NCBI GenBank assembly: GCA_047285805.1
Contig: JBJBCN010000002.1
Span: 672,001 to 736,000 of the forward strand
DNA length: 64,000 nucleotides
Origin: Synechococcus sp.
GTDB lineage: Bacteria; Cyanobacteriota; Cyanobacteriia; PCC-6307; Cyanobiaceae
Direction of reading: 5' to 3'
Position 1 is the stretch's first letter. The number at the start of each line of letters is the position of its first letter. The translations under genes were made by a program, and so were the position numbers. This document shows, piece by piece, positions 1 to 64,000 of this stretch. Below the pieces are notes generated by a model that searched no databases, had not been told where the DNA came from, and was given only the letters and a program-made list of their open reading frames with translations.

Positions 1-512
1 GACTGACCGAGTTGCAGGCCGGAGACGGAGCCGTTCAGACGGAACTCACGGCCCTCCAGATCAATCGGCGCTCCAATCTTCAAGGTCTGATTGCCGAAAA
101 CCACACCACCGGCTCCCTTGCGCCCCTCTCCCTTCAAGACAAAACGGGCATCCAGGTTGCCGAGCTGCTTCTGATTGGGGTCCGGGGCGGTGACGACCTT
201 GCCGTCGGCAAAGACCGCGGCCAGTTGCCGTTCCAGTGGAATCACGTCATCCACCGCGACGGACCCATGGGGTTGATTGCGGATGACGATAGCGACCTTG
301 CCCTGCTCTTTGGCCCCGGCAATCAACGCGGCGGGATCGGCCACCGGCACATTGCGGACGTCCACAAAGACGGTGACAGGCTGAAGGCCGCCGGTCGCCC
401 GAGCGACGGCACCACTAAGTTTGGGACTCCAGGCGACCCCGCCGATCGCCAGCACCACGGCTGCCGCAGCCCCCACGTCCACAAGCGAGAAGCGACGCGA
501 CAACACGGGCAT
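1..512 (-). CDS. DUF4330-like cyanobacterial membrane-anchored protein, 3' end runs off the window
   Basis: Own translation from ATG 512: MPVLSRRFSLVDVGAAAAVVLAIGGVAWSP...VAIVIRNQPHG...VFGNQTLKIGAPIDLEG; open to the window edge, so absent from the ORF track. Confidence 0.75.
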   Translation of the reverse strand, partial: MPVLSRRFSLVDVGAAAAVVLAIGGVAWSPKLSGAVARATGGLQPVTVFVDVRNVPVADPAALIAGAKEQGKVAIVIRNQPHGSVAVDDVIPLERQLAAVFADGKVVTAPDPNQKQLGNLDARFVLKGEGRKGAGGVVFGNQTLKIGAPIDLEGREFRLNGSVSGLQLGQ

Positions 513-574
513 GGGAGACAGGCAGAGTTCGAACTGTACGGAGACTGCGCCGCCGGAACAAGCGCACGATCAGC

Positions 575-1264
575 TCAGTTCTGCAGTCCCTCAATCAGGC
601 GATCAACGGCCTTTAAGCCGCGGGCGACGCCACCGCCTACACCATCCAGGGCATCCGCCATCTGCTCGGCATCCGGCTTCGTCTCAAAGTCCTGAACGAA
701 GCGGTAGCCATCAGGATCGCGGCGATAGAGCTGCCAGTTCTGGGGGAACGCGCGCCTCAGGGCCCCATCACCCGTCGGGATGAGGGCGTAGGCCGTCTGC
801 CAACTGGAGAGAAAACCCTTGCGCCGCTCACGGGCCACGGTGCCGATGCCGACCGCGGCATCTTCCAATTTGCCGTTCAGCAGAACCACACTGCCGCGGT
901 GCAAAGCGCAGACCGCCTCGACATCCTCATAGTCCGCAGGGGTTGGCGCAACCAGTACGAGCAAGCCATCGCTGCCGCCGTCGGCCTGCTGCAGGCGTTT
1001 GATCCCGCTGAGTTCGGTGATGCCACTGGCCTGCTCCGCTGCATCACGCTTCGCCAAGGCGGCGGCGCCCGCATCGGGGAAGACCAGGCGGGCGTCGGCG
1101 TGGGTCGGCGTCAGGGCCGCCAACAGCCGCAAGGCCACCGGCAAGTTGCGCAGGCCTTCGAAGCGGAATTCAGCGGTCCAGAAACCCTTGGCCTGGCTGG
1201 CCAAGGCCGTCGATATCGCGTCCACGGCTTCGGCTTCAGCAAGTCGCAGGTCGGCGGGGAGCAT
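575..1264 (-). CDS. DUF1995 family protein
   Basis: MLPADL...EFRFEGL...DAGAAALAKRD...NGKLEDAAVGIGTVARERRKGF, typical of this cyanobacterial family. Confidence 0.8.
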   Translation of the reverse strand: MLPADLRLAEAEAVDAISTALASQAKGFWTAEFRFEGLRNLPVALRLLAALTPTHADARLVFPDAGAAALAKRDAAEQASGITELSGIKRLQQADGGSDGLLVLVAPTPADYEDVEAVCALHRGSVVLLNGKLEDAAVGIGTVARERRKGFLSSWQTAYALIPTGDGALRRAFPQNWQLYRRDPDGYRFVQDFETKPDAEQMADALDGVGGGVARGLKAVDRLIEGLQN

Positions 1265-1288
1265 CCAGGCGATGTCGTTGGGCTGACC

Positions 1289-2476
1289 TTAAGCAGCCGC
1301 CACCGCCGTAATGGCCCTGCGCAACGCTTCTGGAACGTCCTGAAGAACGGTGTCGGTGTGCCAGTCACCCAGGGAAAGGCGAATTCCACTAGCGGAGTCC
1401 GGCGCAGTGAAACCCATCGCTTCGAGCACTGAACTACCGGCGGAGCGGCGACTGCTGCAGGCCGATCCACTGCTGATGGCATAGCCCGTGCGGGCCAAGG
1501 CCCGAACAACGGCGCGACTAGATAAGGGGCGGCCATCCTGGGTACGGACGATCAAACTGATGTGATTCGCCAGGCGCTGCTCAGAATCGAGTCGAGGATC
1601 GGGCCCTGTGAGCTGAAGTCCCGGTTGTTGAAGCAGGGCCGACAGCAAGCGGTTGCGCAACACCGGCATGTGATCACCGTCGCCCCTGAACCGTTGCGCG
1701 TGTAATCGCTCCAGTGCTGCCGCGAAGCCAGCAATCAACGCAACCGGCTCCGTGCCGGAACGTAAGCCCCGCTCCTGGCCACCACCGGCATGGATGGCCT
1801 GGAGATGAACACCGCCACGGACCAAGAGGGCACCGATGCCACGGGGACCGCTCAGCTTGTGGCTGCCGACACTCATCAGATCGATGGGAAGGGCGTCGAA
1901 AGCAATTGGGCGTTGGGCCGCGACTTGAACGGCATCCACGTGCAGCAGCACGCCGGCAGATCGGCACAGCGCTCCGATCTCCTGAATGGGCTGCAGCGCC
2001 CCCACTTCGCTCTGCCCCCAGATCAAGGAGACCAGCTGGGTTGGCCGTGTCAGGAGCGATCGCAGGGCCCGGATATCGATCAGCCCCCGGCGATCAACGG
2101 GAATGCGCTCCACCTTCCAGCCCAGGCGTTGCAGCTGGTGCGCGGCCGCTTCGCTGGCGGGATGTTCCACGGCAGAGACCAACAGCCGTGGCATGGAGCG
2201 CTGTTGATCAGCGATGTCGGCGGCGCTTCCGAGGAGCGCGAGGTGGATTGACTCGGTGCCACCTGAGGTGAACACCACTTGCCCGCTGCAACCAAACAGG
2301 CCGGCGATCTGCTCACGGCTGCGCTCAAGTTGTTCCGCCGCTGCAAGACCGAAATGGTGGAGGCTAGAGGGGTTGGCCCAGGCTTCTCGCTCGACGCGTT
2401 GGATCTCCGCCTGAACCTCTAGAGCGACAGGTGTGGTAGCCGCGCAATCTAGGTATCGGCGCAGATCCCAACTCAT
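1289..2476 (-). CDS. iscS: Cysteine desulfurase (NifS/IscS class I, PLP-dependent)
   Basis: YLDCAATTP, NPSSLH, FTSGGTES, HVDAVQ, SHKLSGPRG, SSGSACS motifs. Confidence 0.9.
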   Translation of the reverse strand: MSWDLRRYLDCAATTPVALEVQAEIQRVEREAWANPSSLHHFGLAAAEQLERSREQIAGLFGCSGQVVFTSGGTESIHLALLGSAADIADQQRSMPRLLVSAVEHPASEAAAHQLQRLGWKVERIPVDRRGLIDIRALRSLLTRPTQLVSLIWGQSEVGALQPIQEIGALCRSAGVLLHVDAVQVAAQRPIAFDALPIDLMSVGSHKLSGPRGIGALLVRGGVHLQAIHAGGGQERGLRSGTEPVALIAGFAAALERLHAQRFRGDGDHMPVLRNRLLSALLQQPGLQLTGPDPRLDSEQRLANHISLIVRTQDGRPLSSRAVVRALARTGYAISSGSACSSRRSAGSSVLEAMGFTAPDSASGIRLSLGDWHTDTVLQDVPEALRRAITAVAAA

Positions 2477-3588
2477 GTACCGCGTTCGAAACGCGCCCGT
2501 GTGCGCGACTCCAACGAATTGGTCGCGATAGTCACCAGATCATCCAGGGACGTGCTGTCAAGCAGCGCAGCCACCTTGGCCCGGGCCGCTTCACTTGGGC
2601 AATTCTCAGGGCGGATGCAACCGTTTGCGCAGACCTTGGCGCAGTCGATGCTGTCGTCATTGGCCGGCGAGGCCTGCGGTTGCCCCTGCACCGAAGGTTC
2701 GGCTGCGGCTTGCTGACGAGCGGAGGCGACCGCATCAGGGGACGGAATCGAACCGTCGAACACATGCTCCGCGGGACCATCCATAAAAACCTTGCCGTTG
2801 AAGGCATCCCAGTGGATCTGCAGCGGTCCGCCGGGCAAGTCCAAACGGGCCGTCCGCTCCGCGAGGCCAAGACGATGACACGCCACCAAGGTCGCGCAGG
2901 CCCCGGTTCCACAGGAGAGGGTCGGACCGGCTCCCCGTTCCCAGACCCGCATCACCAGGTGAGAGGGCGAGAAAACCTCAACAAAATGAACATTAGTCTT
3001 GGCCGGGAAAGCCGGATGCACCTCCAGCTGGCTACCGATGCGGTCGAGGTCGATCGCTTCAACGGAATCCACCGGGACTACGACATGGGGGTTGCCCATG
3101 CCAGCAGCGGCCACAGAAAAGCGTTCACCGTCAATCTCAAGCTCACCGACTGGAAGACCCGCATCTCCAACCTCAAGGGTTGTGGGGATCTCGCTCGGCT
3201 CCAAGAACGGAGCCCCCATGTCCACGCGGATCGTCCCATCGGGCAGCAGCTCAGGAACGATGCGGCCAGCCAGGGTGTCCACCTGCCAGGTCCGGCCAGG
3301 GCCATCGCCATCACAATCCGCCAGAAAGCGCGCCAGACAGCGGATGCCATTGCCGCACATCTCGGGTTCGGTGCCATCGGCGTTGAAGATGCGCATCCGC
3401 AGCTCACCACCGGCGTTCGGCGGCAACGCCAAGATCACTCCATCGCCACCGACACCAAAGCGACGGTCGCAGAGCTGAACGACCAGCTCCGGGGTCAAGC
3501 CAAAAAGAAAGTCGGTCTCGCCTGATTGACGCCCGTCGAGCATCAAAAAGTCGTTACCAAGCCCTTGGTATTTGCTGAATTGGAACAC
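2473..3588 (-). CDS. dapF: Diaminopimelate epimerase with Cys-rich C-terminal extension
   Basis: KYQGLGNDF, EMCGNGIRC, MGNPH, ERGAGPTLSCGTGA; about 90 extra C-terminal residues. Confidence 0.95.
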   Translation of the reverse strand: MFQFSKYQGLGNDFLMLDGRQSGETDFLFGLTPELVVQLCDRRFGVGGDGVILALPPNAGGELRMRIFNADGTEPEMCGNGIRCLARFLADCDGDGPGRTWQVDTLAGRIVPELLPDGTIRVDMGAPFLEPSEIPTTLEVGDAGLPVGELEIDGERFSVAAAGMGNPHVVVPVDSVEAIDLDRIGSQLEVHPAFPAKTNVHFVEVFSPSHLVMRVWERGAGPTLSCGTGACATLVACHRLGLAERTARLDLPGGPLQIHWDAFNGKVFMDGPAEHVFDGSIPSPDAVASARQQAAAEPSVQGQPQASPANDDSIDCAKVCANGCIRPENCPSEAARAKVAALLDSTSLDDLVTIATNSLESRTRARFERGT

Positions 3589-3632
3589 GCGCTACAACCT
3601 GTTGATGCAGGCACACCAGTGTTTTCGATCCT

Positions 3633-3871
3633 ATGGGGAGCAGTCGAAACGTGCGGCCAGGGAATCTCGACACCTCCCAGCCAGGTGTGCTCCAAATCCA
3701 GGCTTGGATTCGAGCAGAACTCCCCCTGTCGCTTCAACTCAGCAATGGCAGCAGCTTGAGCGGCCGTCCGCTGTGGATCGACCCTTGTTTTTGGCCTTGG
3801 AACCAGAACCCGGCGCCGCTCCTCTGTTGATCAACCGCGACGCGATCGTTCTGCTGCGTTCCTTGGCTTAA
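3633..3871 (+). pseudogene. hfq: Cyanobacterial Hfq homolog with a 1-bp frameshift (real or sequencing error)
   Basis: One frame gives LDTSQPGVLQIQAWIR...LSGRPLWIDP; it continues in another frame as LFLALEPEPGAAPLLINRDAIVLLRSLA*. Lies between dapF and leuS. Confidence 0.8.
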
Positions 3872-3913
3872 CAGCAGCTATGGGAGCATCACTGCTCAAC
3901 TCCCGATCCGCCC

Positions 3914-6562
3914 GTGAGCGAGACCAGCCGCTACCAACCCCAGGCCACGGAGGCCGGCTGGCAACGGGCCTGGAAGGCAAACGGCCTGCACAGCACCCCG
4001 GAGGTCAAGGCAGGCGATGACGCCTTCTATGCCCTCTCGATGTTCCCCTACCCCTCGGGGAACCTGCACATGGGGCACGTGCGGAACTACGTGATCACGG
4101 ACGTCGTCGCCCGGGTTCAACGGCTACGCGGCAAAAAGGTGCTCCATCCGATGGGCTGGGACGCCTTTGGTTTGCCCGCGGAGAACGCGGCGATCGAACG
4201 GGGTGTCGAACCAGGTGCCTGGACGGATCAGAACATCGCGTCCATGCGCGATCAGCTTGATCAACTCGGGCTCTCGATCGACTGGGAGCGCGAGCTGGCG
4301 ACCTGCCACGGTGACTACTACCGCTGGACCCAGTGGCTGTTCCTTCAATTCCTCGAGGCCGGCTTGGCCTATCAGAAGGACGCGACCGTCAATTGGGATC
4401 CCATTGATCAGACTGTGCTCGCCAACGAGCAGGTGGACAGCGAAGGCCGCTCCTGGCGTTCCGGCGCGTTGGTGGAGAAGCGCAAGCTGCGTCAATGGTT
4501 CCTGAAGATCACCGACTACGCCCAAAAGTTGTTGGATGACCTCCCGAAATTGGAGGGTTGGCCTGAGCGGGTCCGGACGATGCAGGCCAACTGGATCGGG
4601 CGCAGCACCGGTGCTGAGCTCCAGTTCACGGTGGTCGATGAGAACGGTCAGGACAGCGATGAACGGGTCACCGTCTTCACCACCCGACCGGACACCTTGT
4701 TTGGTGCTAGCTATGTCGTTCTGGCTCCGGAGCACCCCTTGGTGCCGGTCCTAACCACCGCAGCACACCAGACGGAGGTGGAAGCCTTCTGCGACTTGGT
4801 CTCCCGCCAGAGCGAGGTAGAGCGCACCGCAGAAGACAAACCAAAGCGCGGCGTACCGATTGGTTCCCAGGTGCGTAACCCCGCCAACGGCGAACTGCTC
4901 CCGATCTGGATTGCTGACTACGTGCTGGCGGAGTACGGCACCGGGGCAGTGATGGGTGTGCCTGCCCATGACCAGCGGGACTTCCTCTTCGCTCGGCAGT
5001 ACGAACTCTCTGTCAAGCAGGTGATCATTCCTAAGGGCAGTGATGAACACGCCTTCGAGGGAGGTGTCTGGACCGAGTCCGGAGTGTTGATCCACTCTGG
5101 CGGATTCGATGGCTTAACCAATGAGGCCGCGAAATCCGCAATCACGAAGGCCGGCGAGACGGACGGTTGGGCGCGGGAGAAGGTGCAGTTCCGCCTCAGG
5201 GACTGGTTGATCTCCAGGCAGCGCTACTGGGGTTGTCCGATCCCGGTGATCCACTGCGAGAGCTGCGGCGTCGTTCCGGTTCCCAGCGATCAGCTGCCCG
5301 TCGAACTACCGCATGACATCACCTTCAGCGGCAAAGGTGGCTCACCGCTGGCCCAGCTCGACCATTGGGTCAACGTCGATTGCCCCTGCTGCGGCAAACC
5401 GGCCCGCCGGGAGACCGACACCATGGACACCTTCATGTGCTCCAGCTGGTATTTCCTGCGCTACAGCGACGCCAAGAACAGTCAGCTGCCCTTTTCCAAG
5501 GAGGCGGTTGATCAATGGCTGCCGGTCGACCAATACGTCGGCGGTATCGAGCACGCCATCCTTCACCTGCTCTACTCGCGCTTCTTCACCAAATTCCTGA
5601 GGGATCGAGGTCTTCTCGGATTCGACGAGCCATTCCAACGGCTCCTGACCCAAGGCATGGTCCAGGGCATCACCTACAAGAACCCAAAGACCGGCAAATA
5701 CATCCCACCGTCTGAATTGGCCGACGCCACCGATCCCCGGGACCCCCTCACCGGTGATCCCCTGGACACCTTCTTAGAGAAGATGTCGAAGTCCAAGTAC
5801 AACGGCGTCGATCCCGCCGTCGTCATCGACAAGTACGGCGCGGACACTGCGCGGATGTTCATCCTCTTCAAGGCTCCGCCCGAAAAGGATCTGGAATGGG
5901 ATGACGCGGATGTGGAAGGCCAGTTCCGTTTCCTCCAAAGAATCTGGCGCCTGGCCGATGCCGCCCTCGAGCGGGGTCTGAGCCTTGCTGCAGAGGCGGG
6001 CTCCACGGCGGCCGTCGCCAAGGCTCTCGGATCGGGTGGAGCGCTCTCTCCGGCCGACCAGGAGCTACGGCGCGCCGTCCACACCGCCATTCACGAGCTG
6101 ACCGAGGACCTTGATGGAGACGTTCAGTTCAACACGGCGGTCTCCGAGCTGATGAAGCTCAGCAATGCCATGGGCACACACCTGACGGGCAGTGCCGACG
6201 TCTTCGCATGTGAGGCACTGCGCACACTCTTGATATTGCTGGCTCCTTTTGCACCTCACATGGCCGAGGAGCTCTGGCTGAAGCTGGGAGGCCGCAGCGA
6301 GGACGACAGCCTTGCTGAGACAAGCATTCACACCCAGTCCTGGCCACAGTGCGACGTCTCTGCGTTGGTCAGAGAAACTGTTCCCCTGGTGATCCAAATC
6401 AAGGGGAAGGTGCGCGGAAACCTCGAGGTTCCCGCGGATGCTGACAAGGCCACCCTGGAGAAGCTCGCCCTTGAGAGTCAGATCGCTGCGAAATGGCTGG
6501 AAGGAAAAGCCCCCAGCCGAGTAATTGTCGTTCCAGGAAAGCTGGTGAACCTGGTGCCCTAA
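3914..6562 (+). CDS. leuS: Leucine--tRNA ligase
   Basis: [13 protein letters not shown] (HIGH-like) and KMSKS motifs, 882 aa. Confidence 0.98.
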
Positions 6563-6571
6563 GGGCCATGC

Positions 6572-8173
6572 TTAGTCGTGTATGAATACCAGTGACTCGG
6601 GGTTGCCCCAGTCCCCTTGGGCTGAAATATGGCGGCGGTTGGCACAGAGGTGGCGCAGGATCCAATAGAGGGGCTCTGCCGTCTTGAGATCCAACTTGGT
6701 CTGCAGCTCAACCAAGGTGTGTTCGCGTTGGTCAGCGATGACCATCTCCAGCCTGGACTGGAGATCAAGCAGAGCCGCGGCAGCCTTCTTGCCAGCCTCA
6801 ACTCCGGGTTGGTGGTAGGCGTTCACATTGACGAGTTCGCCATAGAAACCAACCGCCCGTTCAAACAGTGCGATCAACGCCCCGAGGCTGTGGGCATTGA
6901 GGCGCTGCATGGTGATACTGAGGTTGAAGCGCCCCTCCTCAGTCAGAGCGGAGCGGGTGCCCTGAAGGAATCCATCCAGGAAGTCCCCAGGGTTCTCCCC
7001 CTCCAGTGGCGGGATATCGCCGGGATCCTCTAGGACCTCCACAAAGGTCACGAAGAAATTGTCAACGCCATCACGCAACTGCTGGACGTAGGCATGTTGA
7101 TCGGTTGAACCCTTGTTGCCGTAGACAGCGATGCCTTGGTTGACGACGTGGCCATTGCGGTCGAGCTTCTTGCCAAGGCTCTCCATGACCAGCTGCTGGA
7201 GGTAGCGACTGAACACCTCCAGCCGGTCGCGGTAGGGCAAGACGACCATGTCGCGCTGCCCCTTGCCCCCACATGCGGAGTACCAGGCTGCAGCGAGGAG
7301 AGCGGCAGGATTGGAGGCGAAATCGGCGACGCGAGTGACCGCATCCATCTGGGCGGCACCGGCCAGGAACGCCCGGATGTCTGAACCGATCAGCACCCCT
7401 GGCAGCAAACCCACGGCACTCGTGATGCTCGTGCGACCACCGACCCAATCGAACATGTCGAAGCGGGCCAACCAGCCGGCATCTTTGGCTTCGCGATCGA
7501 GCTTGCTGTCGACCATCGTCACGGCAACGACCTGCTGAGACCAGCTGCCGCCTGCTGCTTCAACGGCCCGACGAGCCTGAAGCATGCCGATGTGAGGTTC
7601 AGGGGTGCCGCCGGATTTGCTGACGACAATCACCAGGGTGGTCTTGAGGCGTGAGCCGATGGACGCGAGGGTGCGTCGCATTCCATCGGGATCAACATTG
7701 TCGAAGAAGTGGAACGGAAGGCCAGCGCCAGGGTCCTGAAGGGCCCGGATCATTAGCAGGGGCCCGAGTCCCGAGCCACCGATGCCAATCCAAAGGACGT
7801 CGGTAAAGGCCTCGCCGGAGGCGTTCCCAATGGAACCGGCCAAGACGTCACGACCAAAGGATTCGATCCGATCCACCTCGGACTGAATGTGGGCACCGCT
7901 GGTGGGGTCAGGAGCGAGCTGGGGTGAGCGGAGCCAGTAATGACCGACCTGCCGCTGCTCATCAGCGTTGGCAATCGAACCGGACTCCAAGGCTGCCATC
8001 GCCTGGAACGCTTCGTCGAAGCGGGGTTTCAAGGACGCAAACGTGGGCTCATCAAGGCCCATGCGACTGACGTCCAGCCAGAAGCCCAGCTCAGGGTTGT
8101 GCCAGATCTGACTACAAAACCTCTGCCACTGGCTTGCGGGATCCAGAGCGGGGGCAGAGGGGTGAGAAGACAT
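6572..8173 (-). CDS. pgi: Glucose-6-phosphate isomerase
   Basis: IGIGGSGLGP, SKSGGT, DWVGGRTS, QQLVMESLGK, YHQPGVEAGK. Confidence 0.97.
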   Translation of the reverse strand: MSSHPSAPALDPASQWQRFCSQIWHNPELGFWLDVSRMGLDEPTFASLKPRFDEAFQAMAALESGSIANADEQRQVGHYWLRSPQLAPDPTSGAHIQSEVDRIESFGRDVLAGSIGNASGEAFTDVLWIGIGGSGLGPLLMIRALQDPGAGLPFHFFDNVDPDGMRRTLASIGSRLKTTLVIVVSKSGGTPEPHIGMLQARRAVEAAGGSWSQQVVAVTMVDSKLDREAKDAGWLARFDMFDWVGGRTSITSAVGLLPGVLIGSDIRAFLAGAAQMDAVTRVADFASNPAALLAAAWYSACGGKGQRDMVVLPYRDRLEVFSRYLQQLVMESLGKKLDRNGHVVNQGIAVYGNKGSTDQHAYVQQLRDGVDNFFVTFVEVLEDPGDIPPLEGENPGDFLDGFLQGTRSALTEEGRFNLSITMQRLNAHSLGALIALFERAVGFYGELVNVNAYHQPGVEAGKKAAAALLDLQSRLEMVIADQREHTLVELQTKLDLKTAEPLYWILRHLCANRRHISAQGDWGNPESLVFIHD

Positions 8174-8451
8174 CAGGCCGAAATGGGGCGCACCTCCTGT
8201 CGAACCTATCCGTGAAATCCAATCAGGGATACCTTTTTAGGCCTTTTCGATGAATTGCCACGAGTCCAGGTCGCGACTGTATGGACACACACATCGACCC
8301 GGTCGGCAGGGTTTCAAGACAAACACGAGGGACTAGCGTTTAGAGAGGTGCCGAATAGCTTCTGGGTCCCCTCAAGCGCCACGGCCAGCAACTTCCACGG
8401 CACCGTTATCGACGCAACCATTGGGCGTGGTTTGGTGCGGCATCGACAGCG

Positions 8452-9189
8452 TTGGCAAGCTTGGCCACCTACCCGATCCTTCAGGACCTCTTTACGTCGG
8501 GCCCGAGCGTGGCCGTCAATTTCGTCGTCGACAGCCGCAGCCAGTCAGATCCCACAAGTTTCAGTCCTGAAGAACTGCAGGAACTTCAGCGCCGTTTTGG
8601 CGTACACGGCCCCCAGCCACCCCTGGCGCGCCTGTTCACGAATGGGGTCGATCAATTCACGCCCCTGCGGAACCACACGGTGATGCGGCTGCAATCACTT
8701 CAACCGGTCATTCGACAACAGAGCCGACGCACGGGCCTGAACCCGATGCTGCTAGCGGCCATCTTGTTTGACGAGATACAGCACGCCAAACCCGGTGAGG
8801 AACACCCTTTGGCTGCCCATTCAGGTCTGTTCAGCACCCATGGACCTGCGCAGTTGGGCCTGAGTGAGATGGAAAAGCAGGGCCTTCTGCGGCCGAATGC
8901 AAGTGCCGACGAAGTGCAGGATGCCCGCAATCAGCTTCTGGATCCCGAGCGCAACGTTGAACTCCTCGCAGGAAAGATAATGCGGCTCCTCAAGCTCCTT
9001 GAGCGTGACGTCAGTGAGACCAAAAACGTCAGCCGCTCCCATCTGCACGCGAAAACCGTGGCGACGCTGGCCTATTTGCACAACGGAAAATTGGACTATC
9101 CCGCCCGGATCCTGCGTTACATGCAGGATCCCGAGCTGCATGGCCTGGTCTACGGCCGCCAGCGCAAATCGGTCTCGCCGCTGATCTAA
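8452..9189 (+). CDS. Conserved hypothetical protein with a lysozyme/lytic-transglycosylase-like motif order (start uncertain)
   Basis: NPMLLAAILFDE...GPAQLG...LLDPERNV...LAYLHNG. Confidence 0.6.
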   Translation: MASLATYPILQDLFTSGPSVAVNFVVDSRSQSDPTSFSPEELQELQRRFGVHGPQPPLARLFTNGVDQFTPLRNHTVMRLQSLQPVIRQQSRRTGLNPMLLAAILFDEIQHAKPGEEHPLAAHSGLFSTHGPAQLGLSEMEKQGLLRPNASADEVQDARNQLLDPERNVELLAGKIMRLLKLLERDVSETKNVSRSHLHAKTVATLAYLHNGKLDYPARILRYMQDPELHGLVYGRQRKSVSPLI

Positions 9190-9616
9190 ACGAGAGACCT
9201 AATCGTCAACACGAACTTTCCAGCCAGCGATGGAGGTGGGGAAGGCACTTTGGCCTTGGTCATTGTGAACGTAAAGCAAGTGCCATCTCTCGCGACAAAA
9301 CTCGACATCTCAAAGCCATTTGGGTAGGTCGTAATGGCAATAGAATCTCTGCTGGTCACATAACGCCCACTTTCGGCTCCCCTTGTCCCATCGGAGCCAC
9401 GGCGCAAGACCTCGAAGCCCCCATTGCCGTCGTACCACTCACGACCGCTCTAGGAATAGGGGCGATTATTCCAGATAACAGTCTTGCTGTATTAATAGCT
9501 ACCGCTCAGCGACTTGAGGCTACACCGGCTGGTTTCAGCTTCAGCCGTCGGGCTGGAGGCCATCGTCCAACTGTTTCCAAGGCCGAGAGCCCAAGGAGAG
9601 CACAGCGGACTGTCAT
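9186..9616 (-). pseudogene. Degraded secreted hypothetical protein
   Basis: Frame from 9563 reads MASSPTAEAETSRCSLKSLSGSY*YSK...PYS*SGREWYDGNG... with stops at 9492-9494 and 9450-9452; signal-peptide-like MTVRCALLGLSAL at 9616 is out of frame. Confidence 0.55.
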
Positions 9617-9667
9617 TGGCTTCTGATTAGTGGGTGAAGGTCTATCCAGGCTTCGAGCTGGATCCGC

Positions 9668-10510
9668 TTAACAGAGCACTCCAAGGGCCGCCAGTCGGTG
9701 CTGCAGGGCCTGCCAGTTAAAGCTGCGAGGATCCGCACGCTCCGCTCCAAGATCAACATGCCGATGGGTGGTGATCCGCTCTTTAGGAATGTGATAACGC
9801 TTCATCCAATCCACCAGAACAACTGCAAGGGAGTCGTACTGCGCTGAGCTGTAGCCACTGTGGCCTAGTGAATTGTTCTCCCCATCCAGTGGAGTTTCCA
9901 GGCTCAGATGCAACGCGAAGTTGTTGATAGACCCAGGTAACTCGGGGTTCAAAACAGCCCACTCACCGTCAAATGCTGAATACCCAGCTCCGTAGGCACG
10001 GAAGCGCGGGTGCAGCGCTTCAACGGCCTCACCGTTCTCTGCAATCAACAGGTGATAACTGACTTGGTCCTCATCCCTGGGGTTGTGCTTAATGAAGGTA
10101 TTCAGTGCGGACTGCAGACCGAAGACCGTCTCGTGCAGCACAACGAGCGTTGGAGTCGTGGTGAGTGGATTGCCAAAAGCGTCATGGGCAGCCCGTTGGG
10201 AGTAATTGGAGGGATCGATCTGGACACGCTTCAGGCTCGTCGTGTAGGCCTCTTGCTGTTCATTGAGTCGCGCTACCAACGCCCGATCATTGACCGCACA
10301 TTGCTTTGAGAGTGGACTGCTCCAAGTGGCTTGGGCAGGCGGCAAGGGTGCAGGCTGGGCGTTCGGCAGCGGATCGGGCAAGAAAGATGAACGCTGGCTT
10401 TCCCGTTGCCAAAGCGGAACCAACGCCGTGGCCGCCACCACAACCAAAACCAAGCCCAGGGCGCGTCGAGAGGGATGCCGAAGGTGCTGTTCCGGGACGA
10501 GACGGACCAT
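9668..10510 (-). CDS. N-acetylmuramoyl-L-alanine amidase (Amidase_2/AmpD-like)
   Basis: LVVLHET, VSYHLLI, RAYGAG, ITTHRHVD...DP; N-terminal TM segment. Confidence 0.85.
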   Translation of the reverse strand: MVRLVPEQHLRHPSRRALGLVLVVVAATALVPLWQRESQRSSFLPDPLPNAQPAPLPPAQATWSSPLSKQCAVNDRALVARLNEQQEAYTTSLKRVQIDPSNYSQRAAHDAFGNPLTTTPTLVVLHETVFGLQSALNTFIKHNPRDEDQVSYHLLIAENGEAVEALHPRFRAYGAGYSAFDGEWAVLNPELPGSINNFALHLSLETPLDGENNSLGHSGYSSAQYDSLAVVLVDWMKRYHIPKERITTHRHVDLGAERADPRSFNWQALQHRLAALGVLC

Positions 10511-10512
10511 GG

Positions 10513-12243
10513 CTAGCCCGCGCGCTGTTGCAACCAGGCCTCCTGGGCCGCCTGCTGAACTGCACTCACTGTCGCCACCGGGGCGAGCACATAACGCTTC
10601 GGTTGGGCCGAGCCGCTGCAAAGCATCAGCTCCCGCAGGGCTGAGCGACGGGCCATGAGCAGGGGTTGGTTGTGCTCCGCCCGAAGCAGCGGTGAGATCT
10701 GCTCAGGCTGCGTCAGCCGCTGACCCGCCAGGCCAATCAGTTCATCACCCACCATCAGGCCAGCCCGTTCAGCAGGGCTATGACGCAGGACACGCTGAAC
10801 AACCAGTCGTCCAGCGTCCAGCCGCGTGGTCATCCCCGTCCATGGATGGCTGGACATCTCCGGCTCCAACGCCAGGCCTACATCCAACAGATAGCCAGAA
10901 CAATCCGGATCGTCGATGTCCGTCAACCAGTGCTGCAAGAGGGCCGCAACTCCGGGAACCTCGGCCTCGACAACAGCGAAGAGATCCGACTCCTTGTAAC
11001 CGCGGCGGTGACGTCCGTGGCTCTGCCAAAGGCTGCGAATGACCTTGGCAAGCGAACTGTGATGGCGCCTCAGGTGCAGGTCCAGACAGAGCGAGACCAC
11101 GGCCCCCTTGAGGTAGTAGCTGATCTGACTACTGGCGGAGTAGGCATCGGCCTTGTAGAGCTTGACCCACGCTGCCTCGCTGCTCTCGCGGAGGGTCTGC
11201 ACCTGACGCCCGGGACTCAGGAAGTAGCGGCTGAGGTCCTCACCAAGATCCTTGAAATAGTCAGCAGCAGACGTCAGCCCGGCCTGCAGGGGCAGAAGCT
11301 GGTCGAGGTAGCTGGTGACACCTTCGGCAAACCACAGGGTCGGAATCACCGTGGCTCGCTGGTAATCAATCGGTCGCAACTCCGCTGGGGTCAGGCGACG
11401 GACATTCCACTGGTGGAAGTACTCATGGGCGATCAGCTGCAGAAGCTTGCGGTAGCCGTTATCCGCTTCCAGGTTCCGTCGGCCGTAGACGAGAACGGTG
11501 CTGTCGTCGTGCTCAAGACCGCCATAGCCCTCATCCAGCAGATGGAGGATGAAGAGATAATCCGAACTGGCGGGCACGCCTTCCCCCATCAGTCGGCAAC
11601 ATGCCAGGCAGATCTGTTTGACATCGTCGAAGAACCTCGGGTGCCGCTCGACGAACCACGCTTCTGTGGCTGGATCGGAAAACCAAGTAACCCAGCGATG
11701 GGCGACGCCGTGGATCTGGAAATAGTGGTCCTGATGGGCCCCCGCTTCGATCGGACTGTCGATCAGATGATCCAGGTCTGATGCCAGCCATGCACCAGTG
11801 GCGTCCTGCCGTAAGGGAACAAAAGCCCTCCAGTCCTGGGGTAGACGGCAACGCAGCTGGTGGGGTTGCCAGCGTTTCCCCTCCACCTCAAGGACAACGG
11901 CGGCCAAGGCCAAAAAACCATGGTCCTGGTCGAGATGGCAGGTTCGGACCGTCAGCTCCGTGGCCATGACCGCATAGGTGATCGTCACCGGACCGCCGGC
12001 GGGATCGGCCTCAAGACACCAACTGGCCGGATCAGTCCGCGTAATCGATAGGTGTTGTCCCTGTTGGTGGGCGTTCAACCCCTCCAGCTGTTTGACGTAA
12101 TCACGGATCAGGTACGAGCCCGGGGTCCAGCCGGGAAGCGAGACCCGTTGTTTCCGCTGGGAGGCCTCAAAAACGAGCTGGACGCCCAAGAGGTGACTCT
12201 TAGGGTTGCTCAGATCAAGTTGGACCTGAACTAATCCAGTCAT
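10513..12243 (-). CDS. M61 glycyl aminopeptidase with C-terminal PDZ domain
   Basis: WTPGSYLIRDY, GGLEH, HEYFHQWN, LWFAEGVTSY, SYYLKG, SPAERAGL. Confidence 0.92.
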   Translation of the reverse strand: MTGLVQVQLDLSNPKSHLLGVQLVFEASQRKQRVSLPGWTPGSYLIRDYVKQLEGLNAHQQGQHLSITRTDPASWCLEADPAGGPVTITYAVMATELTVRTCHLDQDHGFLALAAVVLEVEGKRWQPHQLRCRLPQDWRAFVPLRQDATGAWLASDLDHLIDSPIEAGAHQDHYFQIHGVAHRWVTWFSDPATEAWFVERHPRFFDDVKQICLACCRLMGEGVPASSDYLFILHLLDEGYGGLEHDDSTVLVYGRRNLEADNGYRKLLQLIAHEYFHQWNVRRLTPAELRPIDYQRATVIPTLWFAEGVTSYLDQLLPLQAGLTSAADYFKDLGEDLSRYFLSPGRQVQTLRESSEAAWVKLYKADAYSASSQISYYLKGAVVSLCLDLHLRRHHSSLAKVIRSLWQSHGRHRRGYKESDLFAVVEAEVPGVAALLQHWLTDIDDPDCSGYLLDVGLALEPEMSSHPWTGMTTRLDAGRLVVQRVLRHSPAERAGLMVGDELIGLAGQRLTQPEQISPLLRAEHNQPLLMARRSALRELMLCSGSAQPKRYVLAPVATVSAVQQAAQEAWLQQRAG

Positions 12244-12253
12244 CGTTGTTGCT

Positions 12254-12598
12254 TCAGCTGATCAATTCAACGGAAGCGCTGGCGAGCTCCGTGGCTGCCG
12301 CTTCGAGAGCCCGAAGGGCGGCATAGGTTTGGGTGATCTGGCCCACCAGTTGTTGGACCGAGTGGGAGCGGCCGAGGCGTTGCAGATCCCCAACAAGCGC
12401 CAAACTACTGTCGCTCTGGCGCGTCCATCCCAACTGAAGTTCAGGAGTCACCTGGACCCACAGGGTTACAGGTTTACGTTGATCCGCAAAGCCTTTGAGC
12501 TGGCCGCCCCAGTGGACTAAATAGCCGAGGTCCTCGAGGGCCTGAGCGAGTAGCCGCTCGTCCTGGAGGACCGTTGGCAGGATGGAGAGATGGGACAT
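12254..12598 (-). CDS. DUF1257 (Ycf35-like) protein
   Basis: MSHLSILPTVL...ALEDLG...LVGDLQ...ITQTYA. Confidence 0.8.
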   Translation of the reverse strand: MSHLSILPTVLQDERLLAQALEDLGYLVHWGGQLKGFADQRKPVTLWVQVTPELQLGWTRQSDSSLALVGDLQRLGRSHSVQQLVGQITQTYAALRALEAAATELASASVELIS

Positions 12599-13276
12599 GG
12601 CCAGGACTCCACTTTTCACGACCCTAGCGGGGGTGAACTGGCCGTCCAGTGGCCGTTGCCACCAGCGCAGCCCATCGTCACCGAGCGACGCCTCCGCCTG
12701 GGGGTGATGGCCTCCGGATCCGGCAGCAACTTCGAGGCCCTGGTTCAGGCCTGCCAAAGAGATCAGCTTTGGGGCGATGTGGCGCTCTTGGTGGTCAACA
12801 ACCCGAACGCCGGGGCCTTGGAACGGGCGAAGCGCCTCGGGATTCAATTCCAGGTGCTGGACCATCGGCTCTATGCCTCCAGACAGGAGCTGGATCAGGC
12901 GCTGGTGACCAGCTTCAAAGCCGCCCAGGTGGACCTGGTGGTCATGGCCGGTTGGATGCGAATTGTGACCGACACGTTGATTCAGGCCTACCCCGAGCGG
13001 CTGATCAACATCCACCCCTCCCTCTTACCCAGCTTTCGAGGGGCCAAGGCCATTCACCAAGCGTTGGAGGCGGGCGTCAAGCTGACCGGCTGCACGGCCC
13101 ACCTCGTGGAGTTGGAGGTGGACACCGGACAGGTGCTGGTTCAGGCGGCGGTGCCGGTTCTGCCAGGGGACAGTGAGGCGAGCCTTTCGGAGCGCATTCA
13201 TCGCCAGGAGCACCGCATCCTGCCCCTGGCGGTGCAGCTCGCCGCTGAACGGATTGGCCTTCTCTATCAGGGGTAG
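12590..13276 (+). CDS. purN: Phosphoribosylglycinamide formyltransferase (start uncertain)
   Basis: ASGSGSNF, MAGWMRI, INIHPSLLPSF, GCTAHLV. Confidence 0.93.
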   Translation: MGHGQDSTFHDPSGGELAVQWPLPPAQPIVTERRLRLGVMASGSGSNFEALVQACQRDQLWGDVALLVVNNPNAGALERAKRLGIQFQVLDHRLYASRQELDQALVTSFKAAQVDLVVMAGWMRIVTDTLIQAYPERLINIHPSLLPSFRGAKAIHQALEAGVKLTGCTAHLVELEVDTGQVLVQAAVPVLPGDSEASLSERIHRQEHRILPLAVQLAAERIGLLYQG

Positions 13277-14340
13277 AAGGGCAGCAGGGGAAGCCCGGTT
13301 TCAGCGGGCAAACCCGCCATCAGATTCAGGCACTGGACACCCTGTCCCGCCTGTCCTTTGACCATGTTGTCGATCGCACTCATCACGATCAGCTGCCCGG
13401 TGCGCTGGTCTACCTGCACGGAAAGCAACGCCTTGTTGGTTTGACGCACCCACTTGGTTGAAGGATAGGTGCCGGCTGGCAGAACTTGAACGCAAGGGGC
13501 ATGGCGGTAGGCCGCCTCGAGAAGCGTCGTGCAGTCCTCAGCGGTCAGACCGGGATCCCGCAGCCGGCCATAGACAGTCGCCAGGAGGCCCCGAACCATC
13601 GGCGTCAGGTGCGGCGTGAACTGGAGCTGAATGCTGGCCCCCGCCGCACGACCGCATAGCTGCTCGATTTCACTGGTGTGGCGATGGCCGACGACGCCGT
13701 AGGGCGAGATGCCTTCAGATGCCTCCGCGAGAAGCAGATGCTCCTTTGCCGCCCGTCCGCCGCCACTGGTCCCAGTTTTGGCGTCGATGATGATGCCGCT
13801 GGTCTCGATCAGCCCCTGCTTTAGGAAAGGCGTCAACGCCAACAGGCTTGCCGTCGGGAAACAGCCCGGGGCTGCCACCAAGCGCGCCTGGGCGATCTTC
13901 TCCTGCTCCCATTCCACCAAGCCATAGACGGCTTCCTGGCAAAGGTTGGCGTCCTCGCGGGGGAACTCGCGGGCCTCTGAGGTGTAGACCTCCTTCCAAT
14001 GCTGCAGAGAGCTGTAGCGATAGTCAGCAGAGAGATCCACAACCTTGACCCCCCGCTCGAGCAGCGCGGGCGCCAGCCGGGAGGCCAGGCCATTGGGCAG
14101 ACTCAACAGCGCGAAGTCAGCTGCCTCGGCAATGGCATCCACCTGGGGGCTCTGCACCACCGGATCGCCCGGTAGGGGCAAAAAGGGCGTGATCTGACTC
14201 CAGCGCTTGCCGCTGCTGCGTTCCCCGCCGAGGAAGCTGACACTGAGTTCGGGATGGCCCTGAAGCAGCCGGAGCGTCTGCAGACCACCGTAGCCCGAGG
14301 CCCCGATCACGGCGACGCGCTGACTTGCCATGGAGTGCAC
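13267..14340 (-). CDS. argC: N-acetyl-gamma-glutamyl-phosphate reductase
   Basis: GASGYGG, DLSADYR, APGCFPT, HRHTSEI, IDNMVKGQAGQ. Confidence 0.96.
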   Translation of the reverse strand: MHSMASQRVAVIGASGYGGLQTLRLLQGHPELSVSFLGGERSSGKRWSQITPFLPLPGDPVVQSPQVDAIAEAADFALLSLPNGLASRLAPALLERGVKVVDLSADYRYSSLQHWKEVYTSEAREFPREDANLCQEAVYGLVEWEQEKIAQARLVAAPGCFPTASLLALTPFLKQGLIETSGIIIDAKTGTSGGGRAAKEHLLLAEASEGISPYGVVGHRHTSEIEQLCGRAAGASIQLQFTPHLTPMVRGLLATVYGRLRDPGLTAEDCTTLLEAAYRHAPCVQVLPAGTYPSTKWVRQTNKALLSVQVDQRTGQLIVMSAIDNMVKGQAGQGVQCLNLMAGLPAETGLPLLPFYP

Positions 14341-14462
14341 AGGGGAACAAAGAATCGTACCGGGCTTTATAAAAGTGTTAGTAAGCTTGGCTTTAGAGCC
14401 CGCCTTCCCTGAACCAGCCTCTGACCCAGGACGCGTTTCTCTTCGATTCCATCGCGGACGGT

Positions 14463-16040
14463 TTGGCCGCGATCCGCAATGGCGAGATGGTCGTGGTTGT
14501 GGATGACGAAAATCGCGAAAATGAGGGCGATCTGATCTGCGCCGCTCAGTTCGCCACCCCCGAGCAGATCAACTTCATGGCCACCGAAGCCCGGGGCCTG
14601 ATCTGCCTGGCCATGGAAGGTGAGCGGCTGGATGAACTTGATCTGCCCCTGATGGTGGATCGCAACACCGATAGCAACCAGACGGCCTTCACCGTTAGCG
14701 TCGATGCCGGCCCAGAAAGCGGTGTTTCGACGGGGATCTCCGCAGAGGACCGGGCCCGCACGATCCAGGTAGCCATCCACCCAGACACCCGTCCCAATGA
14801 TCTGAGGCGACCAGGTCACATCTTCCCATTGCGGGCCAAGCAGGGCGGCGTGTTGAAGCGTGCCGGCCACACCGAGGCCGCCGTCGACCTAGCCCAGATG
14901 GCAGGGCTCTACCCAGCCGGCGTGATTTGCGAGATCCAAAACGCCGACGGGTCCATGGCCCGGTTCCCCCAGCTGGCGAAGTACGCGCAGCGCCACGATC
15001 TGCGCTTCATCAACATCGCCGATCTGATCCGCTACCGCCTGGATACAGAACGCTTTGTGCGACGGCAGGCCGAAGCGATGTTGCCCAGTGCCTTTGGTCA
15101 GTTCCGCGCCATCGGCTATCGCAATGAACTGGATGGCTCCGACCACGTGGCCATCGTCAAGGGCAATCCCGAACAGACCTCGGGGCCTGTCCTGGTGCGG
15201 GTGCACAGCGAATGCCTCACGGGCGATGCCTTCGGCTCCTTGCGCTGTGATTGCCGCCCGCAACTGGAGTCAGCCCTGCGGATGATCGAGGAGGCCGGTG
15301 AGGGCGTCGTCGTTTACCTGCGGCAAGAGGGCCGAGGCATCGGCTTAATCAACAAATTGAAGGCCTACTCGCTGCAGGACGGCGGCCTGGACACCGTGGA
15401 GGCCAATGAGCGCCTGGGATTCCCCGCCGATCTGCGCAACTACGGCGTGGGGGCTCAGATCCTCAGTGATCTGGGAATTCACCGTCTGAAATTGATCACC
15501 AATAACCCGCGCAAAATTGCCGGTCTTGGCGGTTATGGCCTCGAAGTGGTCGACCGGGTCCCATTGGTCATGGATCCAGGCCAACACAACGTCAATTACC
15601 TGCAAACCAAACAGGTCAAATTGGGGCATCTCATGGACACCGGAGCTGCACATGGTCCCGCCGCTGTCCTGGCCTGGAAGCCGAGCTCTGGTCACGACGA
15701 CGCGACGAGCGCGACTCTCTTTCAGGAGCTCTACAGCTGGGCCGATCAGCAGGGTCTGGACCTGGAGCGCGAAGAGCACTCCCGTGTGCTGGCGCTGATG
15801 GATCAACCTGAGCTCGCTGTGCTGGTCAGCGGAGGAACGGCGGAGTTACTGCAGCAAATTCTTAAGACCATGTCGGCATGGCCCCAGACGCAAAGCGTGA
15901 GCATGCTGCTCGCTCCCGATGCCCAGCGCAGTTCACACCCAAGCAACACCCTGGAAGCCCAGCGACTTCCCCTGCAGGAACTGCAGTCGGGTCATGCGGG
16001 TGTTCCCCTCGAAAGCGGAGCCCTGCTGCGCTGGTGTTAA
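14463..16040 (+). CDS. ribBA: Bifunctional DHBP synthase/GTP cyclohydrolase II (true start probably further upstream)
   Basis: [50 protein letters not shown]. Confidence 0.96.
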
Positions 16041-16097
16041 GCGCAACAGGGCTCTGAGGGGATCGGCTAAATGGGCTGTCTGCCAGCCCCAGCTGGA

Positions 16098-16538
16098 TCA
16101 GCCTTGGATGGTGACCTTGTTGATCCGGCTGCCATTCTTGAGGGCGTGAACCACGTCCATGTTTCCGGTGTGACCGAAGACGGTGTGGACGCCGTCAAGG
16201 TGGGGCTGGGCTTCGTGGCAGATGTAGAACTGCGAGCCACCGGTGTTTTTACCGGCGTGAGCCATGGCCAGAGTGCCGGCTTGGTGCTTCTTCGCGTTGA
16301 TCTCGCAGTCGATCTGATAGCCAGGGCCACCGGTGCCTGCCATGCCACGGGACCCCTCACGGCTGTTGGGGCAACCGCCTTGGGCCATGAAGCCAGGAAT
16401 CACACGGTGAAAGGCCAGGCCGTCATAGAAGCCGTCCTTGGCCAGTTTCACGAAGTTGGCCACGGTGTTGGGCGCGTCGGCTTCGAACATTTCCAGTTCG
16501 ATCGTGCCGGCATCGGTCTCCATCACGGCTTTGGTCAC
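16098..16538 (-). CDS. Cyclophilin-type peptidyl-prolyl isomerase
   Basis: [37 protein letters not shown]. Confidence 0.95.
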
Positions 16539-16601
16539 GGTGAGATCGGCAGCAAACCGACTCAGTATGGGCGCTCCGGTAGAAGTGAGGAGATCTGATT
16601 A

Positions 16602-17519
16602 GTGGTGATGTCCGTCCCCTATTCCGTTGATCTCAGCCAAGCCCGCCTTGGGGTCCTCGGCGGCAGCGGGCTGTACACAATGGACGGTCTTGAGGACATC
16701 CAAGAACTCACGGTTGACACTCCCTTCGGTACCCCGTCAGACCAACTGCGCCTGGGTCGCTTAGGCGGAATGGAGGTGGTCTTCTTGGCCCGCCATGGCC
16801 GGCACCACACCTTCCTGCCGACGGAAGTGCCTTACCGGGCCAACATCTGGGCGATGCGCTCCCTTGGCGTCCGTTGGATTGTGTCTCCCTCCGCGGTCGG
16901 CTCTCTTCTACAGGAGATTCCGCCCCTAGACATGGTGGTCCCGGATCAATTCATCGATCGCACGCGGGATCGCCCAAAGAGCTTCTTCGGCGAAGGCGCG
17001 GTAGCCCACGTTGCCCTGGCTGACCCCTTCTGCCACAGCCTCAGCCGCATCTTGGCAGATGTCGCCGACAGCCTGATGCCCGATGGCCGCACCTTGCACC
17101 GCGGAGGGACCTACCTCTGCATGGAGGGTCCGGCGTTCTCCACCCGCGCTGAATCGAACCTCTATCGCAGCTGGGGCTGTTCGGTAATCGGGATGACGAA
17201 CCACACCGAGGCCCGGCTGGCCCGCGAGGCAGAAATCGCCTACGCAACCTTGGCGATGGCGACAGACTACGACTGTTGGTATGCCGACCACGACAGCGTG
17301 ACCGTCGAGATGGTGATCGGCAACCTGAAGGCCAATGCCGCCCTCGCTACCCAGATCGTCAAAACCACGGCTGAACGAATCGCGGCACTTAGGCCAGGGA
17401 GTCCGGCCCACCACGCCCTGAAGGATGCGCTGATGACGCCGGCCGATCAGGTTCCGGTTGTCACCCGGCGGAAGCTCAATCTGTTCACCGAGCCTTATTG
17501 GGGAGCGTTTACTGGCTAA
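16602..17519 (+). CDS. mtnP: S-methyl-5'-thioadenosine phosphorylase
   Basis: GGSGLY, LARHG, PDQFIDRT, EGPAFSTRAES, GMT, TDYDCW. Confidence 0.95.
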   Translation: MVMSVPYSVDLSQARLGVLGGSGLYTMDGLEDIQELTVDTPFGTPSDQLRLGRLGGMEVVFLARHGRHHTFLPTEVPYRANIWAMRSLGVRWIVSPSAVGSLLQEIPPLDMVVPDQFIDRTRDRPKSFFGEGAVAHVALADPFCHSLSRILADVADSLMPDGRTLHRGGTYLCMEGPAFSTRAESNLYRSWGCSVIGMTNHTEARLAREAEIAYATLAMATDYDCWYADHDSVTVEMVIGNLKANAALATQIVKTTAERIAALRPGSPAHHALKDALMTPADQVPVVTRRKLNLFTEPYWGAFTG

Positions 17520-18433
17520 GCGCTCAAGGCCTGCCGCAGATTGCCGCCCCAGTGCTCCAGCAGCTGGCGAGCTGCGGACAGCTCGAGGGAATGCCGTGCC
17601 ATCACCAGGGCGAGCTTGACGGACCCCCCACTGGCTTCAAGTAGGGCCCGGCCTTGATCACGGCTGACACCAGCCAGGTCGACCAAGATCCTTAGGGCTC
17701 GGTCTTCAAGTTTGCTGTTGGTGACCGCCACGTCGACCATGCGGTTGCCATAGACCTTCCCGAGCCGCACCATCACGCCAGTGCTCAGGATGTTGAGCGC
17801 CATCTTCGTGGCCGTCCCGGCCTTCAGACGGGTCGAGCCCGTCAGGACCTCTGGCCCGGTGACCAAACGGATATCGATCGCGCAAGGCATGGGGACCTGC
17901 TCGGCAGGAACGCAGGCCATGGCGATGGCTAAGGCATCGATGGAGTTGGCGTAGTTCAGCGCGCCATGGACATAGGGCGTGGTCCCACCAGCCGCGATGC
18001 CCACCAGGGCGTCTTGGGGGCCAAAATTCTTGGTCTGCAGATCCGACTGGCCGGCATCAAAACGGTCCTCAAGGCCCTCGGAACTGCGCAGCAGAGCTGG
18101 GACGCCTCCGGCCAAGACCCCCTGAACAAGCTCGGGCGGGCTGCAAAACGTTGGCGGGCACTCGGCAGCATCCAACACACCGAGGCGACCAGAGGTGCCG
18201 GCCCCCAGATAGAACAATCGCCCACCAGCCTGAAGGCGCTCGGCGATGGCCTCAATCGCATGGGCCAGCGCACCCGATGCGGCTGCAACGGCTTCTTGGG
18301 GTTTGCGATCCTCCGCCACAAACACCCGAACGAGCTCCTCGGTGCTGAGGGCGTCCAAGTCAGTACTCGCGGGATTGACCTGTTCGGTCAGCAGATGGCC
18401 CCGATGAACGTCCTCGAACGCGGAAGAGCTCAC
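17516..18433 (-). CDS. murQ: N-acetylmuramic acid 6-phosphate etherase
   Basis: GAGTSGRLGVLDAAECPPTF, GPEVLTGSTRLKAGTATK. Confidence 0.96.
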   Translation of the reverse strand: MSSSAFEDVHRGHLLTEQVNPASTDLDALSTEELVRVFVAEDRKPQEAVAAASGALAHAIEAIAERLQAGGRLFYLGAGTSGRLGVLDAAECPPTFCSPPELVQGVLAGGVPALLRSSEGLEDRFDAGQSDLQTKNFGPQDALVGIAAGGTTPYVHGALNYANSIDALAIAMACVPAEQVPMPCAIDIRLVTGPEVLTGSTRLKAGTATKMALNILSTGVMVRLGKVYGNRMVDVAVTNSKLEDRALRILVDLAGVSRDQGRALLEASGGSVKLALVMARHSLELSAARQLLEHWGGNLRQALSA

Positions 18434-18870
18434 AGCAACCCCTCGAGGCGCCGGCGGAAATCCTCCAATTCGCTGTTGCCCGTGCTGATGGGCTCCTCGA
18501 ACGGTGCGGCGGGTGCCTCGGCGGTTTGGGTGGCCTCCTGACCGGAATCGGGCTGGTCCCGCCAGGTGGTCACATCCATATTTTTTTCCGGGGGTGCAAT
18601 CAGCAGGCGTTCTTCGGCGGTCTGGGGCAGAAAACCACTGGGAACGAAACGAGCCTCGTACCCCGCGCTGGAACAGAACTCCTCCATCTCGCGCCGGTCA
18701 ATGGCGTCGACTGTGGGCATGGGAAAGTCCTGCGCTTCAAGCAAACCGGCGTAACGCTCCGCATCATCCCGATCCTCAAAGAGGAGGACCACCGTGGAAC
18801 CGTTCAGTTCGAGCGAGTGGATGCCCTCGTTCTCGCTGCCAGCGTCAAAGAGCAGAACGTGAACCGACAT
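18430..18870 (-). CDS. DUF3110 family protein
   Basis: VHVLLFDAGSENEGIHSL...DDAERYAGLLEAQDF...RRRLEGLL. Confidence 0.85.
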   Translation of the reverse strand: MSVHVLLFDAGSENEGIHSLELNGSTVVLLFEDRDDAERYAGLLEAQDFPMPTVDAIDRREMEEFCSSAGYEARFVPSGFLPQTAEERLLIAPPEKNMDVTTWRDQPDSGQEATQTAEAPAAPFEEPISTGNSELEDFRRRLEGLL

Positions 18871-18899
18871 CACAAACGCACGGGTCAATCCGCAGTCTC

Positions 18900-19847
18900 T
18901 CACTGATTGACCGCACGATCACGGCCCCCCTCAATTTCCTCAGCGAGCTGTTGCAGCCTGCGATACAGGGCTTCTTCGGCCTCGGTCAGCCCCTGGGGGA
19001 CAACCAGACGAATCTCGACCAACTGATCGCCACGTTGGTCTAAGCGACTCAAGCCACGCGAGCGCAACCGCAGCAGGCGGCCGCTCGAGGATCCAGGCGG
19101 AATGCGCAGTTGCACCGGACCATCCAGGGTGGGGACGACGGCCATACACCCCAAGGCTCCCTCGGCGGGGGAGAGCTCCAGTTGGTAGTGAACCCTCAAA
19201 CCATCAATGCGAAGGCCATCATCCGTGCGGACGCGCAGCTGCAAAAAATGATCCCGGCCACCGGGGGCCACCCCAGCCAAACGAAGACGCCATCCGTCAC
19301 CGGCCATGGCTGGGGTCCAAACCTCTATGGCTGTCCCGTCCGGCAGCTCCAACTCAATGCGAACACCATCAAGGGCCTGCTCAGGCGTGAGATCGACCAC
19401 CGATTCGAGCTCTTCGCTAGCGACTACAGGTGGCGGTGGCGGTGGCACCGGTGGCGTCACACCTCCCGGGGGGTGCTCGTCGTACGGCTCCTCGTCAGAG
19501 GCGTACTGGGCTGGACGTCGAGTCTCTCGGTGGAAGATGACGTCCAGATACTGCTCGAAGTCGGGGAAACCGGTCGCGAAGGGATCCAGGCCCGCCGCTG
19601 CAGCGGCGGCTTCATCCAGACCGGACTCCCATTGCTGCCGTCTCTGGGGGTCACTGAGTACAGCGTAGGCCTCGTTGACCGCCTTGAACTGTTCCTCGGC
19701 ATGGGGATCGTCCCCATTCAGGTCGGGATGCCAACGCCGGGCTTGTTGGCGAAAAGCACGCTTTAACGAAGAGGCATCCGCCCCTGGATTAAGGCCGAGG
19801 ACGGCCCAATGGTTAATTCTGCCCGTCTCGGACATCACAGGACTCAC
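18900..19847 (-). CDS. dnaJ: DnaJ-class co-chaperone (J domain plus C-terminal domain, no zinc finger)
   Basis: WHPD, FKAVNEAYAVLSD, LRLRSRG; directly downstream of dnaK. Confidence 0.9.
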   Translation of the reverse strand: MSPVMSETGRINHWAVLGLNPGADASSLKRAFRQQARRWHPDLNGDDPHAEEQFKAVNEAYAVLSDPQRRQQWESGLDEAAAAAAGLDPFATGFPDFEQYLDVIFHRETRRPAQYASDEEPYDEHPPGGVTPPVPPPPPPVVASEELESVVDLTPEQALDGVRIELELPDGTAIEVWTPAMAGDGWRLRLAGVAPGGRDHFLQLRVRTDDGLRIDGLRVHYQLELSPAEGALGCMAVVPTLDGPVQLRIPPGSSSGRLLRLRSRGLSRLDQRGDQLVEIRLVVPQGLTEAEEALYRRLQQLAEEIEGGRDRAVNQ

Positions 19848-19852
19848 CTCCG

Positions 19853-22186
19853 TCAGTCCTCAGCCCAGGGATCTCCCTCATAGGAGCCGTGATCGGGTGT
19901 GGTCGGAGTCACGGCCCTGGGATGGGGAGCAGCGTTCCGCTCGACAACGCGGTCGTCGCGGGGCTGATCCACACCTGCGTCGTAGCGGGCGTCATCGCGA
20001 CGGGGGGCATCAGCGGGATCGGAGTAGCGATCGAACTCCCCAAAGCGGGGGGCCGGTTCGAACTCCTGTTCGCTGCGGTCGTACCGATCAGAGGCCTCGT
20101 CCCAGGTTTGGTTGCGGGGTTGAGGCGATTGATCCCAGCGAGGTGGGGCCTCAATCTGCCGATCCCAACTGGGACGTGGGGCATCAAAGCGGTCCAGGCT
20201 CGGGCGATCCCAGCGTTCCTCCTGCCAACCACCACCGAAACGCGGTTCACTCCAGGGATCGCGGGAGCGACCCGGGCGATCCCAGTCATCCCAATCGTCT
20301 TCGGCGAACAACTCGTCTTTGAGGGAGCCCAAGGTATTTTTGATTCCCTGGATCGGATTGGAGTCCTGCTTGCGCTCGCTGGCAAGACGCCGGTTCAAGC
20401 CGTAGATGGCCTCTTGCAGCTGACTGACGCTTATGTCGAGGTCGCTGAGATCTCCATCGGCCAACATCTCCTGTACATCGCGCATGGCGATCTCAACGGC
20501 GCGTTGCTGGCGCTCAGCGCCGTAGGGGCCCAATTCCAAGGCTGCGTCTCGTAGCCGCCGCTCGGCCTGACCGACGAGTGTTTGGGCGCGGTTGCGGCGA
20601 TCGATCTCGGCACGCTTGCGACGGTCCTCGCTGGACTTTTGTTCGGCCTCGGCAATCAGGGTCTTGATCTCGTCTTCACTGAGGTTGGATCCTCCCTGAA
20701 TGCTGACGCTCTGCTGGCGCCCCGTTGTGCGGTCCGTGGCCGACACCTGCAGGAGTCCGTTGGCGTCAATGTCAAAGGACACCTGGACTTGGGGGACGCC
20801 CCGGGGAGCAGGGGGAATGCCCGAAAGCTTGAAGCGGCCCAGGCTCTTGTTGCCATCGGCCATCTGGCGCTCCCCTTGGAGCACGTGTATTTCAACCGAG
20901 CTTTGATTCGCTTCGGAGGTGCTGAAGAGATCGCTCTTACGGACCGGGATGGAGGTGTTGCGGGGAATCAACACCTTCATCACCCCACCAATGGTCTCCA
21001 ATCCCAAGGAGAGGGGAGTGACATCGTTGAGCATCAGATCCCGCAACTCACCTGTCAAGATTCCCGCTTGAACGGCGGCACCAATCGAGACAACTTCGTC
21101 GGGGTTCACCGACTGACAGGGCTCCAGGGGCACAAGGGTGCGCACCATTTGCTGCACCATTGGCATTCGGGTGGAGCCACCGACGAGGACCACATCGTCG
21201 ATGTCCTCCGCCGCGAATCCGGAATCTCGAAGCGCCCGTTGCACCGGACGAAGCAAACGATCGAGCAAGTCCGGGCAGAGTCCTTCAAAGGTGTTGCGCT
21301 CGAGGGTGGTCTCGATATGCAGGGGGCCGTCGTTGCCTGTCGCGATGAAGGGCAAGGAAATCGGGGTGCTTTGAACACCACTGAGTTCGATCTTGGCCTT
21401 CTCGGCAGCGTCGGTCAGGCGCTGAAGCGCCTGACGATCACGCCGCAGATCAATCTCGTGCTCCTTCTGGAAAGCGTCGGCCAACCAGTCGACGATTCGA
21501 CGGTCCCAGTCGTTACCGCCTAGCTGCGTGTCTCCACTGGTGGCCTTGACATCAAAAACCCCCTGGGCGACGCGCAGGATCGAGACGTCAAAGGTCCCGC
21601 CACCAAGGTCAAAGACCAGCACGCGTTTGACCGTGCTGCGATCGAACCCATAAGCCAAGGCCGCCGCGGTGGGCTCGTTCAGGATCCGCTCAACCGAAAT
21701 CCCAGCCAGACGGCCGGCATCGCGGGTGGCCTGACGCTGGGCATCATTGAAATAGGCGGGGACTGTGATGACCGCGGCTTCAACGGGTTCCCCTAGATAA
21801 GTACTGGCATCATCCACGAGCTTGCGCAGCACGCTGGCCACCAATTCTTCGGGCGCATACTCCCTCTCGGTGGCGGGGCAGACCACACGCACATTGCCCT
21901 GATCGTTGGCGCGAACGGTGTAGGGGACGGCCAGGCTGCCGTCGTCCAATTCATCCCATTGTCGCCCGACGAAACGTTTGAGATTGGCAAAGGTGTTCCG
22001 CGGGTTCAAGACCAGCTGGCGCCTAGCCAACTGACCAACGAGAAGCTCCTGATCTTTGCTGAAGCCGACCACTGATGGGGTCGTGCGACCGCCCTCAGCG
22101 CTGGCGATCACCTGAGGGCGACCACCCTCAAGCACCGCAACCACGGAGTTGGTGGTTCCCAGGTCGATTCCAACGATCCGTGCCAA
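19853..22186 (-). CDS. dnaK: Hsp70 chaperone DnaK (DnaK3-like paralog with long C-terminal tail)
   Basis: GIDLGTTNS, TVPAYFND, DLGGGTFD; acidic W-rich tail. Confidence 0.96.
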   Translation of the reverse strand: MARIVGIDLGTTNSVVAVLEGGRPQVIASAEGGRTTPSVVGFSKDQELLVGQLARRQLVLNPRNTFANLKRFVGRQWDELDDGSLAVPYTVRANDQGNVRVVCPATEREYAPEELVASVLRKLVDDASTYLGEPVEAAVITVPAYFNDAQRQATRDAGRLAGISVERILNEPTAAALAYGFDRSTVKRVLVFDLGGGTFDVSILRVAQGVFDVKATSGDTQLGGNDWDRRIVDWLADAFQKEHEIDLRRDRQALQRLTDAAEKAKIELSGVQSTPISLPFIATGNDGPLHIETTLERNTFEGLCPDLLDRLLRPVQRALRDSGFAAEDIDDVVLVGGSTRMPMVQQMVRTLVPLEPCQSVNPDEVVSIGAAVQAGILTGELRDLMLNDVTPLSLGLETIGGVMKVLIPRNTSIPVRKSDLFSTSEANQSSVEIHVLQGERQMADGNKSLGRFKLSGIPPAPRGVPQVQVSFDIDANGLLQVSATDRTTGRQQSVSIQGGSNLSEDEIKTLIAEAEQKSSEDRRKRAEIDRRNRAQTLVGQAERRLRDAALELGPYGAERQQRAVEIAMRDVQEMLADGDLSDLDISVSQLQEAIYGLNRRLASERKQDSNPIQGIKNTLGSLKDELFAEDDWDDWDRPGRSRDPWSEPRFGGGWQEERWDRPSLDRFDAPRPSWDRQIEAPPRWDQSPQPRNQTWDEASDRYDRSEQEFEPAPRFGEFDRYSDPADAPRRDDARYDAGVDQPRDDRVVERNAAPHPRAVTPTTPDHGSYEGDPWAED

Positions 22187-22278
22187 CTGCGTTCCTGCGC
22201 CCTGGGGCCATCCACGTTTTGCCCCAAACCTAACGGCAATAGGGCAGAGGGATAGATTCCTAAGAGGTTAAGAACCCC

Positions 22279-23232
22279 ATGGCCAGGAGTCCGCGCCTTG
22301 AGCTCTTCGCCTTGCGGCGTCGGTCTGCCTCCGAACGGGCAGCTGACCGAGGTTTTCACCACTTGGCGGTGGCCCTTGCCGGGGCCGTGGGCCTACTGGT
22401 CTTTGCCATCCTTCTCACCGTCCTTAGTGGAGCCTGGGAAGCGATTCAGACCTTTGGTCTGTCCTTCATCACAACATCGGACTGGGATCCGATCGGTGAG
22501 CACTACGGCGCCTTCACCGCGATCTACGGCACCTTGGTCAGTTCCGGGATGGCCCTGCTAATTGCCGTTCCACTGGGGGTTGGCACAGCAATCTTTCTAA
22601 CTGAAAACATCATTCCCAAGGGCATCCGTGAGGTATTGGGAGTGATGGTTGAGCTCCTCGCGGCCATTCCATCGGTGGTCCTTGGTCTGTGGGCCATCGT
22701 TGTGATGGAACCCTTCCTCCGCCCCTTCCTGACGGATCTGCACAGTTACCTGGGCTGGATACCCCTGTTCTCAACGGAACCGCAGGGCCCTGGTATGGCG
22801 CCGGCCTCACTAATCTTGGTTGTAATGATCCTGCCGATCATTACGGCCATCTCTAGGGACGCCCTCAGGCAAGTGCCCGACGGGCTCAGGCAGGCGGCCT
22901 ATGGAATCGGGACCACGCGCTGGGGGGCCATCTTTCAAGTCATGCTCCCGGCAGCCATCTCAGGAATCACCGGGGGAGTGATGTTGGCATTGGGCCGGGC
23001 GATGGGCGAAACCATGGCCGTGACCATGATCATTGGCAACTCCAACAACTTCAGCTTCAGCCTTCTGGCCCCGGCCAACACCATCTCTTCGATGTTGGCT
23101 AATCAATTCGGTGAAGCGGACGGCATTCAGGTCTCAGCACTGATGTACGCGGCCTTGGTCTTGATGTTGATGACCTTGCTGGTGAACCTGGTCGCCCAGC
23201 AGGTGGTGAAGCGACTGAGCTTGAAGTACTGA
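22279..23232 (+). CDS. pstC: Phosphate ABC transporter permease
   Basis: ELLAAIPSVVLGLW, GRAMGETMAV. Confidence 0.95.
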   Translation: MARSPRLELFALRRRSASERAADRGFHHLAVALAGAVGLLVFAILLTVLSGAWEAIQTFGLSFITTSDWDPIGEHYGAFTAIYGTLVSSGMALLIAVPLGVGTAIFLTENIIPKGIREVLGVMVELLAAIPSVVLGLWAIVVMEPFLRPFLTDLHSYLGWIPLFSTEPQGPGMAPASLILVVMILPIITAISRDALRQVPDGLRQAAYGIGTTRWGAIFQVMLPAAISGITGGVMLALGRAMGETMAVTMIIGNSNNFSFSLLAPANTISSMLANQFGEADGIQVSALMYAALVLMLMTLLVNLVAQQVVKRLSLKY

Positions 23233-23235
23233 GCC

Positions 23236-24117
23236 ATGACGGTTTCTCAGCACGGTTCTCTGCGTTACCGCAACGGTCTCTCCCGGAACATTTGGAACCG
23301 GGTGTTCACTTCCATTGCGGCCCTCTTCACCGCTCTGGCGGTCCTCCCCCTGATCTTGGTCTTGGCCTATGTCCTAATCAAGGGAGGGTCTTTGATCAAT
23401 TGGCAGCTGCTCACCGAGTTGCCGCCTCCACCAGGACTAGATGGAGGCGGCATCGGCAATGCGATCGTAGGCACCTTGCTTATCACTGTGCTAGCTAGCG
23501 CCATTGCGATCCCCATCGGCGTGGGTGGTGGGGTCTACCTGGCGGAGTACTCCCGCTCCGGTGGCTTCGCCCAGTTCGTGCGCTTCGGCACCAACGTGCT
23601 CTCCGGGGTCCCCTCGATCATTTGTGGTGTCTTCATTTACGGCTTGATCGTCAGCACGCGGGTGATCGCCGGCCATAGCTATAGCGCTATTGCCGGTGGC
23701 ATAGCGCTGGCGGTGCTGATGATCCCGACGGTGATCAAGACCACCGATGAAGGTCTCAAGTTGGTCCCCCAGGAGCTGCGTTGGGGCGCCATGGCCGTCG
23801 GGTCCTCCAAAGTGGTGACCATTACGCGCGTCACCCTTCCTGCGGCGTTCGCTCCGATTGCGACCGGGGTCGTCTTGGGTATTGCCCGGGCGGCCGGAGA
23901 AACCGCACCGTTGATCTTCACCGCACTGTTTTCACCGTTCTGGGCGGATGGGGTGCTCAACCCAATCGCCTCAATGTCAGTGCTGATCTACAACTACGCG
24001 ATCATGCCCTACGAGGCCCAGATCTCCCTGGCCTGGGCGGCGTCCTTTGTGTTGGTGATGATGATCCTGTTAGCAAACCTTTTGGCCCGCTTGATCGCCC
24101 TCCTCTCCCGCGCTTGA
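23236..24117 (+). CDS. pstA: Phosphate ABC transporter permease
   Basis: [22 protein letters not shown]. Confidence 0.95.
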
Positions 24118-24143
24118 TCTCCCCCCCACCCTTACCAATCAAC

Positions 24144-24959
24144 GTGATCTCAACCCCCCAGGCCAGCTCTGACTCCAACAACGGGGTTTGCCTGTCCCTC
24201 CAGGACGTCTCGATTAGCTATGGCAGTAAGGAAGCTGTTCGCGGGGTCTACTTGGAGATCCCACGGGGACAGGTCACGGCCTTCATCGGCCCCTCAGGCT
24301 GCGGCAAAAGCACAGTGCTGCGGGTCCTGAACCGGATGAACGATTTGATCGACGGGTGCTCGATCAAGGGACGAGTGATCTTCGATCAGCAGGATCTCTA
24401 CGCCCGGCACGTGGACCCGGTGGAGGTGCGTCGCCGGATTGGGATGGTGTTCCAAAAACCCAATCCGTTCCCCAAAAGCATCTACGAGAACATCGCTTTT
24501 GGCGCCCGCGTGAATGGCTACAGGGGCAACATGGATGAGCTAGTAGAGCGATCCCTGCGAAAGGCAGCCCTTTGGGACGAAACCAAAGACAAGCTCAAAG
24601 AAAGCGGTTACGCCCTCTCAGGCGGTCAGCAGCAACGGCTGTGTATCGCTCGAACAATCGCTATTGAGCCCGAGGTGATTCTAATGGACGAACCCTGTTC
24701 AGCGCTTGATCCGATCTCGACATTGAAGATCGAGGAAATGATGCACGAGCTGAAAAAGAACTACACGATCGTGATCGTCACCCACAACATGCAACAGGCC
24801 GTGCGAGTGAGCGATTACACCGGTTTCTTCAATGTCAGCCAACGCAGCGATCGCGACAGCAAAGTGGGAACGCTGGTGGAATTTGCTGAGACGGAGCGCA
24901 TCTTTAATGCTCCTCAAGAACAGGCCACCCAGGACTACGTCACCGGCCGTTTCGGGTAA
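24144..24959 (+). CDS. pstB: Phosphate ABC transporter ATPase
   Basis: [41 protein letters not shown] start inferred. Confidence 0.95.
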
Positions 24960-24983
24960 TTCAGCGGCCGACAGGTTGGCATG

Positions 24984-25009
24984 AAAAAGCCGCTCGTAGA
25001 GCGGCTTTC
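24984..25009. terminator. Intrinsic terminator hairpin between convergent pstB and tRNA-Ser
   Basis: AAAGCCGCTC-GTA-GAGCGGCTTT perfect stem flanked by A/T runs. Confidence 0.75.
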
Positions 25010-25013
25010 AAAG

Positions 25014-25100
25014 CGGAGAGGGAGGGATTCGAACCCTCGATAGAGTTGCCCCTATACAGCATTTCCAGTGCTGCGCCTTCGACCACTCGGCCACCTCTCC
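25014..25100 (-). tRNA. tRNA-Ser(GGA)
   Basis: Minus strand GGAGAGGTGGCCGAGTGGTCGAAGGCG-CAGCA-CTGGAAA-TGCTG, long variable arm, GGTTCGAATCC, CTCTCCG. Confidence 0.96.
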
Positions 25101-25218
25101 GTGAGGGGCTTTTCACAGCTCCGCCACCGACCCAGGAAAGGATCAGAGGACGACGCGGCTGCGCGGGGGCAACGACGAGAATGTAGCAGTCACTGCTCCC
25201 CCATTGGATTACTGCTCC

Positions 25219-25584
25219 ATGCACAGTCACCCGATCACGGTTCATTGGCGCCAAGAGAACCGCACGATCCAGTTGAACGTGCCCGAAGGCGAGTACATCC
25301 TCACGAGCTTTGAGCAACAGGGAGAACCCCTCCCCTTCAGCTGTCGCAATGGCTGCTGCACAGCCTGCGCCGTTCGCGTCCTCCACGGTGAGATCGACCA
25401 GCGCGAGGCCCTGGGCTTGTCCAAAGACATTCGCAGCCGGGGGTATGGGCTGCTCTGCGTGGCCCGGGCCACGGGTGCCTTGGAAGTGGAGACCCAAGAC
25501 GAAGACGAGGTCTATGAGCTGCAGTTCGGCCGCCACTTCGGCCGAGGCAAAGTGCGCGCCGGCCTGCCTTTGGATGAGGAGTGA
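25219..25584 (+). CDS. 2Fe-2S ferredoxin
   Basis: LPFSCRNGCCTAC...LLCV. Confidence 0.9.
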   Translation: MHSHPITVHWRQENRTIQLNVPEGEYILTSFEQQGEPLPFSCRNGCCTACAVRVLHGEIDQREALGLSKDIRSRGYGLLCVARATGALEVETQDEDEVYELQFGRHFGRGKVRAGLPLDEE

Positions 25585-26483
25585 GTTCAGCTATGCCGAC
25601 ACGTCTGACCGACAAGGCTGCCCTTGACTCCGGCTTGAGCCAGGCCGAGCTGGAGCGTCTCAGCGCTGTTGCCCGCCAGGCGGCCATGGCCGGCGCCGTC
25701 GAACTGAAGGAGCTCTTTGGACGCCTGGAGCGGATCCGGGAAAAGGGAAGAGCCGGTGACCTTGTCACCGAGGCGGATGTCGCCGCTGAGCAGGCCGTTC
25801 TGACGGTGCTGAGCGATGCCACGCCTGAGCTGGGAGTACTGGCCGAGGAAAGCGGCCGAAAGGAAGGGGAGGGCAGTGACCTGCAGTGGTGTGTTGACCC
25901 GCTCGATGGGACAACGAACTACGCCCATGGCTACCCCTTCTTCGGAACCTCCATTGGCTTGACCTGGCGCGGTCAGCCCCTCTTGGGGGCCCTGGCTGTA
26001 CCGGCCCTCGATCGCCTCTATTGGGCCATACCGGGGCTGGGCGCCTGGTGCAATGACGCGCCGATCCAAGTCAGTGGCTGCACTAGCCTTGGAGAATCCC
26101 TGTTGGTGACTGGCTTTGCCTATGACCGCCACACCCGCTTGGACAACAACTACGCAGAGTTCGCCTACTTCACGCACCGCACACGTGGTGTCAGACGGGG
26201 CGGAGCCGCAGCGGTGGATCTGGCTTTCGTGTCCGAGGGCCTGCTCGACGGTTACTGGGAACGGGGGCTCTCCCCCTGGGACCTCGCCGCCGGCATGGCC
26301 CTCGTGGAGCAGGCCGGAGGAGTCGTCTCGGCCTATGACGGATCGCCGGCGGATCTGGCCAGTGGAAAACTGATTGCCTGCACCCCAGGTCTTCAGCAGC
26401 CCCTCGTGGACGGTCTCGCGGACTGCAGGCCACTGACCGGGGCGAGTTTTGGCGCACCGGAACTGGATCAGCCCACTCCATAG
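25581..26483 (+). CDS. suhB: Inositol monophosphatase family protein
   Basis: DLVTEAD, VDPLDGTTNY, PWDLAAG. Confidence 0.88.
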   Translation: MSSAMPTRLTDKAALDSGLSQAELERLSAVARQAAMAGAVELKELFGRLERIREKGRAGDLVTEADVAAEQAVLTVLSDATPELGVLAEESGRKEGEGSDLQWCVDPLDGTTNYAHGYPFFGTSIGLTWRGQPLLGALAVPALDRLYWAIPGLGAWCNDAPIQVSGCTSLGESLLVTGFAYDRHTRLDNNYAEFAYFTHRTRGVRRGGAAAVDLAFVSEGLLDGYWERGLSPWDLAAGMALVEQAGGVVSAYDGSPADLASGKLIACTPGLQQPLVDGLADCRPLTGASFGAPELDQPTP

Positions 26484-26511
26484 GATCGGTCGACTTCGAC
26501 CTGGCCTTGCG

Positions 26512-27687
26512 ATGGCTCTTCAACCGGCGGCCGGAACCAGGGATCTCAACCCCCGCGAGGTGGTCGTCAACCGCTGGCTCTCAGAGCAACTAGGCGGGGT
26601 CTACCGCCTCTGGGGTTACGTCGAGGTCAGTCCCCCAAGCGTGGAGCGTCTCCAAACCCTGGAGGCCGGCGGCCGGATCAACGACAGCGAAGTGCTCCGG
26701 CTCGCTACCGATGACCCCCTGGGCCTTCGCCCGGAGATGACTGCCTCCATTGCTCGGGCGGCTTGCACCCGCATGGCGGAACTGCCCAGGCCTCTCCGTC
26801 TATGGAGCTGCGGCACGGTCTTCCGAAGCGTGCAAAGCGATACCGGTCAGCAACGCCTCGAGGAGCAGCTGCAGAGTGGTGTTGAGCTCTTTGGTCCTGC
26901 CGAGGAGGACCAAAGCGTCGCCGATGCCGAGCTCTTGCGCCTGCTCCTGGCTTGCCTCCAGACCATCGGCATTGGATTTGAGCACCGTCCCAAGTTGCTA
27001 TTGGGCCACCATGGTGTCCTCTCGGCCCTCCTCGACCAGGTCCCTGCAGGGCAAAGGACGGCCGTTCGCCAGGCCCTGGTCAGCTTTGATCCCCTGGCCC
27101 TGGCCAAGCTGGAGCTTTCCGATCACCAACGCCAGTCCCTCGAGCAATTGATGCGACTGCGCGGAGAGCCCGATTCTGTGCTGGCTCAGTTGAAAGCCTT
27201 GCTTGGTCCATCACGCCAGCTGGAGGAACTCGCGATCTGCCTCAAGGTCGTGGCACCTGCCGCCGCCAAGACCAAAGTCGAGCTTCAGCTGGACCCCACC
27301 TTCCAGCCCCACTTCGACCTCTACGACGGTCTGGTGTTGAAGCTGGTCTGCCAGGGAATGGACGCTCCCGTCGAGATCGCAAGCGGCGGTCGCTATGACG
27401 CGCTTGTGGAACGGTTCGGCGGGGCAGCCTCAGGCCTCGGTTTCAGTTTCGACCTGGAAGCCATCCGAAGATTGCTCGGCACCGAGAACACTGCCCCCAG
27501 TCGCCCAGAGCTGACAATGGTCAGCTTCAAGGACATCACCCAGCTGCCGACGGCTTTCTCAGCGCAAGCCGATCAGCACCAACAGGGCCGCAGCTGCCTG
27601 ATCCTGCACCAGCCCTGCTGGACGGAAGCGGAAGCCCAAGCGCAAGCCGATGCCAGGGGCTGCACTGGGTTGATCTGGCTGGGCTGA
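26512..27687 (+). CDS. hisZ: ATP phosphoribosyltransferase regulatory subunit
   Basis: MALQPAAGTRD, GLRPEMTASIAR, QSGVEL, ASGGRYD. Confidence 0.92.
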   Translation: MALQPAAGTRDLNPREVVVNRWLSEQLGGVYRLWGYVEVSPPSVERLQTLEAGGRINDSEVLRLATDDPLGLRPEMTASIARAACTRMAELPRPLRLWSCGTVFRSVQSDTGQQRLEEQLQSGVELFGPAEEDQSVADAELLRLLLACLQTIGIGFEHRPKLLLGHHGVLSALLDQVPAGQRTAVRQALVSFDPLALAKLELSDHQRQSLEQLMRLRGEPDSVLAQLKALLGPSRQLEELAICLKVVAPAAAKTKVELQLDPTFQPHFDLYDGLVLKLVCQGMDAPVEIASGGRYDALVERFGGAASGLGFSFDLEAIRRLLGTENTAPSRPELTMVSFKDITQLPTAFSAQADQHQQGRSCLILHQPCWTEAEAQAQADARGCTGLIWLG

Positions 27688-27741
27688 GACAGCAACGGGA
27701 ACCTGGTGTCCTTAGGATCCCAAGTCCTTACAGGGCTCCTG

Positions 27742-27966
27742 ATGGCACACACAATCGTCACCGACGTCTGTGAAGGCGTGGCCGATTGCGTTGATGCCTG
27801 CCCGGTGGCCTGCATCAACCCTGGCAGCGGAGCCAACTCCAAGGGAACCGAGTTCTACTGGATTAATTTCGACACCTGCATCGACTGCGGCATCTGCCTC
27901 CAGGTCTGCCCTGTGGCAGGAGCAATTATTCCGGAGGAGAAGCCCGAACTCCAACGCGCTGGCTGA
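27742..27966 (+). CDS. 4Fe-4S dicluster-type ferredoxin
   Basis: CEGVADCVDACP and CIDCGICLQVCP. Confidence 0.9.
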   Translation: MAHTIVTDVCEGVADCVDACPVACINPGSGANSKGTEFYWINFDTCIDCGICLQVCPVAGAIIPEEKPELQRAG

Positions 27967-28047
27967 GCCCTGCGTCAGCACTTAAGGATTTCTACCGATT
28001 TCGAGTCCGCGCTGCGCTTGAGTTGTGAGACCTGCGGTCTAGAAGCC

Positions 28048-28230
28048 GTGACCTTTCAACCTGGAACGCTCGTCACGCTCAGCGAAAATCCCGACTGTGT
28101 CTTCCAGTTGGTGAATTTGAACGAGGCCAGTGGTTCCGCTTGGGTTCGGCCCTGGCCTCTTGTCCAATCCGATGCCGCGACCTTCACGGTCTGCCTGAGT
28201 GACCTGGATCAAGCGCAACCCGTTGGTTAA
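28048..28230 (+). CDS. Small hypothetical protein
   Basis: FQPGTLVTL...FQLVN...AWVRPWPL; plausible coding composition. Confidence 0.5.
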   Translation: MTFQPGTLVTLSENPDCVFQLVNLNEASGSAWVRPWPLVQSDAATFTVCLSDLDQAQPVG

Positions 28231-28299
28231 GACAGTTAGAGGAGGTGAGACAAACAGCCTCACTCTCAGCAAAATAGAATTTGGTTCGGAGATTGAAAT

Positions 28300-28560
28300 A
28301 TGAACTGGGAGCAGCTGAATCAACCCAAGATCCTGAAGCAGAAGCTTTATCGCCTGATTGACGGGCTTTGCGAACCCCATCGTCAACTGGACGCGCTCTA
28401 TCCCAGCCTGGAATCGGCACTGGAAGATGCCATCGGCTGGTTGCAGCACAGCAACATCAACCCAATGGAGCACCCTGTTGGCGTCGAGGTCGTTACAGCG
28501 TCCGGAGATTGGCGGACGTTGCGCTCACCGGAACCGTTGTTTTGCAGCTGGAATCACTGA
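28300..28560 (+). CDS. Conserved hypothetical protein
   Basis: YRLID...LDALYPSLESA...W...PVGVEVVTASGDWRTLR. Confidence 0.6.
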   Translation: MNWEQLNQPKILKQKLYRLIDGLCEPHRQLDALYPSLESALEDAIGWLQHSNINPMEHPVGVEVVTASGDWRTLRSPEPLFCSWNH

Positions 28561-28741
28561 GTGCCCTCAGTGCATCAAGAGGGATAGAAGCGGGAACACC
28601 GTGGCAAACAAGGTGAGCAGGATGAAACTCCAAATGAGCAAGAGGCCGATTGATTCCTGATCAATTTGGTGCAAGGTTTTGGTGGCCATGGTCGATCACA
28701 TTGATGTGGGCCAGCCTTAGCAATGTTGGCGGGACCAACGG

Positions 28742-29053
28742 ATGAGCAGAGATCCCTATCGGCGACGCAGAGGCGGCGACTATCACTGCCCTTACTGTTC
28801 ACCTCTGCCCACCCGCTCGATCCAGGGCGTCAACGGATCTCCGCACTGCGCCTATTGCGGTGACCCCTTGGTGCGTGAGCCCCATGTCCGGGGAAGCCAG
28901 ATCGCCGCAATGCTCGTCATCGGCGGCTTCCTGTTACCACTGATCAGCCTGCTCTGGCTGGCGATACAACTGGCCCCATCAAGGAGGACTCAGCCCCAAG
29001 AACGGGTGGCGATGATTCGGGTAGTGGAGACCCACGCTCCCGAGCGGTCGTAA
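28742..29053 (+). CDS. Zinc-ribbon membrane protein
   Basis: CPYC and CAYC pairs followed by one TM helix. Confidence 0.55.
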   Translation: MSRDPYRRRRGGDYHCPYCSPLPTRSIQGVNGSPHCAYCGDPLVREPHVRGSQIAAMLVIGGFLLPLISLLWLAIQLAPSRRTQPQERVAMIRVVETHAPERS

Positions 29054-29069
29054 CGGCGGATAAAGATTG

Positions 29070-29505
29070 CAAGCTTGAGGGGGCTGCGCTTGCCCCTTTC
29101 CGCTGGTTCGGAATTCTCGGATCAGAACCAGCGGAAAGGGGCCGTCTTTTCCATGCAGTTGCACCAAGCGATGGCGACGATCCTGATCAACGAAGCCAAG
29201 TTCGCCCCCAACTCAGCACAGGGGGACACCCGCATGCTGCCCTTTCAAAACATTCAATTGGTAAAGAAGACCGTCTGCTTGCCGATGTTTCGGTAGTCCT
29301 GGGCGATGTCATTGATGGCTTCGGCTTCAACACCCTCTGGCCCAAAACGGCGCAGCCTGAAGAGCACCAAACGCTCCTGGTCTCGAGCTTCCAGAGTCAG
29401 AATCGACAGGTTGGTGTCGGTCTCTGAGCCATCGGCGGCAAGATCACAAAAGGTTCCGCGCCACTCCCCAAGGTTGCGCAGAAAGTTGGCCCACTGGCTG
29501 GCGAT
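29070..29505 (-). pseudogene. DUF3598-like pseudogene
   Basis: (ATC)ASQWANFLRNLGEWRGTF...SILTLE...FRLRRF...YRNIGKQTVFFTN*MF*KGSM..., frameshift, then RRHRLVQL...LVLIREFR; truncated. Confidence 0.7.
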
Positions 29506-29632
29506 GGAGTCGGCTGATGTCGTGCTGCGGAAACCAATCCTTGCAACCTTACAACCCTAGTAGGGGTCGGTTTCCTGCCCACCGCGCCCCCTTGGCTTCA
29601 GACCCAGTAAGGGAGATTCTAGTCATCACGTT

Positions 29633-31549
29633 GTGATCAGAGCCGTGGCGCTTCAGGTGGAACAGGGTCAAATCCAGATCCATACCGAGAACATCTTTCC
29701 AATCATCAAGAAGGCCGTTTACAGCGGACATGAGGTTTTCCTGCGGGAACTGGTGAGCAATGGCATGGACGCCATTAGCAAGCGCCGCATGGCCTCGATG
29801 GCTGGCGACTGCAGCGAAGGACCCGAGGGCAAGATCAGCGTTCACATCGACCGTGAAGCCAAGACCCTCACCATTTCCGACAACGGCATCGGCATGACCG
29901 CCGATGAGGTGAAGCGCTACATCAACCAAGTTGCCTTCTCAAGCGCGGAGGACTTCCTCGAGAAGTACAAGCAGGAGTCCGACGCGATCATTGGCCACTT
30001 CGGCCTCGGCTTCTACTCGAGCTTCATGGTCGCCAAACAAGTGGAGCTGGTGACGCGCTCCGCCCGTGGGGAGGCTGAAGCCGTCCGGTGGAGCTGCGAT
30101 GGTTCACCCAACTTCAGCCTCGAGGCCGCCGAACGCTCCGAGCCTGGTACAGACGTGATCCTCCACCTGATGGAGGAGGAAGAGGAATACATCGAGCCGG
30201 CACGCATCCGGACGCTGATCACAACCTATTGCGACTTCATGCCGGTGGAGGTCCATCTTGAGGGGGAGACCGTCAACAAGCGTGAAGCCCCCTGGCGCAA
30301 AAGTCCCCGTGAGCTCACCGATGAGGACTACATCGAGCTCTACCGCTACCTCTATCCCTTCCAAGGAGACCCGCTGCTCTGGGTTCACCTCAACACCGAC
30401 TATCCCTACAACCTGCAGGGAATCCTCTATTTCCCGAAATCAACCGGCCGGGCCGACTGGGAAAAGGGCGAAATAAAGCTTTACTGCAACCAGGTGTTCG
30501 TGAGCGACTCCATTAAGGAAGTTGTTCCCAGCTATCTCCTGCCGCTGCGGGGCGTGATCGATTCCCCGGACATCCCACTGAACGTCAGCCGCTCCGCCCT
30601 GCAGACCGACCGACGCGTTCGCTCCATCGGCAACTTTGTCGCCAAGAAGGTCGGTGACCGGTTGAAGGAATTGCATCGTGACGATCCAAAGCGCTACGCC
30701 GAAATTTGGGAATCTCTGGCTCCGTTCATCAAGATCGGCGCCATGGAAGACGAGAAGTTCGCCGACCAGGTGGCCAAACTCGTCCTCTTCGGCACCACAG
30801 CCGCTGCAGCCGAGGGCGACAACGCAGATCCGATTTCCGCTGAAGCGGGTAAGGCCTTCACGACCCTGGGGGGCTATCGCTCACGCCTAAGCAGCGACAA
30901 CGACAAGCGCATCCTCTACTGCACTGACGAGGCCGGTCAGGCGGGAGCGCTGGCCCTCTGGAAGAGCCAAGGGGCAGAGGTGCTATTGGCGGACACCTTC
31001 ATCGACACCCAATTCATCCCATGGTTGGAGTACCGCCATGAGGAGCTGAAATTTCAGCGCGTGGATAGCGAGCTGGACGATTCGCTGCAGGAGAAGGAGA
31101 GCGAACTCAGCGACGCCGATGGTAAAGACAGCTCAGAGAAGCTCCGGGATCTGTTCAAGGCTGCCCTCGCCAACGACAAGGTGACCATCCAGGTTCAATC
31201 CCTCAAGGGCGAGAACGCTCCTGCCACACTCATTCTTCTGCCCGAACAAATGCGCAGGATGAACGACATGGGGGCGCTGATGGAACAGCGACTGCCAGGT
31301 CTGCCCGACCATCACGTGCTGTTGGTGAACCGCAAGCACCGCCTGGTCGAGGGATTGATCAAGCTCTCCGCAGGATCCGTCCTGACGGGGACCGGCAGCA
31401 GTCCCAGCCAGGAACTGGCGCACAACTTGGGCTGTCACCTCTATGAGATGGCCCGCTTGGCCGTCGGAGGCCTGGAGCCCAACGAACTGGCCGGTTTCCA
31501 GCAGCGCAGCTGTGACCTGATGGGTCAACTGATGGAGCGCGGTCTCTAA
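29633..31549 (+). CDS. htpG: Hsp90 chaperone HtpG
   Basis: FLRELVSN, SDNGIGM, IGHFGLGFYS, PLNVSRS. Confidence 0.97.
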   Translation: MIRAVALQVEQGQIQIHTENIFPIIKKAVYSGHEVFLRELVSNGMDAISKRRMASMAGDCSEGPEGKISVHIDREAKTLTISDNGIGMTADEVKRYINQVAFSSAEDFLEKYKQESDAIIGHFGLGFYSSFMVAKQVELVTRSARGEAEAVRWSCDGSPNFSLEAAERSEPGTDVILHLMEEEEEYIEPARIRTLITTYCDFMPVEVHLEGETVNKREAPWRKSPRELTDEDYIELYRYLYPFQGDPLLWVHLNTDYPYNLQGILYFPKSTGRADWEKGEIKLYCNQVFVSDSIKEVVPSYLLPLRGVIDSPDIPLNVSRSALQTDRRVRSIGNFVAKKVGDRLKELHRDDPKRYAEIWESLAPFIKIGAMEDEKFADQVAKLVLFGTTAAAAEGDNADPISAEAGKAFTTLGGYRSRLSSDNDKRILYCTDEAGQAGALALWKSQGAEVLLADTFIDTQFIPWLEYRHEELKFQRVDSELDDSLQEKESELSDADGKDSSEKLRDLFKAALANDKVTIQVQSLKGENAPATLILLPEQMRRMNDMGALMEQRLPGLPDHHVLLVNRKHRLVEGLIKLSAGSVLTGTGSSPSQELAHNLGCHLYEMARLAVGGLEPNELAGFQQRSCDLMGQLMERGL

Positions 31550-31711
31550 AGCAGCAGTTCCGGAGCTCTCGCGTTTGACATCCCCAGAGCTCTGGGAGAT
31601 GGTGGAGATTGCCTGTCTGGGCTGGCTAACCCCGAGCAGCCCAGGGCCGATCTTGCTGGACTCCACTGGTTTTGCACGGCCCTAGGGACAGGTGTTCCCT
31701 GCCGATCTCGT

Positions 31712-33181
31712 GTGCCCAGCTCGTTTGTCCTCGTCTACCACCGCTCTCCCTTTGATGAGGTCATCAACACGGACGGCAGTCGGCAGTGGCAGGACCAGAA
31801 GAGCCCGAACGGCATCATTCCCACCCTGCGCAACCTCTTTCGCTCCCATCCATCCGGCACCTGGATTGCCTGGCGGCAAAACGAGGATCCCGCGGCCGAA
31901 GACGAAACCCTGACCATCGAGGAGCCAATTGCAATCCGCTTGCGGCGGATTCCGCTGCGCCAGGAGCAGATCGGCAGCTTCTATCACGTCACATCGAAAG
32001 AGTCGATCTGGCCGATTCTTCACAGCTTCCCGAGTTTTTTCGAGGTCAACAACGCCGACTGGCAGACCTTTAAAGACGTCAATCAACGCTTTGCCGAAGC
32101 GGCCTGCAATGAAGCCGCCCCCGGAGCCTCAATTTGGATTCACGACTACAACCTTTGGTTGGCGCCCGGGTTCATTCGAGCCATTCGGCCCGATGTCAAA
32201 ATCAGCTTCTTTCACCACACGCCCTTCCCTAGCAGTGATGTGTTCAGCATCCTGCCGTGGCGGGAAGAGATCATCGAAAGCCTGCTCAGCTGCGATGCCG
32301 TCGGCTTTCACATTCCGCGTTATGCGGAGAACTTTGCCAGGGCCGCATCCAGCTTGCTCCCCGTCAAAAAGGGACCCAAAGCCGAGACTGCCAATCACTT
32401 CCTCCCCTGCGGCAGTGCGCTCGCCCAACCTGATGCCACCCCATGGCTGGAGCAAAACGGGCATCGCGTCAAGTTGGTGGCGACACCAGTTGGCACCAGT
32501 CCGGATTTGATTCGAGGTCTCAGGGATACCCCATCGGTTCAGGAGCTCATCCAGGAAATCGAAACCAACACGAAGCGTGGCCGCACCTTAATCCTCTCGG
32601 CAAGCCGTGTGGATTACACCAAGGGCAACGAAGAACTGCTGCGCACCTTTGAGCGTCTGCTCGAGCGGAATGAAGCCATCCACGGCCAGGTGGTCTTGGT
32701 CTTGGCCTGTGTCGCCGCCAACACCGGCATGAAGGTCTACGAGGACACTCAGCGGGGGATCGAGGAAACCGTGGGCCGCATCAATGGTCGCTTTAGCAAA
32801 ATTGACTGGGTCCCCATTCGCCTGACCACCCAGCGCATTCCCTACGAGGAAATGGTTGCCTGGTTTGCCGCCTCTGACATCTGTTGGATCACCCCCCTTC
32901 GGGATGGTTTGAACCTCGTTGCCAAGGAATATGCGGCGGCCCGGAAGGGGCGCGGCGGGACCCTAGTGCTCTCCGAATTCACCGGCGCGTCGGTCGTGAT
33001 GAAAGGAGCCGTCCTTACCAACCCCTACTCCCACAGGCGTATGGACGAGGCCATTGACCAGGCCCTGAGCCTCTCGCAACAAGAACAGGAGCAGCGGATG
33101 ACCTCCATGGCGGCCTCGGTGGATCAACTCAGCGTGGACAACTGGGCGCAGGAACAACTCGGGGCGATTGAGGCGCCGTGA
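31712..33181 (+). CDS. ggpS: Glucosylglycerol-phosphate synthase (GT20)
   Basis: VYHRSPFDE, KSPNGIIPTL, WIHDYNLW, FHHTPFP, RVDYTKG, LRDGLNLVAKE; clustered with stpA/glpK/glpD. Confidence 0.92.
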   Translation: MPSSFVLVYHRSPFDEVINTDGSRQWQDQKSPNGIIPTLRNLFRSHPSGTWIAWRQNEDPAAEDETLTIEEPIAIRLRRIPLRQEQIGSFYHVTSKESIWPILHSFPSFFEVNNADWQTFKDVNQRFAEAACNEAAPGASIWIHDYNLWLAPGFIRAIRPDVKISFFHHTPFPSSDVFSILPWREEIIESLLSCDAVGFHIPRYAENFARAASSLLPVKKGPKAETANHFLPCGSALAQPDATPWLEQNGHRVKLVATPVGTSPDLIRGLRDTPSVQELIQEIETNTKRGRTLILSASRVDYTKGNEELLRTFERLLERNEAIHGQVVLVLACVAANTGMKVYEDTQRGIEETVGRINGRFSKIDWVPIRLTTQRIPYEEMVAWFAASDICWITPLRDGLNLVAKEYAAARKGRGGTLVLSEFTGASVVMKGAVLTNPYSHRRMDEAIDQALSLSQQEQEQRMTSMAASVDQLSVDNWAQEQLGAIEAP

Positions 33182-34437
33182 TGAGCCGCAGCGCTGGGCT
33201 CATGACGCTGGCCTGCCTTCTAGGCAGCCTGCTGTTGAGCGTGGCGCTCTGGGCCAAGCCCGCGCCAGAGCCGGTATCCATTTTGATGCCCGCTCCCTTT
33301 GCCGATTCCACGGCTGAGCTGGTAGAGACTTTCAACCGTGAGCACCCCGGCATTGCCATCAGGGTGACCCGAGGCCCCCTGGAAACGGAGGCGGTGTCGG
33401 ACTTGGCGATCAGCAGCCTCTTGCTTGGCAACAGTCCCTACGACGTTCTCTTGATGGACGTCACCTGGACGCCGAAATACGCCAAGGCTGGCTGGCTGGA
33501 GCCGCTCGAAGCCTGGCTCGGAGCCGATGCCCTGAATGACCTCGCCCCGGGAGCGGAGCTCGGCAATGCCTTTGATGGCCACCTCTGGCGCTTCCCCCTT
33601 GTGGCCGACATGGGCCTGCTGTTCTGGCGGACGGACCTCATGGAGGCGCCCCCGAGAACACCCGCTGAGCTGGAAGCCATCAGCCAGTCCCTACAGCAAC
33701 AGGGGCGAGTCCGCTGGGGTTACGTGTGGCAAGGCCGTCAATACGAGGGGCTCAGCTGCACCTATCTCGAGGTCCTGCGAGGCTTCGGGGGACGTTGGCT
33801 TCGGGATGGTTCGCCGGAACTCAACAGCAAAGCAGCGATCGCGGCCAGCCAATGGCTCCGTCATCTCGTCGAGGTGGGCATCACGCCTCCGGCGGTGGCC
33901 AACATGGCCGAACCGGAAGCCCTGCAAACCTTCGAGACGGGTGATGCCGCGTTTATGCGCAACTGGCCCTATGCCTGGGCCGAACTGAACAAGGACGGCT
34001 CCCTCTTGGCCGGGAAAGTCGGAATTACCACCATGGTAAGTGAACACCATGAACCGCATGTGGCCACCCAGGGCAGTTGGGGGCTTGCCGTGCTCTCCAG
34101 TTCCAAACACAAGCAAGCCGCCGTTGAGGCTCTGCAGTACCTGACCAGTACTGACGCACAAAAGCAACTGAACCTGCACTGGGGCTACACACCGACCCGC
34201 CTCAGCGTCTTCGAGGACCCGAACCTGATCCGCACCAATCCGATCCTTCCGGAATTGCAAGCCGCACTGGCGGCTGCTGTGCTCAGGCCATTGACACCGA
34301 TCTATGCCCAGCTCAGTGACCTGTTGTACCGGGAGGTGAACACGGTTATTACCGGTGAGGTCGCAGCCGCTCCAGCCATGGAGATATTGCAGCGCAACAG
34401 CATCCAACTAGAGCGCTCCACGAGAGGGATCTCCTAA
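33178..34437 (+). CDS. Sugar/osmolyte ABC transporter substrate-binding protein
   Basis: DVTWTPKYA, WQGRQYEGL, FMRNWPYAW. Confidence 0.88.
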   Translation: MMSRSAGLMTLACLLGSLLLSVALWAKPAPEPVSILMPAPFADSTAELVETFNREHPGIAIRVTRGPLETEAVSDLAISSLLLGNSPYDVLLMDVTWTPKYAKAGWLEPLEAWLGADALNDLAPGAELGNAFDGHLWRFPLVADMGLLFWRTDLMEAPPRTPAELEAISQSLQQQGRVRWGYVWQGRQYEGLSCTYLEVLRGFGGRWLRDGSPELNSKAAIAASQWLRHLVEVGITPPAVANMAEPEALQTFETGDAAFMRNWPYAWAELNKDGSLLAGKVGITTMVSEHHEPHVATQGSWGLAVLSSSKHKQAAVEALQYLTSTDAQKQLNLHWGYTPTRLSVFEDPNLIRTNPILPELQAALAAAVLRPLTPIYAQLSDLLYREVNTVITGEVAAAPAMEILQRNSIQLERSTRGIS

Positions 34438-35328
34438 ATGCTCCGCTGGCGCCAACAGCTTTGGCTACTGCTCCCGGCCATGGGATTGCTCACCCTGGTC
34501 TTCCTGGTGCCCATCGGGCATTACGTCTGGTTGAGCACCCAAACCCAGACCGTCCTGACGGAACTGCGGCCTATCCCGGCCGGTGCTGCCCAATGGATTC
34601 GTCTCTGGAACGACAGCCGCTTCTGGCGGGACGCCTGGCAAACCCTTCGATTTGCTGGCCTTTCAGTGACCACAGAAATGGTCCTGGGTCTGGCGATCGC
34701 TCTGTTGTTAAACGAGCCCCTGCGCGGAAGAAGCAGTTTGCGCACGATCAGCCTGCTGCCCTGGGCCCTGCCGACGACGGTCATGGCCTTGGGCTGGCGC
34801 TGGATTTTTAACGATCCCTATGGCCCGATCAACCAAGCGCTTAGCTGGATTGGAGTGACGCCGATTCCCTTTCTGGCAAACCCTGCGATCACCTGGATCG
34901 CCATGGTTTGGGCCGACACCTGGAAGACGACCCCGTTTGTCGCTCTGCTGTTGTTGGCGGGTTTGCAGAACATCCCCCGTGACCTGTACGAGGCCGCGCA
35001 GTTGGAGGGTGCCTCTGCGTGGCAGTCCCTGGGGCGAATCACTATTCCCCTCCTCACACCTTATCTCTTAATCGCCCTGGTCTTTCGCCTGGCCCAAGCG
35101 CTCGGGGTCTTCGACCTTGTCCAGGTGCTCACGGGCGGTGGGCCAGCGGGCAGCACGGAAAGCTTGGCCTTCTACGCGTACCTCAACGCCATGCGCTTCC
35201 TGGACTTTGGCTACAGCGCCACCGTCATGCTCGGTGCCTTTGCGGGATTACTGGTGTTGTGTAGCGGACTAGCGGTCGTCTGGTGGTTGAGCGGCGGCCG
35301 TCAAGAACTAGCCCAAGGTGAGCGGTAA
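34438..35328 (+). CDS. Sugar ABC transporter permease
   Basis: WKTTPF, LYEAAQLEGA (EAA motif), TGGGP. Confidence 0.9.
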   Translation: MLRWRQQLWLLLPAMGLLTLVFLVPIGHYVWLSTQTQTVLTELRPIPAGAAQWIRLWNDSRFWRDAWQTLRFAGLSVTTEMVLGLAIALLLNEPLRGRSSLRTISLLPWALPTTVMALGWRWIFNDPYGPINQALSWIGVTPIPFLANPAITWIAMVWADTWKTTPFVALLLLAGLQNIPRDLYEAAQLEGASAWQSLGRITIPLLTPYLLIALVFRLAQALGVFDLVQVLTGGGPAGSTESLAFYAYLNAMRFLDFGYSATVMLGAFAGLLVLCSGLAVVWWLSGGRQELAQGER

Positions 35329-36119
35329 TGGCTCGCCTTCTCGTCTTGATCTGGAGCCTCGGACCGATGCTCTGGCAGCTCTACACCTCCTTTCGACCCA
35401 GTGCCGTGCTCACCGAAGGAGCACGCGGCGGCTGGACCCTGGAGCACTACCAGCAACTCCTCAACGGTGAACCCCCGTTTCTGACCTACCTCCTCAACAG
35501 CGGGATCGTCGGTTTAAGCAGCACGGTCTTAACCCTGCTGCTTGCGATTCCCTGTGCCTATGCCCTGAGCCGGATGCAGGCCCATCGAGCCCGCAACATC
35601 AGCGTGGTGGTGGCAGCAGCAGCAGCCTTCCCGGCCGTCCTGCTCTTCCTGGCGCTTCTCGAGGTTGCCCGCGACTTACATCTTGCCAACAACCTATTCG
35701 CCCTCAGCCTTCCGTACGCCGGCCTTTGCCTACCCCTGGCCATCCTCTTGCTGCAGGCCGCCTTCCGAGACATCCCCGTGGAATTGGAGGAAGCCGCCCT
35801 AATGGAGGGCATGTCCCTCTGGCAACGCCTCCGCTGGGTGTTGCTTCCCTTGATGGCCCCAGCCATTTCCAGCGCGGCCCTGCTGATCTTCATCTTCTGC
35901 TGGAACGAATATCCGATTGCCCTCACCTGGTTGAGCCAGGCCGACCTGCTCACCCTGGCTCCCGCCATCGCGCGCATTGCAGGCTCCTCAATCTTCACTG
36001 TTCCCTACGGGGCCTTTGCCGCCGCCACCGTCCTGGGCAGCGCGCCCCTGCTGCTGATCATGTTGCTCTTCCAAAGACAGATCATTAGTGGCCTCACCCA
36101 AGGGGCCATTAAGGGCTAA
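35328..36119 (+). CDS. Sugar ABC transporter permease
   Basis: IPVELEEAALMEG, WNEY, FQRQIISGLTQGAIKG. Confidence 0.9.
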   Translation: MARLLVLIWSLGPMLWQLYTSFRPSAVLTEGARGGWTLEHYQQLLNGEPPFLTYLLNSGIVGLSSTVLTLLLAIPCAYALSRMQAHRARNISVVVAAAAAFPAVLLFLALLEVARDLHLANNLFALSLPYAGLCLPLAILLLQAAFRDIPVELEEAALMEGMSLWQRLRWVLLPLMAPAISSAALLIFIFCWNEYPIALTWLSQADLLTLAPAIARIAGSSIFTVPYGAFAAATVLGSAPLLLIMLLFQRQIISGLTQGAIKG

Positions 36120-36157
36120 CCCCAAACACCACTCCACCCGATTCGCTTCTCCGCCTG

Positions 36158-37201
36158 ATGACCACCTCCAGTCCTGCTCGCACCGGTCTGGTTCTGAGCC
36201 AGCTCTGCCGCAGGGTTGGGCAGCAAATATTGCTGGACAACCTCAGCATGGAGGTTGCCCCTGGAGAAATCCTGGCGCTGCTGGGCCCGAGTGGCTGCGG
36301 GAAAAGCACCACCCTTCGCTGTGTCGCCGGTCTCGACCGCGCCAGCAGTGGCTCCATCGAACTGGCCGGCGAGGAGATCACTACGCGGCCGCCGGCCGAA
36401 CGCAACGTGGCCATGGTCTTCCAGAGCTACGCCCTCTATCCGCACCTGAGCGTCCGCAAGAACCTCAGCCTCGGCCTGGAACTGAGGCGCGTGCCCCCCG
36501 CCGATATTGAGAACGACGTCGAGCGCGTCCTTTCCCTGCTTCAACTGGAGGATTGCCGCGAACGCAAACCCGCAGAACTTTCGGGGGGACAGCGCCAGCG
36601 GGTAGCCCTAGCCCGAGCGCTGCTGCGGAAGCCCGCCCTGTTTTTGCTGGATGAGCCGATGAGCAACCTGGATGCCCAGCTCAGGGAGGACCTTCGCGGG
36701 GAGTTGCGGGGAATCCTGCGAAGCACCGGAGCACCTGTGGTCTACGTGACCCATGACCAACATGAAGCCATGGGCCTCGCGGATCGCATTGCCGTACTGA
36801 AGGGCGGAGAACTCCAACAACTGGACTCGGCCGCTGAGCTCTACCAAAATCCGCAGAATCAGTTCGTTGCCAGTTTCCTAGGGAGTCCTTCGATCAACCT
36901 GCTCCCCCTTCACCCCGGCGAATTGGTGGGTTTGCGGCCAGAACATCTGGAAGTGATGGAGGCCAACAGCCCATTGGCGCCCGAGTTAGCAGCCGTGGAT
37001 GCACAACGAGAGCACCTTGAATGGCTCGGGGACCGCGTCATCAGCCACTGGCGGGTTCGTGGCAGCACCGTAAAGGTGCTCTCCGATGCTCAAAGCAAGA
37101 GCGCTGCACGCGCGCAAGCCCATTACGGCCCGCTGCAGTTGCGCTGGAAGCGTGAGCATGAGCTGCACTTCGAGCAGGCCAGCGGTCGGCGGATTCGCTG
37201 A
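36158..37201 (+). CDS. Sugar ABC transporter ATPase
   Basis: [35 protein letters not shown]. Confidence 0.92.
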   Translation: MTTSSPARTGLVLSQLCRRVGQQILLDNLSMEVAPGEILALLGPSGCGKSTTLRCVAGLDRASSGSIELAGEEITTRPPAERNVAMVFQSYALYPHLSVRKNLSLGLELRRVPPADIENDVERVLSLLQLEDCRERKPAELSGGQRQRVALARALLRKPALFLLDEPMSNLDAQLREDLRGELRGILRSTGAPVVYVTHDQHEAMGLADRIAVLKGGELQQLDSAAELYQNPQNQFVASFLGSPSINLLPLHPGELVGLRPEHLEVMEANSPLAPELAAVDAQREHLEWLGDRVISHWRVRGSTVKVLSDAQSKSAARAQAHYGPLQLRWKREHELHFEQASGRRIR

Positions 37202-37208
37202 TGTGGGT

Positions 37209-38732
37209 TTAGTCCCAGACCGTTTCGATGACGTTCATCGCTTGCAAATAAGCCGGAACGTCCTCGCTCGTCACCGACTCGTCGTCAACAAAACTGTCAC
37301 CGCTACCGGACCGGCGCGCCAAGTCCGCCACAACGGCACTCACCACGAGATCAACCGCGGCAGGATTATCGAGGTTCTGCAGGGCCTCGGCGTAGCGGCG
37401 GCTATGGGTCGGCCTGACGGACTCCTGGCAGTAGTTGCTTAACTCGCGACTCTCAGTCATCACCGAGAAGGCGGATTGCTTGGAGTTCTGACGACCAAAG
37501 ATGGCCATGTAGAGCAAATTGATCAAGGAGGCGTCGTGGAGAGGGATGCCGTACTGACGCACGATCTGGGGCCAATAACGCAAGGAGCGCAGTCCCTCTA
37601 GACCACCCTTTGATAGGCCTGCTTCATCACACCAGGCCTCAAATTCCTCGACGTTGGCTGGACAGCGGCCGGACTCGCGCATCCGTTTCGCCAGCACCGC
37701 TCCGGCCTGGAAATTGCGGGTTGGACTGCCAGAGGTGGGAAGCATCATGCTGCCGCGCACATCGGCGACCATCGCCGTCAGTTGCGAGAAGGTGTGGTCA
37801 CGAACCTTCTCCATGTCGCCATCGCGCACCAGAGCGGCCTCAATGCGCTGGACCCCGTAACCCAATTCGGTCAGAGCAATGGGCTGTCGGTGATAGAGGC
37901 GTTGGCGATCCGTTCGAGCAATCGACACGGTGGCCGCCTGGTCCAAACACTGCTCCAGCAGCAGCGTCAACAGCGTTGGCAGAACACCAGGGTTTTCCCG
38001 GTGGAAGGTGTAGCCAAAACCAGCAAAGATCGAGGCCATGTTTTTGGCGGCCTTGATGTATTGGCCTTCGATGTTGTGAACTCCGGCTGAAACCTGGAGG
38101 TTGGGGGAGAGACGATCCAGCAGCCGTGCCCCCAATAAGGCCGTCAGGGCATTGGGATGGCAGAAATTGGCTGTGAAACTGTCGAGGGGGTTGCGAAGGG
38201 CGCCATGGCGGTGAAAGCCCGTAAAAAAGCCCAAATTAGGTGCCTTTTGGCAAAGGACATAGGCCTCATTGGAGATCGGATCGTGGGTGAAGGACCCAGC
38301 CAAACAAGCCAGAACAACGTGCTCGCGGCCGAGCTCCTCACGTAGCCGAAAGGCCTCCTGCAGGTCCTCCTCAATGTGGTTGCTGTTCGCACTCAGCACC
38401 ACCAGCTCACAGTGCTGAATCAGATACCCCAGGTCATTGAGCACCGGCTTGCCCGCCTCGGTATGGGCACCCATACGCTCGATCGTGGAGCGGTGCTCAG
38501 GGTCCATCCCCGAGAGCTCCTCGCTTTTGAACGCCCCCAGAATTTTTCGACCGGGGCGTGCCGCCAACAGCAACCGAGAGCCGTCGGTTTGCATCGCGCA
38601 GTTGTAGGCCAGCGAAGCGGGATAGAGGCCGACGCTGTAGAAGCCCACCTTGCCCTCTTCCAGCGCGATCAGACGCCTTCGGATCCGTTCAGGATCAAGG
38701 TTGGATTCGAAAAAACCGTTCTGCAAGATCAC
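37209..38732 (-). CDS. Hypothetical protein resembling a divergent NAD(P)H glycerol-3-phosphate dehydrogenase
   Basis: 507 aa; AAKNMASIFAG, VADV, TRNFQAG and LEG occur in the same order as GpsA C-terminal motifs. Confidence 0.55.
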   Translation of the reverse strand: MILQNGFFESNLDPERIRRRLIALEEGKVGFYSVGLYPASLAYNCAMQTDGSRLLLAARPGRKILGAFKSEELSGMDPEHRSTIERMGAHTEAGKPVLNDLGYLIQHCELVVLSANSNHIEEDLQEAFRLREELGREHVVLACLAGSFTHDPISNEAYVLCQKAPNLGFFTGFHRHGALRNPLDSFTANFCHPNALTALLGARLLDRLSPNLQVSAGVHNIEGQYIKAAKNMASIFAGFGYTFHRENPGVLPTLLTLLLEQCLDQAATVSIARTDRQRLYHRQPIALTELGYGVQRIEAALVRDGDMEKVRDHTFSQLTAMVADVRGSMMLPTSGSPTRNFQAGAVLAKRMRESGRCPANVEEFEAWCDEAGLSKGGLEGLRSLRYWPQIVRQYGIPLHDASLINLLYMAIFGRQNSKQSAFSVMTESRELSNYCQESVRPTHSRRYAEALQNLDNPAAVDLVVSAVVADLARRSGSGDSFVDDESVTSEDVPAYLQAMNVIETVWD

Positions 38733-38796
38733 AACTGGGCCTCACACCATCCTTACGGACCATGGGAGGGTGTACGGCAGATCAGCGGCGAACTCC

Positions 38797-40002
38797 ATGG
38801 CGCGTCTCTCACTCGAGAAGCTGCAGGAAGAGATCAGCGCCAGCAACAACATCCTCTTGATCCAGGACCTTGATGGGGTCTGCATGCCCCTTGTACGCGA
38901 CCCCCTGACGCGGGTGCTGCCGCTGGAATACATCGAAGCGGTCAGCCGGCTCGGCCACAGCTTCCGCGTCCTCACCAACGGAGAACACAGCGGCAGCCGC
39001 GGGGTGAACCGGCTGGTGGAAAGGGCCCTCGGTGCGGAGCGTAATCCCGTCGAGGAAGGGCTCTACCTACCGGGACTCGCGGCGGGCGGCGTTCAATTCC
39101 AAAGCCAGCAAGGCGCCATCAGCCATCCCGGGGTCAGTGGAGCGGAGTTGGAGTTTCTCTCAGCCGTCCCAGCCCAACTCAGGGCAGGGGTGAAGGGCCT
39201 AGTGAAACGCCACCGTCCAGGCTGCACAGCCAATGTCCTCGAGCCGCTCAGTCAGGCGGCTGTGTTGGATAACCAACTCTCACCAACCCTGAATCTGAAC
39301 GTGCTCTTCGCCGGCCTCCAGCTGGAGCCAGCCGAACAACGTCAACTGCAGAAGGCCAGTCAAGAGCTGCTCGAAGACCTGGAGGAACAAGCCAAGCAAC
39401 AGGGTCTCGGGGATTCCTTTTTCCTGCACTTGGCCCCCAACCTCGGCACCCAGGACGGCAAAGAACAGCTCAAGTGGGCCAGCCCCGAGCACTGCGGCAC
39501 CAGCGACTTTCAGTTCATGCTCCGCGGCGCCGTCAAAGAGGCCGGGCTGTTGGTGCTGATCAACCAGCACATCGCCAGACAAACAGGCCATGCCCCCCTT
39601 GGGGATGACTTCAATGTGCGTACAGCTCCTCGCTCCGCAGAGGAGCTGTTGGCTCTGGCCCAGCAAGCGATTGCGCCCGATCAGATGCCCACCCTGATCG
39701 GAATTGCAGACACCATTACCTCCGAGTCTCGCGCGGAGGGCGCGCAGGTGCGTTGGAGACGTGGAGGCAGTGACCGAGGTTTTTTGACCCTGCTCCAGGA
39801 GGTCGGCCGCTCTTTTGGGTGTCCGAATAGAGTGGTTTTAGTGGACAGTAGTGGCGGCGAATTGGATCGGCCGAGCCTCCTGGACCCCAAGCTAAACGGC
39901 CTTAGCGATCCGGAGGATCCCCTACAGCTCGATGTCCTAGTCCCCGGGGGGCCAGCAGCCTACGTCGAGTGGTTCAACGGCATGGCACGCAACGTCTTTT
40001 AA
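38797..40002 (+). CDS. stpA: Glucosylglycerol-phosphate phosphatase (GgpP)
   Basis: IQDLDGVCMPLVRDP, LTNGEH, LPGLAAGG, FFLHLAPNLG, RGGSDRGFL. Confidence 0.92.
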   Translation: MARLSLEKLQEEISASNNILLIQDLDGVCMPLVRDPLTRVLPLEYIEAVSRLGHSFRVLTNGEHSGSRGVNRLVERALGAERNPVEEGLYLPGLAAGGVQFQSQQGAISHPGVSGAELEFLSAVPAQLRAGVKGLVKRHRPGCTANVLEPLSQAAVLDNQLSPTLNLNVLFAGLQLEPAEQRQLQKASQELLEDLEEQAKQQGLGDSFFLHLAPNLGTQDGKEQLKWASPEHCGTSDFQFMLRGAVKEAGLLVLINQHIARQTGHAPLGDDFNVRTAPRSAEELLALAQQAIAPDQMPTLIGIADTITSESRAEGAQVRWRRGGSDRGFLTLLQEVGRSFGCPNRVVLVDSSGGELDRPSLLDPKLNGLSDPEDPLQLDVLVPGGPAAYVEWFNGMARNVF

Positions 40003-40063
40003 AAACTTGGGCTGACAGTCGCCGCAGAACGGCCTATCCCAGGGGTAGTCACCGTTCATTCTG

Positions 40064-41812
40064 ATGCCAGAGGGGGCCAGCAGGACTCAACCCTGGCCCC
40101 CAGCACCGGGACACCATCCCTGGTGGGATGGGGCTGTCATCTATGAACTCATCCCCCGCTGCTACAGCGATTCCGATGGTGATGGAATCGGTGATTTCGG
40201 TGGTCTCACCAAACGGCTGGGCTACCTGCGTTGGCTAGGGGTCGATGCCATCTGGATGACCCCGATCTATCCGTCTCCACTACGGGATGGCGGGTACGAC
40301 ATCACGGACTTCACCGACATCCATCCTGAACTCGGGGACCTCGACGCCTTCCATCGGTTCGTCGAAGCGGCCCATGCCCACGGCATCCGGGTCGTGATCG
40401 ACCTGGTGTTGAACCACACCAGTCAGCTTCATCCTTGGTTTCAACGGGCTCGCTTTGCCGAGCGGGGGAGCCCGGAGCGGGACTGCTACGTCTGGAAAGA
40501 CGACCCCGACGGTTACAGCGAGGCTCCCGTCCTCTTCCGTCACTTTGAGGATTCCAATTGGTCCTGGGATCCGATTGCACAGCAGTACTACCTGCATCGC
40601 TTCCTGCATCACCAACCAGACCTCAACTACGACAATCCAGCTGTCCAAGAGGCGGTACTCCAAGTCGTCGACTTCTGGTTGGCCCGAGGCATTGACGGCT
40701 TTCGCCTCGATGCAATTCCGTTTCTGTTCGAACGGGAGGGCACCCGCTGTGAAGGTCTGCCGGAAACCCACGCCTTCCTAAAAACCCTGCGGCAACGGGT
40801 TGACGCGTTCAGCGCGGAGCATCCTGGCCGCGACATTCTTCTGTTGGCGGAAGCGATTCAGCCGGTGGAGGAAGCCATGCCCTACCTCGAAGACGGGGAG
40901 CTGCATGCTGCCTTTAATTTCGCCCTCACGGCTCATCTCTTCGCATCCGTCGCCCACGGGGAGACCAAAAGCCTCAATCGCTTCCTCAAGGAGATCAGCA
41001 ATCTGGACTGCGGCCGCGGTTGGGCGCTGCCGCTGCGGAACCACGACGAACTGTGGTTAGGCGATGGCCATCTCGTACCCGATGAGGTCATTCATTGGGT
41101 GCGCCATGGCCTACCGGCTGCCCATGGCCATTGGCTCAATTGGGGCATCAATCGACGCCTGGCACCTCTGCTGAACGGTGACCCGCGGCCAAACATGGCC
41201 CTCCATGCGCTGCTTTACAGCTTGCCGGGCATGCCATGCCTCTATTACGGAGATGAGCTGGGCATGGGGGACTGGCCTGGACTGCGGGACCGTGACCCCA
41301 ATCGCACACCGATGGCCTGGAGTCCGGACCGCAACGGCGGCTTCTCAGCGGCCCCCGATCCGCTGCTGGTGCTCCCCCCGATCACGGCACCGGGATACGA
41401 CTACCGGGTGATCAACGTTGAGGTTCAGAAATCTCTGAAGGGCTCGCTGTTGAATTGGCATCGCCACATGTTGGTGAGCCGCAAGCTGCTGCCAGCCCTC
41501 AGGCACGGGGACTTTGAACTGCTGCCGAGCCATCACCCGAGCGTGGTCAGCTTCATTCGGCGCTGCGAGGCCATGACAGTCCTGGTGGCGGTCAACCTCA
41601 GCGGGACCGGCGCCTCAACCGAAATCGACCTCAGCCGTTGGGAAGGTGAACGCATACGCGAGTTGCTTTGGGGTTGTGAATTCCCCGAAGCGACGCGCGA
41701 GTGGTTCGTCTACCTGCAGGCTTATGGCTTTGGATGGTGGTTAATCGGCGATATGGAACTTGCCAGCAACAGCGATTCCGCCGCGGGCGTGAGCCGATCG
41801 GCCTCAGCCTGA
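40064..41812 (+). CDS. treS: Trehalose synthase/alpha-amylase (GH13)
   Basis: PSPLRDGGYD, DLVLNHTS, QPDLN, GFRLDA, LRNHDEL, YYGDELGMGD. Confidence 0.85.
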   Translation: MPEGASRTQPWPPAPGHHPWWDGAVIYELIPRCYSDSDGDGIGDFGGLTKRLGYLRWLGVDAIWMTPIYPSPLRDGGYDITDFTDIHPELGDLDAFHRFVEAAHAHGIRVVIDLVLNHTSQLHPWFQRARFAERGSPERDCYVWKDDPDGYSEAPVLFRHFEDSNWSWDPIAQQYYLHRFLHHQPDLNYDNPAVQEAVLQVVDFWLARGIDGFRLDAIPFLFEREGTRCEGLPETHAFLKTLRQRVDAFSAEHPGRDILLLAEAIQPVEEAMPYLEDGELHAAFNFALTAHLFASVAHGETKSLNRFLKEISNLDCGRGWALPLRNHDELWLGDGHLVPDEVIHWVRHGLPAAHGHWLNWGINRRLAPLLNGDPRPNMALHALLYSLPGMPCLYYGDELGMGDWPGLRDRDPNRTPMAWSPDRNGGFSAAPDPLLVLPPITAPGYDYRVINVEVQKSLKGSLLNWHRHMLVSRKLLPALRHGDFELLPSHHPSVVSFIRRCEAMTVLVAVNLSGTGASTEIDLSRWEGERIRELLWGCEFPEATREWFVYLQAYGFGWWLIGDMELASNSDSAAGVSRSASA

Positions 41813-43284
41813 TCCAAAAAAGCGATCCGACTGCGCCGTTCCAGAAGATCCTCGCTTGTCTTTGCCCACTCGAAGTGGATGTTGTAGCGCCACTCCGCTA
41901 GGCAGACCGGCGCCACCGCACTCAGGGGTGTGGCTTCGGACGAATCGATTCCCTGCCCAAGCACTTGCTCGGCTTGCAGGCCGTAGTTGGCGATCAGGTG
42001 ATCGATCTGTTGACGTTGCAGCGCACCCGTCGGGGTCAACTGCTCGAGCCGCTCGCGCAGCGCCGACAGAGAAGCCAGGGTCTGATCCGGACTCGAACCG
42101 GCCCCAAGCAAGGGCAACGGCTCTGGAGCAGGGAGTGTCTGGTTCAGCTGGGCTGCGATGGCCTTGAGGGCATCAAGGGCCAAGACCCGGCAGGTTGTCC
42201 ACTTGCCACCAAGCAGGCTGATCAGACCGCAGTCCAAGCGCTCGACTTCGTGTTCGCGCACCACCTTGCTGCTGCCGCGATCGGAGTCGGGCTGGATCAG
42301 GGGCCTGCCTCCCGCCCATCGACTCGAGACCGTCAAGGTGGTCTGGGCCGGGAACCAGCGCCGGACATGGTCCATGAGGAAGGTCTCCTCAGCGCCGGAG
42401 ACCGTGGTGGCGTCCGCGACCGCACAGGCGGAGTCGGTGGTGCCTACGAGGGTTCTCCCCTTGAAGGGCAAGACGAACATCACGCGGCCATCACTGGTCT
42501 TGGGAATTAAGAGTCCGGTGCCGGCTGGGCATAACTGCTGCTCAAGAACCAGATGCACACCGCGGCTGACCAGGAGCCGTTCCCGACAGTCGGGCTGGGC
42601 CAGGGCCCGAAGACGGTCGGCCTGAATGCCGGTGGCATTCACGATGCAACGGGCCGGCCAGCGGCTGGAGGATCCATCGCCATTACGCGTGAGCGCGGCC
42701 ACAACCTGGCCCCCGTCATGCTCAAAGTCGACGACAGCACAGTCCCGCTGGACGACGGCGCCAGCGGACTCGGCCGTGAGCAACAGCAGCAGGTTCAGCC
42801 GTGCATCGTCGAATTGACCATCGCTGTAGAACACCGCCCCATGGCGTTCAGGGTCCAAAGCCGGTAACACCGCTTGCAATTGCTGGCGGTTGATGCCGCG
42901 ACTGGGCTCCAGGCCGGCTGAACCAGCCAGGAGGTCGTACATCCCTAAACCCATTCGGTAATAGGCCTGCTCAACAGGCCCCTGGGTGGGCAGGGCAATG
43001 CGAAGGGGCTGGGCCAGAAACGGGGCCTGATCAATCCAGTACTGCCGCTCAGAGAGCGCTTCCCGCACCAACTTCAGCTGGGCGGGGTCCAGTTGTTTGA
43101 AGGCGAGCTCGAGGTAGCGAACACCGCCATGCAACAACTTCGTGCTGCGCGAACTGGTGCCCTGCCCGGGATCACCCGCCTCGAGCAGCGCAACCCGTAG
43201 TCCACGACGCACCCCTTCGTATGCCAGGGCAGCACCGCTGCTGCCCCCACCAACGATCAGCAGATCAAACCGATCCATCGCCAT
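41722..43284 (-). CDS. glpD: FAD-dependent glycerol-3-phosphate dehydrogenase
   Basis: IVGGG, GTSSRSTKLLHGGVRYLE, FDDARL, GGKWTT. Confidence 0.93.
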   Translation of the reverse strand: MAMDRFDLLIVGGGSSGAALAYEGVRRGLRVALLEAGDPGQGTSSRSTKLLHGGVRYLELAFKQLDPAQLKLVREALSERQYWIDQAPFLAQPLRIALPTQGPVEQAYYRMGLGMYDLLAGSAGLEPSRGINRQQLQAVLPALDPERHGAVFYSDGQFDDARLNLLLLLTAESAGAVVQRDCAVVDFEHDGGQVVAALTRNGDGSSSRWPARCIVNATGIQADRLRALAQPDCRERLLVSRGVHLVLEQQLCPAGTGLLIPKTSDGRVMFVLPFKGRTLVGTTDSACAVADATTVSGAEETFLMDHVRRWFPAQTTLTVSSRWAGGRPLIQPDSDRGSSKVVREHEVERLDCGLISLLGGKWTTCRVLALDALKAIAAQLNQTLPAPEPLPLLGAGSSPDQTLASLSALRERLEQLTPTGALQRQQIDHLIANYGLQAEQVLGQGIDSSEATPLSAVAPVCLAEWRYNIHFEWAKTSEDLLERRSRIAFLDQAEADRLTPAAESLLLASSISPINHHPKP

Positions 43285-44779
43285 GCCACTGCAAACAACG
43301 TTCAACGGCCTGGTCCCAGCGGCGGCACCAGCGCTCCCGTTCGGATGCGTCACGCTGGGGAGTGACCTGGATCGAGGAGGCGCGGGTGGCCATGGCAATC
43401 GGCCCCAGATCGTTCAGCACCCCGGCGCCCTCACCGGCCATCAAGGCCACTCCGAAGGCCGTTGATTCGAGATTTGCCGGCCTGACCACCTGCACGCCGG
43501 CACTGTCGGCTTGAGCCTGGAGCAGGACCGCCGACGCGGCCGCTCCCCCGTCAACGGCAATTGTGTCCAAGGGAGCACCGAGCGCTTCAGCGGCACCACG
43601 CAACAGGCCGGTAACGGCTAGGGCGATACCCTCCAGTGCCGCACGGGCGATCTGCGGGGCAGCTGTGTCACGAGTCATGCCAATCAGCAGCGCCCGGGCG
43701 TTGGGATCCCAGTGAGGGGATCCCCAGCCGGTGAAGGCCGGCACGAGCATCAATTCACCCGCGCTCTCCACCATGGAGGCCAGGGCATCGACCTCGGAGG
43801 ACTCGCTAATGATTCCTAGGCCATCGCGCAGCCACTGGATCACCGTTCCGGCATTGAAGAGACTGCCCTCAATGCAATAGGTAGTGCTGCCGTCGGCGTT
43901 GCTCCAACCGACCGTGCTCAAGAGCCCCCCTGCAGCCCGTTGCGGGCGTAGGCCACTGTTCACCACCAGAAAGGCACCGGTGCCGTAGGTGCACTTCGCT
44001 TGGCCCGGTTCGAAGCAGAACTGGCCATAACTCGCCGCCTGCTGGTCACCCAGCATTGCCGTGATGGGGGTACCGGCGAAGGGAAGCCCCTCCGCGATGA
44101 CGGCAAAGGCGCTTCGGGTTGGCAGTAGTTCAGGGAGGGCAGCGGCCGTTAATCCGACGCGTTGGATCGCTTCCGACAACCAGCACAACTGCTCAAGGTC
44201 CAGCAACAACGTCCGACTGGCATTGCTGATGTCGGTGGCATGGCGTGTTCCGCCGCTGAGGTGCCACAGCAGCCAGCTGTCGACGGTGCCAAAGCAAAGG
44301 TCATCGGCGGCCAGAGCCTGCCGGGCCTCAGGATGGGCCTCGAGCATCCAGGCGATCTTGCTGGCACTGAAATAAGGGTCCAGCACCAGTCCAGTCTGGC
44401 GCTGCCAAGACTCGGAAAAGGATTCACTCTTCCAGCCCGCGCAAATCGACGCTGTGCGACGGTCCTGCCAAACCAGGGATGGGCCGAAGGCTTCGCCCGT
44501 GCTGCGGCGCCAGAGCGTGGTTGTCTCCCTTTGGTTGGTGATCCCGCAGGCACAAACCGATTGGCGCTGCTCTGGGCTCAAGCGCTGCTCCAGCAAGGCC
44601 ATGGCCTCCAGTTGGCTTTGCCAGATCGCGGCGGCGTCCTGTTCGACCCAGCCATCACTGGGGTACTGAATCGCTAGAGGCACCTGGGCGGAGGCGACCG
44701 TGACACCGCGGGCGTCGAAAAGAACCGCGCGGGAGCTGCTGGTGCCCTGATCAAGGGCTAGGAGATAGGACTCGGACAC
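43265..44779 (-). CDS. glpK: Glycerol kinase
   Basis: ALDQGTSSSRA, GITNQRET, WQDRR, LDPYFSASK, GDQQAA, KCTYGTG. Confidence 0.95.
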   Translation of the reverse strand: MSESYLLALDQGTSSSRAVLFDARGVTVASAQVPLAIQYPSDGWVEQDAAAIWQSQLEAMALLEQRLSPEQRQSVCACGITNQRETTTLWRRSTGEAFGPSLVWQDRRTASICAGWKSESFSESWQRQTGLVLDPYFSASKIAWMLEAHPEARQALAADDLCFGTVDSWLLWHLSGGTRHATDISNASRTLLLDLEQLCWLSEAIQRVGLTAAALPELLPTRSAFAVIAEGLPFAGTPITAMLGDQQAASYGQFCFEPGQAKCTYGTGAFLVVNSGLRPQRAAGGLLSTVGWSNADGSTTYCIEGSLFNAGTVIQWLRDGLGIISESSEVDALASMVESAGELMLVPAFTGWGSPHWDPNARALLIGMTRDTAAPQIARAALEGIALAVTGLLRGAAEALGAPLDTIAVDGGAAASAVLLQAQADSAGVQVVRPANLESTAFGVALMAGEGAGVLNDLGPIAMATRASSIQVTPQRDASERERWCRRWDQAVERCLQWHGDGSV

Positions 44780-44874
44780 AGGCAAAAGGGTTTCCCCACT
44801 CTTACGGGTATCCCCTGGATCTGTCAGGGCCTTGACGCAGCACGAGACAGTGGGAGCCTCAGAGCCGGTCACTG

Positions 44875-45912
44875 TTGTTCATGGTCTCAATGTCAACGCT
44901 CCTGCCGGCCTTGTTGGCCTTGATCGGTGGGGGGTTGCTCTCGCTTCTCGTCGCGCGGGTCTTTGGGGTCGTCTTTGGTCGCCTGACCCGGAAGACGAGG
45001 AGTGAAACAGACGACTTCATCGTTCAGGTCATCGTCGAGACAATCCCGATCCTGGGTTGGGTGGTCAGCGCAAGCTGGGCCTGGTGGCTCATCCCAACCG
45101 CGCCGGAAGCGGATCGGGTGGTCTTCACCATCACCAAGCTGATCCTGGGGGTCTTCCTGGTGCGGCTCGTGAACCGCATCAGCCTGCGTCTTCTGCAACG
45201 CTCCGCGATCCACAGCGGTGACCCTGCCGTGGGGAGCATGCTCCGGGCCCTCGCCCCGATGTTGCGCTCCCTGGTCTGGTGCGTGGGCGCCGTCCTCTAT
45301 CTCCAAAACATCGGCGTCCAAATGGCGGCAATCTGGGCCCTCCTCAGCGCCGGTGGAATTGGCGCGGGCTTGGCGTTAAAACAGCCAGTCTCCGAATTTT
45401 TTGAATACATCACGATCCTCCTGGACAAGCCCTTCCAAACCGGTCAATTCATCAACGTCGGCGAGGTCTGGGGAACGGTGGAACGGGTCGGCGTGCGCTC
45501 CTCCCGTCTACGCAGCGTCAACGGCGAGACAATCGTGATGAGCAACAGCGCCCTCACCAGCTCGGTGGTGGCCAATTACGGAGAAATGCAAGAGCGGCGG
45601 CTGATCTATCGCTTGGGGGTGACCTACGACACCAGCCAGGCCGTTTTGGAGCAGATACCGTGCCTGCTGAAGGCCATCGTTGAGCAGGGCGGGGATGCCC
45701 GCTTTGACCGGGCCCATTTCGTGGCGTTCAACAGCAGCAGCCTCGACTTTGAGTTGGTCTATTTCGTTCCCTCCAGCGACTACATCCAGGCCATGGAGGC
45801 CCAGCAACGGATCAATCTCGACATCGTTCAACGCTTCGCGCAGGAGGGAATTGAGTTCGCCTTCCCCACCCAGACCCTGCACGTTCACAGAGCCTTGGAT
45901 ACTGGGGTCTAA
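44875..45912 (+). CDS. mscS: Small-conductance mechanosensitive channel (start uncertain)
   Basis: AGGIGAGLAL, DKPF, GTVERVGVRS, GIEFAFPT. Confidence 0.88.
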   Translation: MFMVSMSTLLPALLALIGGGLLSLLVARVFGVVFGRLTRKTRSETDDFIVQVIVETIPILGWVVSASWAWWLIPTAPEADRVVFTITKLILGVFLVRLVNRISLRLLQRSAIHSGDPAVGSMLRALAPMLRSLVWCVGAVLYLQNIGVQMAAIWALLSAGGIGAGLALKQPVSEFFEYITILLDKPFQTGQFINVGEVWGTVERVGVRSSRLRSVNGETIVMSNSALTSSVVANYGEMQERRLIYRLGVTYDTSQAVLEQIPCLLKAIVEQGGDARFDRAHFVAFNSSSLDFELVYFVPSSDYIQAMEAQQRINLDIVQRFAQEGIEFAFPTQTLHVHRALDTGV

Positions 45913-45973
45913 CCCCACTTGCTATGATGGGTACTTGGGCGAATTGCCCAATGTTGTGTTTTAGAAGACGGTC

Positions 45974-46210
45974 ATGTCCCGGGTCTGCCAACTCACCGGC
46001 AAGCGTGCCAACAACGGTATGGCCGTCTCGCACTCCCACATCCGCACCAAGAAGCTTCAGCAGGTGAACCTGCAAGAGCGCCGTCTGTGGTGGGCTGAGG
46101 GGAACCGCTACGTCAAGCTCCGGGTCTCCACCCGAGCTATCAAGACCATCCAGAAAAAGGGTCTTGGCGCCTACGCCAAGCAGCTCGGCATCAACCTGGC
46201 CAAGATCTGA
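45974..46210 (+). CDS. rpmB: 50S ribosomal protein L28
   Basis: [27 protein letters not shown]. Confidence 0.98.
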
Positions 46211-46241
46211 GCTTCAATTCTGAGAGTTCCTCAGGATTCCT

Positions 46242-46802
46242 TTGAAGCGCCGCGATCTGCTCTTCTCCTTTGGTGCTGCGGCCGTCGGCCTGCTGGGAGT
46301 CCCCCGGCAGGCTTTTTCAATGGGCGGCACCTTGCCCGAGCTCAACCTGCCGGCGCCAGGATTCACGCTCCCGGGCGTCGTTCCCAGCGCCGATGGTGCG
46401 ATCGAAGCCGAGCGCAGCCTGGCTGACTTTCAAGGCCAGTGGCTGGTCCTCTACTTCTATCCCCGCGACTTCACCGAAGGCTGCACAATCGAGGCCAAGG
46501 GCTTTCAACGGGACCTTGCGCGTTTCCATTCACTCAATGCCGAGGTCGTGGGCATCAGCGCCGACGACACGGACTCCCATAAGGAGTTCTGCGGCAGTGA
46601 AGCGCTTAGCTACCCACTGCTCTCGGATCCTGGCGGGCAGACAAGCAAACGTTATGGCAGCTGGATTCCCCCCTTCTCACAACGGCACACCTTCCTAATT
46701 GACCCCAAGGGGGTGCTCCGAGAGACCTGGCTAGGCGTCCGGCCGTTAGCGCACAGCCAGGAGATCCTGAAGGTTCTGGGGGAACTCCAAGCGGCTGGCT
46801 AA
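46242..46802 (+). CDS. Peroxiredoxin (BCP/PrxQ type) with Tat-like signal
   Basis: KRRDLL N-terminus; LYFYPRDFTEGCT. Confidence 0.9.
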   Translation: MKRRDLLFSFGAAAVGLLGVPRQAFSMGGTLPELNLPAPGFTLPGVVPSADGAIEAERSLADFQGQWLVLYFYPRDFTEGCTIEAKGFQRDLARFHSLNAEVVGISADDTDSHKEFCGSEALSYPLLSDPGGQTSKRYGSWIPPFSQRHTFLIDPKGVLRETWLGVRPLAHSQEILKVLGELQAAG

Positions 46803-46812
46803 CCAATCAGCC

Positions 46813-46992
46813 TCAGCCGAGATGTTGGCGAAACCGTTGTTCCATAAGGCGCAGGTGCGCCTGTCCAGCCGGAAGGCTGTCGCAGAAGAGGCAGATCCCT
46901 TGAAAACACACCTGGAACAATTCGCCCTCACTCGAGCGAAGTTGGTAAATGGCTCCACCTTGGGGATCAACCAACACAGGGGACTGGGCCAT
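46813..46992 (-). CDS. Small hypothetical protein
   Basis: MAQSPVLVDP...QVCFQGICLFC; divergent from the ATP-grasp operon. Confidence 0.5.
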   Translation of the reverse strand: MAQSPVLVDPQGGAIYQLRSSEGELFQVCFQGICLFCDSLPAGQAHLRLMEQRFRQHLG

Positions 46993-47087
46993 AGATGTGC
47001 AGGAGGAACGACCAGAGGCTGACGCAACAGCGGAGCAGCTGCCATAGGTGCTTCGACTCAAGTCCGTGGCTGGATAAAGACCTACCC

Positions 47088-47101
47088 GTAGCAAGCGCTA
47101 C
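47088..47101. promoter_or_regulatory. NtcA-type box (GTA-N8-TAC)
   Basis: GTAGCAAGCGCTAC; a second near-match GTAGCAATCACAAC at 47128-47141 is followed 22 nt later by CATGAT. Confidence 0.6.
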
Positions 47102-47190
47102 GGGGCGTCTTCAGGGTGATTTTTTCGGTAGCAATCACAACCCGGAGGGACCAGACGGCTCTGCATGATCGACTCAACTCTGGTCCGACA

Positions 47191-48630
47191 ATGTTTACCG
47201 CGTACAGGCCAAAGAAGGGGTACGACGAATACTTCAACGCCGCAGATACACCGCGTTCGGCACTGAAGCCACTGGTCCATTCCCTCGGAGCTCTGGGACT
47301 GGATCATCTCAACCGAAACCATGCGGCTGCCGGGGTTCTTCTGAAACGGCTGGGTGCAACCTTCAGGTTGAACGACTCAGGTGGACGCGTGGGTGAACGG
47401 ATCCTCCCTTTTGATCCCCTACCGCGCTTGATTCCAGCAGGGGAGTGGGAGCAACTCGAGCGAGGCCTGGCCCAGCGCTTGGAGGCCATCGATCTGTTCT
47501 TGGCCGATGTCTATGGCCCGCAGCGGATCATCCAAGACGGGATCATCCCCCGGGAGCATGTCGAGAGTTCACAGGGCTGGAGACCGGTCCTGCAGGGGGT
47601 CAAACCACCTCTCGATAAGTGGTGCCAAATCTCTGGCCTGGACCTCATCCGGGATGGCGAGGGAACCTGGCACGTGCTCGAAGACAACCTGCGCTGCCCC
47701 TCCGGTGTCGCCTACTTCCTCGAAAACAGGCGGGTGATGAAGCGGATGTTCCCTAGCCTCTTTAGCGGGCGGGTCGTTCAGCCAATAGATCGCTATCCCT
47801 CACAACTGCTAAAAACCCTGCGGGAATTGGCTCCCTGGACGGAAACACCGCGGGTGGTCTTGCTCACTCCAGGGGTACTCAACAGCGCCTATTTCGAGCA
47901 CAGCTATCTGGCTCAACAAATGGGCATCCCACTGGTAGAAGGTCGAGATTTGGCCTGTGAAGAAGGCAGGGTATGGATGCGAACAACGCGCGGACTGGAA
48001 GCGGTTGATGTTATTTATCGGCGCATCGATGACGACTTCCTCGATCCCGCCGTCTTCCGCAGCGATTCGATGTTGGGCGTGCGCGGGTTGCTGGAGGTTT
48101 ACGCCCAGGGACGTGTCGCTATTGCCAATGCCCCCGGCACCGGCATTGCCGACGACAAGTTGATATATGCCTTTGTCCCCGACATGGTGCGCTACTACCT
48201 CGGCGAAGAGCCAATTATCGCGAACGTTCCCACCTATCTCTGCTCCAGGCGACAGGATCAGGCGTATGTACTGGCCCACCTCAGGGAGCTGGTGGTCAAG
48301 GCCGTCTCTGAAGCCGGGGGCTATGGAATGTTGATCGGCCCCCACGCCAGCAGCGACGAAATCGAAAAGTTCGCCGCCAAGATCCAAGCCAACCCCCGGA
48401 ACTTCATCGCCCAACCGACGCTGGAGCTCTCGACGGTCCCCTCGCTGAGTGACGGCGAGCTTTATCCCTGCCATGTGGATCTGAGGCCGTACATCCTCCG
48501 TGGCAACAGCACCTGGGTCACGCCCGGTGGCTTGACCCGCGTGGCTCTCAAGCGCGGATCGCTGGTAGTGAACTCCTCCCAGGGCGGTGGTTGCAAGGAC
48601 ACCTGGATCGTGGAGGACGGCCGATGCTAA
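47191..48630 (+). CDS. Circularly permuted type 2 ATP-grasp protein
   Basis: PFDPLPR, LEDNLRCPSGV, NSAYFEH, DVIYRRIDDDFLDP, VDLRP, VVNSSQGGG. Confidence 0.93.
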   Translation: MFTAYRPKKGYDEYFNAADTPRSALKPLVHSLGALGLDHLNRNHAAAGVLLKRLGATFRLNDSGGRVGERILPFDPLPRLIPAGEWEQLERGLAQRLEAIDLFLADVYGPQRIIQDGIIPREHVESSQGWRPVLQGVKPPLDKWCQISGLDLIRDGEGTWHVLEDNLRCPSGVAYFLENRRVMKRMFPSLFSGRVVQPIDRYPSQLLKTLRELAPWTETPRVVLLTPGVLNSAYFEHSYLAQQMGIPLVEGRDLACEEGRVWMRTTRGLEAVDVIYRRIDDDFLDPAVFRSDSMLGVRGLLEVYAQGRVAIANAPGTGIADDKLIYAFVPDMVRYYLGEEPIIANVPTYLCSRRQDQAYVLAHLRELVVKAVSEAGGYGMLIGPHASSDEIEKFAAKIQANPRNFIAQPTLELSTVPSLSDGELYPCHVDLRPYILRGNSTWVTPGGLTRVALKRGSLVVNSSQGGGCKDTWIVEDGRC

Positions 48631-49661
48631 GCCGCGTTGCCGACTCCCTGTATTGGATCAACCGCTATGTCGAGCGGGCTGAGAACATCTCCCGCTTTGT
48701 CGAGGTCAGTGAGGCGATGGCCCTGGACTGTCCTCCGGGTAGTGCAGAACCTTGGCAACCCCTCATCTATGCCAGTGGACATCGCACCCTCTTTGATGCG
48801 GTCTACCCCGATGGTGGGCCACAGAAGGTCGTCGAGTTCCTTGTGCGGGCGGAAGCCAACCCGAGCAGCATCGTCAACTGCATCGCCATGGCCCGGGAGA
48901 ACGCTAGGCAAATCCGTGATGTGATCACCAGCGAAATGTGGGAGCACCTCAACGGTCTCTACTGGACCCTGGTGGAGAACGAGTGTTTCTGGGAGGAACC
49001 AACCCAGGAGCAGCTCCGGGAGATTCGCCGAGGTTGTCAGCTTTTCTATGGCATCGCGGATGCCACGTTGAGCCGGGACCTCAGCTGGCAGTTCAGCAGG
49101 CTCGGCCGACTGATTGAGCGAGCGGACAAAACGACCCGCATCCTCGACGTGAAGTATTTCCTGCTGCTGCCCAGTCCCGATGACGTCGGTGGCGTGCTCG
49201 ACGAACTGCAGTGGATGTCTCTGTTGCACAGTGCCGGTGCCTATCAGATGTTTCGCCAATCCAATGTCGGTGACATCTCTCCAGAAGGGGTGGCAGCCTT
49301 TCTGCTGCTGAACCCGCTCTTCCCGCGCTCGGTCCGCTACTGCCTTGAGCGAATCCACGAGACCCTCCAGCTGATCGGCCGAGAATCCGCGCAGGGAACA
49401 CCCGATGACCTGGAGTGCAGGGTGGGACTTACGCAGGCCCGGTGGAGTTACACCAAAATCGACAAGCTGATCGCCGGAGGGCTGCATGAAGCCATCGATG
49501 AGTTGCAGCAGGACTTGAACGAACTCCACAACCTGATTCACGACCGCTATTTCGTCCTCCCTGGAGGCCTCAGCCCAGACGACGACACGGTGATCCCTAT
49601 GAAACAGAGCGCTTTAACAAACACGGCCTCTGATCAAGATCTGGCATGCACGCCCGCTTAA
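48624..49661 (+). CDS. Alpha-E domain protein
   Basis: MLSRVADSLYWINRYVERAEN, ARENAR, GRLIERAD, FPRS. Confidence 0.92.
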   Translation: MLSRVADSLYWINRYVERAENISRFVEVSEAMALDCPPGSAEPWQPLIYASGHRTLFDAVYPDGGPQKVVEFLVRAEANPSSIVNCIAMARENARQIRDVITSEMWEHLNGLYWTLVENECFWEEPTQEQLREIRRGCQLFYGIADATLSRDLSWQFSRLGRLIERADKTTRILDVKYFLLLPSPDDVGGVLDELQWMSLLHSAGAYQMFRQSNVGDISPEGVAAFLLLNPLFPRSVRYCLERIHETLQLIGRESAQGTPDDLECRVGLTQARWSYTKIDKLIAGGLHEAIDELQQDLNELHNLIHDRYFVLPGGLSPDDDTVIPMKQSALTNTASDQDLACTPA

Positions 49662-50518
49662 TACACCGCTTCAACTACTGCTACACCCAACCCGTCCTGC
49701 TGGGATCGCATCGCTTTTGCCTGCGGCCCAGGCCCCACGGCTTCCAACGCTTGATTGACTTCAAATTGGAGATCAGCCCCGAACCCAGTCAGCTCTACGA
49801 GCTTATGGCTGCAGGCGGTGACACGATTACGCGGGCTCGCTTTCTGCAGGAAACAGAGGTCTTTCAGGTGGTCGCGACCAGCGAAGTGGAAACCTTCACC
49901 CCACCGCTGATTGAAGCCTGTCTGGACGAGAGCATGCTGCGGTTACCACTCACCATCGGCAGGCTCAATCCGGATTTGATGAGCAACCTCCAAGGCTGGT
50001 TACCGAATGGGCAACACGATGCCGCCGCCGTCGATCTCGCCCAGGAAGCTCTCACGGGCAGCGACGGGAGTTGCTTGAGCTTCCTGCAACAACTCATCGA
50101 AATCATTCAGGACCGGGTGAAGTACACCGAGCGGCATGAGGGACCCGCTTGGCCAGCAGGTCAAACCCTCAAGGAGCGCATCGGCTCCTGCCGTGATCTC
50201 GCGATGTTGATGATCGAGTGCTGCCGCAGTGTCGGGCTTCCAGCTCGATTTGTCAGCGGCTATCACCTGGTAGAGCCCAAGCCGGGCCACTACGACCTCC
50301 ACGCCTGGACGGAGGTCTATCTGCAGGGAGCTGGTTGGCGAGGATTTGATGCCAGCGGACAAGGGGCGGTGGATGATCGCTACATCCCCGTGGTGACCTC
50401 CTCCAAATCAGAATTGACCGCGGCGGTGAGTGGAACCTTCTCCGGCCCAACAGGGGTCCAAAGCAGCTTGGCCTGGGAGATTGAGGCCGAACTGCTCAGC
50501 CCAGCCTCTCGCCAATAG
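49646..50518 (+). CDS. Transglutaminase-like protein
   Basis: GSCRDLA, ARFVSGY, HAWTEVY, GWRGFD (Cys-His-Asp triad). Confidence 0.92.
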   Translation: MHARLIHRFNYCYTQPVLLGSHRFCLRPRPHGFQRLIDFKLEISPEPSQLYELMAAGGDTITRARFLQETEVFQVVATSEVETFTPPLIEACLDESMLRLPLTIGRLNPDLMSNLQGWLPNGQHDAAAVDLAQEALTGSDGSCLSFLQQLIEIIQDRVKYTERHEGPAWPAGQTLKERIGSCRDLAMLMIECCRSVGLPARFVSGYHLVEPKPGHYDLHAWTEVYLQGAGWRGFDASGQGAVDDRYIPVVTSSKSELTAAVSGTFSGPTGVQSSLAWEIEAELLSPASRQ

Positions 50519-50523
50519 CGGCT

Positions 50524-51021
50524 CTACCAACTCACGCCGTGCAACTTGGGCAAGGGAGCACTGCGGTAGGTCGTCGCAAAGAGCCGAGGAATCAGCCTGC
50601 TGTTGTACACACGAAATTCACGGGTCACGCAGACGTCGGGCTCACGAATGGCCTGATTGAGGACCACAGAGCCCTCCTCGTCGGAGATCGAACGATGAAA
50701 CGTTCCTGGTGGAATCCGCAGGATGTCGCCGCCGGTGTCCAGACGAACAATGTGATACGGGTAACTCCAACCAAAATTGACCAGAAAGAAGACACGCCCA
50801 CCCGTGAGAGCGAGCAGGTTGTCCTCCTGGTGCGGGTGCAAATAAAACTGCCAGGCCCCCGTGTTGGCATCATCGGGTGGGCTCACCGCTGGCCCGCTGT
50901 GGATGACCAAATCGCGGGCGTTGGACTGATCAACCGTGATGTCGAAGAAACGAACCGCCGGCGTATCGCGGAACTTCTCGTAGGGAATCAGCTCAAACAT
51001 TTGAGTTTGGGATGACTCCAT
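50524..51021 (-). CDS. Cupin-fold protein
   Basis: FYLHPHQED, LRIPPGTFHRS. Confidence 0.75.
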   Translation of the reverse strand: MESSQTQMFELIPYEKFRDTPAVRFFDITVDQSNARDLVIHSGPAVSPPDDANTGAWQFYLHPHQEDNLLALTGGRVFFLVNFGWSYPYHIVRLDTGGDILRIPPGTFHRSISDEEGSVVLNQAIREPDVCVTREFRVYNSRLIPRLFATTYRSAPLPKLHGVSW

Positions 51022-51105
51022 TGACTGCCGAGCGCTGGCTCAATGAACCGCACACCGTTGTCGACGAGCAGTGTGCTGGGATACCTAATAGCGAATTACT
51101 GCGGG

Positions 51106-52308
51106 TCAACCCTCGAGCTGTCGCCCCCGCCAGGTCCAGCCACGGCCCGTGGTCGTCTTCCAGATGCTGGCTGGAACAATCGCGGCGATGAGCAGTGCAC
51201 CAAGCCAGCTCAACCACCAATAACGAGTGGGTGTGCCAAAGCGCCAGGCACTCCAAAGACGGATTGCCAAGACGAGGAGCAACGACGTCGTCACGACGGC
51301 CAGGGTGGGCATAGACACAGATCCCAGCAGCAACCACTGCAGCAGCAGGACCACTGCGGAAAGCCAAGGCACAGCGAAGAGCAGGAGCACAACACCAACG
51401 CTCCCAGCCGCTTTGAACCCGTTGCGATCCACCCCAAGAAACCAATTTTTGGTCCAGCCTTCCCAGAGGGCTGTGAAGGTGCGATACATATGCAGATCTA
51501 CCAAATCAACGCCGAGCATGTAACGCAAACGCAACTGTGATTGCTTGATCTTGCGCGCAAGGGCGAGATCTTCGACAACCTCCGAAGCGACTCCGCGGTG
51601 ACCGCCAATGGCTCGATAACTGGAATGGCGAAACAGCATGAACGGACCCGCCGCAAACGCCGTTGGGTCATCCGGATCGTTGCTACGGCGAATCGGGAAA
51701 CCAAGGCCAAGCAACGTGGCCACGATCGGTTGCACCAACCACTCCGCCAGACAACTGCACTCCAGGCGCGGTGCCAGGGTCAACAGATCACTCCTTTGCG
51801 AACACGCCTCCTGCAGGGCCGCTTCAATCACCCCTGGCCGCAGGCGGACATCGGCATCCAAGAAGAGAAACCACTGGCTTGAGAGATCAGCATCAGGCCA
51901 GGACAGGGCCGCGCCGACGCTGGCGGGCCAGTTTTTGCCTGACCACCGCTCGCCCTTAGGCCGGGGACCGGCCTGCACGATGCTCCAACGCAAATCATTG
52001 CGCGGGCAGGCCTCGCGAATCGCGTCGGCCAGGACTTGGGTGTCATCGCTGGAGGCATCGTCGATCACCACGAGCTCAATCGGCCAGTCCGCCGGTGCCG
52101 CCGCGACGATGGCCTGGAGACAGTCCGTGATGTTGTCGTGTTCGTTGTAGGCCGGCACGAGGATCCGCAGCCAGCTGCAACCCTCGGGCCGTTCCTGCGA
52201 GTCACTTGCCCTCAGCCGCGGCGCACGTCCCAGTTGCAGCTCAAGGGCCAACAACAACAGCAGCAAGCAGGCACTGCTGGCGCTCGCCAGCCAAAGGATC
52301 AGCGGCAT
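51106..52308 (-). CDS. Glycosyltransferase family 2 membrane protein
   Basis: VPAYNE, DDASSD, WSGKNW, FLDAD, EDL, EGWTKNW. Confidence 0.88.
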   Translation of the reverse strand: MPLILWLASASSACLLLLLLALELQLGRAPRLRASDSQERPEGCSWLRILVPAYNEHDNITDCLQAIVAAAPADWPIELVVIDDASSDDTQVLADAIREACPRNDLRWSIVQAGPRPKGERWSGKNWPASVGAALSWPDADLSSQWFLFLDADVRLRPGVIEAALQEACSQRSDLLTLAPRLECSCLAEWLVQPIVATLLGLGFPIRRSNDPDDPTAFAAGPFMLFRHSSYRAIGGHRGVASEVVEDLALARKIKQSQLRLRYMLGVDLVDLHMYRTFTALWEGWTKNWFLGVDRNGFKAAGSVGVVLLLFAVPWLSAVVLLLQWLLLGSVSMPTLAVVTTSLLLVLAIRLWSAWRFGTPTRYWWLSWLGALLIAAIVPASIWKTTTGRGWTWRGRQLEG

Positions 52309-53354
52309 AAGGCGCTGGTCAACACCCAACGGTGCAGCTCCAAGGTCGAGCGAATCGAGGCGATCACCTTGCTCTCCGGTGGTTGGTCTAGGGTTCGGCT
52401 CCACTGCTCGAGGCAGTTCGATGCCGCCGAACGAGAGGCGAGATCCAAAGCATCACAGTGCAACTGATCGGCACAAGCCTTGACCTTGGGGTCATAACTC
52501 AAAGCAGAGACGGGTGCACCGGACAGTGCCGCCAGGATCAGGGCGTGCAGACGCATCGCCAGAACCAACCCAGAGGAACGGAACACCGCCATCGCCTCCC
52601 TTGGGTTCTCCGCCTGGAGTTGACGGCTGCGCCGGGATAACGCCTCAGGGATGAGGCCCTCGTTGCGGAAGTGCTCGAGAAGGGAATGGTCCTGTTCGCA
52701 GTGGAAGGGAAGCCAGAGCACCTCGCGATCGGCCTGGGCCGCCAATTGATCAAGCGCTTCGAGATAGGGGATCCAATCGGAACCTTGAAGCAAAGGCGTC
52801 GGACGCCAGCAGACCACGATCGGGCCTCCACGGCCCAGCCACTGCTGTTGGGGCAAGAACCAGACCGCATCACCGGCATCCTTACCATCACAGCCAAGAC
52901 GGCGAGCCAAGGTTGCCGATTCCGGGTCACGCCAACTGAGGGCCGTGGTCAACGACAACAGGAGACGGACCAACGCACGGCTGCGCCGGCGTTTCAACGG
53001 GCCCAAGCCCTGGGCCCAAAGCACGACAGGTTTGCCCTGCAGGCGCGCCGCCATGATCAGAGCGCCGTAATAAAGCAGGCTCTTGAAGCTTGTGCTGTCC
53101 TGCAACAGGCTCCCGCCACCCAAGACCAAGGCCTGACAGGAGCGCAGACGAGCGAGAACCACCTTCAGGTCCCGTCGTTGAACGGTCTCAACGCCATGCA
53201 GCCGTTGAACTTGGCTCTGGTCAAAGGCCGTCACCACAGGGATGAGGGACTGGGGTAGTTCCCCAAGCAACGCCTGCAGCAAGGCGTCATCTCCCAGGTT
53301 GTGTTCGCCGTAGTAGCCGCAGAGCAGAACGGACTGGGGCACAGCACGCAACAC
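52299..53354 (-). CDS. csaB: Polysaccharide pyruvyl transferase
   Basis: CGYYGEHNLGDDALL, GGGSLLQD, AQGLGP, MRLHALI, YDPKV. Confidence 0.93.
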   Translation of the reverse strand: MLRAVPQSVLLCGYYGEHNLGDDALLQALLGELPQSLIPVVTAFDQSQVQRLHGVETVQRRDLKVVLARLRSCQALVLGGGSLLQDSTSFKSLLYYGALIMAARLQGKPVVLWAQGLGPLKRRRSRALVRLLLSLTTALSWRDPESATLARRLGCDGKDAGDAVWFLPQQQWLGRGGPIVVCWRPTPLLQGSDWIPYLEALDQLAAQADREVLWLPFHCEQDHSLLEHFRNEGLIPEALSRRSRQLQAENPREAMAVFRSSGLVLAMRLHALILAALSGAPVSALSYDPKVKACADQLHCDALDLASRSAASNCLEQWSRTLDQPPESKVIASIRSTLELHRWVLTSALCR

Positions 53355-53384
53355 GCATACCCAAGCTTCGCATCGATGCCAGCG

Positions 53385-53585
53385 CTAAGCAGCGGCCACC
53401 AGGCGCTGTCTCAGCAGAGGCAACTCCTCATCGATCCGCTCCCGGGCTAAATCGAGGGAGGAACAGGTGCCAAGGGAGAGGCCGCTGCGGTGGCGAATCT
53501 CAAAACAGTGGCGCTGATCGGGGGGAGCCAACAGCGCAATGCGGCAACCGCGATGAATCCAGGCAGGAGGCTGCTGTGATGTCAC
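53385..53585 (-). CDS. Small hypothetical protein
   Basis: WIHRGCRI...FEIRHRSGLSLG...ARERIDEELP. Confidence 0.5.
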   Translation of the reverse strand: MTSQQPPAWIHRGCRIALLAPPDQRHCFEIRHRSGLSLGTCSSLDLARERIDEELPLLRQRLVAAA

Positions 53586-53658
53586 GGATGAATCGAATGG
53601 ATCAAGTCCACTAGAGCGTTCACAGGACCAGTGATCAAGTTGCGGCCCGGAAGAAATC

Positions 53659-53853
53659 TCAAAGATTGGGAAGAAGTGCGGAGAGTTGCTCCTGAAATCC
53701 GCCCTTCGGCATGCCACCTTTGATCTCCCCTTTAAGGCTGAACTCGCCTTCTGGGTCTTCGACAACGAGGTAAGTCGGCCAGCCCATTCCTTCTTTCTTG
53801 GGGTACTGCGCCAACAGAACCTTGCGGTATTTCCGGTAGGTCTCCGTGTCCTG
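53659..53853 (-). pseudogene. Displaced 3' half of the thioredoxin-like gene (left att repeat)
   Basis: QDTETYRKYRKVLLAQYP...GWPTYL...GEIKGGMPKG with no 5' half; duplicates 62399-62584. Confidence 0.9.
53675..53853. repeat. 179-bp imperfect direct repeat, left copy (right copy 62406-62584)
   Basis: Manual alignment: about 10 substitutions and 2 one-base indels; ends in an identical 18-mer GTAGGTCTCCGTGTCCTG. Confidence 0.92.
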
Positions 53854-53964
53854 GCGTAGATGCGTCAACTTCCGAGAACCCGCTCCACGACTTCAGCTGC
53901 ACTGCAGCGGTTCTCGCTAGTTAGCTTTCCATAACGATCCGTATAGTCCAGACTAGGCACAGGC

Positions 53965-54315
53965 TTGGCACAGCCAGGGACCAAGAACCAGCGCGCTTTC
54001 AAAAAGCTGCTCGATAAGGCGAATGATCGCCTTGCTGGTGGGAAGCGGAAAGTACGAATAAATCTGCCTTCATTGAGCCACCGGACGTTATTTCTCAGAG
54101 CGACGCTTCCGCCGAAACCTGGAGAGCCGCCACGGGGCAACACACAGCAACGAATCCAGATCCCTTGCGAGGCATCTGCGCCAGGGTTGATCGAAGCGGA
54201 GAAACTCGCAATTCAGCTTGACGCAAGCAGCATTGCGACTGACAAAAGTGACCAATGCCACCAACCAATCGTTCATGCGCCGACTAAATCAGCCCGACTA
54301 ATGCCCTATGCCTGA
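53965..54315 (+). pseudogene. N-terminal remnant of a cyanobacterial XisA/XisC-like tyrosine integrase
   Basis: ANDRL...KVRI...LFLRATLPPKPG...QQRI...GLIEAEKLA; no catalytic domain follows. Confidence 0.75.
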
Positions 54316-54349
54316 GATGGTGCCAGGTATTGGGTGCTGATTTGTTGGC

Positions 54350-55377
54350 TTATTGGTGTGATTGTAGAAATAAAAAGCCCTTGCGTTTACAAGGGCTTTG
54401 GGTGGTTAGCCTACAAAACAGGTCTTCCCCTGATGGGTCTCTACGGTGTCTTTTTCGTGGTGGGTGTTGGCGCAAATCGTGCACCCGCACATCCCTATTA
54501 CTTAGCGTTGAGGTTAGGGCACTAACAGCGGCATTGGTTTTCAGTGTTTCTTTGCCAGGACCGCCATTGGTCTGGAAGCGCCACTTGATGTCTGCGGAGA
54601 AGCGTGACTTGAAGGCACTGTCATAAGAGAGGTTGGTGCCAACCGTTAGTCCGTTGTTGATGGCATAAGCGAGGCGACGCAAGACACCAGAGCCATCGGC
54701 TGCCCCTGCATCACCGTTTTGGTAGTAGTAACCAACAGATGCTCTTAGTGCTGGCGTCAGGTTGTAACCCGCATCTAAGCCATAGGTGTCTAGTGCACCG
54801 CCTTCATAGACGGTGTTGAGCTGGGAGTTGGTGGTGCCAGTGGGAAGGAGCGCATAGGCATTGAATGCCCACTTATCGCTCACCGCTTATGCATTGATGG
54901 CAGCCTGCTGGAAGAAGGCGGTGCGTGTGGCATAGACAGGGATGCCTGTATCCGCAGGACCCTTGCTCAAAGTGCAGGTGTCATAGCCCGCATTCAGTCG
55001 ATACATCCAACTGCGATCACCATTGAGCCAGCGATAGACCAAGCGAGATGAGGTGGAGATGGTGGTGCCAGCAACGGTGGTGTTGATGATGCTGCTGCTA
55101 TTACCCCAGTCCGAGAAGTTGGCATTCGCCAAGACATCAGCAAAGAAGACGCTGTTGCTGCCGACCACCATTGGAAGGAAGCCACACAGACCGGCTTGGT
55201 TGGGAGTGCCAGCGGCTTGCGTTTGCGCATGGATGCCGACCTGAGGTTTGACTAAGTCCTTGAGCTGAATGCTCATCACGCCCAAGTCACTGGCGCTGCT
55301 GTGCCCATCAGCTTTTGCAGGGAGAGTGGCGACTGCCAATGCAGATGCCATCACCCAATCGACAAGGTCCGCAACAT
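54350..55377 (-). pseudogene. Inverse-autotransporter beta-domain-like outer-membrane protein pseudogene
   Basis: MLRTLSIG, frameshift, MASALAV...DLGVMSI...AGTPNQAG...STSSRL.YRWLNGDRSWM...NA*AVSDKW (in-frame TAA 54887-54889)...RDVRVHD. Confidence 0.75.
54368..54399 (-). terminator. Hairpin with T-run on the minus strand
   Basis: AAAGCCCTTG-CGTTTA-CAAGGGCTTT. Confidence 0.6.
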
Positions 55378-55689
55378 CAGCACTGGTTTGTAGTTCCGCC
55401 GACGTTGCCATATGGAGAGCGCCGGTCTACTAGTCCTCAGTAAGCCGAAACGATGAGGGGATGGGGGAGCTATTGCACTCCCGCGCACGGACGCGCTGTC
55501 TTCAGTGCGCCTCCAGCTCGGTGATAGCGCTAGTGGCCTCAAAGGATCAACAAGGAGGGCGACCTGCCTGGCTATGTGGGCTAGAGACTTTTCCTACATC
55601 ACCCCCACCAGGGGCTTAGAGGAGTTTTCCCACATGGGCTAAGTAGACGTACCGATTGCAACGGCTACCGGTGCCGGCAGAATCAAGGC

Positions 55690-55749
55690 ATCCGGGACGA
55701 ATCCTGGGTAGGGAGATCTAGACCGCGGAGAAGCCACCGCGGTTTTTTT
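55690..55749 (+). ncRNA. Candidate small RNA 1
   Basis: CAGAAT -10-like hexamer at 55678; ends in an ACCGCGG/CCGCGGT hairpin plus T7; no + strand gene upstream. Confidence 0.45.
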
Positions 55750-55764
55750 ATGTCTACGGAAAAC

Positions 55765-56067
55765 TCAGTGCCCGGCGTGATCGCCTTCCTCGACGATGGA
55801 AACACTGACATTGCTGTGCGGCTCGCGGAGCGTTATCAGTTCCTGGTATTCAGTGGCGTCATAGGCAGCTTTCGCAGCAGCCAGGCTCTCGAATTCGATG
55901 ATCACGGTCAGATGGCCAGGGTTGCCTTCTCGAACATCAGTGTTCAGCTCTCGAACAAGGAAGCGTGCTCCGCATTTGGCGAGATAGGAGCCTGCAGCTT
56001 CGATGTAAGGCCCCATCCCTTCTGGGTTGGTGATTGAGCCCGCGACGTTCCAGTAGGCCTTGGCCAT
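55765..56067 (-). CDS. DUF1330 family protein
   Basis: MAKAYW...GARFLVR...EG...VIIEFES...YQELITLR. Confidence 0.88.
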   Translation of the reverse strand: MAKAYWNVAGSITNPEGMGPYIEAAGSYLAKCGARFLVRELNTDVREGNPGHLTVIIEFESLAAAKAAYDATEYQELITLREPHSNVSVSIVEEGDHAGH

Positions 56068-56214
56068 TTCCTTTTAGAAGCTCAGAGGATCCTTACACGC
56101 ATCTTTTGGATCAGATTCAGCCTTCCTGCCCGATAGGAGATCCGCAGGACAGTTCGCGGGCGGCAGGGAGTGTTGAGGTGGGGGCGACTGCGTCAGGCAG
56201 CGCCCCCGTAAGGA

Positions 56215-56487
56215 TTACGCGTAGATTTTGGCGATCAGCGGACCAGCTTCTTCGTCAGAGAGAACCGGAGTCACTTCCCAATCCAGGCACTCAGCCCACT
56301 CAGCCGCATGCTCGTAGCAAGCAGATGCATCATCCGCCTCAACAAGAATCCAACCTTGTACCGATCCAGGTGCGTGGAAGCGTTTCCAGGACTTGCACGC
56401 CGGGAAAGGAGCACCTGTCGCCATGAACTTTTTGGCGGCAATTTCGTGATAGCCGGTCTTGAAAGACCAGTGCATCAAAAAGGTCAT
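56215..56487 (-). CDS. DUF3303 family protein
   Basis: MTFLMHWSFKTG...RFHAPGS..GWILVEADD...EHAAEW...VTPV. Confidence 0.88.
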   Translation of the reverse strand: MTFLMHWSFKTGYHEIAAKKFMATGAPFPACKSWKRFHAPGSVQGWILVEADDASACYEHAAEWAECLDWEVTPVLSDEEAGPLIAKIYA

Positions 56488-57400
56488 GGAAAATTTGCTA
56501 ACCCACGCACAGTGACCGCAACGAAGTGAATCCATGCGTGTTAACCGCTACTGGCAAGCGTTTGCCTCTGGACCAACAGCTGCCCTAGCCACAGCTCGCG
56601 GCGGGGAATGTTGAGGAGGGGGGCTCCCGTATTGCCCCCCCTCCTGTATGAGAGAGAACCTTCTGCCCAGCACGAGCAGAAAGCCGTCGTGTTTTCCCTC
56701 CCCAAAACGGTATGAAGAGCGCATGTAAACGCCGGTTCTCGTAATCACTCCGATGGCATCTTTCAGTTACCAGCGTTTGTGCCCAACCAACATCTCCCCG
56801 ACTCACGGCTCAGTAACGCGGAGTGTTGTGGGGGAGCTTGGCACTCCCCCGTCTCGGACAACGACCTATGCACCGGTCGCTACCCCAGCTGTTATGGCTC
56901 TGGTCGACTCAGGAATGCAAGGGGCACCATGGAGGCACGACCAGCGGTCTAAACACCTGACTTACTGACCAGGAGCTGGCGGTCGAGTTCCGCTGGACAC
57001 TTCTCACCCGCTGGGGCGTAGGTGGCTTCAACGGGTAAGAGGTCGAGGGTGACGACTTCACCTGCAAGTGCGACCTATGCCGCAGGAACCGCCCCACCGC
57101 CTGGGGAAAGAAACATAGCTGATGGGATTCCTTGCTTTTCTTTTGGGCGCTAACCCAACCGTGACCGGAACGCCAGGATTCAAGTCGCCGACATGCCGGG
57201 CAGCTCACTGGGAGATTTGGAAATCACAGCGAACTGACCGGTGTTACGGGCTATCTCCGCCACGATTTCCTTCGGTGTTGCATACGTAGGGCCAAAGCAA
57301 GCAGTCCGAGAAAAGGCAGTGCTAGTCCAGTACTGAAGGACGGACGCGACTGTCGACGCCACTGCAAGTCGAATGGCTCAACGGGATACGCTGATGCTGC

Positions 57401-57414
57401 GTAGCGGTTGCTAC
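57401..57414 (+). promoter_or_regulatory. NtcA box just downstream of a -10 element (repressor position)
   Basis: GTAGCGGTTGCTAC; TACGCT at 57387-57392. Confidence 0.6.
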
Positions 57415-57423
57415 TGTTTGCGG

Positions 57424-57474
57424 ACGTTCGTTCCTCCCCTTGGGGAATGCATGATTTGGCAGCGAGGAACGGGG
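57424..57474 (+). ncRNA. Glutamine-II (Downstream-peptide) riboswitch-like leader
   Basis: CGTTC...CCCC-TT-GGGG...GCA...AGGAACGGG; CGTTCCT pairs with AGGAACG; sits upstream of an RBS and a short peptide ORF. Confidence 0.45.
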
Positions 57475-57496
57475 CTGTCATTTCGAGGCTCATGCC

Positions 57497-57598
57497 ATGA
57501 ATACACTCGCCCTCATTCGCGCCAAAATTCTCAAGGCCAAGCGTCTTGAGGAGGCTCAACTGGCCGGACTGAATCGCACCATGCTTCCTATCTTCTGA
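57497..57598 (+). CDS. 33-aa downstream-peptide-like small protein
   Basis: MNTLALIRAKILKAKRLEEAQLAGLNRTMLPIF; GAGG RBS at 57485; AAAGCG...CGCTTTTTT terminator-like sequence follows; too short for the ORF track. Confidence 0.6.
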   Translation: MNTLALIRAKILKAKRLEEAQLAGLNRTMLPIF

Positions 57599-58326
57599 TC
57601 GCAACTGCGTGAGCTCAAAGCGTCGTGCTGGGTCGCTTTTTTGGGCTTAACCGGGACTAGGGCAGCCCTTTCTGCGTCCATTGAGCGCAAGACGCAACCG
57701 CAATTACGACGCATTAAGGAAGGCCGCCTCTCCCCGGTGGAAGAGGCGGCCTACCTAGGTCGTTCATGCATGGGATACACCCATTTCTTGATGGACGAAA
57801 GATGGGTTCGGAGCTGCGGAGGGATGGCACCTGGGGCCATTGGTCCAGGTGTTGAGCGGTTGTCTCCGGAAGGGCACCTTGGACGATGCGGGTTGGAGTG
57901 TCGACAGTTCAGGCGTACAGATCAATGCCCGAACTGACGACCCACTCACGTCTTCAAAAGACTGTTGGAGCAGGGGCCATCAGTCAGCTCGCTCCTGCTG
58001 AAGCCTCAGGTGGAGTGTCGTTCATAAACGCCCCCGAAATCGATGCCAACACCATGCCCGCATAAGCGGCTTCTGGGCATCAGCCTTTTTGCGCATTGCC
58101 TTTCGAGGCCGATCGTCCGATAGTCAGGAAAGCGTGCCTGTGGTTGGAAGCCGCTAAGAGGCTCCACTCATCAGACGCCCTGAAGCTTCGCGGCGGTGCA
58201 TGACGCGATCGCCTGACTCTCTTGAAGGGGACTGGTTTTTCAGTGCATGAGGCAGCCTTCGGGTCGCCTTTTCTCTTGCCCCTTGGCATCCACCATGGGC
58301 ATTCTGGCTGCAGCCGCTTATAGGCC

Positions 58327-58527
58327 TTGCTTCGTCTGCTCATCGGGATCGGAGTCACCCTGCTTCCTCTGCAGTTGTGGTCGCACCCAAAGGGCATGTA
58401 TCCATCACAAGCGGCAGCGGCTAAGAGAGCTCAAGAGCTTGGATGCGAAGGAACTCATATGAATGAAGGGAAATGGATGCCATGCCTTGACGAGGCCTCG
58501 CTCCACCAAGCATTGCGAAAACAGTGA
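58327..58527 (+). CDS. DUF3721 family protein
   Basis: AAKRAQELGCEGTHMNEGKWMPC. Confidence 0.8.
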   Translation: MLRLLIGIGVTLLPLQLWSHPKGMYPSQAAAAKRAQELGCEGTHMNEGKWMPCLDEASLHQALRKQ

Positions 58528-58769
58528 ATCTTCGACGCACCCATCGAGTGATCGTGCCTGTAGCAGCCGTACCACTCCTTGTTATTTCCCTTTCAGGCTC
58601 GGTCTACAGCGGCTTGCTTGATCAAGGAATCGATGCCTTCTGGCTGTTAAGGCTGCATACCGGCCGGCTCGGACCAATTAATTTGCAGCCCTACTACTCA
58701 GTGATTCTTGGCCTATTGCCAATTGCATTGATTGCCTCTGGTGTATCACTATTGCTACCTAAAGGATGA
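58524..58769 (+). CDS. Small PepSY-TM-like membrane protein
   Basis: RRTHR...PLLVISLSG...WLLRLHTG; two TM segments. Confidence 0.7.
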   Translation: MNLRRTHRVIVPVAAVPLLVISLSGSVYSGLLDQGIDAFWLLRLHTGRLGPINLQPYYSVILGLLPIALIASGVSLLLPKG

Positions 58770-59198
58770 AGTCCAAGAAGTTCTACGTAGACGAAGGTCG
58801 CTTGAGTTGGGTCCTTCCATCCTTGACGAAGAAAAAGACAAAGTCGACCTAACGCAATGCTGATTACGCCCGAATCAGTCGTACTTAAGGGAGAGGTCTT
58901 CAGCGATGCGACTCGGATCGAGGGTCTGGACAGACCTGGCTGGACAAGGTTTCACACGTTGCAATATCACTGGCACAAAATACACTCCGGCCTCAGAAAG
59001 AACGTCGGAAGGGGTATTGGTAGGCGACTGGGGGAACCCAGCCACCACCACACGGATCGAGGAGTTCACGTCTCGTCCTCTGGAGTTATGGCAACGCCTA
59101 CGAAATGAGGCAACAGCGCTCCGGCCGCAGAACTCTCGGCTTTTTCCGTAGCTTGTTTCGACTGGTTGGGGCAGAATAATCCCAGCATCTCAACCTGG

Positions 59199-59657
59199 AT
59201 GAAGCGCCTTCTCGCATTCGGCACCATTGCCCTGACATTAGCTGCATGTAGTGCTAATCAAAAACCCCAAACGTCGCCCAATTCAACGAAACCTGAGATT
59301 CAGGAGGTCTTTAGTAGTGCTGAGACTTTGAATGGAACTGCTCTTAAGTACCCCTCAGGCAAACCAGAGCTGCGCCTCTACCGAGTTGAAATTCCTGCTG
59401 GAGGGAAGATTCCTCTCCATACTCACCCTGCTCCAATGATGGTTTATGTGCAAGGTGTCAGATCTGGTTCATTACTCAACACTCGAGTTCAGCCTGACGG
59501 GACTGAAGTTAAAACTGTTTTCAAGCCAGGTGAGGCATTTGTCGAAGGTGCCAATGAGCCTCATTACGTCGAGAATGTCGGCAAAGAGCCAACAATCGTT
59601 TGGGTAACAGCTGCTTCGGTCGAAGGCATGCCTACAACAGAGTTCATTGTCGAATGA
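59199..59657 (+). CDS. Cupin-domain lipoprotein
   Basis: LAAC lipobox; PLHTHP, GEAFVE...PH. Confidence 0.85.
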   Translation: MKRLLAFGTIALTLAACSANQKPQTSPNSTKPEIQEVFSSAETLNGTALKYPSGKPELRLYRVEIPAGGKIPLHTHPAPMMVYVQGVRSGSLLNTRVQPDGTEVKTVFKPGEAFVEGANEPHYVENVGKEPTIVWVTAASVEGMPTTEFIVE

Positions 59658-59693
59658 TTTCGACTTAGGTTGGCTGGGCTTGCGCAGGGCCTA

Positions 59694-60072
59694 CTACGGG
59701 CGCTTTTGGGGCTGAGCTGACATTCCGATGAGATTGTCGAGCTCGGCGATGCAAGCAACCATTGAGCTGGGTTGATTGGTCGCCAAGCTCTGTTGGGCAC
59801 CCTCCATCGACAGCCAGATGCACTGGGTCACGATCGCGGGGCGGTCGCACTCGCTGACCTCGAAGTCTTGCTTCAACAGGGCGTAAGCCTTCTTGACTGC
59901 GCGCTGGGCTGTGCGCCTGCTGCAGAAAGCACCCCCACCCCGCCGCCAGACGCGACCCAACGACACTGGGGCTGTTCCCGCGGCTGAGTAGGTCTAGAGC
60001 GGCTTCTACGCGGTAATTTAGTGCGGATTCATTGGTCTCTCCAGAGCCAGAGGAGGAGATTTCTGTAGGCAT
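59694..60072 (-). pseudogene. Frameshifted HTH-containing mobile-element protein
   Basis: RVEAALDLLSRG...LAAGWGC joins SRRTAQRAVKKAYALL... after an apparent 7-bp insertion near 59922-59928. Confidence 0.55.
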
Positions 60073-60259
60073 GAGCAAGCCCGACACCAGGTAGTGGTGT
60101 GAGCTGCTGGCTCATCTCTCTAGTGGTGTCGGTGTGTTCTGCTACCTCCATTGTTTCAGCAAGAGCGTTGGCAGCAATGACAAGTTGAGGTGAAATCACG
60201 ATTACAGCTCTTGCTCATGACTGGCGCGTCTAAGTCCATATGGACAAGATGGGCTTGTA

Positions 60260-61024
60260 GTGCCAAGCAATGCAGTGCTCCTACTTCGAGAAAAGATCTT
60301 TCGTTGGTTAGGGGAAGAAGAGAAGAACAGGACGACGAATCTTGGGAAAGCAATCGGTCTGGTGATCGTCTTTTCAGTTGGGCTCGCTGTTATTGCTACT
60401 GAGCCAATAGCACGAGACTCTTATGGCAGTCTACTGATAAAGCTTGATATAGCAGTTGCAGTGCTGTTTCTGGCTGAATACATCGTTAGGCTCTGGGTAG
60501 CCCCATTGAGAAAGGACGCCAGAGGAGGGGTAAGGGGTGCACTGGATTACGCGCTGACTCCTCTCGCCATTCTTGACCTGCTTGCAATTGCACCGACCAT
60601 TTTGGGTTTTGTGACTCCGGAGCTCTATCTTCTGCGAATCCTTCGCCTGGTACGAATAGGTCGCATTGGGCGCTCCAAGAGATTCAGGAAGAGTGTCAAG
60701 CACTTCAATCGAGCAATCGCATCAAAGAAGGAGGAATTACAGATCTCTGCTGTCTACACCGGAATCGTAATGTTTGTTAGTAGTGTTTTGATGTTTGTTG
60801 CGGAAGGGTCTGTCCAGCAAGAGCAGTTTGGATCGATCCCACGGTGCCTGTGGTGGTCAATTGTGACTGTGACAACCGTCGGCTATGGAGATGTTTATCC
60901 AGTTACGTTCTTTGGACGTGTTATCGCGGCATTGACTGCAATCTGCGGTGTTGCAGCGATCGCCATACCAATCGGGATTATTTCTGCAGGATTTACTGAG
61001 TCTCTCGGCTCCGAAAAGTCTTAA
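60260..61024 (+). CDS. Six-TM potassium channel (ion transporter)
   Basis: S4-like LLRILRLVRIGR; selectivity filter TTVGYGD. Confidence 0.92.
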   Translation: MPSNAVLLLREKIFRWLGEEEKNRTTNLGKAIGLVIVFSVGLAVIATEPIARDSYGSLLIKLDIAVAVLFLAEYIVRLWVAPLRKDARGGVRGALDYALTPLAILDLLAIAPTILGFVTPELYLLRILRLVRIGRIGRSKRFRKSVKHFNRAIASKKEELQISAVYTGIVMFVSSVLMFVAEGSVQQEQFGSIPRCLWWSIVTVTTVGYGDVYPVTFFGRVIAALTAICGVAAIAIPIGIISAGFTESLGSEKS

Positions 61025-61232
61025 AGAAGATTCTCGAATCCCTGCAGGGCATCAAAGAATTTCTCTGCGCACCTGGCATTAATGAACATGTATTTCTCGT
61101 AAAACCCTGACCGTGACCTGAGGGTGATTTCGCCAAAACTCATCAGCGGGAGCTGCCGATTATCGGTGTAACACTTGTCGCTGCCCCTTGAGCGCGTTAA
61201 AAAAGTCAGAGAAGTCCAACAACCCAAAACAG

Positions 61233-61598
61233 ATGCTTACTGATCAAGAACTGCTCGCCAAGGTCAAGGAGTTGGGTGATGCTCCAAAGACTGAGCTGGC
61301 AACCGCATGTGGATACGTCTCCAAGAAGAAGGACGGTTCAGACCGGGTGAACTTCACTGCCTTCTACGAGGCGCTCCTGAACGCGAAAGGCATTGACCTA
61401 GGCAATGGAGGCAAGAGTGTCGGGAAGGGAGGCAGGAAGCTTTCCTACACCGCAAAGGTTCAGTTCAACGGCAACCTGATGATCGGCAAGGCATACACCG
61501 CCATGCTCGACCTGAAACCAGGCGACGACTTTGAAATCAAATTGGGCAGGAAGTCGATCCGACTGATTCCTGTCGGTAGTTCTGAAGAAGAGGAGTAG
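61233..61598 (+). CDS. Cyanobacterial AbrB-like transcriptional regulator
   Basis: LLAKVKEL...ACGYV...NFTAFYEALL...GRKLSY...VQFNGNLMIGKAYT...FEIKLGRK. Confidence 0.92.
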   Translation: MLTDQELLAKVKELGDAPKTELATACGYVSKKKDGSDRVNFTAFYEALLNAKGIDLGNGGKSVGKGGRKLSYTAKVQFNGNLMIGKAYTAMLDLKPGDDFEIKLGRKSIRLIPVGSSEEEE

Positions 61599-61602
61599 GG
61601 AC

Positions 61603-61667
61603 AAAAAAAGAGGCGGGTTTCACCCCGCCTCAGGTTCTCCCTTGAAACCCATTCGAAGGTCTCGGAT
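61603..61667 (-). ncRNA. Candidate small RNA 2
   Basis: ATCCGAGAC...TGGGT...AGGGAGA, then a GAGGCGGG/CCCGCCTC hairpin with T7 on the minus strand. Confidence 0.45.
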
Positions 61668-61999
61668 CGATAGTGCGGCCAGGCATCAATCTATGACGTG
61701 CCTTTGGTCACCCATTGAGCCATGCGTGTGGCACTAAACACTCGGCCTGAGGTTCTCAGTGCAGTCAGTGGGCAGTGCCCCTCCAACGACCAGCCGAGAA
61801 AACCTCCATGGGATTACTAGCCACAGAGGTTTGCGCTCACAGCGACTGCGTCTGCGCCGTGCTGTCCGAAAAGATTCGAGACCAGTTTTGTGCTGGCGGA
61901 AACCGTCTGCAGCTCAGGCGACTGAGACCTGCTGTAGCTAAAGCTGCCTAGGTGCCGCTTGCACTTGCTGATGCCGACCCATTGAGAAGAGCCATAAGA

Positions 62000-62088
62000 T
62001 AAAAACCCCCGACTTCGAAACTAAGACGTCGGAGGGGTAATGGGCGGGCTCAGGGAGAAATCAGGGAGAGTGTTAGCTCCCCGGCGGA
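62000..62088 (-). ncRNA. Candidate small RNA 3
   Basis: GGGGAGCTAACACTCTCCC hairpin, two TCTCCCT motifs, terminal CCGAC/GTCGG hairpin with T5. Confidence 0.35.
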
Positions 62089-62398
62089 TCGCTTGGACTC
62101 GCCAATCAGCGTTCCTACGATCATTTATGGCAAAGCCCATTGGGGTGGTGCGAGGGCTTGTAAAGAAGCTCTACTGCGACTGCACACCCGCATACTGGCG
62201 CTTGGTACCAAAATGAGCCATAACCAAGGTCTGCCGTGCAGTGCATAGGGTGAGAGAGGAGCCTGGTGATGACCGGCTTTTTTCTTGTCAACACATCAGA
62301 TGGCCGACCCACTGCTCACTAGTGGGAAGTGGAAGGACTATCACTCGGCTTGAGCCACAGGCAAGCGGACTAATTAGGCACAAAATCAGGCACAGGGC

Positions 62399-62701
62399 TC
62401 AGATCAGTGCCGAGAGTTTGGTCCTGAAATCCCCCTTCGGCATGCCGCCTTTGATCTCCCCTTTAATACTGAACTCGCCTTCTGGGTCTTCGACTACGAG
62501 GTAAGTCGGCCAGCCCATTCCTTCTTTATTGGGGTACTGCGCCAACAAAACCTTGCGGAATTTCCTGTAGGTCTCCGTGTCCTGAAGCATTACGCTGACA
62601 AAGGTGCACCCCAACTCTTCGGTGACCTTGCTGTCGTAATGACTCATCCGGTGGCAGGTGCCGCAATCCTCGGAGCTGAACTTGAGGACCGTGAGTGTCA
62701 T
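62399..62701 (-). CDS. Thioredoxin-family (CGTC) protein; the integration target
   Basis: LKFSSEDCGTCHRMSHYD...GWPTYL...GGMPKGDFR. Confidence 0.88.
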   Translation of the reverse strand: MTLTVLKFSSEDCGTCHRMSHYDSKVTEELGCTFVSVMLQDTETYRKFRKVLLAQYPNKEGMGWPTYLVVEDPEGEFSIKGEIKGGMPKGDFRTKLSALI

Positions 62702-62725
62702 GCCAGGAGATGCAGCAGACACAAC

Positions 62726-62908
62726 CTAGTGGCACTGATCGAAGCTGATGTCACCTAAGAAACAAACATCGAGAAGACGTTGCAAAGCCGCCGCACGGGA
62801 GGGCAAGCCCCACTGCTCTTTGAGGGCATCCAAACGAGCTAAGTGAACAAGGCGGATGTCGCAGGTGACCTTGACACGCTCGTCACCCAGAAAAGGAAGG
62901 CTGTGCAT
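62726..62908 (-). CDS. Small ribbon-helix-helix-like protein
   Basis: VKVTCDI...LDALKEQWGLPSRAAALQRLL. Confidence 0.55.
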   Translation of the reverse strand: MHSLPFLGDERVKVTCDIRLVHLARLDALKEQWGLPSRAAALQRLLDVCFLGDISFDQCH

Positions 62909-63164
62909 CTCCCTCGCGAATCGCTGCCGCAACAATGGCCGCGATCAAGGGGATGTCAACGCAAGACCGGAACCGGCAGGTAGGCAGGTGCGAAGCTGCA
63001 GGCCAGGGCGAGCTGCCTAAGGGGCACACCAAAGACGGTGCTCACGACATCGATGGCAACGCGGGACAGCAACCGACCAACACTGTTATCCCAATTGTAA
63101 AGAGACGTAAAGCAGAGCTGAGGTTGCGGGTGTCAGGTCCGCAATCGGTCCAACGGGCGGGGGG

Positions 63165-63989
63165 TTAAGGCGAAGACTCAACGTTGAAGCCGGTGACTTC
63201 CTGCTTGCTGTCCAAGCGGTCGGCCAGGGGCCTCGCTTCTTGGGCCAGCTGGCGTTTCAGCAGAACCCGGTCGGTGACATCCCGTTGGACGGACACCCAA
63301 TGGGTGAACCAACCCGAGGAATCGGCTAGGGGTGAGACCTTGAGCTCAATCCAACACGTGGATTGATCACGCCGGTAGTTGATGACCTGCATCGTCGCGG
63401 ACTTCCACTGGTCCATCGCCGCCCGCAGCGCAGCCGTGCTCTCCTTTGAGGTCTCAGGCCCTTCGAATAAACGCGGACTGCGGCCCAACACCTCATGCAG
63501 GGCGAAGCCGGTGTGCTCCAACAGGGATTTGTTGGCGTAAACAATGATCGGACCAGGGGCGTCCAAGGGTTCAGCCAAGGTCTCCAACACAGCGTCCTGG
63601 GCGGTATCCAACACTCCTTCAAGAAGGCGCCGATAGGCGTCTTCGTTTGTTTCCGCGGGCCCGGCATCCAGGCGCTGGGCCCGGCGCCGCAACACACCGA
63701 CCCCAAAGCCAGAGTCCGAGGCAAACAAGCGAATCCGCGTGGCCAACTCCACACCGGTGGGGTGAGGAAGGGGCAGGACATGGTCCCTGGCTCCTTCGGC
63801 TAGGCGCCTGTGCTCTTGGACAATCAGGTCAGCCAGCTGTGGCCAGCAGTCGTGGATGGGTTGACCGCACCACTCCTGGGCGTGATGCCCCAAACGCTGC
63901 TGAACGCCTCGGTCCACATGGGTGATCACACCGCGCGCGCCGCAGAGCACCAAACCATCCCCGGGCTCCAGCAGGAAGAAAGGGTGCAT
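63165..63989 (-). CDS. PAS-domain protein (two PAS domains, no output domain)
   Basis: IVYAN...TGF...EVLGRSPRLFEG...NYRRD...W...VSVQRDVT. Confidence 0.85.
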   Translation of the reverse strand: MHPFFLLEPGDGLVLCGARGVITHVDRGVQQRLGHHAQEWCGQPIHDCWPQLADLIVQEHRRLAEGARDHVLPLPHPTGVELATRIRLFASDSGFGVGVLRRRAQRLDAGPAETNEDAYRRLLEGVLDTAQDAVLETLAEPLDAPGPIIVYANKSLLEHTGFALHEVLGRSPRLFEGPETSKESTAALRAAMDQWKSATMQVINYRRDQSTCWIELKVSPLADSSGWFTHWVSVQRDVTDRVLLKRQLAQEARPLADRLDSKQEVTGFNVESSP

Positions 63990-64000
63990 CTGAACAACCT

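Follow-up and report, generated by a model that had tools for sequence, protein, structure and literature searches.

An 8.7-kb island in the genome of a Synechococcus sp. is very probably what is left of a small, now grounded integrative element that targets codon 40 of a thioredoxin-like gene and whose attP carries a spare 3' half of that gene. The island lies in a 64,000-nt stretch of DNA (the window, to which all coordinates refer). The thioredoxin-like gene is intact with the island inside it, since its reading frame is completed by a duplicate of the last ~60 codons. The mechanism is already known from e14 at icd and from the dusA islands; the novelty lies in the gene that is targeted and in the clade of the integrase.

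A duplicated 3' end at the insertion site

The 3' end of the gene is present twice as a direct repeat, as a preliminary description of the sequence had stated. The copies measure 179 nt (53675-53853 and 62406-62584) with a spacing of 8731 nt. Compared without gaps they show 19 mismatches, while gapped BLAST gives 93.3% identity over 180 columns, that is, about 10 substitutions and 2 single-base gaps, in agreement with the earlier count by eye. The similarity stops abruptly, also as described, at an identical block of exactly 18 nt (53836-53853 at the left junction; first mismatch at 53835), past which no similarity was found. This block, with its counterpart at the right junction (attL, 62567-62584; both unstranded), is the presumed crossover region, and two metagenome contigs considered below, L080 and L081, have the same breakpoint. 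It is kept in 8 of 25 genus alleles; a dyad inside it, AGGA-7 bp-ACCT, was set aside as a guess only.

Across the whole genome, the target gene DNA has one further copy only, namely the repeat copy. Contigs of one sequencing run span the left junction (53767-54573, 0 differences) and the right junction (62498-63300, 1 difference), so an assembly error is not an obvious cause of the duplication; that run may be the genome's own source, and the check is not independent.

Empty sites and the displaced host end

The uninterrupted site expected from the preliminary description is found in four relatives. In G023, G033 and G036, the alignment runs without a break from window positions 48000-53853 into 62405-64000, the two segments overlapping at the repeat, and G062 shares this gene order. 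On the downstream side of the target gene, the host flank comprises a small conserved ORF (53385-53585, minus strand), which directly follows the thioredoxin-like gene at the empty sites (tblastn 74-95% in L002-L004, 80% in G062), and csaB (52299-53354, minus strand; TIGR03609 above cut-off), syntenic in relatives. No other occupied site was found among 174 other genomes with the target gene. Second copies in four genomes were rejected as such, being a 32% paralogue (G021), degenerate with stops (G002), at a contig edge (G307) or with another breakpoint (G212).

The left copy (53659-53853, minus strand, attR side) ends in LPNL-stop, and it shares this tail and the downstream DNA with the empty sites. 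The left copy thus retains the host tail and is the displaced host end, as had been suggested. It carries N->K and I->L replacements and a compensating +1/-1 frameshift that keeps the frame up to the host stop, and it is present in NCBI as a 69-aa protein (P0044). Both the preserved frame and the NCBI entry would fit a regulated switch like that of the heterocyst Xis elements, with excision either exchanging one functional C-terminus for another or making the gene whole again. We regard such a switch as very improbable: the gene is already whole when the element is integrated, the integrase lacks its catalytic domain, the genome holds no close intact integrase copy, and among the 15 joints listed of 64 there was no excision joint for X1.

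Composition of the restored gene

The complete ORF (62399-62701, minus strand) is intact and 96% identical to the empty-site alleles. Codons 1-39 (62585-62701) are the host 5' part and contain the invariant C13-G-T-C16 motif, and codons 40-100 with the stop (62399-62584), ending in SALI-stop, are the element-supplied half. Both cysteines are invariant in 30 alignment rows. The protein has the Atlas label 'thioredoxin family' (0.99); Pfam thioredoxin matches are below cut-off, and a sequence comparison with the PDB gave no match.

The right copy, L081 and P0043 all have their stop codon three codons earlier than the host tail, and so short a tail occurs in none of 112 pattern-matched host-type homologues (119 read). 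The preliminary description proposed a swap of the C-terminal ~60 residues. A second 3' half does complete the gene, yet the exchange is almost silent: compared with G033 it consists of Y48F and LPNL->I only, with 1 non-synonymous change in 150 nt besides the tail. Since one residue and the tail are all that is altered, the exchange amounts to a repair; the idea of a functionally new protein was rejected on these counts, and there is no sign of altered protein function through the swap.

In the preliminary description the gene would be a host/element chimera. The right copy bears the element-type tail, and its sequence clusters with alleles of the host, not with the L081 half. In the tree, both window copies fall with the G023/G033 alleles (100/100 support), apart from the L081 half, and a clade of the two element-borne halves (right copy plus L081) is rejected (p-AU 0.02). 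From G033, the left and right copies differ by just 5/152 and 6/152 bases. These results would also be expected if the same element had entered, or had later been overwritten, by host homologous recombination in the 179-bp stretch, leaving a right copy that is partly host with only its tail element-borne. We consider this unlikely, although it is the most serious of the alternatives. Against it, the private changes of the right copy begin at base 19 of the repeat, the breakpoint is at the identical base in two lineages, and each side has retained arm-like repeats; moreover, re-capture of a host allele by the element lineage accounts for the tree equally well. The two element-borne halves differ at 19/31.7 synonymous and 9/118.3 non-synonymous sites, as expected for a half-gene under selection. 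The redox-active CxxC always comes from the host, and the spare half is maintained close to the host sequence.

The integrase and its relatives

An integrase remnant of about 86 codons (53965-54225, plus strand) adjoins the displaced end, its ORF continuing to 54315 in unrelated DNA. It starts 112 bp inside the left copy, close to the ~110 bp first given, and matches the N-terminal end of a tyrosine recombinase of 386 aa at 87-88% identity. The stub corresponds to a predicted helix-three-strand-helix N-terminal domain, the core-binding and catalytic domains being missing. Similarity ends after ~86 residues, and the C-terminal part is absent from the window and the genome. A 647-bp contig of run X17 aligns over the left junction (53816-54225) and continues beyond the integrase cut; the pieces from X17 and X19 are almost identical and were not counted as independent.

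Searches for relatives gave few matches. No integrase above 34% identity was found in 400 family genomes, and a genome-contig scan with P0001 returned one weak unrelated match. Viral-contig scans (four with integrase queries and one with the half-gene; queries P0001, alignment A4, half-gene, P0056 and P0055) gave no confirmed relatives, the phage collection gave no match, and plasmids gave one weak 43% match only, annotated as a tyrosine recombinase. A full-length integrase, WP_010317127.1, so named by its source, is present in Synechococcus sp. CB0205. The fold of a full-length relative resembles those of XerA, lambda Int and Cre, the top Foldseek matches (E 1e-5 for XerA), and P0002 matched the phrog_1 integrase (E 9e-7). 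Residues R256, K277, R339 and Y371 are invariant in 7 rows. As Y336 and N362 occupy the positions of two His in the XerC-like structure, the recombinase activity of the clade is putative. In a quick tree, from which L074 was left out, the window-type integrases group in a clade of their own, and the 26 tRNA-adjacent rows lie outside it.

Full-length homologues abutting the same gene, as the preliminary description anticipated, were obtained from a metagenome scan in which 190 candidate stretches yielded two loci, L080 and L081. In each, a full-length integrase follows the half-gene at a distance of ~120 bp, with the breakpoint at the same base as in the window. L081 is attP-shaped: it joins the two inner flanks of the window island around the half-gene. 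It could be a tandem-array joint instead of an excised circle, and contigs of four runs compared with L081 showed no piece bridging the attP joint among the matches listed. L080 and L081 are near-identical across their overlap, so the link between integrase and half-gene is seen in just two clearly different lineages (the window, and L080/L081), whose integrase N-termini are ~75% identical. L080 also encodes an HTH_17/excisionase-like match (below cut-off) and an AAA_25 match (above cut-off); no terS or capsid gene was assigned in this incomplete contig.

Island edges and interior

Tandem TAGGCA(CA)-type repeats, which may be arm-type sites, lie at both inner edges of the island. The left one (53954-53972, plus strand) overlaps the integrase start, and the right one (62375-62395, plus strand), of the TAGGCACA type and conserved in L081, lies just behind the replacement stop codon. 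These two edges, from which the search pattern was itself drawn, are the only places in the 2.37-Mb genome with the repeat. A relaxed version of the pattern is found ahead of 24 of 29 related integrases and in none of 29 control windows; 27 of the 29 adjoin tRNAs. Scans with the arm pattern gave two loci in viral contigs, neither with the target gene or the integrase, and one non-self match in 395 genomes, likewise lacking both. Scans for promoters and terminators did no better than chance.

The interior (54315-62341, unstranded) is a mosaic of accreted DNA with paralogues elsewhere in the genome (5694/8552 interior bases) and a GC content of 54%, compared with 61% for the genome. It contains a multi-copy island gene with no Pfam family above cut-off and an in-frame stop where its paralogue reads through (54350-55411, minus strand), DUF1330 and DUF3303 genes (55765-56487, minus strand), DUF3721, PepSY_TM-like (below cut-off) and cupin genes (58327-59657, plus strand), and an ion-channel (Ion_trans) gene with an AbrB-like regulator (60260-61598, plus strand). 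No excisionase or replication hallmark genes are left in the window, and no tRNA was found at the insertion site or in L080/L081.

Because generic island DNA makes up two thirds of the interior, one could think of a host duplication or an ordinary island insertion, with the integrase fragment adjoining by chance; in G212, 148 bp from the 3' end of the gene are indeed duplicated, unrelated to the present case and with no integrase in the examined locus. This is the least probable of the explanations considered, as divergent full-length integrases adjoin this half-gene too, with an identical breakpoint, and it is largely refuted by L081, which matches both inner flanks.

Discussion

Our results favour an element whose tyrosine integrase would act on a conserved cyanobacterial thioredoxin-like gene and recombine at its codon 40, the crossover probably falling within the 16-18-bp identity block. 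The spare 3' half in its attP would let the gene read through after integration. The N-terminal domain of the integrase presumably binds the tandem TAGGCA repeats that flank the attP core on either side and, because one repeat overlaps the integrase start codon, the integrase may regulate its own expression. Judging from L080, the original body could have been satellite- or tycheposon-like, with an excisionase-like HTH protein, a Zn-motif protein and an AAA ATPase. Later this body would have been deleted, island DNA accreting between the two att ends. The preliminary proposal of a tyrosine-integrase family with a protein-coding redox gene as attB is supported by the empty sites and the L080/L081 link; the element in the window is dead and overwritten.

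XisA and XisC of the heterocyst elements are cyanobacterial tyrosine recombinases acting at a protein-coding gene, which stays interrupted until excision. Unlike in those elements, the target gene (62399-62701) is intact here with the island in place. The dusA-associated integrases are widespread in Proteobacteria. In E. coli, e14 and phage 21 integrate at icd (PMC12540744), and e14 supplies the 3' end, leaving the displaced 163-bp end as a pseudogene, with a conservative protein change (PMC6379469). The present case is alike in its protein-coding target, element-supplied 3' end and displaced length (179 bp), and differs in target gene, host phylum and integrase clade, in that the window's element is grounded, and in that its relative L080 shows no phage structural genes in its 5.3 kb. 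As outlined by Farrugia et al. (PMC4482086), dusA integrases form a family tied to one protein-coding gene, the island replacing the lost sequence and the displaced piece marking the outer boundary. We find the same tie to a single gene, island-borne replacement and position of the displaced piece; however, dusA islands replace the 5' end, whereas here the 3' 60% is replaced, and the element is rare.

Tycheposons of Prochlorococcus and Synechococcus are described as islands that grow by decay and accretion (Hackl et al., bioRxiv 10.1101/2020.12.28.424599; Grebert et al., PMC8995045). Island growth appears similar in our case, as does the putative module of integrase, excisionase-like and helicase-like genes in L080. 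As in the tRNA-Phe tycheposons, the integrase is at the distal end, adjoining the displaced remnant, and the nearest genomic relatives mostly adjoin tRNAs (27 of 29) and have the TAGGCA repeat as well. In contrast to tycheposons, the target is a protein-coding gene with no tRNA, and the quick tree separates the integrase from the tRNA-adjacent clade. The overlap of the att region with the integrase start recalls KplE1 IntS, a layout linked to autoregulation in that system (PMC2951348), and by analogy the same might apply here; IntS targets a tRNA, and the present integrase adjoins the displaced fragment.

More tentatively, and at somewhat less than even odds in our estimation, a rare satellite- or tycheposon-like picocyanobacterial lineage may have moved from tRNAs to a protein-coding redox gene, sharing the TAGGCA arm code still with its relatives at tRNAs and renewing its spare half-gene from each host lineage. 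If so, C-terminal alleles would be shuttled between Synechococcus lineages, an island would be seeded where there is normally none, and the tandem TAGGCA motif would be a general att-end marker for the whole integrase radiation.

In summary, attB, attL, attR and an attP-shaped junction were all recovered, and a protein-coding attB and an integrase clade are added to a group whose islands have been described as tRNA-seeded. The island-seeding model of arrival, decay and accretion between att ends is thereby seen at a non-tRNA site, and for many integrases of picocyanobacteria the tandem TAGGCA repeat predicts where the arm sites would lie. A native pair of integrase and attB that spares its target could aid Synechococcus genome engineering.

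Results

The thioredoxin-like gene is on the minus strand (62701-62399) and encodes 100 amino acids. From codon 40 onwards it is present twice, as a 179-nt direct repeat (53675-53853 and 62406-62584). The preliminary description had counted about 10 substitutions and 2 indels and an abrupt end after an identical 18-mer; gapped alignment agrees (93.3% identity over 180 columns), the identical block being exactly 18 nt with no similarity beyond it. The protein is conserved in cyanobacteria, with matches in 37 of 61 genomes drawn as relatives and 175 of 401 drawn from the family. Atlas assigns it to the thioredoxin family, Pfam matches are below cut-off, and its invariant CGTC motif is in the host-derived 5' part. 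Both junctions are bridged by contigs of a run that is possibly the genome's source, and this assembly check is not independent.

It had been predicted that relatives would carry an empty site, with the gene directly before a small ORF and csaB. Such sites were found: in G023, G033 and G036 the two flanks align continuously, overlapping at the repeat, and G062 has the same gene order. The left copy (53659-53853) ends in an LPNL-stop tail which, like the DNA after it, is common to the empty-site alleles, identifying this copy as the displaced host end; two amino-acid substitutions and a compensating +1/-1 shift have since arisen in it. The right copy (62399-62584) terminates in SALI-stop, three codons earlier. 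None of 112 pattern-matched homologue representatives (119 read) has so short a tail, which is also present on the metagenome locus L081 (ALV-stop) and on a 62-aa fragment, P0043. No second occupied site was detected in 174 further genomes having the gene (E<=1e-12); three other genomes with two gene matches were rejected as occupied sites, each being explained otherwise. G212:C142 (L087:1485-1632) carries beside recA a 98% identical 148-bp duplicate of the target's 3' end from residue 57, with no integrase in the fetched locus; it reflects a different breakpoint or an assembly artefact. A MAG contig (L084, G019:C1:1-124) includes just 7 bases of the att identity block before it stops, and that genome yielded no match to the gene's 3' half; a broken assembly at a variable junction may explain this, or it may be coincidence.

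The stub ORF beginning at 53965 shares 87-88% identity with the N-terminal part of P0001 (386 aa), whose modelled N-terminal domain is a helix-three-strand-helix, with XerA, lambda Int and Cre as best fold matches. The clade keeps R256, K277, R339 and Y371 invariant, the two usual His being replaced by Tyr and Asn. Similarity stops at about 54225, a point past which metagenome contigs from runs X4 and X17 (one study) extend, and the C-terminal part is nowhere else in the window's genome. The surviving 53965-54225 corresponds almost exactly to the predicted N-terminal DNA-binding domain. Another degenerate integrase N-terminus (36-42% similar, containing a stop) was noted at G000:C2:879149-879448, in a fetched locus lacking a tRNA.

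This integrase clade is rare. The best non-self match among 400 family genomes was 34%, and when 1.84 billion representatives were searched with a profile, only P0055 and P0056 emerged as near neighbours. Synechococcus sp. CB0205 is named as the source of one cluster member. A quick tree of 52 rows placed the five close homologues (genomic context covering one lineage of these) in one clade (100), joined by P0055 and P0056 (99); tRNA-adjacent integrases formed a separate clade (100).

Full-length homologues had been expected to adjoin the same gene, and they do so in two loci, L080 and L081, out of 190 candidate metagenome stretches. In both, the integrase is preceded, at a distance of about 120 bp, by the 3' half of the thioredoxin-like gene, in which similarity breaks off at the window's breakpoint base. 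Since L080 and L081 are near-identical to each other (about 75% identical to the window's lineage at the N-terminus), the link counts as two lineages only. L081 matches both inner flanks of the window, the right one behind the stop codon, and thus has the shape of an attP; it could represent either a circle formed by excision or a joint between tandem copies. One X17 contig also spans the left junction, reaching 38 bases into the gene. Beyond its integrase, L080 encodes an excisionase-like HTH protein, a Zn-motif protein, an AAA_25 ATPase and DUF4326, a layout that appears satellite- or tycheposon-like; none of these genes remains in the window. Elsewhere in the window's genome, homologues (41-52%) of the Zn-motif and AAA genes at G000:C2:163349 (about 2 kb from tRNA-Ala(ggc)), 551023 and 1338921 suggest other tycheposon-like remnants.

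GC content is 54% in the interior and 61% genome-wide. Of the 8552 interior bases, 5694 are matched by paralogues at other places in the genome, compared with 0 and 47 for two control stretches. As paralogous blocks cover 54315-62341, what is demonstrably original comes down to about 370 bp at the left and, at the right, the half-gene with a few dozen bases. None of the interior genes (DUF1330, DUF3303, DUF3721, cupin, ion channel, AbrB-like) can be assigned to the element as cargo. The element is grounded in this genome. The multi-copy island gene at 54315-55409, with an internal stop here, has at least nine similar stretches in the genome.

Discussion

A tandem (T/C)(A/T)GGCACA repeat, a pattern derived from these very sites, is present at the two inner edges (53954 and 62375) and nowhere else in the genome; L080 and L081 have it too. 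A looser TAGGCA-N5/6-TAGGCA tandem precedes 24 of 29 related picocyanobacterial integrases (L051-L079), close to the gene start, and is absent from 29 control windows, making it a candidate family-wide arm site; 27 of those 29 integrases adjoin a tRNA (Arg-cct, Ser-tga, Leu-taa, Met-cat, Cys-gca or Pro-ggg). Arm-binding domains of integrases have a known role (PMC8138268), and by analogy the N-terminal domain would bind these repeats. The overlap of one repeat with the start codon recalls the arrangement described for KplE1 IntS (PMC2951348). A third TAGGCA tandem is at G000:C2:582691, in the window's genome. By eye, L072:900-1560 appears to line up the end of one integrase, part of a tRNA-like sequence, arm repeats and then another integrase, likely a tandem-array joint at a tRNA site.

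The preliminary description also proposed a chimeric gene with a swapped C-terminal end. The swap is nearly silent: over 150 nt, the right copy departs from G033 by 5 synonymous changes and a single non-synonymous one (Y48F), besides the shorter tail. The element-borne halves form no clade. In a tree of 28 rows and 150 columns the replacement half grouped with the G023/G033 alleles (100/100), and constraining it with the L081 half was rejected (p-AU 0.02). The spare half thus follows host alleles, through either homologous recombination or re-capture. Between the two element-borne halves, 19 of 31.7 synonymous sites and 9 of 118.3 non-synonymous sites are different, a pattern that fits purifying selection.

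Sites of attB type are often within protein-coding genes (PMC12884075). Prophage e14 likewise integrates in icd, provides the gene's 3' end and leaves behind a pseudo-copy of 163 bp (PMC6379469), whereas dusA islands replace the 5' end (PMC4482086). Seven tRNAs are described for tycheposons, with mention of some non-tRNA-associated integrases (bioRxiv 2020.12.28.424599), and in Synechococcus elements at tRNA-Phe the integrase lies distally, next to a remnant (PMC8995045). The available text of PMC11876622 and PMC2441476 names no thioredoxin-like-gene integration site. The literature searches gave no description of this target or of the TAGGCA motif; subscription papers, the tycheposon supplements or the TIGER database may catalogue the site.

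In summary, a new attB/integrase pair using an already known mechanism is well supported, and the host/element chimera is a repair and not a new protein.
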